A stretch of DNA of 64,000 nucleotides from Mizuhopecten yessoensis (taxonomy: Eukaryota), in assembly GCF_002113885.1 (NCBI RefSeq), contig NW_018407093.1, positions 453,296 to 517,295 of the forward strand, written 5' to 3'. A model generated the notes under the pieces. That model was not told where the DNA came from. It saw only the letters and a program-made list of their open reading frames with translations, and did not search any database. Both the position numbers and the translations under genes were made by a program. This document shows positions 1 to 64,000 of the stretch, piece by piece. Within the stretch, counting starts at the first letter, position 1. The number at the start of each line of letters is the position of its first letter.

Positions 1-261
1 GAGGCATGTGGAAGAGACCTAAGTCCAAATGGGGCACATTTGAGGCACATTTTTAAAATTAGAGTCCAAATGGGGCACATTTGAGGCACATTGACAAAAT
101 TAGAGTCCAAACGGGGCACATTTGAGGTATACTTTAAAAATACCCCAGAAGTAGAGGTACATTTTAGGCATGCCTAAAATGTACCTCGGGCCAAAGGTAC
201 ATTTTAGGCATGAAAAAGGCATGAAAAAGGCATGCCTCAATGTACCTTTTTTTAGCCTGGG
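1..261. mobile_element. Right end of a non-autonomous DNA transposon (CMC/EnSpm-like terminus with subterminal repeats); left part lies outside the window
   Basis: About three 41-bp repeats (agtccaaatggggcacatttgaggcaca...), a perfect 34-bp palindrome at 154-187, repeated aggtacattttaggcatg motifs in both orientations, ending ...tttagcctggg (reverse complement CCCAGGCTAAAA). Family assignment is inference. Confidence 0.45.
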
Positions 262-294
262 TTACACTGCAAATTCAGCATAAAAGCAATGAAT

Positions 295-620
295 CATTGT
301 TGTTCATTTCATACCTGTCATTGTTCATTTCATACCTGTCATTGTTCATTTAATACCTGTCATTGTTCATTTTATACCTGTTATTGTTCATTTAATACCT
401 GTCATTGTTCATTTCATACCTGTCATTGTTCATTTAATACCTGTCATTGTTCATTTTACACCTGTTATTGTTCATTTTATACCTGTCATTGTTCATTTCA
501 CACCTGTTATTGTTCATTTCATACCTGTCATTGTTCATTTCACACCTGTCATTGTTCATTTCACACCTGTCATTGTTCATTTTATACCTGTCATTGTTCA
601 TTTCATACCTGTCATTGTTG
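295..620. repeat. 21-bp minisatellite (ttgttcatttcatacctgtca)n
   Basis: About 15 tandem copies read directly; explains ORFs 289..621, 434..646 and 447..665. Confidence 0.95.
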
Positions 621-673
621 AAACTGCAAAATCCAGTCTGCACCAACTTGTATTTTTCTATGTAAGCTCATTA

Positions 674-905
674 AGGGTTGGTCGGCTGTTGCAGTGGATA
701 ACCCACCAACCTTTCGTCAAGTTGGTTGGGGTTTGATTCCCCAATCGATTGTAAAAGGTTATGAGGTCATGTGCCCGTACCATATGATGTTTACCGGTTC
801 TCTGGTTCCCTCCCACATAAGACTCCTGTATGCCTCCATCCAGGCCAACAAGAGTGATTGAACAGTTAAACATAATTCAAAATTGTTGTGAAATATGGTT
901 AAATT
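674..905 (+). mobile_element. Degenerate tRNA-headed SINE with a V/CORE-type central domain
   Basis: A-box-like tgttgcagtgg (~687-697), B-box-like ggtttgattcc (~730-740), then ...tttaccggttctctggttccctcccaca resembling the ctccgggtactccggtttcctcccac SINE core, and an AT-rich tail. Confidence 0.55.
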
Positions 906-1074
906 TGTATAGTACGCTTGAAAGTAACCTGGTATGATATGAGAGATATGCTCTACACCATTTGAAGGATGTGTGTTGGAGATCTGTTTTGATATTTTAT
1001 ATAAGAAACAAGGATAATAGGATCACTACCTATACCTTAAGGGTAGGTCAGGGAAACTTCCCTTAGATGAGGTC

Positions 1075-1322
1075 CATGTCTGTTAAACCCAGGTATTGCA
1101 ATGAAACACACAGGTATTAAAAGCAATGAAATGCACATGTATTAAAAGCAATGAATTATATGTATTAAAAGCAATCAAACACACATGTATTAAAAGCAAT
1201 CAAACACACATAAATTATATTAACAGCAATGAAACACATATGTATTAAAAGCAATGAAACACATATGTATTAAAAGCAATCAAACACACATAAATTATAT
1301 TAACAGCAATGAAACACATATG
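1075..1322. repeat. ~25-bp minisatellite (tattaaaagcaatgaaacacatatg)n
   Basis: About 9 imperfect tandem copies. Confidence 0.85.
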
Positions 1323-2639
1323 CGTCGTGTTAATTTAATGAGTTTTGAAATTGTAATGTATATGTTTAAACTTTGTGAGTATGATTAGAATTATTCATTA
1401 ATAGGGAAAACATGTAACTGTTCAAAAGGGGGGGGGGGGGGGGAAATCAGGTGTTATTTGGTATGTTAAATATTAATACTTAACTTGATCTATTAACAAC
1501 AGTGTGGTAACATGTGAACATTGGTTTATATCCACCGAGGGGGTGACAGAAATGGAGAAAAAATTATATTTGACTTGAATTGTGGAAACCTTAGTCAAAA
1601 GGGGTCCCCCTGGCGTTACTGTTGTACAGTTGTACCCTCCGAACCAGTACCACCATTTAATACTAAAACACGACTTGTTTATTATAATTCTTGTGAAAGT
1701 TCCACGATGTTGTTAAGTCCAGTCATTTATAGCTACAACGGCTCTGTCCATAGACTACAGACATCATCTCTCAGAAACAATTCTCACCTGGCAACTGATC
1801 ATTGAGCCTCGCATTCATAACTAACACAGAGAAGATGTTTTTATGGCAGGAAAAAACATCTGCTGAGTAATTATTTAATCTTGTTTTTTTCTCTCAAAAA
1901 AAGTGTTAACCTGTCATCATTGTGTATGAAATGTTTGTACTCCGTCAGAAACACAATTAGAGCGTTAATGAATATGTAGCCAAGAAAAAAACTAATTCTT
2001 CTGCAAAATTCTGCAAATTCAATTTAGACATAGGTTTTTGCATCTGCCACGAAATATTACGGTAATGGCAAGTTAACGTTCGCCTGTCATTAGCTACGTA
2101 GATTACTGTATATGTAAACCAAGGCATAAATATAATTTCCAAAACTCTGTATCATCAATTTGCACCTTGCTGTCTGCATCTGTTAAATGTTTAAATCCCT
2201 CACCAAGTTAGCTGGACCTTGAAAGCACTTAAAAACATCTGATGATGATGTAGTGTAGTTATCCTGAAATGTTGACTCTATCATAAGCTAAGCCTTTCTG
2301 GTGCTTCCACTGCAGGTATGGGGAGTGAGGAATTATCATCCAATGGGGAAAACATGGCTACCAGGTGTTGAGAAATTACAGTCCAACAGGAGAATGTTTT
2401 ATCCTAAATTGATATGTACAAAATAAAGATAAGATAAATGTTTGCCTGGTGTGGTGAGGAGGCTGTAACACTGATCCTATAACCTGGTGTAGTTGTAAAG
2501 GATTGCTAGCTTTAGATTTCTGTACCTGCTTTATATGACTGTATCAAATAGACCAAGTCAGAACCAGCCCAGCTAGGCAAACCAAAGAAACTATAGACAC
2601 ACTCACAAAAACTAGGCAAATTCAGATCCATTAGACAAC

Positions 2640-3350
2640 CAAGCATCAAGTAGACAAACTCACACCGACGAGACACAAAGACATCAACTTCTCAAACTCA
2701 CATCAACTAGACAAACTCACATCAACTAGACAAGCTCACATCAACTATAAACTATAAACTCACACCAACTAGACAAACTCATACCAACTAAACAAACTCA
2801 CACCAACTAAACAAACTCACATCAACTAGACAAGCTCACATCAACTATAAACTATAAACTCACACCAACTAGACAAACTCACACCAACTAGACAAACTCA
2901 TACCAACTAAACAAACTCACATCAACTAGACAAACTCGCATCAACTAGACAAGTTCACACCAACTATAAACTCACACCAACTAGACAATCTCACACCAAC
3001 TTAACAAACACACACCAACTAGACAAACTCACACCAACTAGACAAACTCACACCAACTATAAACTCACACCAACTAGACAAACTCACACCAACTATAAAC
3101 TAACACCAACTATAAACTCACACCAACTAGACAATCTCACACCAACTAAACAAACACACACCAACTAGACAAACTCACATCAACTATAAACTCACACCAA
3201 CTAGACAAACTCACATCAACTAGACAAACACATACCAACTAGACAAACACATTCCAACTAGACAAACACACACCAACTAGACAAACACATACCAACTAGA
3301 CAAACTCACACCAACTAGACAAACACACACCTACTAGACAAGCTTACAAC
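2640..3350. repeat. 19/17-bp minisatellite (ccaactagacaaactcaca)n
   Basis: Tandem copies interspersed with a shorter ccaactataaactcaca variant. Confidence 0.9.
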
Positions 3351-4540
3351 CATTTTTGTGCTCAAACACACCATAATAAGTCCTGCACCAGCTTATAATT
3401 GATAATACTGAAACCAGTTTATCTTTAAACTGACTTTTGACAAAAAAATTGTTTTCAAAACTTGATTTGACTTTGACTTTGAAATAACTGAAAATTTGCT
3501 ACACACTTTATCCAAAGATAATAAATTGTTTCACAAGTGTTGCTGAAATGAAACAATATTATTATAAAAATGTGGAGATCAAATTTGACTTTATTTGACT
3601 TGAATTGCCCTCCCATAATCCTCCATATCATTTCCCCTTATAAATACCCCCCAGCCCTTCATAAACCCTCGAAAACCCTACAAATTCACCTAACAAAAAC
3701 TCACCTTCAAATTCCCCTGCAGTTCCCCACTACAAATGTATCTTTCAAAAATGACCTTCAACAACACCTCTCCACCCCCTCTAAAATACCCCCATATAAA
3801 GTGCCTGCAACTCCCTTTTCCCCATCCACCCCCACTAACCCCCCAAATGTTTTTTATATTTATGGGGTTTGTTATTCAGATTATCAGCTATCTTTGGTTT
3901 ACAATTTCATAAGGAAAAGAAATATATTAATCCGTTCTTTGTTACATTATGCAAGTCATTTTAACATTTCGGCTGGAAATGTGGTTAACATTACGTACAG
4001 GTGTTAGTGTAGAATGTTGATCTCAAAGGATGTCGGGTTAGTAGGATTGATTGTTAAAGGTTTGCTTCGATCAGAGGAAACTTTATTGATTGATTGTGTC
4101 TAAACTGTGGATGATTGTTATTGTGTTATTGGCAGGGATGCACACTGTGGACAAGTAATGTAAGATATAGGTATAACCTGACAGGTTGATTGAACACTGT
4201 AGATCACTGACCAGTATCAGTTAATTGTTACAGACTGAGTGACCTTTACTTGTTACAGTTTCCAGGAGTCAGTGCATATTACTTGATTTTCTACGCCTAA
4301 TTTTGACAGACGTTTTCACTTTAAATGCGAATCTTGAATTCACTTGGCAAAATAATAAAGTCTTAAAATAGCTTAAGACGACATCCTGGGGAAGCTTCAG
4401 GATCATGAAAAAGCATTCGCTTTCCATCAACTGCTTCTGTTTGTAACGTAAAATCAATGTGAGGGGAGGAATCTGTGCCAACACGTGAACAAGGAGATAA
4501 TGGACTCCTGTAGTACCGGTAGGTATCCGCTTTATATTAT

Positions 4541-4930
4541 ACTGATGTTTCCAGTTGTATAGGAAAGTAAACTGATGTTTCCTGTCTTATGGGAAAGAAA
4601 ATTGATGTTTCCTGTTCTATGGGAAACCATACTGATGTTTCCTGTCCTATGGGAAAGAAAACTGATGTTTCCTGTTCTATGGGAAACCATGCTGATGTTT
4701 CCTGTCCTATGGGAAACCATACTGATGTTTCCTGTTCTATGGGAAAGAAAACTGATGTTTCCTGTTCTATGGGAAACCATACTGATGTTTCCTGTTCTAT
4801 GGGAAAGAAAACTGATGTTTCCTGTCCTATGGAAAATAAAATTGATGTTTTATGTCCTATGGGAAACCATACTGATGTTTCCTGTCCTATGGGAAACCAT
4901 ACTGATGTTTCCTGTCCTATGGGGAAAGTA
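4541..4930. repeat. 30-bp minisatellite (actgatgtttcctgtcctatgggaaaccat)n
   Basis: 13 copies with alternating ...aaccat / ...agaaa ends; decayed copies continue to ~5280; explains four overlapping ORFs. Confidence 0.95.
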
Positions 4931-5396
4931 AACACCAGAATGGTACTTTGTGGTTTACTTGGCAGTGTTACTGATGTTGTTCTATGGGAAAGTAAACAAA
5001 TTGCTATTCTGTTAAGTAGTATATAATATAATTGACATTGTTACTTATGTTACCATTTCTACGAGAGCCGTGCTACTGGTGTTGTTTTTGGAATTTAGTA
5101 AACATCATATTTGTGTTTTGTGGTACTTGGCAAGAATGTTGATGTTTCTTGTTCCTTGGGAAGTAAACAAGTCGGTACTTTGTTAAATAGTTTACAGTGT
5201 GTAATTGACATAATGTTACTTATGTTTGTGTTTCTAATGCATCAATGTTACCGATGTTTTTTCTCAGAAAAGTAAACATCAGATTAGAATTTTAAGGTAT
5301 ATTTGGTATATATCATTAATGTTTCCATTCTTTTGGAAAAATATTACAGATTGGTATTTTGTGATACACCTGTATGTTAGTGATATTTCCAATATC

Positions 5397-7746
5397 AGCC
5401 TGACAATGCTGTAACACACGGCTACCATGGTAACAGTCTGACAATGCTGTAACACACGGCTACAATGGTAACAGCCTGACAATGCTGTAACACACAGCTA
5501 CGATGGTAACAGTCTGACAATGCTGTAACACGCAGCTACCATGGTAACAGTCTGACAATGCTGTAATACACGGCTACGATGGTAACAGCCTGCGATGCTG
5601 TAACACACGGCTACCATGGTAACAACCCGATAATGTTGTAACACATGGATACCATGGTAACAACCTGAAAATGATGTAACACACGGCTACCATAGTAACA
5701 ACCTGACCATGCTGTAACACACGGCTACCATGGTAATAACCTGATTATGCTGTAACACATGGATACCATAGTAACAACCTGACAATGTTGTAACACACGT
5801 ATACCATAGTAACACACAGCTACCATGGTAACAGTCTGACAATGCTTTAACACACAGCTACCATGGTAACAGTCTGACCATGCTGTAACACACAGCTACC
5901 ATGGTAACCGTCTGACAATGCTGTAACACACGGCTACCATGGGAACAGTCTGACAATGCTGTAACACACGGCTTCGATGGTAACAGCCTGCGATGCTGTA
6001 ACACACGGCTACCATGGTAATAACCTGATTATGCTGTAACACATGGATACCATAGTAACAACCTGACCATGCTGTAACACACGACTACCTGCTGTAACAC
6101 ACAGCTACCATGGTAACAACCTGACAATGCTGTAACACAAGGCTACCATGGTAACAATCTGACAATGCTGTAAACCAGGTCTACCATAGTAACATCCTGA
6201 CACTGCTGTAACTCAGGGATACCATGGTAACAACCTGACAATGATGTAACACGCGGCTACCATAGTAACAACCTGACCATGCTGTAACACACAGATACCA
6301 TGGTAACAGTCTGACAATGCTGTAACACTCAGCTACCATGGTATCAGTCTGACAATGCTATAACACACAGCTACCATAGTAACAGTCTGACAATGCTATA
6401 ACACACAGCTACCATAGTAACAGTCTGACAATGCTATAACACACAGCTACCATGGTATCAGCCTGACAATGCTATAACACACAGCTACCATGGGACCAGT
6501 CTGACAATGCTGTAACACACAGCTACCATAGTAACAACCTGACCATGCTGTAACACACAGATACCATGGTAACAGTCTGACAATGCTGTAATACACGGCT
6601 ACGATGGTAACAGCCTGCGATGCTGTAACACACGGCTACCATGGGAACAGTCTGACAATGCTGTAACACACGGCTTCGATGGTAACAGCCTGCGATGCTG
6701 TAACACACGGCTACCATGGTAACAGCCTAACAATGCTGTAACACACAGCTACCATGGTAACAGTCTGACCATGCTGTAACACACAGCTACCATGGTAACA
6801 GTCTGACCATGCTGTAACACACAGCTACCATGGTAACAGTCTGACAATGCTATAAAACACAGCTACCATGGTAACAGTCTGACAATGCTGTAACACGCAG
6901 CTACCATGGTAACAGTCTGACAATGCTGTGACACACGGCTACAATGGTAACAGCCTGACAATGCTTTAACACACAGCTACCATGGTAACAGTCTGACAAG
7001 GCTGTAACACACAGCTACCATGGTAACAGTCTGACCATGCTGTAACACACAGCTACCATGGTAACCGTCTGACAATGCTGTAACACACGGCTATGATGGT
7101 AACAGCCTGCGATGCTGTAACACACGGCTACCATGGGAACAGTCTGACAATGCTGTAACACACGGCTTCGATGGTAACAGCCTGCGATGCTGTAACACAC
7201 GGCTACCATGGGAACAGTCTGACAATGCTGTAACACACGGCTATGATGGTAACAGCCTGCGATGCTGTAACACACGGCTACCATGGGAACAGTCTGACAA
7301 TGCTGTAACACACGGCTATGATGGTAACAGCCTGCGATGCTGTAACACACGGCTACCATGGTTACAACCTGACAATGCTGTAACACACGGCTACCATAGT
7401 AACAACCTGACCATGCTGTAACACACGGCTACCATTGTAACAACCTGATTATGCTGTAACACACGGCTACCATAGTAACATCCTGACAATGCTGTAACAC
7501 ACGGATACCATAGTAACAACCTGACAATGCTGTAACACACGGCTACCATGGTAATAACCTGATTATGCTGTAACACATGGATACCATAGTAACAACCTGA
7601 CCATGCTGTAACACACGGCTACCATGGTAACAACCTGATGATGCTGTAACACATGGATACCATAGTAACAACCTGACAATGTTGTAACACACGGATACCA
7701 TAGTAACAACCTGACCATGCTGTAACACACGACTACCATGGTAACA
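5397..7746. repeat. 38-bp minisatellite (ctgacaatgctgtaacacacggctaccatggtaacagt)n
   Basis: About 60 copies, each with an internal palindrome taccatggta; variant sub-blocks recur. Confidence 0.95.
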
Positions 7747-8589
7747 GGTGTGCAGACATTATACGTTTCATTCTTGTTTACATAAGAGTTTTGGAAATTC
7801 TTTGCATTTTGTGATAATTTCCGGTTAACTGTTTGCTGCCTTGGTAGATGACCCAGCGGGTTGTGTTTGTGTAGTGTAGAGGGAGGCTCTTGATTACTCT
7901 GACTACAGGTAGACGTAGCACACCCTGTCTGAATGATGAGCGCTCCGTCAGACACCTGATTGCCCAGCCCAGGAGAAAGTGGTTTCTTCCAAAGATTGGA
8001 TTATATTTCAATCTTGGAAATGCTTTATACGTTTTAAGTAATTCAACAGAAAACTGTCTCATCGCCTTGGAAGTGTAATTTAAAAATCAAGAAAACGGTA
8101 AATCATTTGAAGTGATTTTACACAATTGACATGACACTGTGAAAAACCATTAAGCTGCTTTTCACTCAAAACTCGGCTGGGGAGTTTCCCTTCAGCTCAA
8201 TCAACAGTGCGCAGGACTAGTAATCTGTAGAAGTTCTGGGTTCATGAGCCTCTAGCAGAGCTGAGCACTTAGATTTTAAAGTAAAGATGAAATTTTTTAC
8301 CAAGTGGTACAACAAAAATAATGTGATTCTCTGTAAAAACAACAGGAAATAACATTGTTACGCTTTAAAAACCAAGCTGGAGATATCAGAACCAGAAATG
8401 TCAGTTGATGTTGAATTTGGAACTGATTGGTTTTCAAATCTACATGTCTGACGTTGTCAATTTCAATAAAGACAGGATCGACAGAGAAGGAATATCATGT
8501 AGGAATTGATACCTGTATGTTAATGTGTTTTATACCACCAACCTAATCATAGTGTAAAAATTCTTGGACAAGTGATGAACTGTTTAGAC

Positions 8590-9542
8590 GGTGTGTTTAT
8601 ATAAGTTCTACGTACCTGATGAGAGTGTTAATGTTTTGGACTACTACAGAGTTGTTCAGACCTTGGTATACTGGTGTGTTTACAAAATCAATCTACCTGA
8701 TGAGAGTGTTAATGTTTTGGAGCTGCTACAGAGTTGTTCAGAACTTGGTATACCGGTGTGTTTACAAAATCTACCTATCTGATGAGAGTGTTAATGTTTT
8801 GGACTACTACAGAGATGCTCAGACCTTGGTATACTGGTGTGTTTACAAAATCTACGTACCTGATGAGGCTGTAAATGTTTTGGACTACTACAGAGTTTAA
8901 TGTTCATACCTTGGTATACCGGTGTGTTTACAAAATCTACGTACCCGACGAGAGTGTTAATGTTTTGGACTACTACAGAGTTGTTCAGACCTTGGTATAC
9001 TGGTGTGTTTACAAAATCCATCTACCTGATGAGAGTGTTAATGTTTTGGAGCTGCTACAGAGTTGTTCAGAACTTGGTATACCGGTGTGTTTACAAAATC
9101 TACGTATCTGATGAGAGTGTAAATGTTTTGGACTACTACAGAGTTGTTCAGACCTTGGTATACCGGTGTGTTTACAAAATCTACGTATCTGATGAGAGTG
9201 TAAATGTTTTGGATTACTACAGAGTTGTTCAGACCTTGGTATACTGGTGTGTTTACAAAATCCATCTACCTGATGAGAGTGTAAATGTTTTGGACTGCTA
9301 CAGAGTTGTTCAGACCTTGGTATACCGGTGTGTTTACAAAATCTACCTACCTGATGAGGCTGTAAATGTTTTGGACTGCTACAGAGTTGTTCAGAACTTG
9401 GTATACCGGTGTGTTTACAAAATCTACCTATCTGATGAGAGTGTTAATGTTTTGGACTACTACAGAGTTGTTCAGACCTTGGTATACTGGTGTGTTTACA
9501 AAATCTACGTACTCGATGAGAGTGTAAATGTTTTGGATTACT
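8590..9542. repeat. 81-bp tandem repeat
   Basis: About 11-12 copies of ggtgtgtttacaaaatctacgtacctgatgagagtgttaatgttttggactactacagagttgttcagaccttggtatact; gives the 27-aa periodicity of ORF 8900..9631. Confidence 0.95.
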
Positions 9543-10436
9543 TAGGAACAGACAGTGGTACCCATCATGTGTTTATAAGCTGCGACGTTAGCTGGTTTGT
9601 ATTAAGGAAGTATGCCCCAGTGTTTGTGTAAAACCCCTCTCACCACCTGAGGATGCTCACCAGGAGGACGCCTGTAGCTCATCACCGTCTTCTCATTCTG
9701 TTAGATTAGGTGGAAAAGAGTTTCTTTGATTAAGATTTGAGCTACTTTTTGGTTGTATTTGTGAAGATTCCATTTCTTGAGATTTTTGGATATTAATTAT
9801 ATAAGAGTGAATGGTTTTCCTAGAACTCACATTTTGTGCTACATATTAACCTTGTGGGATTCTTCGCAATTTTTCACATGTTGAGTCAGATTTCTACAGC
9901 AGTCAATGAATCCCTGTGCGGATATTCACGTTTTGAAGCAATGATTTCTCCAGTTCTATGTCAGTGTTGTCAGTGTGGAGGTGTTAATACTTGAGATCTG
10001 CGGAGACATACAGCTGTGCTGTAATACAGATCCTTTAGCGTGGATTTATAAAGTTTGAACCATTCACGTTTCCATGGAACTATAAATGGTAAACATTTGT
10101 GATGTTTACATTTTGTAGAAACCTCAGCATGGAATTGTAAATCAAGGGATTCTTTGAACATCTGTAGATCTGAGCGCTGGATCTGGTTGAGAATATTTAG
10201 GTGAAGATACATGAGTGTACAGATGTTCTCTGTTTCTGTGTGGTTCTGTATCGTTATTACCGATTTCTGTCCGGATGTGTATACTCTGAGTCTTTGTGGA
10301 AATGTGATTGATTGACCGAGGAGATGCTCTCCATATCTTAGTTATCATCTTCGACAGCTGACAAACCCATCACTGAAATAAAAGTGTGTTTGGCTGAGGT
10401 AATGGATCGCAGTACGAGGATGGGCAGAGGGGCGCT

Positions 10437-11099
10437 GAACCCATACTACACCACTAATACAGGTAACCCATACTACACCACTAATACAGGTAACCCACAC
10501 TACACCACTAATACAGGTAACCCAAACTACACCACTAATACAGATAACCCACACTACACTAATATAGGTAACCCACACTACACCACTAATACAGGTAACC
10601 CACACTACACCGCTAATACAGGTAACCCACACTACACCACTAATACAGGTAACCCAAACTACACCACTAATACAGATAACCCACACTACACTAATATAGG
10701 TAACCCACACTACACCACTAATACAGGTAACCCACACTACACCGCTAATACAGGTAACCCACACTACACCACTAATACAGGTAACCCACACTACACCACT
10801 AATACAGGTAACCCACACTACACCACTAATACAGGTAACCCACACTACACCACTAATACAGGTAACCCACACTACACCACTTATACAGGTAACTCACACT
10901 ACACCGCTGATACAGGTAACCCACACTACACCACTAATACAGGTAACCCACACTACACCACTACTACAGGTAACCCACACTACACCACTAATACAGGTAA
11001 CCCACACTACACCACTTATACAGGTAGCCCATACTACACCACTAATACAGGTAACCCACACTACACCGCTAATACAGGTAACCCACACTACAGGTAACA
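10437..11099. repeat. 27-bp minisatellite (aacccacactacaccactaatacaggt)n
   Basis: About 24 copies; explains the NPHYTTNTG ORF. Confidence 0.95.
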
Positions 11100-11711
11100 G
11101 TTTCAAATTCAGGCCAGTGTTTTGTTTCAGTACAGCCTGTAGAAATTTTTTGTTTTGGTAGTAAATCCATCAACAGGGACCAATGAGTTTAACAATGTGA
11201 TGAGGGACGTTATATTATGGTAAATAGTTGTGTGCAGAAGTCCCCTCCTGGCTTTCCTTGTCACACGTGGGTGTGGATACACCTGGTCACATGACAGACA
11301 TGGAGTGAAATGTCTTATAGCAGACCAATGGGTCTCCTGTGAGTGTCTTCATGATAAGAATAATGGATGTATTTCACAATCAAATTATGCGTCCATTCTA
11401 TGAGATAGCTGCTAGCCTCGTATCAAAGTTAATGTCACTCAGTGATGTGACGATTGACCTGGAAACTCTGCTCGGTGTTAAACAATATACTGTATGTATC
11501 TTGTATTAAGAAAGAATTCCTTATCAGCAGATCTTGTACCTTAATTTGTAGAAAACATCCTGCATCGTTTTACTCTGAAATATGATATCTAAAGTGATCA
11601 CTGACTATGACTCTCCAGCATTTGGGGGGTCTTTTGTATTGTACAGCTTTGTGGGGGTCCTCAGACGCAACCTCACTTAGTGACTAGATCTTCAAGGTTA
11701 TGTGTCAGCTA

Positions 11712-11824
11712 TGTAGCAGAACTGGACTGGGTCGATCATAAGCAACTAGGGAGCTTCTGTCTTGAGTTTGGAGGGTCTCGGGTTCGAACCCCGATCTGGC
11801 CGTGCACTTTCCCTTCCTGTTACA
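11712..11824 (+). mobile_element. Solo-LTR-like element with tRNA B-box (Helenus-type TRIM LTR, internally deleted)
   Basis: Starts TGTAGCAG and ends CTGTTACA (7/8 inverted match); 4-bp direct repeat GCTA at 11708-11711 and 11825-11828; contains GGGTTCGAACCC (T-arm/B-box). Confidence 0.7.
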
Positions 11825-12032
11825 GCTATATACAACGTAGCTATGTGGGGGGTCCTGAGTTGAAAGCTCACTATGACCAGATGTATAGTGTTTGTGAGAG
11901 TTTTAGGTAGAAGCTTGCTATAACCTGATAGTTGTTAGAAAGATCCGATGGTTTTGTGAGGATTCTTGGTTGATGCTCACTAGGACCAGACCTGTTACGT
12001 AGTGAGGTCAGGCCTGGCTATAGGAGGGTCCA

Positions 12033-12286
12033 GGGCCAGTATTCATGAAACCGTTCTCATGCTGTTCAAGCCTAATTTCTTGATTTGCTTATAAACTAAT
12101 AATAAAATCTTATTTTGTTAATGATTTGGAAATTTTTTGAAGAAACTTAAAGCCAAATACTGTTTTCAATGTATATATAGATTTGACTTTTTGATCGTTA
12201 GACATGATTTAAGTGAGTTACAAGAAAGTTTGTTTGAGCACAAAATCCATGCTTGAGCATGAGACAGGTTTCATGAATACAGGTCC
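12033..12286. mobile_element. MITE, PIF/Harbinger-like
   Basis: Imperfect ~35-bp TIRs: ggccagtattcatgaaaccgttctcatgc... and ...gcatgagacaggtttcatgaatacaggtcc; AT-rich interior. Confidence 0.65.
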
Positions 12287-12829
12287 TGGGTTGGGAGCTC
12301 ACAGTCTATTTGTGGTAACTCCATAACGAGTGGACACCCCTGTCCATCAGGTCTAAATCAGACAATCATCGCCTCATTACAGGGCCACCAGGGGGCGCCA
12401 AGCATCAGGGCCTACAATCATCATTTATTATTGGGGAGTGCAGCGTTTGACCTTAATTGATTTAGCAGGCGGTGTTAAGTGTTTCATGGCTGAGGAGAAG
12501 CAGAGCGCTGAAGCGTGAAATAGATTATCTGAAAATCTTATCTCTTATTTATTGTGATAACTAGAGAATCAATTATATATCCAGCTTCTTTACCATGATA
12601 ACCTCATGAGGAATTTCTACTCTGATAACCTTCTGGTTCGTTTTCGTTCCAATCACTATGATAGGTCTTGTCACAATAAAATATTACAACAATCATCAAA
12701 AGAATTAAAACAATTCAGCCCAAGCTGGTAATGGGAGCCCATTGTTGAGAAAACTGTGGCTTAATTTGTTAAACTGGAATTGTGGTGTTTCACTATCATG
12801 GTTTAATCTCATCAGGAGGGCTGGATGAG

Positions 12830-13370
12830 TTACACATATGGGATGAGGGCAGAGAGGAAGGACAAAATAATGGGATCTTGAAGGAAGGAAGAGAGGGGGC
12901 TATAGAGAGATGAACAGGATGGCAGATACAAAGGAGAAAAAGGAAGAGGCAGAAAGGAAGGAAGATAAGGGACTGGAGCGGAGGAAAAAACAGATGAGAT
13001 GGGAGGAGAAAGGGGGCTAGATGGCAGGATGAAAGAAAGGTTGGAGGGGAAGAAGAAAGGGAATACAAAGGAGTATTGGAGGGGAAGAAGAAAGGGAATA
13101 CAAAGGAGTATTGGAGGGGAAGAAGAAAGGATTGATAGCTAGAGAAGAAGAAAAATGGAAGGGTGGAAGGAAAGAGATCTAGAAGGGAGAAAGAGATGCT
13201 AAAATGGAAAAAGAATGGGCATTTGACAAGAAGGCAATTGGGATGGAAGGGGAAGAAATTGGGCAGGAAGAAAAGATAGTACATCTAGAAGGGAAGAAAA
13301 AAAGCAGAAAGGGAAGAAGAAAAGGGATGAAAGGAGGATTAAAAGAAAAAGGAGGAAGTGAAGAAAACAA
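12830..13370. repeat. GA-rich (polypurine) low-complexity tract
   Basis: Almost only G/A on the + strand; produces F/L/P/S-rich spurious minus-strand ORFs. Confidence 0.85.
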
Positions 13371-14051
13371 CATTTTGGACTAAAGTATGGCTTTATATGG
13401 AATAACAAAAAGTGGCTGATGGATTATAGTGTGATATTTTACGAGAGGCATTTAAAGGACAATCTCTGAACAGAAGTGAAGGCGAGCCCCAGATTAGTTT
13501 TATGTCTGAGTGTCTACATTTTGTGTGAGCATGTTGAAGCCTTTGTTAGCTTTATTTCACAGCAAATCAACCTCCCACATATGATTTCCATGAATTCTGA
13601 ATTGCACAACATTATTGTATGTGTTAGGATTGAACACATTGGATGCGGTTACACTGTAGAAGATATATGGCTGTTTATTTAAGGCTCCACACCCCCACCG
13701 TTAAGCTGACAAGTGTCTACCTTAGTGTTAATAGCCTTATCTCTCTGGCTAATGACTCCCTAATGGGCCCTGTACAGACCAGTAGTGCACCCGCCTGTGT
13801 CTGACCACTGATAGCGCTGACCATCAAGTGTCCAGTCTGAGAGTTCCTTAGAGTGGTCAATTGTCTGACCGCCTGCTGGTCGGGATCAGTAAGATGAGGT
13901 TAATTTGATTGCCAGAATACTTAACTATAATCAACTTAAATCAATACGTCTGTTTCCTGGTACAGAAATCCCTCTCCTGACTTCCTGTTGATGTAAACAG
14001 GAATCTTCAGTGTATTATTGGTTAGGACAAATTTTCTGTAACACATTTAAA

Positions 14052-14345
14052 GATTAACTTGAATATATTTTATGGAGCTATAACACAAAAATCTGGAGTG
14101 TACTCTCATCATAAACCGCTTCAGAGTACACTCCAGTTTTTTGTGTTGTAGCTCCATATCATAAAAACATATATTCAAGTCAATCCTTATGATTTAATCT
14201 TCTATACACAATCCCTGTGGAAATCCACTTATTGATAGACTCTTTTCGCTTAGAAATTATTACGCCGCTGTATCAGCCAATCAAAAGTGACGTTACACAC
14301 GGCGACGTCATCTTTTTACGTTATGAGCTGATAACATAAATTTTT
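14052..14345. mobile_element. Palindromic (foldback) non-autonomous element fragment
   Basis: 36-bp arms at 14071-14106 and 14123-14158 (2 mismatches), extended by ttgaatatat/atatattcaa; followed by a CpG-containing segment (agccaatca...tgacgt...gacgtca). Confidence 0.55.
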
Positions 14346-14439
14346 AATGAAAATGCTTGTTACAAGTAAGATTAAATTTTTTACATTTAATAGTGATGAT
14401 CCTCAATTAAAAGGTAACAACTTCCATAGCAATAGATGA

Positions 14440-17400
14440 GCGTAAAATATTGGGCACTTAGTGTGTAAAATACTAGGCACTTAGTGTGTAAAATACTAGG
14501 CACTTAGTGTGTAAAATACTGGGAGCTGAGAGTGTAAAATACTGGGCACTGAGTGTGTAAACTACTGGGCACTGAGTGTGTAAACTACTGGGCACTGAGT
14601 GTGTAAAATACTGGGCACTGAGTGTGTAAAATACTGGGCACTGAGTGTGTAAAATACTGGGCACTGAGTGTGTAAAATACTGGGCACTGAGTGTGTAAAA
14701 TACTGGGCACTGAGTGTGTAAAATACTGGGCACTGAGTGTGTAAAATACTGGGCACTGAGTGTGTAAAATACTGGGCACTGAGTGTGTAAAATACTGGGC
14801 ACTGAGTGTGTAAAATACTGGGCACTGAGTGTGTAAAATACTGGGCACTGAGTGTGTAAAATACTGGGCACTGAGTGTGTAAAATACTGGGCACTGAGTG
14901 TGTAAAATACTGGGCACTGAGTGTGTAAAATACTGGGCACTGAGTGTGTAAAATACTGGGCACTGAGTGTGTAAAATACTGGGCACTGAGTGTGTAAAAT
15001 ACTGGGCACTGAGTGTGTAAAATACTGGGCACTGAGTGTGTAAAATACTGGGCACTGAGTGTGTAAAATACTGGGCACTGAGTGTGTAAAATACTGGGCA
15101 CTGAGTGTGTAAAATACTGGGCACTGAGTGTGTAAAATACTGGGCACTGAGTGTGTAAAATACTGGGCACTGAGTGTGTAAAATACTGGGCACTGAGTGT
15201 GTAAAATACTGGGCACTGAGTGTGTAAAATACTGGGCACTGAGTGTGTAAAATACTGGGCACTGAGTGTGTAAAATACTGGGCACTGAGTGTGTAAAATA
15301 CTGGGCACTGAGTGTGTAAAATACTGGGCACTGAGTGTGTAAAATACTGGGCACTGAGTGTGTAAAATACTGGGCACTGAGTGTGTAAAATACTGGGCAC
15401 TGAGTGTGTAAAATACTGGGCACTGAGTGTGTAAAATACTGGGCACTGAGTGTGTAAAATACTGGGCACTGAGTGTGTAAAATACTGGGCACTGAGTGTG
15501 TAAAATACTGGGCACTGAGTGTGTAAAATACTGGGCACTGAGTGTGTAAAATACTGGGCACTGAGTGTGTAAACTACTGGGCACTGAGTGTGTAAACTAC
15601 TGGGCACTGAGTGTGTAAAATACTGGGCACTGAGTGTGTAAAATACTGGGCACTGAGTGTGTAAAATACTGGGCACTGAGTGTGTAAAATACTGGGCACT
15701 GAGTGTGTAAAATACTGGGCACTGAGTGTGTAAAATACTGGGCACTGAGTGTGTAAAATACTGGGCACTGAGTGTGTAAAATACTGGGCACTGAGTGTGT
15801 AAAATACTGGGCACTGAGTGTGTAAAATACTGGGCACTGAGTGTGTAAAATACTGGGCACTGAGTGTGTAAAATACTGGGCACTGAGTGTGTAAAATACT
15901 GGGCACTGAGTGTGTAAAATACTGGGCACTGAGTGTGTAAAATACTGGGCACTGAGTGTGTAAAATACTGGGCACTGAGTGTGTAAAATACTGGGCACTG
16001 AGTGTGTAAAATACTGGGCACTGAGTGTGTAAAATACTGGGCACTGAGTGTGTAAAATACTGGGCACTGAGTGTGTAAAATACTGGGCACTGAGTGTGTA
16101 AAATACTGGGCACTGAGTGTGTAAAATACTGGGCACTGAGTGTGTAAAATACTGGGCACTGAGTGTGTAAAATACTGGGCACTGAGTGTGTAAAATACTG
16201 GGCACTGAGTGTGTAAAATACTGGGCACTGAGTGTGTAAAATACTGGGCACTGAGTGTGTAAAATACTGGGCACTGAGTGTGTAAAATACTGGGCACTGA
16301 GTGTGTAAAATACTGGGCACTGAGTGTGTAAAATACTGGGCACTGAGTGTGTAAAATACTGGGCACTGAGTGTGTAAAATACTGGGCACTGAGTGTGTAA
16401 AATACTGGGCACTGAGTGTGTAAAATACTGGGCACTGAGTGTGTAAAATACTGGGCACTGAGTGTGTAAAATACTGGGCACTGAGTGTGTAAAATACTGG
16501 GCACTGAGTGTGTAAAATACTGGGCACTGAGTGTGTAAAATACTGGGCACTGAGTGTGTAAAATACTGGGCACTGAGTGTGTAAAATACTGGGCACTGAG
16601 TGTGTAAAATACTGGGCACTGAGTGTGTAAAATACTGGGCACTGAGTGTGTAAAATACTGGGCACTGAGTGTGTAAAATACTGGGCACTGAGTGTGTAAA
16701 ATACTGGGCACTGAGTGTGTAAAATACTGGGCACTGAGTGTGTAAAATACTGGGCACTGAGTGTGTAAAATACTGGGCACTGAGTGTGTAAAATACTGGG
16801 CACTGAGTGTGTAAAATACTGGGCACTGAGTGTGTAAAATACTGGGCACTGAGTGTGTAAAATACTGGGCACTGAGTGTGTAAAATACTGGGCACTGAGT
16901 GTGTAAAATACTGGGCACTGAGTGTGTAAAATACTGGGCACTGAGTGTGTAAAATACTGGGCACTGAGTGTGTAAAATACTGGGCACTGAGTGTGTAAAA
17001 TACTGGGCACTGAGTGTGTAAAATACTGGGCACTGAGTGTGTAAAATACTGGGCACTGAGTGTGTAAAATACTGGGCACTGAGTGTGTAAAATACTGGGC
17101 ACTGAGTGTGTAAAATACTGGGCACTGAGTGTGTAAAATACTGGGCACTGAGTGTGTAAAATACTGGGCACTGAGTGTGTAAAATACTGGGCACTGAGTG
17201 TGTAAAATACTGGGCACTGAGTGTGTAAAATACTGGGCACTGAGTGTGTAAAATACTGGGCACTGAGTGTGTAAAATACTGGGCACTGAGTGTGTAAAAT
17301 ACTGGGCACTGAGTGTGTAAAATACTGGGCACTGAGTGTGTAAAATACTGGGCACTGAGTGTGTAAAATACTGGGCACTGAGTGTGTAAAATACTGGGCA

Positions 17401-20130
17401 CTGAGTGTGTAAAATACTGGGCACTGAGTGTGTAAAATACTGGGCACTGAGTGTGTAAAATACTGGGCACTGAGTGTGTAAAATACTGGGCACTGAGTGT
17501 GTAAAATACTGGGCACTGAGTGTGTAAAATACTGGGCACTGAGTGTGTAAAATACTGGGCACTGAGTGTGTAAAATACTGGGCACTGAGTGTGTAAAATA
17601 CTGGGCACTGAGTGTGTAAAATACTGGGCACTGAGTGTGTAAAATACTGGGCACTGAGTGTGTAAAATACTGGGCACTGAGTGTGTAAAATACTGGGCAC
17701 TGAGTGTGTAAAATACTGGGCACTGAGTGTGTAAAATACTGGGCACTGAGTGTGTAAAATACTGGGCACTGAGTGTGTAAAATACTGGGCACTGAGTGTG
17801 TAAAATACTGGGCACTGAGTGTGTAAAATACTGGGCACTGAGTGTGTAAAATACTGGGCACTGAGTGTGTAAAATACTGGGCACTGAGTGTGTAAAATAC
17901 TGGGCACTGAGTGTGTAAAATACTGGGCACTGAGTGTGTAAAATACTGGGCACTGAGTGTGTAAAATACTGGGCACTGAGTGTGTAAAATACTGGGCACT
18001 GAGTGTGTAAAATACTGGGCACTGAGTGTGTAAAATACTGGGCACTGAGTGTGTAAAATACTGGGCACTGAGTGTGTAAAATACTGGAAGCTGAGAGTGT
18101 AAAATACTTGACACTGAGTGTGTAAAATACTGGGCACTGGGCACTGAGTGTGTAAAATACTGGGCGCTGAGTGTGTAAAATACTGGGCACTGAGTGTGTA
18201 ATCTGAGTGTGTAAAATACTGGAAGCTGAGAGTGTAAAATACTTGACACTGAGTGTGTATACTGGGCACTGAGTGTGTAAAATACTGGGCACAGAGTGTG
18301 TAAAATACTGGGCACTGAGTGTGTAATAGGCGTTCAGGGTGTAAACTATTGGGCGCTGAGAGTATTGGGCACTGAGTGTGTAAAATACTGGGCACTGTGG
18401 GTGTAAAATACTGGGAGCTGAGTGTGTAAAATACTGGGAGTTGAGAGTGTAAAATACTGGGGGCTGAGTGTGTGAAATACTGGGCACTGAGTGTGTAAAA
18501 TACTGGGAGTTGAGAGTGTAAAATACTGGGAGCTGAGTGTGTAAAATACTGGGAGTTGAGAGTGTAAAATACTGGGAGCTGAGTGTGTGAAATACTGGGC
18601 ACTGAGTGTGTAAAATACTGGGAGCTGAGAGTGTAAAATACTGGGAGCTGAGAGTGTAAAATATTGGGCACTGAGTGTGTAAAATACTGGGCACTGTGGG
18701 TGTAAAATACTGGGAGCTGAGTGTGTAAAATACTGGGAGTTGAGAGTGTAAAATACTGGGAGCTGAGAGTGTAAAATATTGGGCACTGAGTGTGTAAAAT
18801 ACTGGGAGCTGAGTGTGTAAAATACTGGGCTCTGAGTGTGTAAAATACTGGGCACTGGGCACTGAGGGTGTAAAATACTGGGCACTGAGTGTGTAATAGG
18901 CGTTCAGGGTGTAAACTATTGGGCGCTGAGAGTATTGGGCACTGAGTGTGTAAAATACTGGGCACTGTGTGTGTAAAATACTGGGCACTGAGTATGTAAA
19001 ATACTGGGCACTGAGTGTGTAAAATACTGGAAGCTGAGAGGGTAAAATACTTGACACTGAGAGTGTAAAATACTGGGCACTGGGCACTGAGTTTGTAAAA
19101 TATTGGGCACCGAGTGTGTAAAATACTGGGCACTGAGTGTGTAATCTGAGTGTGTAAAATACTGGAAGCTGAGAGTGTAAAATACTTGACACTGAGTGTG
19201 TATACTGGGCACTGAGTGTGTAAAATACTGGGCACTAAGTGTGTAAAATACTGGGCACTGAGTGTGTAAAATAATGGGCACTGAGTGTGTAAAATACTGG
19301 GCACTGGACACTGAGTGTGTAAGATACTGGGCACTGAGTGTGTAAAATACTGGGCACAGAGTGTGTAAAATACTGGGCACTGAGTGTGTAAAAGACTGGG
19401 CACTGAGTGTGTAAAATACTGGGCACTAAGTGTGTAAAATACTGGGCACTGGGCACTGCAGTGTGTAAAATACTGGGCACTGAGTGTGTAAAATCCTGGG
19501 CACTGAGTGTGTACAATACTGGGCACTGAGTGTGTAAAATCCTGGGCACTGAGTGTGTACAATACTGGGCACTGAGTGGGTAAAATACTGGGCACTGAGT
19601 GTGTAATAGGCGTTCAGGGTGTAAACTATTGGGCGCTGAGAGTATTGGGCACTGAGTGTGTAAAATACTGGGCACTGGGCACTGAGGGTGTAAAATACTG
19701 GGCACTGAGTGTGTAATAGGCGTTCAGGGTGTAAACTATTGGGCGCTGAGAGTATTGGGCACTGAGTGTGTAAAATACTGGGCACTGTGGGTGTAAAATA
19801 CTGGGAGCTGAGTGTGTAAAATACTGGGAGTTGAGAGTGTAAAATACTGGGAGCTGAGAGTGTAAAATACTGGGAGCTGAGAGTGTAAAATATTGGGCAC
19901 TGAGTGTGTAAAATACTGGGCACTGAGTGTGTAAAATACTGGGCACTGAGTGTGTAATAGGCGTTCAGGGTGTAAACTATTGGGCGCTGAGAGTGTAAAA
20001 TAATAGGCGTTCAGGGTGTAAAATAATGGGTGCTGAGAGTGTAAAATATTAGGCGTTCAGGGTGTAAACTATGGGGCGCTGAGTGTGTAAAATATGGGAC
20101 GCTCTAGAGAGTGTAAAATTGTGCTAACAG
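14440..20130. repeat. 23-bp satellite array (gtgtgtaaaatactgggcactga)n
   Basis: Near-perfect from ~14.5 to 18.08 kb, degenerate with higher-order blocks from 18.08 to 20.1 kb; explains the 1535-, 1332- and 913-aa minus-strand ORFs. Confidence 0.98.
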
Positions 20131-21957
20131 CATTTGTTAATTTATCTGCCATCTTTGTTTGTGAAGCTGTCATACTTTGGTGTGCTTTAAAAAGAGGATG
20201 TAAATGGTTGAAATGATATGTACGTTTCCTAAGGATCAAACATGTGAGCCGAGACTTCCTAGTCGGACGCTGTACTGCTGTGTTAAAAGGAAATTTCATC
20301 AAGACGCTAGTCAGGTGTCTTTGAAACTGCACATCCTTTAATTTCAAGTCTTTGTCTTCAAAGGCATTTACCACAACCCAGGTTATTGTGCTCCCTGCAA
20401 ACGGTTCCCCCCTACCTAGAATGGGGAGGGTCGATGGTACAAGTTTGTGACAGGAAGGAAACGGTGATTAGAATATTTTTATTTGATGGGGAAACCCCTG
20501 ATTTCAGACTTTCTAAACAAATTTTACTACCTAGTCGCCAGCAATTGGCCCGGTTCAGATTAAACATACCAGTTGTATTGGTTAACCCTCCTATTTTCAC
20601 TATCACTATATACTGTAGTATTTATAAAATATTATTAGTATTTAAACAAGATGGAATTCAATAACAAAGCAGAAATTAATATTAAATTTTTAATTTGAAA
20701 CAGGTGATGAATTAAAGTTCTACATAATCTAGTAGAAAAGAAATCTATTCCGGTTAAACATGTTTTTTGGTCGTATTTATATATATATGAACTGAACTTT
20801 AGTTTAACGTCGTTAATCAAATTATGGCTGAAACACATCACCAGGGTAATCTGACATGTTGAGGGGGGGTCTGGCTTTCAAGGGGAGGTAACTTAGTACA
20901 GTTAATGTGTTTTGATTACAAACTTCCTGCATACCTATACATTATAGATAATGTACCATGTAATGTGGGCCAGAATGGCACGCTGTAAAACAAGTATAAC
21001 TCTAAGGTAACTTTATTTCCTGAGTAACTTTTTCAATTCCTGAGTCAGACTTAAGTTTGTGTTTCAAAAAAGTTAATAAAAAGTTAAGAGCACAAACTTA
21101 GGAAACTTTTACTTACAAATTTATTTTTGAATGGCTCACTGTATTGACGATTAATGCCAACTGAAACCTGCCCAACACCTCAGTAAATTGTATATAAACA
21201 GAGGGAGTGTGACTACGCCATGTTTTAATGGAGACCCTATAATGAAGACCATGTTCTTATGATTGGGAGGTGATGGATGAAGGGAGTCTGGGGAGTTTCT
21301 AACAAACCAAACTGGACATTTGAGTGGTCAGTGACCACACTTATTGACCACTGTACAGACAGAGTTACATGTAGCGGGCACTTCTCCTATCCTGGTTATG
21401 GCACTGCCCAATGAGCTGTTGTCCATGCCAATATCTGTGAGACAATATTTTTGTGAGAGTGTCTTTGTATCTTGTCAGTACCAGCCTTTTTTTTTGGGGG
21501 GGGGGGGGTTTTACAGACAATCCTCTGTTGTCAGCTCAATACGGTTTGAACAAATTCTGACAAGAGCATGGACATTTGAATAACATTAATCAATAATATT
21601 TGAGGTGAAAAAGTAAATTATACTTAAATTCCAAATTAGAGTAATTAGTGTTCACAACATTAATTGGATAATTAATTATCAGAGAGTATAGGGAGAATCT
21701 GATCCAGTATATATAGTGTCATAGTGTCTTTGGCCTACGTAGTAATGGTGTCTCATAATAGTATACCGATCTGTTGAGAACACTTTTGAAAACTGAAATC
21801 TTGAAGCTTGCTTAGGATTAAAATGCATCTTTATAACATTTAGGATGGTATGAAACCGAATTGCTTACAAAAAACATGCCATCAGTCTGTTTGTTTATAT
21901 CTATTTTTTTTTATAAAATTCTACTGTATCTTTCTGCATGTAATTTCTTTGATTCAT

Positions 21958-22139
21958 AAAGGCAATATTCAATCGCAACAAGCTCAGGATAGGTTGGTTT
22001 CTTTATTGTATGTCTACCGGTTTCACCCGAACATGTGGGCTTCTTCAATCGCCCTGCATACCCCTGGGTATCCAAGCAAGGGATAATGGAACCTACAGAA
22101 CCTAGATTAGAAGTACGGCGTTGGCTCTACACCCCAATG
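21958..22139 (-). mobile_element. 182-bp insertion with 15-bp TSD; Penelope-like terminal repeat fragment
   Basis: Direct repeat atttctttgattcat at 21943-21957 and 22140-22154. The minus strand reads ttgaagaagccc...gggtgaaaccggta followed by aataaa (hammerhead-like motif plus polyA signal). Confidence 0.55.
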
Positions 22140-22226
22140 ATTTCTTTGATTCATGATACATTTTAAACAAATTGTTTTACTGAAAGGTGGAACAGCCATT
22201 TTTGAAGAATAATGTGGTGTTTGGTA

Positions 22227-22322
22227 ACAGGCAACAAATTCATGTCAGAGACCACTATAACGGGCAACAAATTCAAGTCAGAGACCACTATAACGGGCAA
22301 CAAATTCATGTCAGAGACCGCT
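22227..22322. repeat. 33-bp repeat x3 (aacgggcaacaaattcatgtcagagaccactat)
   Basis: Three tandem copies read directly. Confidence 0.85.
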
Positions 22323-24957
22323 CAGGAAGTTCTACAAAGTTTGTATTTGTCGTCACAACATAATTTGTTCCCTGTTACACTAACGATATGATGGGAAATC
22401 TCAGACAGCTTTCACACAGAAACCTTCACCTGTACAGTAGTTCTGGGTGTGGTAATGGTTTGTGAACATTTTGAGTTGGTAGGTTTATCAAGAGGCTGAC
22501 ATATAAGTATAGATATACCAGGTATGCAGTCTGATGTGTTCCAGAGTATCTCCAAGGATCTGCTGGGGATTATTTTCTTGATTTTATGAAACAGTAATTG
22601 TCACATGGCCATGGGGGCTTTAGAAGGGATCAACCTCTTGTCAAATTCGCAGATATTTTTTTATGTTTAATCTTTTCCATACAAATATTCATTAGACATG
22701 CCGTATGATACAGGGAAAGTTGTTTCCATCAAAAGTGATTAGAATTTGTTTGTGGATTTTAGACTAAATGAAAAGTTGATATTGGTACATTTTTGTGTTG
22801 ATAAAGTATATTGATATATTTTTTTACTGTAATTATTATTTTTATTATAGTGGTAAAGTAAGGAAGTGTTTAATCTTATCCATTCGTATATATAATGAGA
22901 CATGCTGTAGGATACAGGTACAGGAAAACTCATTCCAATACACACATGATAAATACAGATGTAGCTTCGGTGCCAGACCTTGGAACATGGAGATAGGTAT
23001 TACCAGTAGAGATTCCTACAATTTTCTGCCATAAAATCTAACTTGAAACAACCGATGGCATGTGTGGGTGGAGAGGTGTACCTACTGGCGCCCTCACAGG
23101 TCCTGGAGCGTTTAAACCTCACCTGCTTCCTCCCTCCCACAGATTTAATTATACTTGGAGGAACCAGGGCTGTACCATGGTAAACAAATGTTCTGTCAGG
23201 ACCCGCGAAGCCAGGTCAGGTGCATTGATCATAAAAAATATCTTATAATATATTTTTGATGAACATAATAGTTATAATTTTTTATTTTTTTTATTTCAAC
23301 ATATGAGATCCCATCATCAGATTTAATGTTTAGTGTGGATAAAAAATAAATAAAAAAAATACATCAGGCTAGTGATTCAGAGTGTTTGACACTGGTTTGG
23401 CCATGAGTTCTAGAGCAGTTGACAGCTAGCCATGAGGTCCTGAGAATGTCAGCTAGCTACAATCAGCAGGTCAGGAGCATTGTGACAGCTCTTGGACCAG
23501 CCGTTGGTGAACATTATTGATTATCTGCGCCAGATTTGGTGTTTTATGTTTGAACTGGAATTAAAGAAATTAAACAGCAGTTGGTGAGAAGATACCCCCA
23601 GGAAACCACCACTTTTCTCTGGAAAATAAAGTTGACAATTTTATAGCGTTTAGATTCCCTGTTTGGTGAAGTGTTAAACCAAACCGTGTCAGTTGCAAAA
23701 CTTATTTCTGTGTTTCGCAGTCACTTTCAGGTACTTTCTGTGTCATTGGTTGTACTAACCAGTAAACTGAACAATTAGTCTTCAATAATTCTCACTTTGT
23801 AGGCATGAAATCAACATGTATATCTGAACCAAGAAAATTATGTAATAGATCTCGATGTACTCTTTGGTATGACAGAAATTTACACTGAATATCTGAGAGG
23901 ATGCACATTACATATGAAAGTGAAAGTGACATGTTTGTGTGGTGTAGATATCGTCTGTGTGTCTCTTACAGCATCTGTAGTGCGGCATGTGTATGTATGG
24001 CCCTGTGACATTTAGGAATGTTTGTAAGATGTGATCTGTCTACAGTCTTGTACCTTCATCTGTCTGTAGTAGACATCTGGCTGTTTGTGTACTGGGGGTA
24101 CAACATCTGGACAGAGTTATAGTTATATAACACACAAAGCGTCCTCAACCTACAGGAGTTAGGGCCTGTAATTGTCACAATTTGTTTAAGTAGTTAAGGA
24201 TTGTAATATTTCCAGTCATCAAGCCATTATTTTAAAATATATGGTCTGCTTGACTGGTGTTTCCTTCAAGATCTGATTTCTCACAATGTGCTGACAGAGA
24301 AAGTATGGGACAATCACTCATCTACACATTGAGGGGTGTAGTTTGTCATTTCAAAGAGCAGGAGTTTGACATCTGTAATATATTTCTTTAAAATTTATTA
24401 TATCTGAAAATATACTGTTAATTTACACTGACATCAGCTTGAGGGTGAAAACATTTGAATATCTGTCTCACAGTAGGGGTGGGCTTATTATAGGACACTG
24501 AAATAGCATTGGGCGATTTGTTTACTGAATTGTACACTTCACTCTTACATGACTTGTCAAGATAAAAAACAACCATTCCAGCTGTATCTCGACTTTTGTC
24601 TCACCATGCCTGCAGACAGTATACTGGGGTCTTATTATCTACAGATATTCTAGCGTAATGGTTAGCCAACAGAAACATTACAGGAATCGGTTCCTATTAC
24701 TGTTACAAGTAAATTACACCACACCTGGTAGATCCCTGAATGTGTTACAGATTATCTAGTCAGATCTTTGGTAACAAGATTCGTTACAGAAACAAACCAT
24801 TTCCCTGGTGTTTTTTTTAGATAAGTTCATGCTTACATCGGGTCATGATATAATTTTTAAATTTCTTAAAACTTTTTGGTACATTCTTACTATAGCAGGT
24901 GAAATACTCCTGTTTACATGGTAAATACTTGATGTTACACACATACTGGTACATCCT

Positions 24958-25048
24958 TTAACTCTTTCACTACCGAAAACCATAATGGACTCATCCATAT
25001 CAATGCATGGTATAGTCTACTAAAGTTACATATGGCTGAAAGGGTTAA
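24958..25048. mobile_element. 91-bp TTAA-bounded piggyBac-like mini-MITE (copy 1)
   Basis: ttaactctttca...tgaaagggttaa; interior closely similar to copy 2. Confidence 0.65.
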
Positions 25049-25189
25049 GTCTAGTCGTTTGAATAATTAAGCTTTGGATTACAAAATTACTCTAAAATGG
25101 CCCTGGTTTTTAACTATAGGGCTGGATTAGCCATTATGGTAAGAGTATCTTAAAATATATCGTCATTGTCAGAAATATGGAATATTTGG

Positions 25190-25280
25190 TTAATCCTTTC
25201 AACACTGTTAACTATAATGGACTCATCCGTATCAATGCATGGTAGAGTCTACTTAAGTTACATAGGGGTGAAAGGGTTAA
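25190..25280. mobile_element. 91-bp TTAA-bounded piggyBac-like mini-MITE (copy 2)
   Basis: ttaatcctttca...ggggtgaaagggttaa; shares ataatggactcatcc..atcaatgcatggta.agtctact.aagttacata with copy 1. Confidence 0.65.
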
Positions 25281-25320
25281 AGAGTCTTCTTTGGATGTGA
25301 CCAGGGTTAGGTTGTACAAT

Positions 25321-26460
25321 CAATGACAATGACAATGACAATTGTTTTATTCTCATAAACAATAACAATACAGTGTAGAGAATACATATATACAAATGGG
25401 TGGCAATAATACATGGTGGAACAGGATGGACATTAGTATTGTAAATTAATTATGTCACTAATATCGGTAATAACTTCAGCCAATGATATCAATTCATGTT
25501 GTGTTACATAATGGAATAATGTATGGTATTTAAATGTGTTTGGTCTTTCATAATAATATCTGGACATATGTTTTCGCCTACTATATGAGAATTGGTTGAT
25601 GTGTACATGTAAACAGATAATGAAATTCGTCGCCAATTTCTCTTAAATAACATAAACTACATAATCTATTTTCACGTGGTATATTGAACCACCTACCACT
25701 TTCAATTGGTAACTTAGTATTACATGTTCTAAACTTACAATACGCTTTAGCTAGTTTCGGAGGGAGTTCTAGTAAGTACTTTTCTGAACAAAGTTCGTAC
25801 TTATATATTCTATAATTTGTTCCTTTCGGAGAAGTATACATTTCATTACTCCAGTTTGATATAAATTTTCCTTTTAGTTTATAAAATATGGTACTTTTTA
25901 GCCCATGTATACTTTGAAACTCTTGGCTATTAAATATATGTATCAGACTGCATTCTTCAAAAATACTTTTCACATATTTTAGCCATGATGATTCATAATT
26001 TGATAAAATTGCTAACAGTTTATTACTTAATTTATTCTGGTTGTTTTTTTTGTCATTTTAGCCCAAAATCCGACCATTCTCACTTTGACATTAATATCTA
26101 GCGGAAACCTTCCAAGTTCTCCGTATAGCATAAAGTTCGGTGTAAACGTTTTAACATTAAGTATGTGTTTGCAAAATTTTAAATGTAAACGTTTGATAAG
26201 TTTATAGTTACAGAAACCCCAAACTTCACATTCGTATAAAACAATAGGTTTGATGGCTTTGTCAAATATATCAAGTTGACAATCTATTGACAAATTATGA
26301 TCCCTACATTTGGAAATAGCACCATACATTGCTTTTAAACCTTTTACCATACAGTTGTTTAATATTAAACTGTGTCAAACCAGTTTTAGTAAAATAAACC
26401 CCAAGATATTCAAAATCCTTTGCTATTCCTATAACAGTACCGTTGTATGTTAAACTAAGG
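25321..26460 (-). mobile_element. 5'-truncated, decayed non-LTR retrotransposon (LINE, probably RTE-X-like); 3' end of ORF2
   Basis: Minus strand encodes the RT end (KDFEYLGVYF near 26390-26420), then LYECEVWG...LHLKFCKHIL...YGELGRFPL (26027-26350) and KLPIESGRW...RLCSLC...IGDEFHYLFTC (CCHC knuckle, 25581-25973), broken by frameshifts. The 3' end has AATAAA followed by a (TGTCAT)n tail at 25321-25351. Confidence 0.88.
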
Positions 26461-27773
26461 ATTAGATTATTTTATTGTTTCTGCTTTAGAGCTGATGACA
26501 CTAATATCATTTCAGCCAGCTGGTACTAATATCTAGGGGCCTTACACGTTGATATAGATTTATAAGGTCAGTTATTGTTAAGGATTGAACTTAAAGAGTA
26601 TGAATGTTCTGAACATTTTTGTTAAACTTTTAAGTAAATGATGGGTTGATTTTTGTATTTTTCTACAGTAAGATAAGTTTTTGAGTTTTCATTAATACAA
26701 CACAAAATCTTGCAGTCTTCCCTGAAGATTATAAATTATTAACAGGCTTTATTATATAACATTCATGTAAATCAGACATACATTGTCTACACCTGTCACT
26801 TCCTCTTCAATTTGGGGCTGAAATTCATTTCAGTTTCTTATGAGATTTTGCCATTATTATTCACAATTTGATAAAGGAAAATCAAATAAAAAAAATATAT
26901 ATACATTTTGCTTCTAGCAGAACACGATTTAAAATTTCCTCATTTTCCTTATAGGATTTAATTTATAACAGGAAGCTCAGAAAAATCCTTCCTTCTTGTG
27001 AAAAGACAATGGAGTTAAAAAGGATAAAAGTAGATTTACATCAAGCTGTCAAATTTTCTGAAATCTAGGGAATTGGTTTCGGTTATCCAGGAACAACTCT
27101 GATAATATCAATATCTGGGACGCATATCATCATCTTACATTGTGTTGACATGATCACAGGATGATTCAGGTATATGGTAATGAGATTGTAATTTTGAATA
27201 TCAACACCTAATGTAGAAGTCTGCTATCTAAGGTGTCTCAAATACAATTCTGTGTGGAACACTGCCACACGCTTGATGTCAGAAATTTGTCAGTTTATTG
27301 GATTACACGAGGATACAATAGGAATGGTTTACAGTACGTACATGGATGTCTCTTCAAATAAAAAAGGTTCACTCTTTTTCAAAGATCTTTAATTTGTAAA
27401 CATTTTCATTTGAAAAGTTTTGAGTGGTAAGTGGTCTGGCTCAGCCTCCAGTGGATTTACACAGGAGTTAAAGGAATTAAGATAAGACAATTACCCGTAT
27501 TTCTCACAGGAAGTGGTTCTGGTATAGTGTCAGCCGGCAGGAGTGATTTTACCAGTATCTATGGTGTGTACTCTGTAGTATAACTGTGGTGGACCATTTA
27601 CTTGGAGATTTTATACCTAACATGACCGTAGTTTGGATATTTAGTTCTCCTACTGTAAGTAGTAGTGTGATGTAGTCACTTGGATTAAGAATTGATCACA
27701 GTGAGAAGGTTAAAGTTAATTTACTGTTGACCAGCAAGTAGAAATATTCTAATTTTATTCAAACTTGTATAAT

Positions 27774-27864
27774 TTAACCCATTCACCCCTAAAGTCCCAT
27801 TTGAACCTTACCAAATCAAAGACTGGGCAAGTCCAGTTTAAATATGTAGGGGTGCAAGAGTTAA
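27774..27864. mobile_element. 91-bp TTAA-bounded piggyBac-like mini-MITE (copy 3)
   Basis: ttaacccattcacccct...aggggtgcaagagttaa. Confidence 0.65.
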
Positions 27865-28023
27865 TGTGAGGTTACTTAATTAATACAATTTATCTGGAAG
27901 TAGTTCTCTGCTCCAGTCCAAATTTTTTCCAGATTTTTGGTAATTGTTTAGCCAAACGTCCATATTTTCCACATAGATAACTACAGAAGCTTTAATTCAG
28001 ATATAAATGTGTGGTATTTGCAG

Positions 28024-28146
28024 GTTGTATGGTGTGCCTTGGGAGGTCCAACTATTTCCGGTTCAACCACCCAAAGGAGGCCAAGAAGATTAAAGATGCT
28101 CTCCCCAACTGTCGGATATCATGTGCCCCTCTGCACTTCTTACAAG
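28024..28146 (+). CDS. PHLDB1: Internal coding exon of a PHLDB/LL5-family (pleckstrin homology-like domain family B) gene; C-terminal end of the FHA domain
   Basis: Acceptor ttgcag|GT at 28023/28024 and donor CAAG|gtaaga at 28146/28147; 123 nt, phase 1-1; higher GC than flanks. Translates (G)CMVCLGRSNYFRFNHPKEAKKIKDALPNCRISCAPLHFLQ, closely resembling vertebrate PHLDB1 GCMLCLGQSTFLRFNHPAEAK as I recall it. Kinesin-3 FHA domains share FRFNHP and are the alternative call. Confidence 0.78.
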
Positions 28147-28567
28147 GTAAGACTATCATATACCTAGCTATTTCTTTAAGATTTTTAAAAAAATCAAAAA
28201 AATCTGATGACTTCTATTTTTTAATTCTACGTTTTAATGACCTGGCAACGACTTTCTCTACATTGCTATCTCAGACACCATCATTGTGACAATTAAGGGG
28301 GGAGACAACTCTCCCTAACGTGAGAATTGTTGTTTTGTGTAGATAACTCAGGCTAGTATTAATAACAATAGCAGTGTTGTATCTCCACATCGTGTTTAAA
28401 CATTCTACAATATCAGAAGAGGCTGAACAAATTGAGCTCATAAATTCAACGAAAGAATCATACCAAATTGGAAAATCTTGATAAGAAAACACCATTAAAA
28501 AACACCATTAAAAACACTTGTCCAATGGCTGATCCTTTCTTTATACTGCATACTTTCATCTTAAACA

Positions 28568-29254
28568 TTTTTATCCCCCGCTTTCAACTAAACGGGGGAC
28601 ACTAATTTGAGTTTGCCGTCTGGCTGGCTGTCACGTTTTGTTTCCGTGCAATAACTACAACAAATGTTAACCGATCATCTTCAGTTAAATGCCTTAAGCG
28701 CTCGGCCAAGTTTGATGACCACTTTCAGCGGACTTTATTTGACGGAGTTATGGCCCCTTGAATAACGAAAAACATAAATATCTGCTGCGTTTCGTTTCCG
28801 TGCTATAACTACAACAAATGTTAACGATTTTCTTTAAACTTGATACCAGGGTTAAATGTATTAAGGGCTCAACCTAGTTTGACAACCACTTCCAGCGGAC
28901 CCCATTTGGCGGAGTTATGGCCCCTTGAAAACATCATTATCTTCCGTTTCTGTTCATTAAGTCTCGCAAATAGTATCCGATTGTCTTCAAACTTAGAAAC
29001 AGGGTTCAACGCATTAAGGGCTCGGCCAAGTTTGACAACCACTTTAATCAGACTCCATTTGGCAGAGTCATTACCTGCAGTTTCCCCTTAATAACTCCAG
29101 CAAATATTAGATAAGACTTTTTTTTCTTCAAGTTTCAAGCTATACATTATGTCTCAACAGCACGATACTCACATATTTAAACCTAACCTCAATTATGTTT
29201 ACCTACAATATATCCTGAAAGTGGGGGATATAAATTCCACGAATTTTCATGTTG
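28568..29254 (+). mobile_element. pearl/HINE-like (Helentron-associated) non-autonomous element
   Basis: Begins tttttatcccccgc...cggggg, short (ctgg)n run, 2-3 tandem ~160-bp core repeats (tttccgtgc.ataactacaacaaatgttaac...ccaagtttga...ggagttatggccccttgaa), ends gtgggggat-aaattc-cac-gaattt (subterminal IR plus 3' hairpin). Confidence 0.7.
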
Positions 29255-30719
29255 TACTGAGGATATTTCATGAGCTTCTTAACAGAGTTTTAGAAATGAG
29301 TGACCCCCCTCCCCTTTCCCCCTCCCGCAGGGGATAGAACTTCTTTAAGGATGATTACCCCCCAGGAGTTAAGTTGCTATTAGACACAGATTGCTCCACA
29401 CATGGTTCTGTATACATAGACCTGTGGCATGTGTTGTTTGTTATATACCATGTGGGGCCTCTGTACCATCAAATACACATGCAGTTTGAAATGTGCGGGA
29501 CAAGTGTGTGACACGTGTGGACCAACACATAGTACAATAACAAAAAGTCTTGTGGTTATTACATGCATAGTTGTGATTTCTGGTTCAGGGGACACAAGTC
29601 GAACCAAATCCAGAACCTGTGGTCTATAAGTTACCAAAAAACAGTCTGTAAAAAGGATCTTTCTACATTTGTATTGGTGGTGAGAAATTATGGATCAAGA
29701 AATTCCTGTGACAAAAAGGTACCCTTAACTGGTAGATTTGTTTTTTCTCTTTGATTTATTTTACCTTAATATCAAAGAAGTTTAATGAAACTTTTAAATA
29801 AAAATAAAAATGTCAGATCTAAATAACTGCACAAAGGCCAAGGTTTCTGGATGCAAAAAATGTTTGTTGCGTTATAAGCAATTGTATGGCATTCCGTTTT
29901 ATAGCTTCAGTGCAAAATGCAATTTATATATAATAAGTCAAAATCACCTGTTCCTGTAAACCTTTTACCCAGTGACCCCCATCCACCACCACCCTCTACC
30001 CTACCATAGCAAATGTATAACAAGTATTGAGTGTAGAAATTGTGTACCTAACAGGGAACGCTGTGAGATTCAAAACTTCATCATTAACTTTGATGTCTTG
30101 TGAGATATTGTAGATTAAAATTCCACGTTTATCGTGTTAATGTAAAGTATACCTAATATAACATGTTTTTGTTGTACAGGTATGTTACATATCGTCACGA
30201 AATCACAAAGAAATTGATTTCAAAATTCATTATCCTTCAAAGACATCTGTTTGTTTTGAAGTAGATGGTAAAGGATTTGGATTTTATTTGATGATTTTTT
30301 AGTAAAGTCAAATTGGCAATGTTGGCAGTAAAAGATTTGGAATCTCTTTGAAGTTCGAAAGTATGTATGGAAAAATAGTGGGGAGAGCTACATTTTATCA
30401 GATCAGTGGAAAAAAAGGCTGACTGGGCAAATAATGATGGATGGTTACGGTAGGTGTACGACAGGGCATTGGAGACCGGGTCTAACTAGAGCATTATTGG
30501 GCGATCCTGTTTTCAAAGATTGAGATTTTATTTGGAGCATAAAACATTTGTTTGGTTCAAAAGGTCTAGGAAACGGTAGCAATTTAAAATAACAGGCAAG
30601 TATAGTAGAAATACCATTAAAGTTTAGGAGTCTGCCCGGACAACTGATTAGAATCAATTACAGAGATGTTGGCTGTGGGAGTTGGGAGATAGCCTGTACC
30701 AGGTGTGGAGATAGTGAGG

Positions 30720-32118
30720 GGGGATATAAGGTAGGGGTTGGGGCGCCATGATGTGAGGGGGGCTATAAGTTAGGGGTGAGGGAGCTGTAAGGTTGGGTGG
30801 GGTAGGGGGAAGGAAAATTTGTAAGGGAGGGGGATGTATGGTTGGGAAGGGGGAGCTGTACGGTGGGAGGGGATAGGGGAAGGAAGAGTTGTAGGGGATG
30901 GGGCTGTCAGGTGGGGGTGGGGAGCTGTAAGGTGGGGTGGGGTAGGGGGAAGGAAAAGATGTGGGGGGGGGGGCTGTAAGGGGGGAGGGGGGAGGGGAAG
31001 GAAGAGTTGTGGGGGATGGGGCTGTCAGGTGGGGGTGGGGAGCTGTAAGGTTTGGTGGGATAGGGGGAAGAAAAAGCTGTAGGGGAGGGGGCTGTACGGT
31101 TGGGGTGGGAGAGCTGTAAGGGGAGGAGGGCTATAAGTGAGGGGTGGGGAGCTGTACGGTGGGAGGGGATAGGGGAAGGAAGAGTTGTGGGGGATGGGGC
31201 TGTCAGGTGGGGGTGGGGAGCTGTACGGTTGGGTTGGGAGAGCTGAAAGGTGAGGGGGGGGAAGGGAGCTGTAAGATGAGGGGTTGGAAGGGAGTTGTAA
31301 GGTGAGGGGGGGGAAGGGAGCTGTAAGATGAGGGGTTGGAAGGGAGCTGTAAGTTGAGGGGGTTGAAGGGAGCTGTAAGGTGGGGGTCGGGAGCTGTAAG
31401 GGGGGGGGGTGGAGGGGAGCTGTAAGGTTGGGTGGGATAGGGGGAAGGTAAAGATGTAGGGGAGGGGCCTGTACGGTTGGGTTGGGAGAGCTGGAAGGTG
31501 AGGGGGTGGAAGGGACCTGTAAGGTGAGGGGGTGAAAGGGAGCTGTAAGGGGGGGGGGTGGAGGGGAGCTGTAAGGTGAGAGGGGGTAGGGGAAGGAAGA
31601 GTTGTGGGGGATGGGGCTGTCAGGTGGGGGTGGGGAGCTGTACGGTTGGGGTGGGAGAGCTGTAAGGGGAGGAGGGCTATAAGTGAGGGGTGGGGAGCTG
31701 TACGGTGGGAGGGGATAGGGGAAGGAAGAGTTGTAGGGGAAGGGGCTGTAAGGTGGGAGGGGGTAGGGGAAGGAAGAGTTGTAGGGGAAGGAGCTGTACG
31801 GTTGGGTTGGGAGAGCTGTAAGGGGAGGAGGGCTATAAGTTAGGGGTGGGGAGCTGTAAGGTTGGGTGGGATAGGGGGAAGAAAAAGCTGTAGGGGAGGG
31901 GGCTGTACGGTTGGGTTGGGAGAGCTGTAAGGTGAGAGGGGGTAGGGGAAGGAAGAGTTGTAGGGGAAGGGGCTGTAAGGTGGGAGGGGGGAGGGGAAGG
32001 AAGAGTTGTAGGGGAAGGGACTGTAAGGTGGGAGGGGGTAGGGGAAGGAAGAGGTGCGGGGGGGGGGGGGGTGAGGGGGGGGGTGGGGGGGGGGGGGACC
32101 GGAGGGAGAGCTGTAACA
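30720..32118. repeat. G-rich degenerate minisatellite (gggagctgtaaggtgggg...)
   Basis: Very G-rich repeated motif; explains the 364-aa Pro-rich minus-strand ORF. Confidence 0.9.
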
Positions 32119-33925
32119 CTGTAATTGCCCTGTAGCAGGGGAGCTCCAGTCTCTGTATATATCCTTTTTATCTTTTACTTGTAGTTTTTTTTATCTCACA
32201 ATAAAACCCTTGGTCAGGTTTAAGTGGAGCATGTGTGTTCTCTTAAAAATACTACCAATGAACTTTACAGTCTGACTTTGATGCCAAGTAAAACTGTATC
32301 TTTGTAAACAGTTTCCAACTCTACAGATGACGATTCCTCAAAGTTTGATGATGTCCGACAGTTGTCATAGTGATGTCGGACAGTTGTCACAGTGACACCT
32401 GATTTTAGCCAGTGTTGCAAAAGATTATCATAAAAATGTAGATGTGGACTCAACTTGGCATTTCAAACAAAGAATGTTAAACAGTTTTAACTGCTGAAAA
32501 CTGTCAATGGGACAAATAATTTGTCTGACATCAGAGGGGTTGCCAGGGTTTTAGAAAGTGAGTAATTCATTAGGTAATCCCAATTGATGTTAGGATGTAG
32601 CGTTTCTGACATGGCTATGTACATACATTAAAATAGCCATGTGTGTACTAACATGTGTTGGATTATCGTATGTCAATTGCATTGAATTATTTCTGTAAGT
32701 AAACAGCAAATCATAGATAGACAGCTGCTTAAAATTACAACAATTTCAGTTTTTTACTAAAATAAAAAATATATCGGCTTTAACTGCGAGAGAGTTTCAC
32801 CGACATACTCATCGTTCTTAGTGACTCACTGACTCTTATCCTATTCAAGAATAACAGACAAATCACAACGAAAAAGTGTGTTGAACTGTAATTTTTTGAT
32901 AACTTTTTCAAATATTCTGCATTGGTGCAATATACAGTGACCTCAGACTACCTACAAATACACTTTGGACTATGTGAGGAAAACTCTATTCAGATGTACA
33001 ATCGAAGACTCTTGGCACAGTAAATTGATTCATTATTCAGACTTGAGAAAGACCAAGTTTCAGAACCTTCCTGATGCTATGATAAAGATTGAGAACTGAT
33101 ACCGAACACAGTGATTTATTTTGTTAAACCAGAGGTGGACAGTTTCCAAATAGACGCGGTCAGCTTTGTAGAGTTTCACACTGTACTGTAGTTTGTACAT
33201 TTCAAAATTTGTTTTATTGACTATAATCTGCTAGTACATTTGAACTTGGTTGAAGTCAGTTAAATTTTATTTATAATAAATTTCTGTACTAGAATCCCAT
33301 TTCCCCTGAAGGCATGGCAACCATGCATGCACTTAATTGACCTCCTAGTCAGAGTTGTATATCATCTATTAACAGAACCATAGGCGGGACTTTGTACCTG
33401 TAATATGCTAATCTAGGAACAGCCTGCTTCCATTAATTAAGTGCCCTTCTTTTCTGCAATCTCCAGAGAATTTCAAATTGTGTATTAATGTAAGTTGAAG
33501 AGCATCTCTACATGACATGTGGGTATATTGATATCAACATCGGGGACCTCATGGTCAGCTGTAAGAAGGCTGATCATTGTAAAGACAACTTTAACAAACA
33601 AACTTCAATCTGGTTTATTTTAAAAAAAAGGCTGAAATTCAAAACAAAAATTATCAGTAGAGATTCAAATTGATAATTATGAGTGCAAGACACATTAGAA
33701 TATTTGTGAATTTGTTCTGGCCTGTTTTCCTTAATGTGACGTTTATACTGTGATGGGGTCTGTCAGTGAGAGAACACTGTTCAGTAAGTAACTTTAGCAT
33801 CAATTCTATCTAAATGGCCCACAGTGAGCTGTAGGTACTGTAACTTATATGCTGGTACCCATCTGTACAGCTACTTCTGATGTGCTCTAAAGGAAAGGTA
33901 ACAGGTACATACAGTTTGTAACAAA

Positions 33926-34130
33926 ACCTGTCTAATCTGACCCCTGATTAATCTGACATCCTGTATAATCCAGTATAATAATGCAATGCAATTTCTGATG
34001 AAAACTGCCAAATAAGACTTATGTATTCAGACAGCTTGTGTAATCTGAATGGTAGGTGTTGTGTCGGATCGGCCACGTTAATGTGGCCTCTGTGTTGTGT
34101 CCCAAAGGGTGTCAGATTACACAGGTGTAA
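33926..34130. mobile_element. Degenerate Tc1/mariner-type MITE whose right end seeds the adjacent 61-bp array
   Basis: acctgtctaatctgacccctg (33926-33946) is the inverted match of cagggtgtcagattacacaggt found in the array units. Confidence 0.5.
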
Positions 34131-34992
34131 GTTTGTATTAGTCCTGATCACTGTGTTGTGTCCCACAGGGTGTCAGATTACACAGGTATAAGTTTGTATT
34201 AGTCCTGACCTCTGTGTTGTGTCCCACAGGGTGTCAGATTACACAGGTATACAACTGTATTAGTCCTGATCACTGTGTTGTGTCCCACAGGGTGTCAGAT
34301 TACACAGGTATACATTTGTTTTAGTCCTGACCTCTGTGTTGTGTCCGACTGTGTGTCAGATTACACAGGTATAAGTTTGTATTAGTCCTGATCTCTGTGT
34401 TGTGTCCCACAGGGTCTCAGATTACAAAGGTATAAGATTGTATTAGTCCTGACCTCTGTTTTGTGTCCCACAGGGTGTCAGATTATACAGGTATAAGTTT
34501 GTATTAGTGCTGACCTCTGTGTTGTGTCCGACTGTGTGTCAGATTACGCAGGTATAAGTTTGTATTAGTCCTGTCCTCTGTGTTGTGTCCGACTGTGTGT
34601 CAGATTACACAGGAATACATCTGTATTAGTCCTGACCTCTGTTTTGTGTCCCACAGGGTGTCAGATTACACAGGTATACATTTGTATTAGTCCTGACCTC
34701 TGTGTTGTGTCCGACTATGTGTCAGATTACACAGGTATAAGTTTGTATTAGTCCTGACCTCTGTGTTGTGTCCGACAGGGTGTCAGATTACACAGGTATA
34801 CATCTGTATTAGTCCTGACCTCTGTGTTGTGTCCCGCAGGGTGTCAGATTACACAGGTATAAGTTTGTATTAGACCTGACCACTGTTTTGTGTCTGACTG
34901 TGTCAGATTACACAGGTATAAGTTTGTATTAGACCTGACCTCTGTGTTGTGTCCGACAGGGTGTCAGATTACACAGGTATAAATTTGTATTA
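34088..34992. repeat. 61-bp minisatellite (ctgtgttgtgtcccacagggtgtcagattacacaggtataagtttgtattagtcctgacct)n
   Basis: About 15 tandem copies. Confidence 0.95.
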
Positions 34993-35749
34993 ATTTTCCT
35001 AACATATGCCACAATCTTGATAACATTACACATTACAACTGCACCATCAAAACCTGCTGGTAGTGGGTTAGTCATATCTGTCACACAGCTTGTCACAGTA
35101 AAAACTCTCACCATTATTTTTACATTTTCAGTAGACATAAAACCCCATTTCAATATAAGTTGTATACATTTATGATAAGTAAATAAGTAAAACTCATAAA
35201 ATGTTAGAAGTGTGATAAAAATGTCAGTTTGAGTGTCGTTAATTTTATTTAAAAAAACATGCTTTCTACTAATGGCAGCAGAAAATTGTACAAGTGAACT
35301 CTGCTGCAATTGAAATGTCACTTCACACGATTTCGTAGAAAAATGAGTTGTTGGCCTGTGCAGTATTTGATGACTAACTCCTGATGTGCTGTCTACGCTA
35401 CAATAATCGGCCTGATGTTGTTCATTGTGTTAGAAATACTCTGAATCATTTTAATTTGATATCTTGGAAGGCACTGAAAGTGTTTTGGCTTCATATAACA
35501 TTAGTTGATAGAAATAGCTTGGTGTGCTAATTTCCACCAGTCCTGTATCTGTATATATAGCTCGCAAGGTTAGGGAAATTAAACAATATTTACTTGGCAC
35601 AGGCTGTGGACAAAAACTGGTTTTAACAGAAGTCAGTTATTTTTGGACGAAGGCTTTACCATGTAACCATTGTAAATGAGTTCTTTGTAACCATGGTGAT
35701 TGTTCTCCGAGTAAACAGTGCAATGATATTTTATGCAATATTTATAATC

Positions 35750-36243
35750 TTTACATTACACTACTCCTCCCGAAGTGCTTCACTGATTTTAATAATAATT
35801 TGTACTCATAGCCTTGATATTAAGGGAATGTGAATAAAAACTGAAGTTACCTCCCCTATATTTTGAGTTAAGCCCCTTTGTTTAAATTATTGTTGTTACA
35901 GCTTCATCTGAAGTACTACACTGATTTGAATGTTAATTTGTATACACATCACATATGTTGAGGGTATGTGAATAAGGTGAATAAATTTGAGTTACCTCCC
36001 CTATATTTGGGGCTGTGTCCCATCGTTTAAAAGTGTTTTTGCACTTGTTCTTCCTACACTGGTACGATAATGATTTCACTGATACTAATAAGTACATCAA
36101 GTGCATGTAAATAACGTATATATATATTGGAGTTACCTTCCCTAATTATGGAGTAATGCCCCTTTAATTTAACCCTTAAAAACATCCTCGAAAGTGCTAT
36201 TCCTACAGTACTTGGTGAAGACGACAGGACAACAGTTCTAGTT
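35750..36243 (+). mobile_element. Degenerate pearl/HINE-like element
   Basis: Three diverged ~140-150-bp repeats sharing agttacctcccctatattt.g.g...gcccc; 3' end aggacaacagttctagtt is hairpin-like. Confidence 0.4.
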
Positions 36244-36320
36244 ATAACTGACCGTGCTTTTACTAGAATTATTCTTCATCTCAAAACCCTGTTTTATAGT
36301 CCCAATCTTGAGCCGCAAAA

Positions 36321-36492
36321 CAGAGATAATTTGAATGTGACGGGTGTACTGCAAGGCTGGGAGTTCCCCTCTGGAGCCCCGATACAGAGATAATTTGAGT
36401 GTGATTGGTGTACTGCAAGGCTGGGAGTTCCCCTCTAGAGCCCCGATACAGAGATAATTGGAGTGTGATGGGGTGTACTGGGAGGCTGGGAG
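36321..36492. repeat. 64-bp repeat x~2.7
   Basis: cagagataat starts at 36321, 36385 and 36449. Confidence 0.85.
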
Positions 36493-36834
36493 ACTAGATG
36501 CTGTGTCTGTTTATAAACAGGATGTGTGTGTAGTCGGTGTCCAATATGGCATCTACGACTTTTTGACACCAGGATTTTACTGACATGGAGCTCCTGGTTC
36601 ACCCCAGATCTCTGGGCCCCTGGGGTAGGTACCACTCTCTTATTATACAGTAGTGTTTCTGTCTGTTTAGGGGTGTCTGATTCCCAGGTTAGGTAACTCT
36701 CTCTGTTATGTGAGCGGGAAGGCGATCTTTGACCCTAACTATTGGTCTTGTTGTTACTTTTGCCCATGTGATTCCTGATGTAGATGTATACATCTTGTCA
36801 AGGGGAGGAGATGCTGAAACCTCATTCCTTTTAT

Positions 36835-37010
36835 CTGTCATTACTGTTATGTCCTAGGGTAGTGACCTGTCATTACTGTTATGTCTTAGGGTAGTGACCT
36901 GTCATTACTGTTATGTCCTAGGGTAGTGACCTGACATTACTGTTATGTCCTATGGTAGTGACCTGTCATTACTGTTATGTCCTAGGGTAGTGACCTGTCA
37001 TCACTGTTAG
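36835..37010. repeat. 32-bp minisatellite (ctgtcattactgttatgtcctagggtagtgac)n
   Basis: About 5.5 copies. Confidence 0.92.
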
Positions 37011-37029
37011 GTGATGATAAGGGGAACTC

Positions 37030-38615
37030 AGCCCTGGGGAAGGAACCTTATTCTGATGGTGTGTGAGGGAGGGTGATCCCTGGGGTAGGAACTTCATCCT
37101 GATGGTGTGTGAGGGAGGGGGACCCCTGGGGAAGGAACCTTATTCTGGTGGTGTGTGAGGGAGGGTGATCCCTGGGGTCGGAACTTCATCCTGATGGTGT
37201 GTGAGGGAGGGTGTCCCTTGGGGTAGGAACCTTATTCTGATAGTGTGTGGGGGAGGGTGACCCTTGGGGTAGGAACCTCATTCTGTTGGTGTGTGAGGGA
37301 GGGTGACCCTTGGGGAAGGAACCTTATTCTGATGGTGTTTGAGGGAGGGTGACCCCTGGGGTAGGACCCTCATTCTGATGGTGTGTGAGGGAGTGTGACC
37401 CTTGGGGAAGGAACCTTATTCTGATGGTGTGTGAGGGAGGGTGTCCCTTGGGGTAGGAACCTTATTCTGATAGTGTGTGGGGGAGGGTGACCCTTGGGGT
37501 AGGACCCTTATTCTGATGGTGTGTGGGGCAGGGTGACCCCTGGGGTAGGAACCTAATTCTGATGGTGTGTGAGGGAGGGTGACCCCTGGGGAAGAAACCT
37601 TATTCTGATGGTGTGTGAGGGAGGGTGAGCCCTGGGGTAAAACCTCATTTTGATGGGGTGTGAGGGAGGGTGACCCTTGGGGTAGGACCCTTATTCTGAT
37701 GGTGTGTGGGGCAGGGTGACCCCTGGGGTAGGAACATCATTCTGTTGGTGTGTGAGGGAGGGTGACCCTTGGGGAAGGAACCTTATTCTGATGGTGTTTG
37801 AGGGAGGGTGACCCCTGGGGTAAAACCTCATTTTGCTGGTGTGTGAGGGCGGGTGACCCCTGGGGTAGGACCCTCATTCTGATGGTGTGTGAGGGAGTGT
37901 GACCCTTGGGGAAGGAACCTTATGCTGATGGTGTGTGAGGGAGGGTGTCCCTTGGGGTAGGAACCTTATTCTGATGGTATGTGAGGGAGGGTGATCCCTG
38001 GGGTCGGAACTTCATCCTGATGGTGTGTGAGGGAGGGGGACCCCTGGGGAAGGAACCTTATTCTGATGGTGTGTGAGGGAGGGCGATCCCTGGGGTAGGA
38101 ACTTCATCCTAATGGTGTGTGAGGGAGGGTGTCCCCTGGGGTAGGAACCTTATTCTGATAGTGTGTGGGGGAGGGTGACCCTTGGGGTAGGACCCTTATT
38201 CTGATGGTGTGTGGGGTAGGGTGACCCCTGGGGTAGGAACCTTATTCTGCTGGTATGTGAGGGAGGGTGACCCCTGGGGTAAAACCTCATTTTGATGGTG
38301 TGTGAGGGAGGGTGAGCCCTGGGGTAGGAACCTTATTCTGATGGTATGTGAGGGAGGGTGATCCCTGGGGTAGGAACTTCATCCTAATGGTGTGTGAGGG
38401 AGGGTGACCCCTGGGGAAGGAACCTTATTCTGATGGTGTTTGAGGGAGGGTGACCCCTGGGGTAGGAACCTCATTCTGTTGGTGTGTGAGGGAGATTGAA
38501 CCCTGGGGTAGGATGATGATGTAATAGGGAGTGGCCCAAATTCCTGGGGTAGGATAATGATTTGTGGTGAGATCATTGATGTGTGAGGGAGGGGATCGAC
38601 CCCTGGAGTAGGATG
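37030..38615. repeat. 46-bp minisatellite (gacccctggggtaggaaccttattctgatggtgtgtgagggagggt)n
   Basis: About 33 copies, decaying at the right end. Confidence 0.95.
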
Positions 38616-39064
38616 ATAATGTGTTTTCCCTCCATTTTGTATAGCGAACAACAGAAATCTGGTTACCATTATGTTACATTAACATGCACGAATGATTTCC
38701 TGTGTCTAACATTATAGAGGCCATGGTCTCACAAGTTCAGGTCGTCCAGTGTGTGCCCTGAGGTTACTCTCTGATCCTGACATTAGTCAGACTTTTCAGA
38801 CTCTACAGCAAACCGTTATTCAGAAGAGAATAATATGCTTTACTCTCTGGTATTGGTTGAGGTTACTCTTAAAAATAGAACTTAAACGAAAAGTAGGCAC
38901 ATTTTGTTCATAATTCTTATTTCAATGAGAAGAACTTGATAGGAGTTATATATGATGGCTGAACACTTTAAACCCCTTTTGTTATGTTCACCACTAATAC
39001 TTTGTCTGTAGTCAGACACCTCTAAATTATAATCTTTATTTACAACATTTACAAGTTATTGGCT

Positions 39065-39880
39065 TCCTCAATCTCCCCCATCACAAGCCCCACTCTCTCC
39101 GACCCCACCCTCTCAATCTCCCCCATCACAAGCCCCACCCTCTCCGATCCCACCCTCTCCATCTCCCCCATCACAAGCCCCACTCTCTCCGACCCCACCC
39201 TCTCCATCTCCCCCATCATAAGCCCCACTCTCTCCGATTCCACCCTCTCCATATCCCCTCATCACAAACCCCACCCTCTCCATCTCCCTCATCACAAACC
39301 CCACTCTCTCCGATCCCACCCTCTCCATATCCCCTATCACAAGCCCCACTCTCTCCATCTCCCCCATCACAAACCCCACCCTCTCCATCTCCCCCATCAC
39401 AAGCCCCACCCTCTCCATCCCCCCCATCACAAGCCCCACCCTCTCCATCTCCCTCATCACAAACCCCTCTCTCTCTCTGATCCCACCCTCTCCATATCCC
39501 CTATCACAAGCCCCACTCTCTCCATCTCCCCCATCACAAACCCCACCCTCTCCATCTCCCCCATCACAAACCCCACTCTCCGACCCCACCCTCTCCATTT
39601 CCTCCATCACAAACCCCACCCTCTCTGACCCCACCTCCCCAACCTAATCCTTTTAAACTCCTCCATCACCAACCCCATCATCTCCATCTCCCCCCTCACC
39701 AACCCCACCATCTCCAAACCCCACCCTCTCCATCTTCCACCTCACAAACCCCACCCTCTCCATCTTCCACCTCTCAAACCCCACCCTCTCCATCTTCCAC
39801 CTCACTAATCCCACCCTCTTTATCTTCCCCCTCACCAACCCCACCCTCTCCAAACCCCATCCTCTCCAGCCCCACCCTCA
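39065..39880. repeat. C-rich 30/45-bp minisatellite (ctctccatctcccccatcacaagccccacc)
   Basis: Tandem, C-rich; explains ORFs between 39049 and 39853. Confidence 0.9.
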
Positions 39881-40451
39881 CAGTCTTTGTCTATTAGTAT
39901 ACTGTGTTTACTGGTATATAAGCCCACCCCCTCCAACCTTTCCTTATTTTCTGTGTATAAGGATGGATGCAAGATAAAAAGCTCCTCCTCAGCCCCCACC
40001 CCCAAACTTTAAAGTTTGCATTCTTAAATAAGATTAATATATTTACAATAGAAATAGTTGTGAAGTTTTACCAGTGATACCTAGATAGATACAGACTACC
40101 TAAGTGACTCTACCGCTGGCACACTTTCACATCGCTGAAGTTGCACCTGTGGGATCTATCTAAAAACAGTAATCAGGACTTGCAGCTTGATGCAGAACAC
40201 ATCTTTCTGGAATATTTTGGTACACAGTAAAAAATATAGACCGAAATATTGTGATTGGCACTTTGGAATCTTGGCAAGACAGTGCCATTTATCAAATATG
40301 TCTGAGGGGAGAAAGTTTGGAATAACAGGCCGTTGCAAGATGCAAACTGTCTCGCAATCTCCAACTGTTTTGGTTTTAAACATTTTGTCTGTTATTTGAA
40401 AAAGTCTTCCAAAAATTAAATGCTTAAATATAAATTTTACCATTTCACATC

Positions 40452-41700
40452 CAACTTACCCAACCCCTCCCGAACCTTACCCAACCCCTCCAAAACCTTA
40501 TCCAACCCCTCCATAACCTTACCCAACCCCTCCCGAACCTTACCCAACCCCTCCCGAACCTTACCCAACCATTCCCGAACCTTACCCAACCCCTCCAAAA
40601 CCTTCCCCAACCCCTCCAAAACCTTACCCAACCCCTCCCGAACCTTACCCAACCCCTCCAAAACCTTACCCAACCCCTCCAGAACCTTACCCAACCCCTC
40701 CAGAACCTTACCCAACCCCACCATAACCTTACCCAACCCCTCCAAAACCTTACCCAACCCCTCCAAAACCTTACCCAGCCCCTCCAAAACCTTCCCCAAC
40801 CCCTCCAAAACCTTACCCAACCCCTCCATAACCTTACCCAACCCCTCCAGAGCTTTACCAAACCCCTCCATAACCTTACCCATCCCCTCCAGAACTTTAC
40901 CTAACCCCTCCACAACCTTCCCCAACCCCTCCAGAACCTTCCCCAACCCCTCCGGAACCTTACCCAACCCCTCCAGAACCTTACCCAAACCCTCCAGAAC
41001 CTTCCCCAACCCCTCCATAACCTTACCCAACCCCTCCAAAACCTTACCCAACCCCTCCAAAGCCTTACCCAACCCCTCCAAAACCTTCCCCACCCCCTCC
41101 AAAACCTTACCCAACCCCTCCAAAACCTTACTCAACCCCTCCCGAACCTTACCCAACCCCTCCAAAACCTTACCCAACCCCACCATAACCTTACCCAACC
41201 CCTCCAAAACCTTCCCCAACCCCTCCAAAACCTTACCCAACCCCTCCAGAACCTTACCAAAACCCTCCAGAACCTTACCCAACCCCTCCAGAACCTTCCC
41301 CAACCCCTCCAGAACCTTACCCAACCCCACCATAACCTTCCCCCACCCCTCCAAAACCTTACCCAACCCCTCCAAAACCTTCCCCAACCCCTCCCGAACC
41401 TTACCCAACCCCTCCCGAACCTTACCCAACCCCTCCAAAACCTTACCCAACCCCTCCATAACCTTACCCAACCCCTCCAGAACCTTACCAAAACCCTCCA
41501 TAACCTTACCCAACCCCTCCAGAGCTTTACCAAACCCCTCCATAACCTTACCCAACCCCTCCAGAACTTTACCTAACCCCTCCACAACCTTACCCAACCC
41601 CTCCAGAACCTTACCCAACCCCTCCGGAACCTTACCCAACCCCTCCAGAACCTTACCCAACCCCTCCAGAACCTTACCCAACCCCTCCGGAACCTTACCC
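40452..41700. repeat. 21-bp minisatellite (accttacccaacccctccaga)n
   Basis: About 59 copies; produces 437-aa heptad ORFs on both strands. Confidence 0.95.
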
Positions 41701-41927
41701 ATGTTTACCTGTGTTAAGGTTCTCTCGATATAGACAATAGCACAAAACATTTGTCTGGTCAGTTTTCTGTTTTATTTCTACCAGCTTTGAATCACTAACA
41801 TTCATTTGACCTTCGTCCACTGATGAGTCCTAAATGGACAAAATGGACATAAAGGTGTCGTAAATATTTTCTTTGTTTGGCTATTTTTTGTCAACAAAGT
41901 AACTCTAAATAGGAGCCTGTATATCTA

Positions 41928-43718
41928 GTGGTCTGTATGAGTTGTGGACAGACAGTAGTTGGGGAGTTCTATCTGACCAGATGTAGGTACTTACTGAGGT
42001 TGTGGTCTGTATGAGTTGTGGACAGACAGTAGTTGGGGAGCTCTATCTGACCAGATGTAGGTACTTACTGAGGTAGTGGTCTGTATGAGTTGTGGACAGA
42101 CAGTAGTTGGGGAGCTCTATCTGACCAGATGTAGNNNNNNNNNNNNNNNNNNNNNNNNNNNNNNNNNNNNNNNNNNNNNNNNNNNNNNNNNNNNNNNNNN
42201 NNNNNNNNNNNNNNNNNNNNNNNNNNNNNNNNNNNNNNNNNNNNNNNNNNNNNNNNNNNNNNNNNNNNNNNNNNNNNNNNNNNNNNNNNNNNNNNNNNNN
42301 NNNNNNNNNNNNNNNNNNNNNNNNNNNNNNNNNNNNNNNNNNNNNNNNNNNNNNNNNNNNNNNNNNNNNNNNNNNNNNNNNNNNNNNNNNNNNNNNNNNN
42401 NNNNNNNNNNNNNNNNNNNNNNNNNNNNNNNNNNNNNNNNNNNNNNNNNNNNNNNNNNNNNNNNNNNNNNNNNNNNNNNNNNNNNNNNNNNNNNNNNNNN
42501 NNNNNNNNNNNNNNNNNNNNNNNNNNNNNNNNNNNNNNNNNNNNNNNNNNNNNNNNNNNNNNNNNNNNNNNNNNNNNNNNNNNNNNNNNNNNNNNNNNNN
42601 NNNNNNNNNNNNNNNNNNNNNNNNNNNNNNNNNNNNNNNNNNNNNNNNNNNNNNNNNNNNNNNNNNNNNNNNNNNNNNNNNNNNNNNNNNNNNNNNNNNN
42701 NNNNNNNNNNNNNNNNNNNNNNNNNNNNNNNNNNNNNNNNNNNNNNNNNNNNNNNNNNNNNNNNNNNNNNNNNNNNNNNNNNNNNNNNNNNNNNNNNNNN
42801 NNNNNNNNNNNNNNNNNNNNNNNNNNNNNNNNNNNNNNNNNNNNNNNNNNNNNNNNNNNNNNNNNNNNNNNNNNNNNNNNNNNNNNNNNNNNNNNNCCTA
42901 TACTGAGGTAGTGGTCTGTATGAGTTGTGGACAGACAGTAGTAGGGGAGCTCTATCTGACCAGATGTAGATACTTACTGGGGTAGTGGTCTGTATGAGTT
43001 GTGGACAGACAGTAGTTGGGGAGCTCTATCTGACCAGATGTAGGTACTTACTGAGGTAGTGATCTGTATGAGTTGTGGACAGACAGTAGTTGGGGAGCTC
43101 TATCTGACCAGATGTAGGTACTTACTGAGGTAGTGGTCTGTATGAGTTGTGGACAGACAGTAGTTGGGGAGCTCTATCTGACCAGATGTAGGTACTTACT
43201 GAGGTAGTGGTCTGTATGAGTTGTGGACAGACAGTAGTTGGGGAGCTCTATCTGACCAGATGTAGGTACTTACTGAGGTAGTGGTCTGTATGAGTTGTGG
43301 ACAGACAGTAGTTGGGGAGCTCTATCTGACCAGATGTAGGTACTTACTGAGGTAGTGGTCTGTATGAGTTGTGGACAGACAGTAGTTGGGGAGCTCTATC
43401 TGACCAGATGTAGGTACTTACTGAGGTAGTGGTCTGTATGAGTTGTGGACAGACAGTAGTTGGGGAGCTCTATCTGACCAGATGTAGGTACTTACTGAGG
43501 TAGTGGTCTGTATGAGTTGTGGACAGACAGTAGTTGGGGAGCTCTATCTGACCAGATGTAGGTACTTACTGAGGTAGTGGTCTGTATGAGTTGTGGACAG
43601 ACAGTAGTTGGGGAGCTCTATCTGACCAGATGTAGGTACTTACTGAGGTAGTGGTCTGTATGAGTTGTGGACAGACAGTAGTTGGGGAGCTCTATCTGAC
43701 CAGATGTAGGTACTTACA
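41928..43718. repeat. 74-bp tandem repeat spanning an assembly gap
   Basis: gtggtctgtatgagttgtggacagacagtagttggggagctctatctgaccagatgtaggtacttactgaggta; near-identical copies on both sides of the N-run. Confidence 0.95.
42135..42896. other. Assembly gap (N run)
   Basis: Ns in sequence. Confidence 1.
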
Positions 43719-43982
43719 GGGATAATGGTCTGAGTGGTGTGGGAGATGAGACATAGGAGAGTGGTCCAGTCTACTCTGTACAGACTTAATTGACAACGTA
43801 GATAGATAGGTAGATCATTGGTTGTGTATTGATACAAAGAGAAGGGAAAACCTGTCATGGTGATGATATAGAGTGTACATAATAGACAGGGTCCTGGAGT
43901 TTGTTTTTAGATAGACATTTTCTAAATCACCTTTTATGGTTGATAGCTAGGTGACATCCCCGGGAATGTTTATATGTACAAG

Positions 43983-44136
43983 TACTGTATACGGGGAAAC
44001 ATTAGCCCTTCGACAGTAATTAAAATCCATTTTCACCCAATATTTAAATTCACCCTTCACATTTAATTACTATGTATGTTATGTTGTTTAATGATGCGAA
44101 AATCAAACTGCAACGAAAATCTCCTGGTATACTGTA
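43983..44136. mobile_element. Degenerate TA-flanked MITE
   Basis: tactgtatacggggaaa ... tctcctggtatactgta form imperfect inverted ends. Confidence 0.35.
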
Positions 44137-45469
44137 TACTGTGTATCCCTGGTGTGGAGTCTGATTCTACATCAGGTGAGTGTTGCCATGTCTGTTGTTG
44201 GTATGATGGCAGTAAAACAAACGCTTGATACTAAAACCTTGTACGTTAAGTGAGGGTATTATTATAAATCTGAATCATCCTGTTATCTAATACTGGAGGT
44301 CTGTCAATAATCCTTTTAACAGTTGTCTCCCTTTGAATACTGATTAAGATCACCAGTATGTAATTGTTCAGAACATTTTACAGCATACAGATAAAATCAG
44401 ATTTACAGTATTTACATACTTGCTAACTCTCCCTATTTTGGTTTGGAGGGAGACTGGGTTTTGGACCCTTTAATCGAGCAATTTCAACCTATGAATTTGC
44501 TAAATTATTCCTCTTTCTAAGATCTGATGATGAAAAATATTTTCTCTAGGATGTACATTGCAAACACACATTTTATTTATGCTTTCAATTCCGAGCATGC
44601 ATAATCTTCCCCATGTGGTATTATAATCCACCAGCGACCATTGTCTCATTACCAACAGATATAACTTATGTATTACTGTTGTACTTCTAAACCTATAACA
44701 AGTGTACTGACTGATAAGTTATATTGTTTCTTGCGGAATCAGAGAGGGCAGATATTGACAGACTTTTAAAAACATTATAAAACTGATGAAAGGATTCATT
44801 TTGATAAAAGGAAAATAATTCTCTAAGTTGTTGAGATTGAGGGATATGTTATAAAGTTTTGTACATTTGAAATGCCCCTTACAGCATTTCAAAGGTCCTT
44901 TTTGTCCGCCGTGTTAAAAGCATTGTTGATTCCTTATGTCCCGTATAGGACGAAGAGGATTCAGTAAGTAAGTTAAAAGCATTGTTGATTCCTTATGTCC
45001 AATATTGGGATGAAGAGGATTCAGTAAGTGCTACCCTTACTTGTATTAGACTTGAAGGTAAGGTTAGACGTGTGCCTAGCTCAGAGGCTTACAATGGAAC
45101 TGCCTTGTTACATAGACGATACTCTCAATATATACCTTTACATGACAATTAATTAACTAAACTATAACCAGATGAAAATAGGCGTGAGATAAAGTTGTGC
45201 CTCCCTTAGTCCGTAGAGGTCATCAATTAATCTTATCTGACATATGTAAACGGCCACCAAGCCAGGTGACCGACAGATGTACAATTTATATCTCCCTGCA
45301 CTGGGTAACAAGACAGACTCAAATTGAAAGATAACTGAAACAGCAATTAATTTACCACTTGACTTTCAGGTCATTATTTCACTCTTATACAGTAAGGAAG
45401 GAAGTTAAATGCATTCTTGCCAATATTTATTATTTAAAGATCATTGGTGTGAATTTCATATTAGGCTGT

Positions 45470-45657
45470 ATTCTGTCTTTTCGTATAGCAGAGTTATCTG
45501 CTCTTGTGAGCAGGTATTGATTGCTACGTCATTAGTCTGTGTGAGAAAATTACGTCGTTTTCTCAAAAAATTATGACGATACTCTCACAAACTAATGACG
45601 TAACAATCAAAACCTGCTTACAAGAGCAGAAAACTCTGCAATACGAAAAGATGGAAT
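45470..45657. mobile_element. 188-bp foldback MITE (near full-length palindrome)
   Basis: attctgtcttttcgtatagcagagttatctgctcttgtgagcaggtattgattgctacgtcattagt... pairs with ...actaatgacgtaacaatcaaaacctgcttacaagagcagaaaactctgcaatacgaaaagatggaat. Confidence 0.8.
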
Positions 45658-48600
45658 TAATATCAAGATGTGAGCTCGTTGATTACTTATATATTTAAAA
45701 ATCCAATAACTAGAGGAGTAGAATAGGATAGGCCTATTGTCAAATCCAAGGGTTCACATATTTACCTTGCCTGGAAGTATGCACTCCGTACAAATATTGA
45801 TATCCTCAGTTTAAGCTTAACAGTTTCTGCTTTAGTCCATTGACCTGAATAAAGTGACGTGTGGTGATGTGATAGTGGCTTGTTTACATCATTATCAAAG
45901 ATAAGCTGAATGTAGTATTTTAACATTCAACCTAGAATATTTCTTCAGTTATGGTATTTCTGGGAAGTTCAGAACGTCTTTGATACAGAAAAGAAAAGTA
46001 AAACTTCATATCTTTAAAAAAGTGAAAAAAATGTCTAATAACTGTTGAAACTGTTCTTATTTTTTGTGAAATCCTGTGTATATATATATATGGAATAATG
46101 TAAAACCCTGTATATAGCACCAGAGTTAAAAAAAATGTTTAAATATAGGACCAGAGTTCTAAAACTATCTTTATATAGTGCCAGGTTCGGCTGGACAAGC
46201 AATGTAGATCATACCATAAGTTTATCAACAAGCTTTTTAAGATATGTTATCCATTAATTTTAATGAAAACATCCATTTTACGGTGTAAAGATTTTTGTAA
46301 TAAAACAGTTGTCTCCCTTTAGACAAAAAAATGATTCTGTTCAAGATGCCATAATACCTTTCCTGAAACAGACTATAGACGCTATGTAAGTTCCCATTGA
46401 ACACACAGTGTGGCCAAGATTGTACCGATACTCCGGTGAAACAAGGTGAAACAAGGTGACGACGGGACCATCTTCATGTTCAGGTGTTAAAATCCAAATG
46501 TAAATTTTTAATGGCCTCTGTCACTTGCTTTTAGTACACTCATGATCAAATGAAAGTAAATGGCAATGACACAAATATATATTGAGACATCATACAGTTT
46601 AAGGATTTGATTTACTTAAATTGATTCAAATTCAGATTTAACTGAAACAGCTACCAATGGCTTGGCCTGCCATATGAATGAATTACCTGTTAGAGTGTAA
46701 TGCGAGTCAGACAAAGTCACCTGAGCAATTGAATTCTTTTTCTGTCCGAGAAATAAACTTTACCTTTAAAAAATTTGTTACAGGTAAACAACTAGCTCAC
46801 TTTATAAAAAGTTTCCCGTAACTTGAGAAGTTAGGGTTTCCCCATGGGTGGGCCTCTTTTCGACAGATCAAAACATCCCTAGTGGAATGAATGACTTAGC
46901 TGTACACATTTACCTGTACAGGTAAAACGATCTACAGGCATGGCTCCCTTGGAGTAGAATTAGGGGACAGTCCCCTCTGTATGTACAGGTGTAAATTGTA
47001 ACGGATTACTGCAGTATTATACCTACATAGAAGTATGGATAATTCTACCCTAAATACAGGTAAGTGTTTTATATATGTAACAGCTAATGTCTAATTACTA
47101 CAGACAGGTGTACAAATCTGAGCAAATGTCTCCGGCACACATAGATATGAGCTTTAATGTAACAATACATGGCGGGGAGGGGGTACAGGCGGTGACACGG
47201 TGTCCGGCACGTCTCCCGGGTACTTCTCCCCGTAACACAGGTGTGTTATATAAAGGTTGTTGTACCTGGGGCTTAGTACATATCTGTATAGGTATGTCAT
47301 AAAACGGTTGTCTCTACCTCCCCATGGTCTCGTCTCGTTGCTTATAAACCACATGTATACATACTGAAGTCCTGGAGATCATGCAGTATAGTTCGCAATG
47401 CTTATCTTATAGACTAAACCCTGTAAAAAAATATTCAGTATAAATTCCATTATGTGACTCAGGTCACAAGGACATTTGGGGTCTCCAAACTTTTGCCTGA
47501 TAGAATAATATTTAAATATGGACCGGAGTCCACATCATCTTTACTATATGCAAATGACCTGACAACCTTTATGAGAAGGTAAGTGTATGATGGTATGTAT
47601 TATGACAGGTAAGAGTCGTTAGATTGCTTGTATGCGTTATACATCTATACATGTACGTATGTACGTATGCACACCTGTATACATAGTTCTACATTGATCT
47701 AGGCTGCCCCTAATGACTGTAGCAATGTCACAGCGCGACATTGTGGTGTAATATTACAAATAAATCAATTATTCAAATTAAAAATAATGGTTGCATGTTT
47801 ATAATAAACAATGATTTGTTTGTAGATGGCATACTATGGATTTTTATACTAATTAACCAGTTCAATAAGTTAATTGATCTATTGAGGGATGTATAAAGTA
47901 TCATATTGATTTTTATACTAATTAACCAGTTCAATACATTAATTGATCTATTTAGGGATGTATATAAAGCATCATATTGGTTTACACTCAATTATCTAAT
48001 GCTTATAGAATATTGATAAAGTTATAATTACAGATTCCAAAGAAAGCATTGTCTTTTCATACCCTGGCTGAATTTTTAACATCTTACTGACTGAAATAGT
48101 ATAATGAACAGTCATGTAGCCAAATCTGGGTACGGTTTTATGTACATGTGGAAACGGCATGTTTTGAAATAACAGTTTAACATGAAGTGGAAAATATGTT
48201 GACTTGTACATTTAAATGAAAGCTTTTTCCAGTTACATAAGGCCCCATTGTAATATATCGGACACAGGGATTGTAGTGGGTCTAGTGTGGAATGTTTTCA
48301 CAACTTTAAGACCTACTGTTAAGTTAGGTGTGAGCAGAAAACATATATTTACCTTGGGCTATTGGGTCCTAGTACCAGGGAGGTGTTAGGTGCCTCGTTT
48401 GTTCACTCCTTCAAGATCGGTCTTTACAAAACAGATATAAACATCAGAAAACTGACAATAGGGGTATCCGTGTACTAAATTGTTATTGCTGAGGGTTATA
48501 TAGTGTAAAGTGGTGTCTATTTAGTGTAAAACCCGAGCTCTCTACAGTTCTTTGTATTTGTACTAAATTACAATACCATTATGTCAGGTTTTTAGGTTAG

Positions 48601-49011
48601 TCTTATTTCCGAAACTAGTGTTTGTGATAAAAAAAAAAAAATGTTTCTAGGATTTCAATTATTTGCTCAAACATTTGTGACTATAAGTTTTTAAAACATA
48701 TGACATCACAAATCCTCAGTTCTTTATTTATAAACAAACAAATGATTGAATTGATAGATAGATTTATGGTGCTAAACGTCCCCGTTCCAGTGATAACTGA
48801 CCCAACATTACAGAACATCTTACTGTATTTTGTCATACCATTTATTTATATTCCGCGGTCATTCTAGGGAAACATTCCTATAGCTGATACTTCGTGATCG
48901 TGGACAATTGTACGGTATGAGGTGATCTCTCGTCAGATGTATATAAACACATGCGATCCTTCAACCCAGGTACAGGGATCGAGTCATTCTCTTCACAGGG
49001 TGTCCTGAGGT

Positions 49012-49238
49012 CTGTGGTCTCGCTAGACAAGTGGTCACACTAGACAGGTGGTCTCTATAGACACTTGGTCTCACTAGACATGTGGTCTCACTATAGACAG
49101 GTGGTCACACTAGACAGGTGGTCACACTAGACATGTGGTCTCACTAGACAGGTGGTCTCCCTAGACAGGTGGTCACACTAGATAGGTGGTATCACTAGAC
49201 AGGGGGTCAAACTAGACAGGTGGTCACATTACACAGGT
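49012..49238. repeat. 17-bp minisatellite (ggtggtcacactagaca)n, likely MITE-subterminal origin
   Basis: About 13 imperfect copies ending ttacacaggtt. Confidence 0.85.
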
Positions 49239-49518
49239 TCTCTTATCCTTGAGATAGGTTCTGCTATATGGCAAGGCTTGGACAATATCAAGCAGCAATT
49301 TCAGTTTGTTTGAGGTTGACCTGAGCTAACACACTGGTCGCCAGACAATATTTACTGTCTCTGTGAAAGTTTGTGATGTATAAGTATTAAGTTTACGTCT
49401 GACGTTGATGGCCTCTCGATCTGACTGAGGGCCTACAACATTCAATGTAAACGGCTCAGTTCCGCTGTAAAACCTTCATTTAAATAGTAGGTGAGCAACG
49501 AACTACACTGTACACCTG

Positions 49519-49673
49519 CAGTGGCGGATCCAATACCTATCTGGGGGGGTTTCCAAATTTCCTGGGGGGGTTTCCATGTGGGGAAAAATTAAGGAAAATG
49601 GTGAAAATACATGAAAATTCTCAGGGTGGGGGGGTTTCCTGAAGCCCAAAAACCCCCTCTGGATCCGCCGCTG
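49519..49673. mobile_element. hAT-like MITE with 5-bp TSD
   Basis: TIRs CAGTGGCGGATCCA / TGGATCCGCCGCTG; flanked by ACCTG at 49514-49518 and 49674-49678. Confidence 0.8.
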
Positions 49674-49851
49674 ACCTGTCCACATTTGATGTGAGAGTCC
49701 GTTTTAATTTCTGTATATTTACAGTCACTGTGCAGCACTGAGGTTTATCAAGCTGAATTGGCTTTGATAGCTACAGTATGGGTTAAAATATTTGAAAACG
49801 AAAACTTTAAAAACTTTCCTACTCCTATTTTACCTTCCATAATGTTTTACA

Positions 49852-49942
49852 TTAACTCATTCACCCCTGAAATTTCATAATTAACTATTCCAACCTTTGA
49901 TTTGGAAGAGTTCAAATGTGTGTTCAGGGGTGAATGAGTTAA
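49852..49942. mobile_element. 91-bp TTAA-bounded piggyBac-like mini-MITE (copy 4)
   Basis: Perfect 20-bp inverted ends including TTAA: ttaactcattcacccctgaa / ttcaggggtgaatgagttaa. Confidence 0.75.
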
Positions 49943-50876
49943 TGATCAGGTATAAAACATGAATGCAACTGATACAACCATGTCTGTTTCAGCAATGTTG
50001 ACTTATCAGTGTTTGGAAAAGATTCATATTGTTATTATTACTCTTTGTTTTAACTGAGAAGTAAAACTTGTTCCAGCTGGTGAAAATTACAGGTATCTTT
50101 CATTTTGGATTTTGAGGATTTTTCAGGGAACTTCTGTCATATATGACTATTTTTGTAACATCATTACACAATTTGTTTATTTTTGGCCTCAAGTTTGTAC
50201 ATAAATATTTACAGATGGTAGCTTATGTGCATGTAAGGACAGGTGAGAACAGGTAAACTTGTATTTCCCTGGGGCAATACTGCTGTATGTTATAAGGTGT
50301 AGGTTTTGTGGCGGTTACCTGCAGTATACCTGTATATATATGGTACATCCAGGTATAAGTGTGCATCATTCAATATTTACAGATAGATACCATGTGTGGA
50401 CCATTTATACTAAACATACACATTGTTGGCAAAACCTGACTAAAATGGCATGTAGGGAGACCTTTATAGGTCAGAAGGGGTCACAAGGGGGTCAGAAGGG
50501 AGTCACAAGGGGTCAATAGTAAATGAGGTCAGCCATCTGTAGTACAGCTCAATCAAACTCTGTATGGTCATCTCTTTTAACTTCCTCAAACTTCCTCGGA
50601 CTATTTTACCTTGAAAACTGTGACACACAAAACTTATCTACTGTTATACAACCATGTGACAGTAAAACCTTTTTTAGATGTTAATAACTATAAAATGATT
50701 AAGTTTAATGCATGTGAATGTTCTTTGAGACGTCGACACAGAAATTCCTCCCAGATTACATGAGGCAACTAATGTGGGGTGCTACAGAATCAAAACTATT
50801 CTTCAATGTGTTTTGTTTTGGAGACGTTGGAGAAACCAAATTTGATCTGCTGCCCCTAACACAGCTACAAAGACAT

Positions 50877-51262
50877 CTATCATGTCTTTTCTACAATTAC
50901 TCGTGCATGCCTCCCTCGCCACGACTATCATGTCTTTTCTACAATTACTCGTGCATGCCTCCCTCGCCACGACTATCATGTCTTTTCTACAATTACTCGT
51001 GCATGCCTCCCTCGCCACGACTATCATGTCTTTTCTACAATTACTCGTGCATGCCTCCCTCGCCACGACTATCATGTCTTTTCTACAATTACTCGTGCAT
51101 GCCTCCCTCGCCACGACTATCATGTCTTTTCTACAATTACTCGTGCATGCCTCCCTCGCCACGACTATCATGTCTTTTCTACAATTACTCGTGCATGCCT
51201 CCCTCGCCACGACTATCATGTCTTTTCTACAATTACTCGTGCATGCCTCCCTCGCCACGACT
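50877..51262. repeat. 48-bp perfect tandem repeat x8
   Basis: ctatcatgtcttttctacaattactcgtgcatgcctccctcgccacga; explains three 16-aa-periodic ORFs. Confidence 0.97.
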
Positions 51263-52005
51263 GGATTGGCCTGTTGTCGAACAATTTAACCAGCTCAGGT
51301 GGAGCAATGGGCTTCCGTACCTAAGTTTTAGTAAGATGACACATTTAAGTAACTCTCAAGCAACATACCTCACTATTTATAGACACTGTCTTCTCATAAG
51401 ATCAGCTGTTTTGAGCACTCAAACCTCGGACCAGACAACTGTAAATTTGAATGTAAAAGTGCTCTTTAACTAATTACAGTATTTTATCAGAAGTAATTAC
51501 TGGTATATGTATGTGATGCTGTTAAATTTAATGTTTATTCTAGAATGGAGTAATATTAATTTTAACAGTTATTAAAAGATTAAAGCATTCATTTTGTACT
51601 AGTTTGTTTAGAATTAACATAATTTTCATTTAATTTCATGTATGTATGAAGTATATCTGATGTGTATATTTTGATAAAATTGATTTATATGTTAATATTT
51701 TGTGGGACTATATTGAAACACTGCAAAATTTGTTACAAGGCAAAGCCAGATAATCAGGACATATACAGATTGACAGGTATGAAATTTCCTGTGATTTTCA
51801 TTGCAAGATACACCAAATTCGTCCCTCTGAGTGGGGTTGACAGTTGGGAGTTTCTTGTCAGTACAGATTCATCCCTCTGAGCTGAGTTGACAGGTGGGAG
51901 TATTTTAAATTTAAATTGCTACCAACAAATTGTGATTTTCATTGCAAGATTCATTGCTCTGAGCTAGGTTACTATCACTGGTCAAGTACAATGATATTTG
52001 TATAA

Positions 52006-52042
52006 ATTATTAGGAGACGCAGGTACCCTATAGTAATCACAG

Positions 52043-52078
<36 letters not shown>

Positions 52079-52650
52079 CATCCACACTTTCGTTACCGCA
52101 GATTAGCAGATTATCTTGGGAACCGAAAGACTAATCTTTCTGAAATTGGACATGGTGATATGTTGATGTGCAAGAGAGATTTCAAAAGTTAGGTCAAGGT
52201 CAAGGTCGATGATACTGTTACTAAACATTGACTGCGAGTAGGGGGCCAATCAGGCTGATGGGGGGGNNNNNNNNNNNNNNNNNNNNNNNNNNNNNNNNNN
52301 NNNNNNNNNNNNNNNNNNNNNNNNNNNNNNNNNNNNNNNNNNNNNNNNNNNNNNNNNNNNNNNNNNNNNNNNNNNNNNNNNNNNNNNNNNNNNNNNNNNN
52401 NNNNNNNNNNNNNNNNNNNNNNNNNNNNNNNNNNNNNNNNNNNNNNNNNNNNNNNNNNNNNNNNNNNNNNNNNNNNNNNNNNNNNNNNNNNNNNNNNNNN
52501 NNNNNNNNNNNNNNNNNNNNNNNNNNNNNNNNNNNNNNNNNNNNNNNNNNNNNNNNNNNNNNNNNNNNNNNNNNNNNNNNNNNNNNNNNNNNNNNNNNNN
52601 NNNNNNNNNNNNNNNNNNNNNNCCTTGCTGACCTGTCGGTGTTTTAGTAT
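52006..52650 (+). mobile_element. pearl/HINE-like element with (CTGT)n microsatellite, interrupted by a gap
   Basis: attattagg...cctatagtaatc, (ctgt)8, cactttcgtt.ccg...gaaattggacat...ggtcaaggtcaaggtc motifs typical of this class; ends ...tttagt. Confidence 0.55.
52267..52623. other. Assembly gap (N run)
   Basis: Ns in sequence. Confidence 1.
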
Positions 52651-54552
52651 AGAGGTATTAAGGGAAGGTAGATGGTGTATGCTAGGTGTAAAGGAGAGGT
52701 ATTGTTTATGCTGACAGGTTTGTGATGTGTATTTAGCCTAGTAGGTGTCTACACATGTTTGACGTGTACCTGCGTGATACAAGCCATGTAGACCAGCCAT
52801 ATAACATGGTGCTCCAACATTCCCCTGTGTTTCTAGCCTATATACCTTCCACTGCACACTGTTTGTAGGTTAGGTCAAAGGTCACACATGTGGTTGTGTT
52901 TTGGTAATGGGTGACATACTTTGCAATGGCAGCTGAGTGGGGGTCTGAAAGGGTAACATTTACTTGTGTTTCTCTTTAAAAGACAAAAAAAAACACACTT
53001 AAAATTTGTTTTTTTAAATAGGCATCATTGATACTTACAACAACTCATAAAGCCATTGGCGATCACCATGTTGATATTTTGACAGTGAGCAAAAGGTGAA
53101 ATGCATAAAGACTATCAATATATACATACTGATAAGAAGTTTTTTTAGGGGATTCCCTCTGAAGTACGTTCGCTGTTGCATGTATATTTGGTTTAATGTT
53201 GACGCAAAAGCTAAAGTCATGTGATGGATATTATATACGTATTACATTGGTCAGTGTGCAGACCTACATATATTCTTTATCACACAAGGCATGCTCTGTA
53301 CATGTACAGCGTACAAAAATACGTTATAGGGCAGTTATGTGTGCTTAGGAATGTTGGTAACAATTTAATTCTATTTCTTGTCTAGCTTACAGTGAGTTTG
53401 AGAGCAACTTTTCAGCAAAAATTATAAAATAAAATGTAAATTTTCCAAAAGAATTTTTTTTCAGTGACTTTGTTCCAGTTTGTAAGATCTATATACAAGT
53501 TTATTTATCAGAAAACAAAAAAAACAGCAGTGAGTTTGGTGAAGTTTGAAGTCAGTTACAATGAATTCTGTCTAGAATCTCTTAAAAACAATCAAGTTTC
53601 AGGTAAACATATGGTGACAAAAACTCAGAAAATGTCCACCTTGAAATTTATGCTTAAATGTATAATATATATCTCCCACTGCCTTGTAAGGCTGTATGAT
53701 GATTGATGTTCAGAGCGAACAAAACGTCTAGATTATATTTCTGTTTAGATACACTGACAGAGTATACCTGTAGAAATATGAAGGCTGTGGTGCATGAAAA
53801 TGTAATTAACTACAGGTGTATCTGAATTCTGAAATTGCTTATTTACATTTTACAGAAAGTAGACCTATATCATCTCAAGGGTATTATCCTTATATCATAC
53901 AGGGCGTTTTTTATTGATGTTTATTACAACTTTCTGTTGTCTTAAGGGGGTTAGCTACCTTTATGTTTGAGTTACCTCCCTTGAGATAGGTGAACTATCT
54001 AGTCACTTGTTACAGTGTCTTGGCTATAGAGAAAACCCTTTCAGTTCTTTCGATAGAGCTGTGGAGTAATCTCTAGTCCGAGGGACTTTTTTGATGGGCC
54101 TGAGTGTTAACTCAATGTATACTGTGTACATGTGTCTTAAGAGAGGAACTCTTTTTAAACGGAGGTGTGAATGTAGCAATACATGAACATCTTTAAATAA
54201 TATTTCTTGAACATGTACCATATTAACATTAACTAATGCAAAACTAATGTCAGCAAGGTATTACATACTTAAATAACTTATTTTCTGTGAAACAGTCAAT
54301 CAAAACATTTCACAATCAAAGACCATGCATCTGTAAACAATGATACGAAACCTCTGAAAGTTTTATTGTGTCATCCACAGCCCTAGGGTTACAAGTACAT
54401 AACTTGTGATAATCTTAATATCAAATCAAAACTGGATGTGCCAACTACTCTATGCATGGCCTGAGGACCAACTAGCCATATGTATGCTGCAATATAGTCT
54501 CACAGCTCGTAAATTTGGCTTTTTGTTATGAATGATCGTCATACTAGGCTAG

Positions 54553-54707
54553 TGTAATAGGACGAGAAATAGTGATAAAGATAGTGGTCGTTGGGGTTCA
54601 AACCCGCGACCCTTGGCTCTCTAGCCCGATGCTCTACCACTGAGCTAAAGGGAAATTCCCTACAGCTGACGCTTGCAAGGCAACCTAATTAATCCACATC
54701 TTTTACA
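54553..54707 (-). mobile_element. Solo-LTR-like element containing a tRNA-like sequence (Helenus-type TRIM LTR)
   Basis: TGTAA...TTACA termini; 4-bp TSD CTAG (54549-54552, 54708-54711). Minus strand reads TAGCTCAGTGGTAGAGC (A box/D-arm) ... GGGTTTGAACCC (B box/T-arm). Confidence 0.8.
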
Positions 54708-57087
54708 CTAGTCTATATTAAGGAAGCTAGGAGACTCAATTTTGGTACCTTATCCAGCATTTCTCAAGCATTTTCCTAGAAACTTAATTAATTGATTTAC
54801 ATAGAACTGATTGGCTAAACTCTGTGGCGTTTATTCTCACTATTGTATTGTCATGGGATCATTGTATGTGCGTTTGAATGCGTCGTTAGAGCCATACCTT
54901 TTTCTCCCTTATAGTCAATTTAAGGAGAGTCACTTCCGGCTGGATGATTCACTGCAGGTGGCCTTAAAGTCAATGTCTTCTTTAATATTGCTACATCAGC
55001 ATTTATGAATGTAATTAATATGGCGATAAAAATAACTTTGAGTTTGAAGTCAAAGTTCAGTAACAATTAGCGGTCTTAACGGGCACAGGAGAGGTGTAAC
55101 AGTATGTATACCTGTGTAGTCTTACGTGTGAGACCAGCACTGTGTGTGGGTGTTTATGATATATGTATTATAGAGTTACACCTTACTGATATATAAATGA
55201 GACGCACCTCCTGGGCCGATTCATTCGTACTCAACAAGAAACAGGAAAATTTCGGAAAAAATGTCCCACAATTTTTTTGATTTAAAACACTTAAACTAAA
55301 CATTTAACCTGTAAACACGGAGGGTTGATGAGGGTATACACATTTATGAGCTTGGAGATTTTTAAGGCCCACATAATCAAAATGGCTTGGGATTTATACA
55401 CAGGGGTACATGTTTACATAAAGGTCAGGATTTAAAGTGAGGATCAGGCTTTTGATGGCAGAAAGGAATGTTACCTTGTATATATGGCTGTTTTGATGTC
55501 TCTCATACATATTGTTTGAAAACACAAAACAGAAAAATCAGATAATTTTAAATGAACTTGATACTGTTATACGTGTAATTTAGTTCCAGAAACTGTTAGT
55601 TTATACAGTTTTATTTAAACACTGCCCTCATATCTCGTAACTGTCTTTGAGGTGTACTGTCAATTATGAGAGCCTGCCGGTCTGGAACGTCATATAACTG
55701 AAACAAAAGTTTAAAAACACCCAAGTCACAGCACATGATCTTAACAATGTAATTAATATTGTCTGTCACATGGCTTTATTAACTTAAAAGTCTGAAAGTG
55801 TTTTGACCAGGTTCACATTTTGGAGATTTCATAATTATGAATATTTGTTCTGATATTGTCCATTCAGGGATTTGTTTTCAAAAGGCATTGAAACAAAGAT
55901 GGCCAAAACTGATGTGGATGAAATGATTGAGAAGGTTGAACAAGTCATTTCAAGTTAATTATTTAAAGACTGAACAAATAATAAAATTTCATCTGTCCCG
56001 TTTGCTTGAATCTTATTTACAGCAAAAGAAAAGTCACACAATACACAGTTATTTCCTGACATTAAAACACTAGTTATGAGTGCAGTTGTACTTATTTTCG
56101 AAACTCTTTTGTTCGATACCTCTGATGGTTTATCTGTGAACAAGTATACCACAGTTCCCTGATAAAGATTTGCCAGTGGCCCGAATAGGTTGATTATTTA
56201 TAAGGTCAATTGAATTTAAGTTCCTAATGGTGTCACTTTAACATGTTCAGGAGTTTCAGGTCCTATGCTGTATGTGGCAGATGGTTTTAATCAGATTATG
56301 AGCCTGGAATTGTACTAAAAGATGGAAACTGAAAATCTTATTCTCCACGTTAATTCTGTATGACAGTATATATCTAAACCTGACAATACAATCTTGTCCT
56401 GTCAGCCGCAAAAAATCTAATCAATATCTATTTCCTGTCGGTGGTTTGACAGGCTTTAACAAAAAATCTAATTGTTAACTGATTAGCCAGAAACTGTTAA
56501 AGATATCCTGTGTCTAAATGATCAGCGCTTACCTGTGGAATGAAAACGAATACCACAGAACGTTTGTCAAAGTTTGACGGTTTGTATTCAAAGTGACAAT
56601 ACATGAGGGGGAGTGATGTCCCTTATTTAGCTCGAAATTCTAAAGAATAGCAAATCTCTTTCAATTTTTTTTTTAAAAGAAACTTTTCCATACAGGAAAT
56701 CTGTTCTTTTTTTTTGGTCAATAGATTTACTGGTGTATGTGTGGGTATATAGTGATGTTGACAAGAGGGCTCTAAGTCAGTAGTGTAAGGATAGTGCGTG
56801 TCCGGGACACCTGGCTGGTCCCTTTGTTACGCTATCAATGGTATTATCTACGGATCTCAGTCAGTTGTAGATTTTTTTACTGATTTTATTGTGTTTCCTG
56901 TAAGTAAAACATGCCACTCACTCGCCTGATACAATAGAACATCAGTTCCTGAGCTTCTCTCGTAAAGAGACCTCACTTCACTTCATAAAGAATAAACATG
57001 CACGCTGAAGTCAGCAGTGGTTTAATTTGACACATTTAACTCAAAACTTTAAAATGCAATTGCTGCACGTACTTCCAAGTTTACAAA

Positions 57088-57206
57088 TGTAAAGCAGGCC
57101 AGAAAAAAGCAATGTTCAGACCGGGATTTGAACTTAGGACCTCTAAACTCTAGCCAGGTGCTCGACAAACTGAGTTTCCTGATCCTCAGCAATAGACACA
57201 GCCACA
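57088..57206 (-). mobile_element. Degenerate tRNA-containing LTR-like copy
   Basis: Minus strand: aactcagtttgtcgagcacctggctagagtttagaggtcctaagttcaaatcccggtctg...cctgctttaca; no TSD recognisable. Confidence 0.5.
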
Positions 57207-57290
57207 TGAGTGTTCCGGTATCCTAGGAACCTAGGAACAGACACCCTAACCAACTAAACGTACTCCCACCCAAAGGATAAAAAACTCTTT

Positions 57291-57593
57291 TGAAGGACGG
57301 AGGATTGAAAAAACCTGGACGGGATGATGACATGATGATGGTGACCAGGTAGTTATATATTGGTTAGAGAATGGTGAAGGCGGAGGATTGTAACAGAACT
57401 GGATGGGATAATCACCATGGTGACCAGGTAGTTATATTGGTTAGAGAATGGTGAAGGACGGAGGGTTGAAACAAAACTGGATGGGATGATCACCATGGTG
57501 ACCAGCTGGTAGTAATATTGGTTAGAGAATCCATTTAGAGTTCAGAGGTACTGGGTTAGAATCCCATCTCGATGTTTTATGATTCCTGTTACA
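57291..57593 (+). mobile_element. Degenerate tRNA-containing LTR with tandemly triplicated purine tract plus LTR 5' part
   Basis: Three 77-84-bp units (tgaaggacggaggat|tgtaacagaactggatgggat...gaccaggtagttatattggttagag); the last continues to gggttagaatccc...cctgttaca. The unit resembles the start of the 11712 element (tgtagcagaactggactggg). Confidence 0.5.
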
Positions 57594-57936
57594 CATGCTT
57601 TTGTTTCTTAGTTACATTGATAAATTGCTGTAGCCATAATTTAGTTATAATTTAGGAATTTTACTTCTTGGTAGAAAGCTAATCATAGGGGTATACATGT
57701 TTGGGGTGTTTTTGAGGTCGGTTTGTTATATATGCTTACCTCAAGCCTTAACATTATACATCAAAGAATATCAAACTCTAATAGATTTACTTTCACATAG
57801 ATATGGCCAGGGGGATAATACTCTGGCCTTCTGTGCAGATGGCAGGAGTTAGACCCCTGAAGTCGTCTTAGCATAGAATATTCAGAGAAAAGGCTTTTCT
57901 GCTGCCCACACAACTCGAACAACTCAGATAGGTAGA

Positions 57937-58070
57937 GTATAAAATGGTCTGGGGTGGGTGTTGGTATAAAATGATCTGGGTGGGTGTTGGTATAAAATGG
58001 TCTGGGGTGGGTGTTGGTATAAAATGGTCTGGGGTGGGTGTTGGCATAAAATGGTTTGGGGTGGGTGTTT
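57937..58070. repeat. 27-bp minisatellite (ggtataaaatggtctggggtgggtgtt)n
   Basis: About 5 copies. Confidence 0.85.
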
Positions 58071-59830
58071 TAGTGTCTGTGCGGCACAATTCAGGTGAGG
58101 TGGCACAATGATAAAGATGATGTTGGAAACATGATCCTCTGCAAAACAAAACAGAAATTGGTTTTCAACACCTGTACATGCATTATAAGCACATGTACAC
58201 ACGAAGAGATATTAGCCAGGAGGTACGGGGCTAATAGTTAGCACCTGATAAAGCAGCTCCTTCGAAGTTTTCCGAATTGTGTGGATTGATATATTGTATT
58301 GACTGTAGAGATTGTATACCTATATATACTTTAAAACACTTTAGAGTACCTCATTGTAGCTTGATAAGGTGTTATATCAAATGTTGTAAAAAACCAAAAA
58401 ACGTTATGTCATATGACGTCATAGTGGGTGATATTCCTCATGTTACGTATCAAATGTTTATGTGATGTTGATGGGTACAGTCTGGCTATTTGATAGGAAT
58501 ATAACGGTGAATATATTGAAAGAAAAATCTACAAGGAAGTTACAAATCTCTTCTCAGTATTGAGGGGGATTTTATAAACACCTTTACTGAACCTCAACTT
58601 AAATTTCTGAAACCTTCACTGACAAATCGTAAATTGTCTCCGTGTAATTGCATTTTCTTGGTTTCTTAGATGAAAGAGTTCAAGTGATTGTGATCACTTG
58701 ATGTTAGTCACACGTATGGTCCGTCCTTCAGAGACACTGACTGTTCCCGATTATTTACTGACGGTTTGTGTGACTTGACATGCAGCAGTATTTGGACAGG
58801 ACATTCGCTGTTTATCTCGACCTGTGTTTTTATCTTTAAAGGAGTTATTTTTCAGTGTATTCAGGGGTCAAAAAACACTGATTATTACTTCATGTAATCA
58901 TACAGTTGATGTGTTGTGTTGAGCGAGAACAACTGTCCTATTAATCAATGTTTCTGATCAAATCAGTGTAATTGTCTACTTGTCAAATAAATAGAAACTT
59001 TATAGACTGATGCTATAACTAAAATAGTATTTATATTAATATAAACATGATTTTGTTCTGTTTACATGTCAGAATAGTCCATATATGTCATAAATACCTG
59101 TCATAGAAAACTGTCAGTGGTTTGTGACTTTTTTTAACAGATTATAATCAAACTTTATACAAATCACATTTAGTTAAGATAAAATAAATATTTAAACTTA
59201 GTTTATCATATTAAGACATATGCACCTTAAAAGAGTTCGTATTTCTGTGTTCCAAGATCAAAGTCAACAGACGATAAAAAATTGTCAATGGAGCACAAAA
59301 GAAATTCATTTTACATTAGTGCTTTGGCATTCCATGTCTTTTAGACATTTTCTAGTTAATGAACTACAAGGAATCTTGTATCGGTATAACTGATGGAACA
59401 AAAGGGAGAGGTTTGGTAGAAAAGATTGTTTGAGAAGTTTCAGGTACGCTGTAAATTTGATATTTATATAAACACCCTGGAGTCTATACAATGTAATGGA
59501 CAGAATTTGGCAAAGTCACAAATGAAAGCGGATCGATAAAAAGCTGTAAGATTACTGTAATGCATTATAGCACATATTTGTTTTTATATAACATGGCTTG
59601 CGCTCAAGATCTGTTAAATCAGACGGCCAGGGCTAGGGAGTTTTCTGATGTTACCAAATATTGTTACTACAGAGAAGATAGAGGATAGATAGATATTGAA
59701 TCAGATGCTAGTGCCAATCTGGTTGGCAGAAGGAGTTGAGGTGGTGCCAAGGGGCCTGGGCATGTGTAAGGAGAGGAAGCTAGGAGTGTGGTCGGATGGG
59801 GGATGGAGGGCCTGGGGAGGGAGTGGGGGG

Positions 59831-60436
59831 NNNNNNNNNNNNNNNNNNNNNNNNNNNNNNNNNNNNNNNNNNNNNNNNNNNNNNNNNNNNNNNNNNNNNN
59901 NNNNNNNNNNNNNNNNNNNNNNNNNNNNNNNNNNNNNNNNNNNNNNNNNNNNNNNNNNNNNNNNNNNNNNNNNNNNNNNNNNNNNNNNNNNNNNNNNNNN
60001 NNNNNNNNNNNNNNNNNNNNNNNNNNNNNNNNNNNNNNNNNNNNNNNNNNNNNNNNNNNNNNNNNNNNNNNNNNNNNNNNNNNNNNNNNNNNNNNNNNNN
60101 NNNNNNNNNNNNNNNNNNNNNNNNNNNNNNNNNNNNNNNNNNNNNNNNNNNNNNNNNNNNNNNNNNNNNNNNNNNNNNNNNNNNNNNNNNNNNNNNNNNN
60201 NNNNNNNNNNNNNNNNNNNNNNNNNNNNNNNNNNNNNNNNNNNNNNNNNNNNNNNNNNNNNNNNNNNNNNNNNNNNNNNNNNNNNNNNNNNNNNNNNNNN
60301 NNNNNNNNNNNNNNNNNNNNNNNNNNNNNNNNNNNNNNNNNNNNNNNNNNNNNNNNNNNNNNNNNNNNNNNNNNNNNNNNNNNNNNNNNNNNNNNNNNNN
60401 NNNNNNNNNNNNNNNNNNNNNNNNNNNNNNNNNNNN
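59831..60436. other. Assembly gap (N run)
   Basis: Ns in sequence; G-rich flanks. Confidence 1.
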
Positions 60437-61540
60437 GAGAGGTGTGGGGATGTGATGGAGGGGTGTGATGGGTGGGGGTGGGGGGGGGAGGTGATCAGGT
60501 TTAATGTCCACATAACATGATGTTCCCTACTCTGTTTATCTATATAGATACAGCTGTTCAATTAATTAATTAGCACTTAATCACCAACTTTTTTTAACAT
60601 TCACATGTTACAGATATAGCTAACAAAACGCTTCGTAACTAAGGTACAGTCTTGTGACTAAGGTACAGTCTTGTGACAGTCTTGTGACTAAGGTACAGTC
60701 TTGCGTACCTTATTTTTATCGTGGTGTATACAGGACTTACCCGGTGGTAATAATGATGTTACAGGATTAAGGCTCATTAGTAATTACACTGGGATCTTGT
60801 ACACATTAACTCAGGTCAATGGAAGTATAACAGGCTATCATTTAAATTAGTCTGCGTAACTTCATCAAATTCAGTTTTCTAGTGAAATATTTTAGATAGC
60901 AAAATCTGACAAATAATGCTTTTATTAGAATTGAAGTTTGTTGTCCTGACAAGGAGGAATGAGTTGGTGGTATTACAGGTGAGATAAAAGTTCAGATTGT
61001 ACAGGTACCTTGAATATGGCTACCATTTAAAAGTGATCTGTTAAACTTCATCAATTTCCGTGCTCTAACAAGATCTAACCCTCATATTAAGATTGGCGTG
61101 TGTTAAGCTGACTAAGAGGAATGAGTTGAGGAGACCAGGTAAATATAAGTGATGAGGGTTATACAGGTAGGGGATACATCAAAGGCAGGTTACGACACTA
61201 CAGTCAGCTAGCCTAACAGCTAGCTTTTAACTAAACATGGATTTGGAGATTCTAATACAGATAGATATTGTATAATTCAAGTGTAAAACACACTGTTCTT
61301 GTTTATAAATGGAGTTGTCTCCATCTTAGATTTCAATTCAAGAGGTTTTAGAAATGATCTGTGAGCTAGGGTTTGTAAATGTAGCCCTCCCCCTACAACT
61401 TCGTTTTAGAAGTGTTGGAATGTGTAATTCTCGATCTCCAGTACCTATTTAAAATTCCACAGATTTGAACGATCACACGATCTAGCTAGGAAACTATTTA
61501 AATATTTTTTTAAAGTTTGTAGAAATGTAAAATGTATGTT

Positions 61541-63837
61541 AAATTGCTGTTGGTGATGATTTATGACTTGGAGTAAATTCACTGGGTGATCGGGTAGTGG
61601 TGTAACTGGTGTATCCACTGGGTGATTGGGTAGTGGCGTAACTGGTATATCCACTGGGTGATTGGGTAGTAGTGTAACTGGTATATCCACTGGGTGATTG
61701 GGTAGGGGTGTAACTGGTATATCGGGCAGCATTTGGTTTTTAGGGGGCCAGTGCTTTCTTTCAATGTTAAATGATATGCTTTCGACCATTTTTGAGGGAA
61801 ATGTTACTCTTTGTTTATCGGGTGGTAATTGACAATCTACAATTTAGCCACAATATAGCCCAAATAACAGCTCTGTACCTACTGGGTGATCGGGTAGTGG
61901 TGTAACTGGTCTATCGGGTAAATTCACTGGGTGATCGGATAGGAGTGTAACTGGTATATCGGGTAAAATCAGACTAATTGCTGTTGGTGATGATTTATGA
62001 CTTGGAGTAAATTCACTTGGTGATCAGGTAGTGGTGTAACTGGTGTATCCACTGGGGGATTGGGTAGTGGTGTAACTGATATATCCACTGGGTGATTGGG
62101 TAGTGGTGTACCTGGTATCTCGGGTAAATTCACTGGGTGATCGGATAGGGGTGTAACTGGTATATCGGGTAAAATCATTTGGTGATCGGGTAGTGGTGTA
62201 ACTGGGATATCGGGTAAAATCAGACTGGGCGATCGGTAGAGGTGTAACTGGTATATCGGGTAAATTCACTGGGGGATTGGGGAGTGGTGTAACTGGTATA
62301 TCCACTGGGAGATTGGGTAGTGGTGTAACTGGTATATCGTGTAAATTCACTGGGTGATCGGATAGTAGCGTAACTGGTATATCGGGTAAAATCACTGGGG
62401 GATCGGGTAGTGGTGTAACTGGTATATCGGGCAGCATTTGGTTTTTAGGGGGCCAGTGCTTTCTTTCAATGTTAAATGATATGCTTTCGACCATTTTTGA
62501 GGGAAATGTTACTCTTTGTTTATCGGGTGGTAATTGACAATCTACAATTTAGCCACAATATAGCCCAAATAACAGCTCTGTACCTACTGGGTGATCGGGT
62601 AGTGGTGTAACTGATATATCGGGTAAATTCACTGGGTGATTGGGTAGTGGTGTAAATGGTATATCCAATGGGTGATTGGGTAGTGGTGTAACTGGTATAT
62701 CGGGAAAAATCAGACTGGGTGATCGGGTAGTGGGGTAACTGGGATATCGGGTAAAATCAGATTGGGTGAGCGGTAGTGGTGTAACTGGTATATCGGGTAA
62801 AATCAGATTGGGGGATCGGTAGTGGGGTAACTGGTATATCGGGTAAAATCAGACTAATTGCTGTTGGTGATGATTTATGACTTGGAGTAAATTCACTTGG
62901 TGATCAGGTAGTGGTGTAACTGGTGTATCCACTGGGTGATTGGGTAGTGGCGTAACTGGTATATCGGGTAAAATCAGATTGGGGGATCGGTAGTGGTGTA
63001 ACTGGTATATCGGGAAAATTCACTGGGTGATCGGATAGTAGTGTAACTGGGATATCGGGTAAAATCAGATTGGGTGGTCGGTAGTGGTGTAACTGGTATA
63101 TCCACTGGGTGATTCGGTAGTGGTGTAACTGGTATATCGGGTAAAATCAGACTAATTGCTGTTGGTGATGATTTATGACTTGGAGTAAATTCACTTGGTG
63201 ATCAGGTAGTGGTGTAACTGGTGTATCCACTGGGTGATTGGGTAGTGGTGTACCTGGTATCTCGGGTAAATTCACTGGGTGATCGGGGAGTGGTGTAACT
63301 GGTATATCGGGTAACTTCAGTGGGTGAGTGGGTAGTGATGTAACTGGTATATCGGGTAAATTCAATGGGTGATCGGGTAGTGGTGTAACTGGGATATCGG
63401 GTAAAATCAGACTGGGCGATCGGTAGAGGTGTAACTGGTATATCGGGTAAATTCACGGGGTGATCGGATAGTAGTGTAACTGGTATATCGGGGAAAATCA
63501 GACTGGGTGATCGGGTAGGGGTGTAACTGGTATATCGGGTAAAATCAGATTGGGGGATCGGTAGTGGTGTAACTGGTATATCGGGTAAAATCAGACTGGT
63601 TGATCGGGTAGTGGTGTACGTTCCTGGTATATCGGGTAAAATCAGACTGGGTGATCGGGTAGTGGTGTAACTGGTATATCGGGCAGCATTTGATTTTTAG
63701 GGGACCAGTGCTTTCTTTCAATGTTAAATGATATGCTTTCGACCATTTTGGAGGGAAATGTTACTCTTTGTTTATCGGGTGGTAATTGACAAGCTACAAT
63801 TTAGCCACAATATAGCCCAAATAACAGCTCTGTACCT
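61541..63837. repeat. Composite higher-order repeat: 36-45-bp minisatellite interleaved with two recurring spacer blocks
   Basis: Units cactgggtgatcgggtagtggtgtaactggtatatcgggtaaaat; ~155-bp block at ~61726, ~62432 and ~63683; ~42-bp block aattgctgttggtgatgatttatgacttggagtaaattcac at ~61542, ~61976, ~62856 and ~63154. Confidence 0.93.
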
Positions 63838-64000
63838 CGCTAATGGGGCAAGCTCGGGCCAGTGGTCAGCGTTCCACGGTGTGGAGAACATGCCAGGGAT
63901 CATCTGCATTCTAAAGAAATCAAGTCATTAGATAATAATTATATCAATGCTCCTTTGCCACTGTGAACATTCTAAGGAAATGGCAATAGTTGTATATTTA

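What the first reader, a model, noticed from the sequence alone, without database searches (positions are those of the whole stretch)
54549..54711. Solo LTR carrying an internal tRNA-like Pol III promoter (Helenus-type TRIM)
Seen: a 155-bp element with retroviral-style TGTAA...TTACA ends and an exact 4-bp TSD (CTAG). On the minus strand it holds a tRNA-like segment (D-arm GCTC-AGTGGTA-GAGC, T-arm GGG-TTTGAA-CCC) placed internally rather than at the 5' end, with no acceptor stem and no SINE-type tail. Known: integrase-mediated insertions have TG..CA ends and short fixed TSDs; Cassandra TRIMs carry 5S RNA in their LTRs; as I recall, the recently described Helenus TRIMs carry tRNA-like LTRs and make 4-bp TSDs in animals. 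Inference: this is a solo LTR of a Pol III-driven non-autonomous LTR element that pipelines would mislabel as a SINE or tRNA pseudogene. It may be an uncatalogued family.
Basis: partly seen in the sequence, partly recalled or inferred. Interest (0 to 1): 0.7.

Follow-up and report, generated by a model that had tools for sequence, protein, structure and literature searches.

The report
Known scallop Helenus-4 retrotransposon solo LTR
This 155-base piece is the leftover end of a tiny, already catalogued scallop jumping gene (Helenus-4_MiYe), whose tRNA-like core likely served as its promoter; it is one old and likely silent copy among at least 131, so it is ordinary, although the family shows a predicted, apparently undescribed two-part grip on its tRNA primer.

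Summary
In detail: a 155-bp TG..CA element (54553-54707) between CTAG repeats, with tRNA-like box A and box B on the minus strand. It is a solo LTR of a multi-copy TRIM. The genome has 131 exact LTR-end matches. Two-LTR copies carry a tRNA-His primer site, a polypurine tract and a 94-bp middle. Of 74 scorable insertions, 64 have 4-bp duplications (45 perfect) and 5 have perfect 5-bp ones. The family is not new. It is Helenus-4_MiYe of Kojima 2024 (PMC10886601, Data S1 and Table S1), 148 of 157 letters identical by eye. This copy has lost the conserved box B cytosine, the family looks old, and Pol III transcription could not be tested. Side result, not found in that paper's text: the middle holds a second 12-base match to the primer tRNA's T-arm. 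It differs between His- and Lys-primed families, like the split primer sites of Ty1 and Ty3. Two aberrant copies with proper duplications carry a tRNA-type primer site, which points to tRNA-His-primed reverse transcription. Verdict: already known, low interest.

The parts
54553..54707 (-). Solo LTR of TRIM family Helenus-4_MiYe (155 bp; published LTR 157 bp). Sense strand is the window's minus strand, set by the PBS and PPT of two-LTR copies.
   Evidence: 7 substitutions and one 2-bp deletion against the majority letters of 126 aligned LTRs.
54549..54552 (.). Target-site duplication CTAG, left copy
   Evidence: family TSD counts.
54708..54711 (.). Target-site duplication CTAG, right copy
54636..54647 (-). 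Pol III box A (TAGCTCAGTGGT) inside a tRNA D-arm; intact
   Evidence: the motif TRGCTNAGYGG is present in 74 of 126 LTRs.
54594..54604 (-). Pol III box B, mutated (GGTTTGAACCC; C to T at 54600)
   Evidence: 113 of 126 LTRs have C there; an intact GTTCRANNC stands in 98 of 126.
54591..54649 (-). tRNA-like segment without a paired acceptor stem
   Evidence: Rfam tRNA, 20.2 bits, below gathering, model 6-65 of 71; no ARAGORN call.
54647..54660 (-). Short inverted repeat GGGAA-T-TTCCC followed by TTT, directly before box A (the last T is the first base of box A); possible start/end (R) signal, untested
   Evidence: different palindromes stand at the same place in many bivalve Helenus consensus LTRs (read by eye).

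Best explanation
The 155-bp piece is a solo LTR of the published scallop TRIM family Helenus-4_MiYe, likely left behind when the two LTRs of a 408-bp inserted element recombined, and it is likely a silent, decaying copy. How the family works: RNA polymerase III would transcribe it from the tRNA-derived box A and box B in the 5' LTR (inferred). A Gypsy-type helper would package the RNA (inferred; helper not found). Host tRNA-His primes reverse transcription at the PBS (supported by complementarity and by two copies with a tRNA-type PBS), probably with a second contact to the tRNA T-arm (predicted). The PPT primes the second strand (anatomy shown, role from established LTR biology). An integrase inserts the DNA at a palindromic ATA-NWWN-TAT preference with a 4-bp, now and then 5-bp, duplication (pattern shown). 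LTR-LTR recombination gives solo LTRs and unequal exchange gives tandem arrays (products shown, process inferred).
For: Five of five short motifs from the element and its relatives hit Helenus-4_MiYe-LTR or -I in Data S1; four hit nothing else. Table S1 gives LTR 157, internal 94, total 408, TSD 4; my copies have a 157-column majority LTR and a modal internal length of 94 (22 of 59). The nine places where the window copy departs from the majority are, by eye, the places where it departs from the published consensus. Exact matches in G000: 131 for a 29-base LTR end and 80 for a 24-base internal motif, controls 0. Among 101 distinct insertions: 47 single LTRs, 40 two-LTR, 9 with three or four LTRs, 5 single LTRs still joined to internal sequence. 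TSDs in 74 scorable: 43 perfect 4-bp, 2 more in TA runs, 19 with one mismatch, 5 perfect 5-bp, 1 5-bp with one mismatch, 4 none. The PBS is complementary to this genome's tRNA-His, as in the paper's Fig. S2. L154 and L155 carry 16 bases of perfect tRNA complement where the family has 9 + bulge + 4, and both sit between 4-bp repeats. Old family: two LTRs of one element differ by 8.6% on average (23 pairs, minimum 3.2%), close to random pairs at 9.9%.
Against: No empty-site allele was seen in three DNA runs. Pol III transcription was not shown: only contigs were on offer, and the RNA contigs carry copies with unrelated flanks, as passengers would. Box A and box B are no better conserved among genomic copies than the rest of the LTR (non-CpG divergence 0.078 and 0.060 against 0.050-0.065). 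No coding helper was found among 10 His-PBS loci read over 10 kb; one gave only a weak Ty3-capsid hit below the cut-off (E 0.0009). This copy's flanks (AGA, CCT) fit the target preference only in part. Identity to the published consensus was read by eye, not computed.
Confidence: 0.96

Rival explanations
1. It is a tRNA-derived SINE or a tRNA pseudogene, and the TG..CA ends and 4-bp repeat are chance.
For: A weak Rfam tRNA match with box A and box B; 47 of 101 insertions are single units.
Against: Fixed ends (TG..CA in 70 of 74 scorable, partly by the way scorable was defined), fixed short duplications, no tail, the tRNA part in mid-element, and 49 of 101 insertions in LTR-internal-LTR form; palindromic target preference.
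Confidence: 0.01
2. It is a MITE-like DNA transposon with short terminal inverted repeats (TGTAA/TTACA).
For: The ends are a 5-bp inverted repeat and the duplication is short.
Against: The unit occurs as direct repeats around a PBS and PPT; tRNA-type PBS copies point to reverse transcription.
Confidence: 0.01
3. The family is right, but this copy was inserted as a one-LTR unit or is a still-working Pol III gene rather than a silent recombination product.
For: Box A is intact. L155 shows that odd, shortened DNAs were integrated with a proper 4-bp repeat. The copy is present in individuals from three studies.
Against: Box B has lost its conserved C (effect on TFIIIC binding recalled, not tested). 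Divergence from the majority (4.5%) is average for the family (mean 5.3%). Solo LTRs with TSDs are the usual recombination product.
Confidence: 0.05

Closest known systems
Helenus-4_MiYe (Kojima 2024, PMC10886601; family from the scallop Mizuhopecten yessoensis)
   Same: Same LTR (148 of 157 letters, by eye), same 94-bp internal region, tRNA-His PBS, PPT and 4-bp TSD.
   Different: This copy is a 155-bp solo LTR with a mutated box B. My sample adds 5 perfect 5-bp TSDs in 74, tandem arrays, a palindromic target preference and a second tRNA contact. A term search of the paper's main text finds no 'bipartite', 'hairpin' or 'palindrom'; its figures were not seen.
Helenus-2_MiYe, Helenus-3/4/5_PeMa, Helenus-4_ArIr (scallop sister families)
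   Same: Share GGGAATTTCCCTTT before box A, a His PBS and the GAACCTGGGTTG motif.
   Different: Other LTR sequence and other internal hairpins; they account for cross-matching contigs.
Cassandra and Ajax TRIMs (TRIMp3)
   Same: A small-RNA-derived Pol III promoter inside the LTR; tandem arrays.
   Different: 5S rRNA-derived; Ajax has 5-bp TSDs; only Cassandra has shown Pol III transcription.
Ty1 and Ty3 bipartite primer-binding sites (review PMC4974528, passages)
   Same: A short acceptor-stem PBS helped by downstream segments that pair with the primer's T-arm.
   Different: Autonomous yeast elements, tRNA-iMet, tested by mutation; here non-autonomous, tRNA-His, prediction only.
biv-TRIM (Satovic et al. 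2019, PMC6934838; abstract and section 5)
   Same: Bivalve TRIM with solo TDRs, tandem repeats and an internal hairpin.
   Different: 202-218 bp TDRs, 77-80 bp inner domain, no clear PBS; not compared by sequence here.

Membership tests
Helenus (TRIMp3) | Two LTRs around a short non-coding internal region, total under about 1 kb | tested here: met
   40 two-LTR insertions of 101; modal internal length 94 bp. A few 'two-LTR' rows have one partial LTR.
Helenus (TRIMp3) | tRNA-derived box A and box B inside the LTR | tested here: met
   box A in 74, box B in 98, both in 57 of 126 LTRs; box B is mutated in this copy.
Helenus (TRIMp3) | PBS complementary to a host tRNA 3' end | tested here: met
   Nine perfect bases, a bulge and four more against the genome's tRNA-His plus CCA; TGGTGCCG in place in 23 of 43 internal regions.
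Helenus (TRIMp3) | Polypurine tract abutting the 3' LTR | tested here: met
   A-run, G-run, AATAG directly before the TG in the internal regions.
Helenus (TRIMp3) | 4-bp TSD in animals | tested here: met
   45 perfect and 19 one-mismatch 4-bp repeats in 74; 5 perfect 5-bp exceptions.
Helenus (TRIMp3) | Transcription by RNA polymerase III | not testable with these tools
   Only assembled contigs were available; also unvalidated in the paper.
Helenus (TRIMp3) | Mobilisation by a Gypsy helper with the same primer | tested here: inconclusive
   44 genome matches to a 15-base His motif, 30 read, 10 extended to 10 kb; no pol gene found, one weak Ty3-capsid hit.
Helenus-4_MiYe | Sequence identity to the published LTR and internal consensus | tested here: met
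   Motif look-ups in Data S1 and by-eye comparison, 148 of 157; lengths match Table S1.
tRNA-derived SINE | tRNA head at the 5' end, simple-repeat tail, variable-length TSD | tested here: not met
Functional tRNA gene | Complete cloverleaf with acceptor stem | tested here: not met

The most novel reading that the evidence does not exclude
Bivalve Helenus TRIMs grip their primer tRNA through a split primer-binding site: a short acceptor-end segment plus a second segment that pairs with the T-arm and variable loop, with a spacer or hairpin looped out. The second segment tracks the primer (GAACCTGGGTTG for tRNA-His; AACCCACG, and in some families an anticodon-arm match, for tRNA-Lys). That would make a 94-base internal region a minimal natural model of Ty1/Ty3-style primer capture, and it may explain how these elements get into a helper's particle without sharing LTRs. 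A covarying palindrome plus TTT before box A may mark the transcript's start and end.
Probability: 0.55. Interest if true: 0.4.

Novelty: already known. Interest (0 to 1): 0.2.

Why it matters
The finding itself matters little: it is one old copy of a published family. It is a reminder that such LTRs can pass for SINEs or tRNA pseudogenes in annotation. The side results add mechanism where the original paper had only consensus sequences: sequence evidence that tRNA-His primed reverse transcription, an integrase-type palindromic target preference with about 7% 5-bp duplications, and a predicted split primer site. If that site is real, it gives a short, testable answer to a question the paper leaves open, namely how a TRIM without LTR likeness depends on its helper.

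Tried and rejected
Empty-site allele: none in three DNA runs from three studies; flank contigs run into the LTR on both sides (contigs drop rare variants, so this is no proof of fixation). Transcription: four RNA or RNA-guessed runs, contigs only, hold element sequence with unrelated flanks and cannot show strand, start or polymerase (X13 also). Helper search: 10 loci chosen by me from 30 read (of 44 matches); ORFs were GPCRs, repeats or nothing, with one sub-threshold Ty3-capsid hit at L145; none of the four candidates checked had the second-site motif within 400 bases of the PBS. Folding: the LTR folds only modestly better than shuffles (z -2.2, -1.5, -1.9) and the internal hairpin does not beat shuffles (z -0.74, 0.22, 0.26), so the hairpin rests on by-eye covariation alone. 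A subfamily (27 of 126 LTRs ending ACTACA) does not explain the 5-bp TSDs: 0 of 17 against 5 of 57. The idea that the strand is free of Pol III terminators is only partly borne out: T4 is in 2 of 43 internal regions but in 27 of 126 LTRs. GGGAATTTCCC resembles a recalled NF-kB site; set aside because other families have different palindromes at the same place. Literature searches for a split PBS in TRIMs or Helenus found only Ty1/Ty3 reviews, nothing, and the original paper with brief citing mentions. Earlier scan notes held nothing on this family.

Full report
Observation. The window holds a 155-bp element at 54553-54707 that starts TGTAA and ends TTACA, with CTAG on both sides. On the minus strand a D-arm (54645-54631) and a T-arm remnant (54605-54594) lie in mid-element. 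ARAGORN calls no tRNA in the window. Rfam gives a sub-threshold tRNA match at 54591-54649 over model positions 6-65 of 71 (20.2 bits against 29, E 0.54). The surroundings are AT-rich and rich in tandem repeats; I did not establish whether the site lies in a gene.

Family structure. A DNA search of G000 listed 62 matches from 40 scored of 1585 candidates. Exact patterns gave 131 LTR ends and 80 internal motifs, with 0 in the reversed controls; at about 5% divergence per copy the true number is probably several hundred (inference). From 113 fetched loci I found 101 distinct insertions: 47 single LTRs, 40 two-LTR, 8 three-LTR, 1 four-LTR and 5 single LTRs joined to internal sequence (a few multi-LTR rows include a partial LTR). 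Read on the window's minus strand, the LTR is followed by three bases and TGGTGCCGT, and the internal region ends in an A-run and G-run polypurine tract before the next TG. So the tRNA-like promoter is in the sense direction.

Integration signature. I dropped 27 of the 101 insertions (an end missing, internal sequence or N in the flank). Of the 74 left, 43 have a perfect 4-bp repeat, 2 more match inside TA runs, 19 match with one mismatch, 5 have a perfect 5-bp repeat (one in a TA run), 1 has 5 bp with one mismatch and 4 have none. Shuffled flanks give 0.66 perfect 4-bp, 7.4 one-mismatch and 0.14 perfect 5-bp. The 64 4-bp sites show a symmetric preference: A 0.58, T 0.55, A 0.67 before; A or T 0.87 and 0.95 in the middle; T 0.58, A 0.50, T 0.47 after. 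Occasional 5-bp repeats are known for a 4-bp retroviral integrase (1 of 15 sites; PMC2857682, passages), so they need no second helper. In three DNA runs, loose ends with unrelated flanks pile up at 54553 and 54707, and no empty site was seen.

Identity with a published family. Kojima 2024 (PMC10886601) defines Helenus. I read parts 1-5 of 6 of the text and parts 1, 6, 10 and 11 of 11 of the supplement, with three term searches; figures were not seen. All five motifs I looked up hit Helenus-4_MiYe, four of them only there. Table S1 lists LTR 157, internal 94, total 408 and TSD 4, and Fig. S2 files its PBS under tRNA-His. The window copy differs from the majority of 126 aligned LTRs at 7 substitutions and one 2-bp deletion. 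By eye these are the same places at which it differs from the published LTR, giving 148 of 157. The host is therefore very likely the Yesso scallop or a close relative.

State of this copy and age. One substitution hits the conserved C of box B (54600; C in 113 of 126). That such a change cripples TFIIIC binding is recalled, not tested. Copies differ from the majority by 5.3% on average, 13.8% at CpG. The two LTRs of one element differ by 8.6% (23 pairs, 3.2-20.7%), near the 9.9% of random pairs, which fits one old burst (the sample leans towards copies like the query). Box A and box B decay like the rest of the LTR, so genomic copies show no sign of selection. RNA contigs contain the element but cannot show strand, start or polymerase. 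Pol III transcription stays an inference, as the paper itself says.

Priming. The genome's tRNA-His genes pair with the PBS over 9 bases, a bulge and 4 more. A pattern for LTR end plus bulge-free PBS found 3 copies. Two of them, L154 and L155, have 16 bases of perfect tRNA complement followed by a deletion, and each lies between 4-bp repeats (AATG read by eye, TGTA). The third has 13 bases and may be a plain one-base loss. Reverse transcriptase copies the primer's 3' end during plus-strand synthesis (established LTR biology), so these two look like strand-transfer errors fixed at integration. In L154 the join falls inside the second site described next. Three copies with sister-family-like LTRs show 18-20 perfect bases.

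A second tRNA contact (side result). Beyond the PBS, the internal region holds GAACCTGGGTTG, the exact complement of tRNA-His gene bases 44-55 (variable loop and 5' side of the T-arm). It is intact in 23 of 43 internal regions; 2 of 3000 shuffles reach 12 bases; tRNA-Pro gives 5-7. Predicted binding energy is -23.8 kcal/mol against -11.8 +/- 3.5 with that part shuffled (0 of 200 reach it, though the best came to -23.7) and -5.2 with tRNA-Pro. In the supplement, read by eye, 7 of the 11 His-primed bivalve internal regions that I saw (15 are listed) have GAACCTGGG and the other 4 have one-letter variants. Of 18 Lys-primed regions in supplement part 6, none has it; 10 have AACCCAC, which matches the same arm of this genome's tRNA-Lys, 3 have near variants and 5 lack it, 4 of these with a longer PBS. 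Four Lys-primed families also match the anticodon arm. Against: one Pro-primed family keeps GAACCTGG; fish His-primed Helenus have a long PBS and no second site; families are related, so this is one contrast, not many; the hairpin between the two sites does not beat shuffles; the motif could be a relic of a copied tRNA. Ty1 and Ty3 use such split sites (PMC4974528, passages). I found no mention for Helenus in the paper's main text or in searches (PMC12859917 passages); subscription journals and Repbase notes are not covered. biv-TRIM has internal hairpins but no clear PBS (PMC6934838, abstract and section 5).

Helper. No coding partner was found: 10 His-PBS loci read over 10 kb gave only a weak Ty3-capsid hit. 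Gypsy dependence rests on the paper's PBS and TSD argument.

Verdict. Real feature, correctly classed, already known down to the family name. Earlier scan notes held nothing on it. Interest 0.2; the split primer site, at about even odds or a little better, would be worth 0.4.

Noticed in passing
window 54647-54660 (-); bivalve Helenus LTRs in the supplement of PMC10886601: A 9-11-base palindrome followed by TTT sits directly before box A, and its letters covary between families (GGGAATTTCCC, GAGAATTTCTC, GGGTTAACCC, GAAGTACTTC, GGAGATCTCC); a second small hairpin lies just upstream. It may mark the R region or a Pol III start/stop. Read by eye, not counted.
   Followed up: partly
L008, L010, L021, L028, L079: Perfect 5-bp TSDs (5 of 74; 0.14 expected) in a family listed as 4-bp; not tied to the ACTACA subfamily.
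   Followed up: yes
L154:1500 region, L155:1500 region: Shortened Helenus-4 copies with a 16-base tRNA-type PBS and 4-bp repeats; likely plus-strand transfer errors that were integrated.
   Followed up: yes
L123, L131, L137 around 1500: LTRs like Helenus-2_MiYe followed by 18-20 perfect bases of tRNA-His complement; L131 runs on with one mismatch to about 29 bases, as if the primer were copied past its usual stop.
   Followed up: partly
L004, L007, L014, L023: Tandem arrays of 3-4 LTRs at about 250-bp period inside one TSD where flanks could be read; the three LTRs in L023 are identical.
   Followed up: partly
L114/L144, L124/L145, L140/L146: Another LTR family ending CTTTTACA with a perfect 18-base His PBS; L145 has a weak Ty3-capsid hit (E 0.0009). 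Possible decayed helper.
   Followed up: partly
G000:C5519:1322-7883 (L141-L143): tRNA-His genes repeated in tandem at about 1.48-kb spacing.
   Followed up: no
window 14442-20098, 5396-7747, 37032-38513, 40455-41701: Long minisatellite arrays (23, 38, 46 and 21-bp units); they overlap the window's longest open frames and probably account for them.
   Followed up: no
window 53907-54244: One low-depth contig of RNA run X13 covers unique sequence about 300 bp from the element; the site may be intronic or near a transcript.
   Followed up: no
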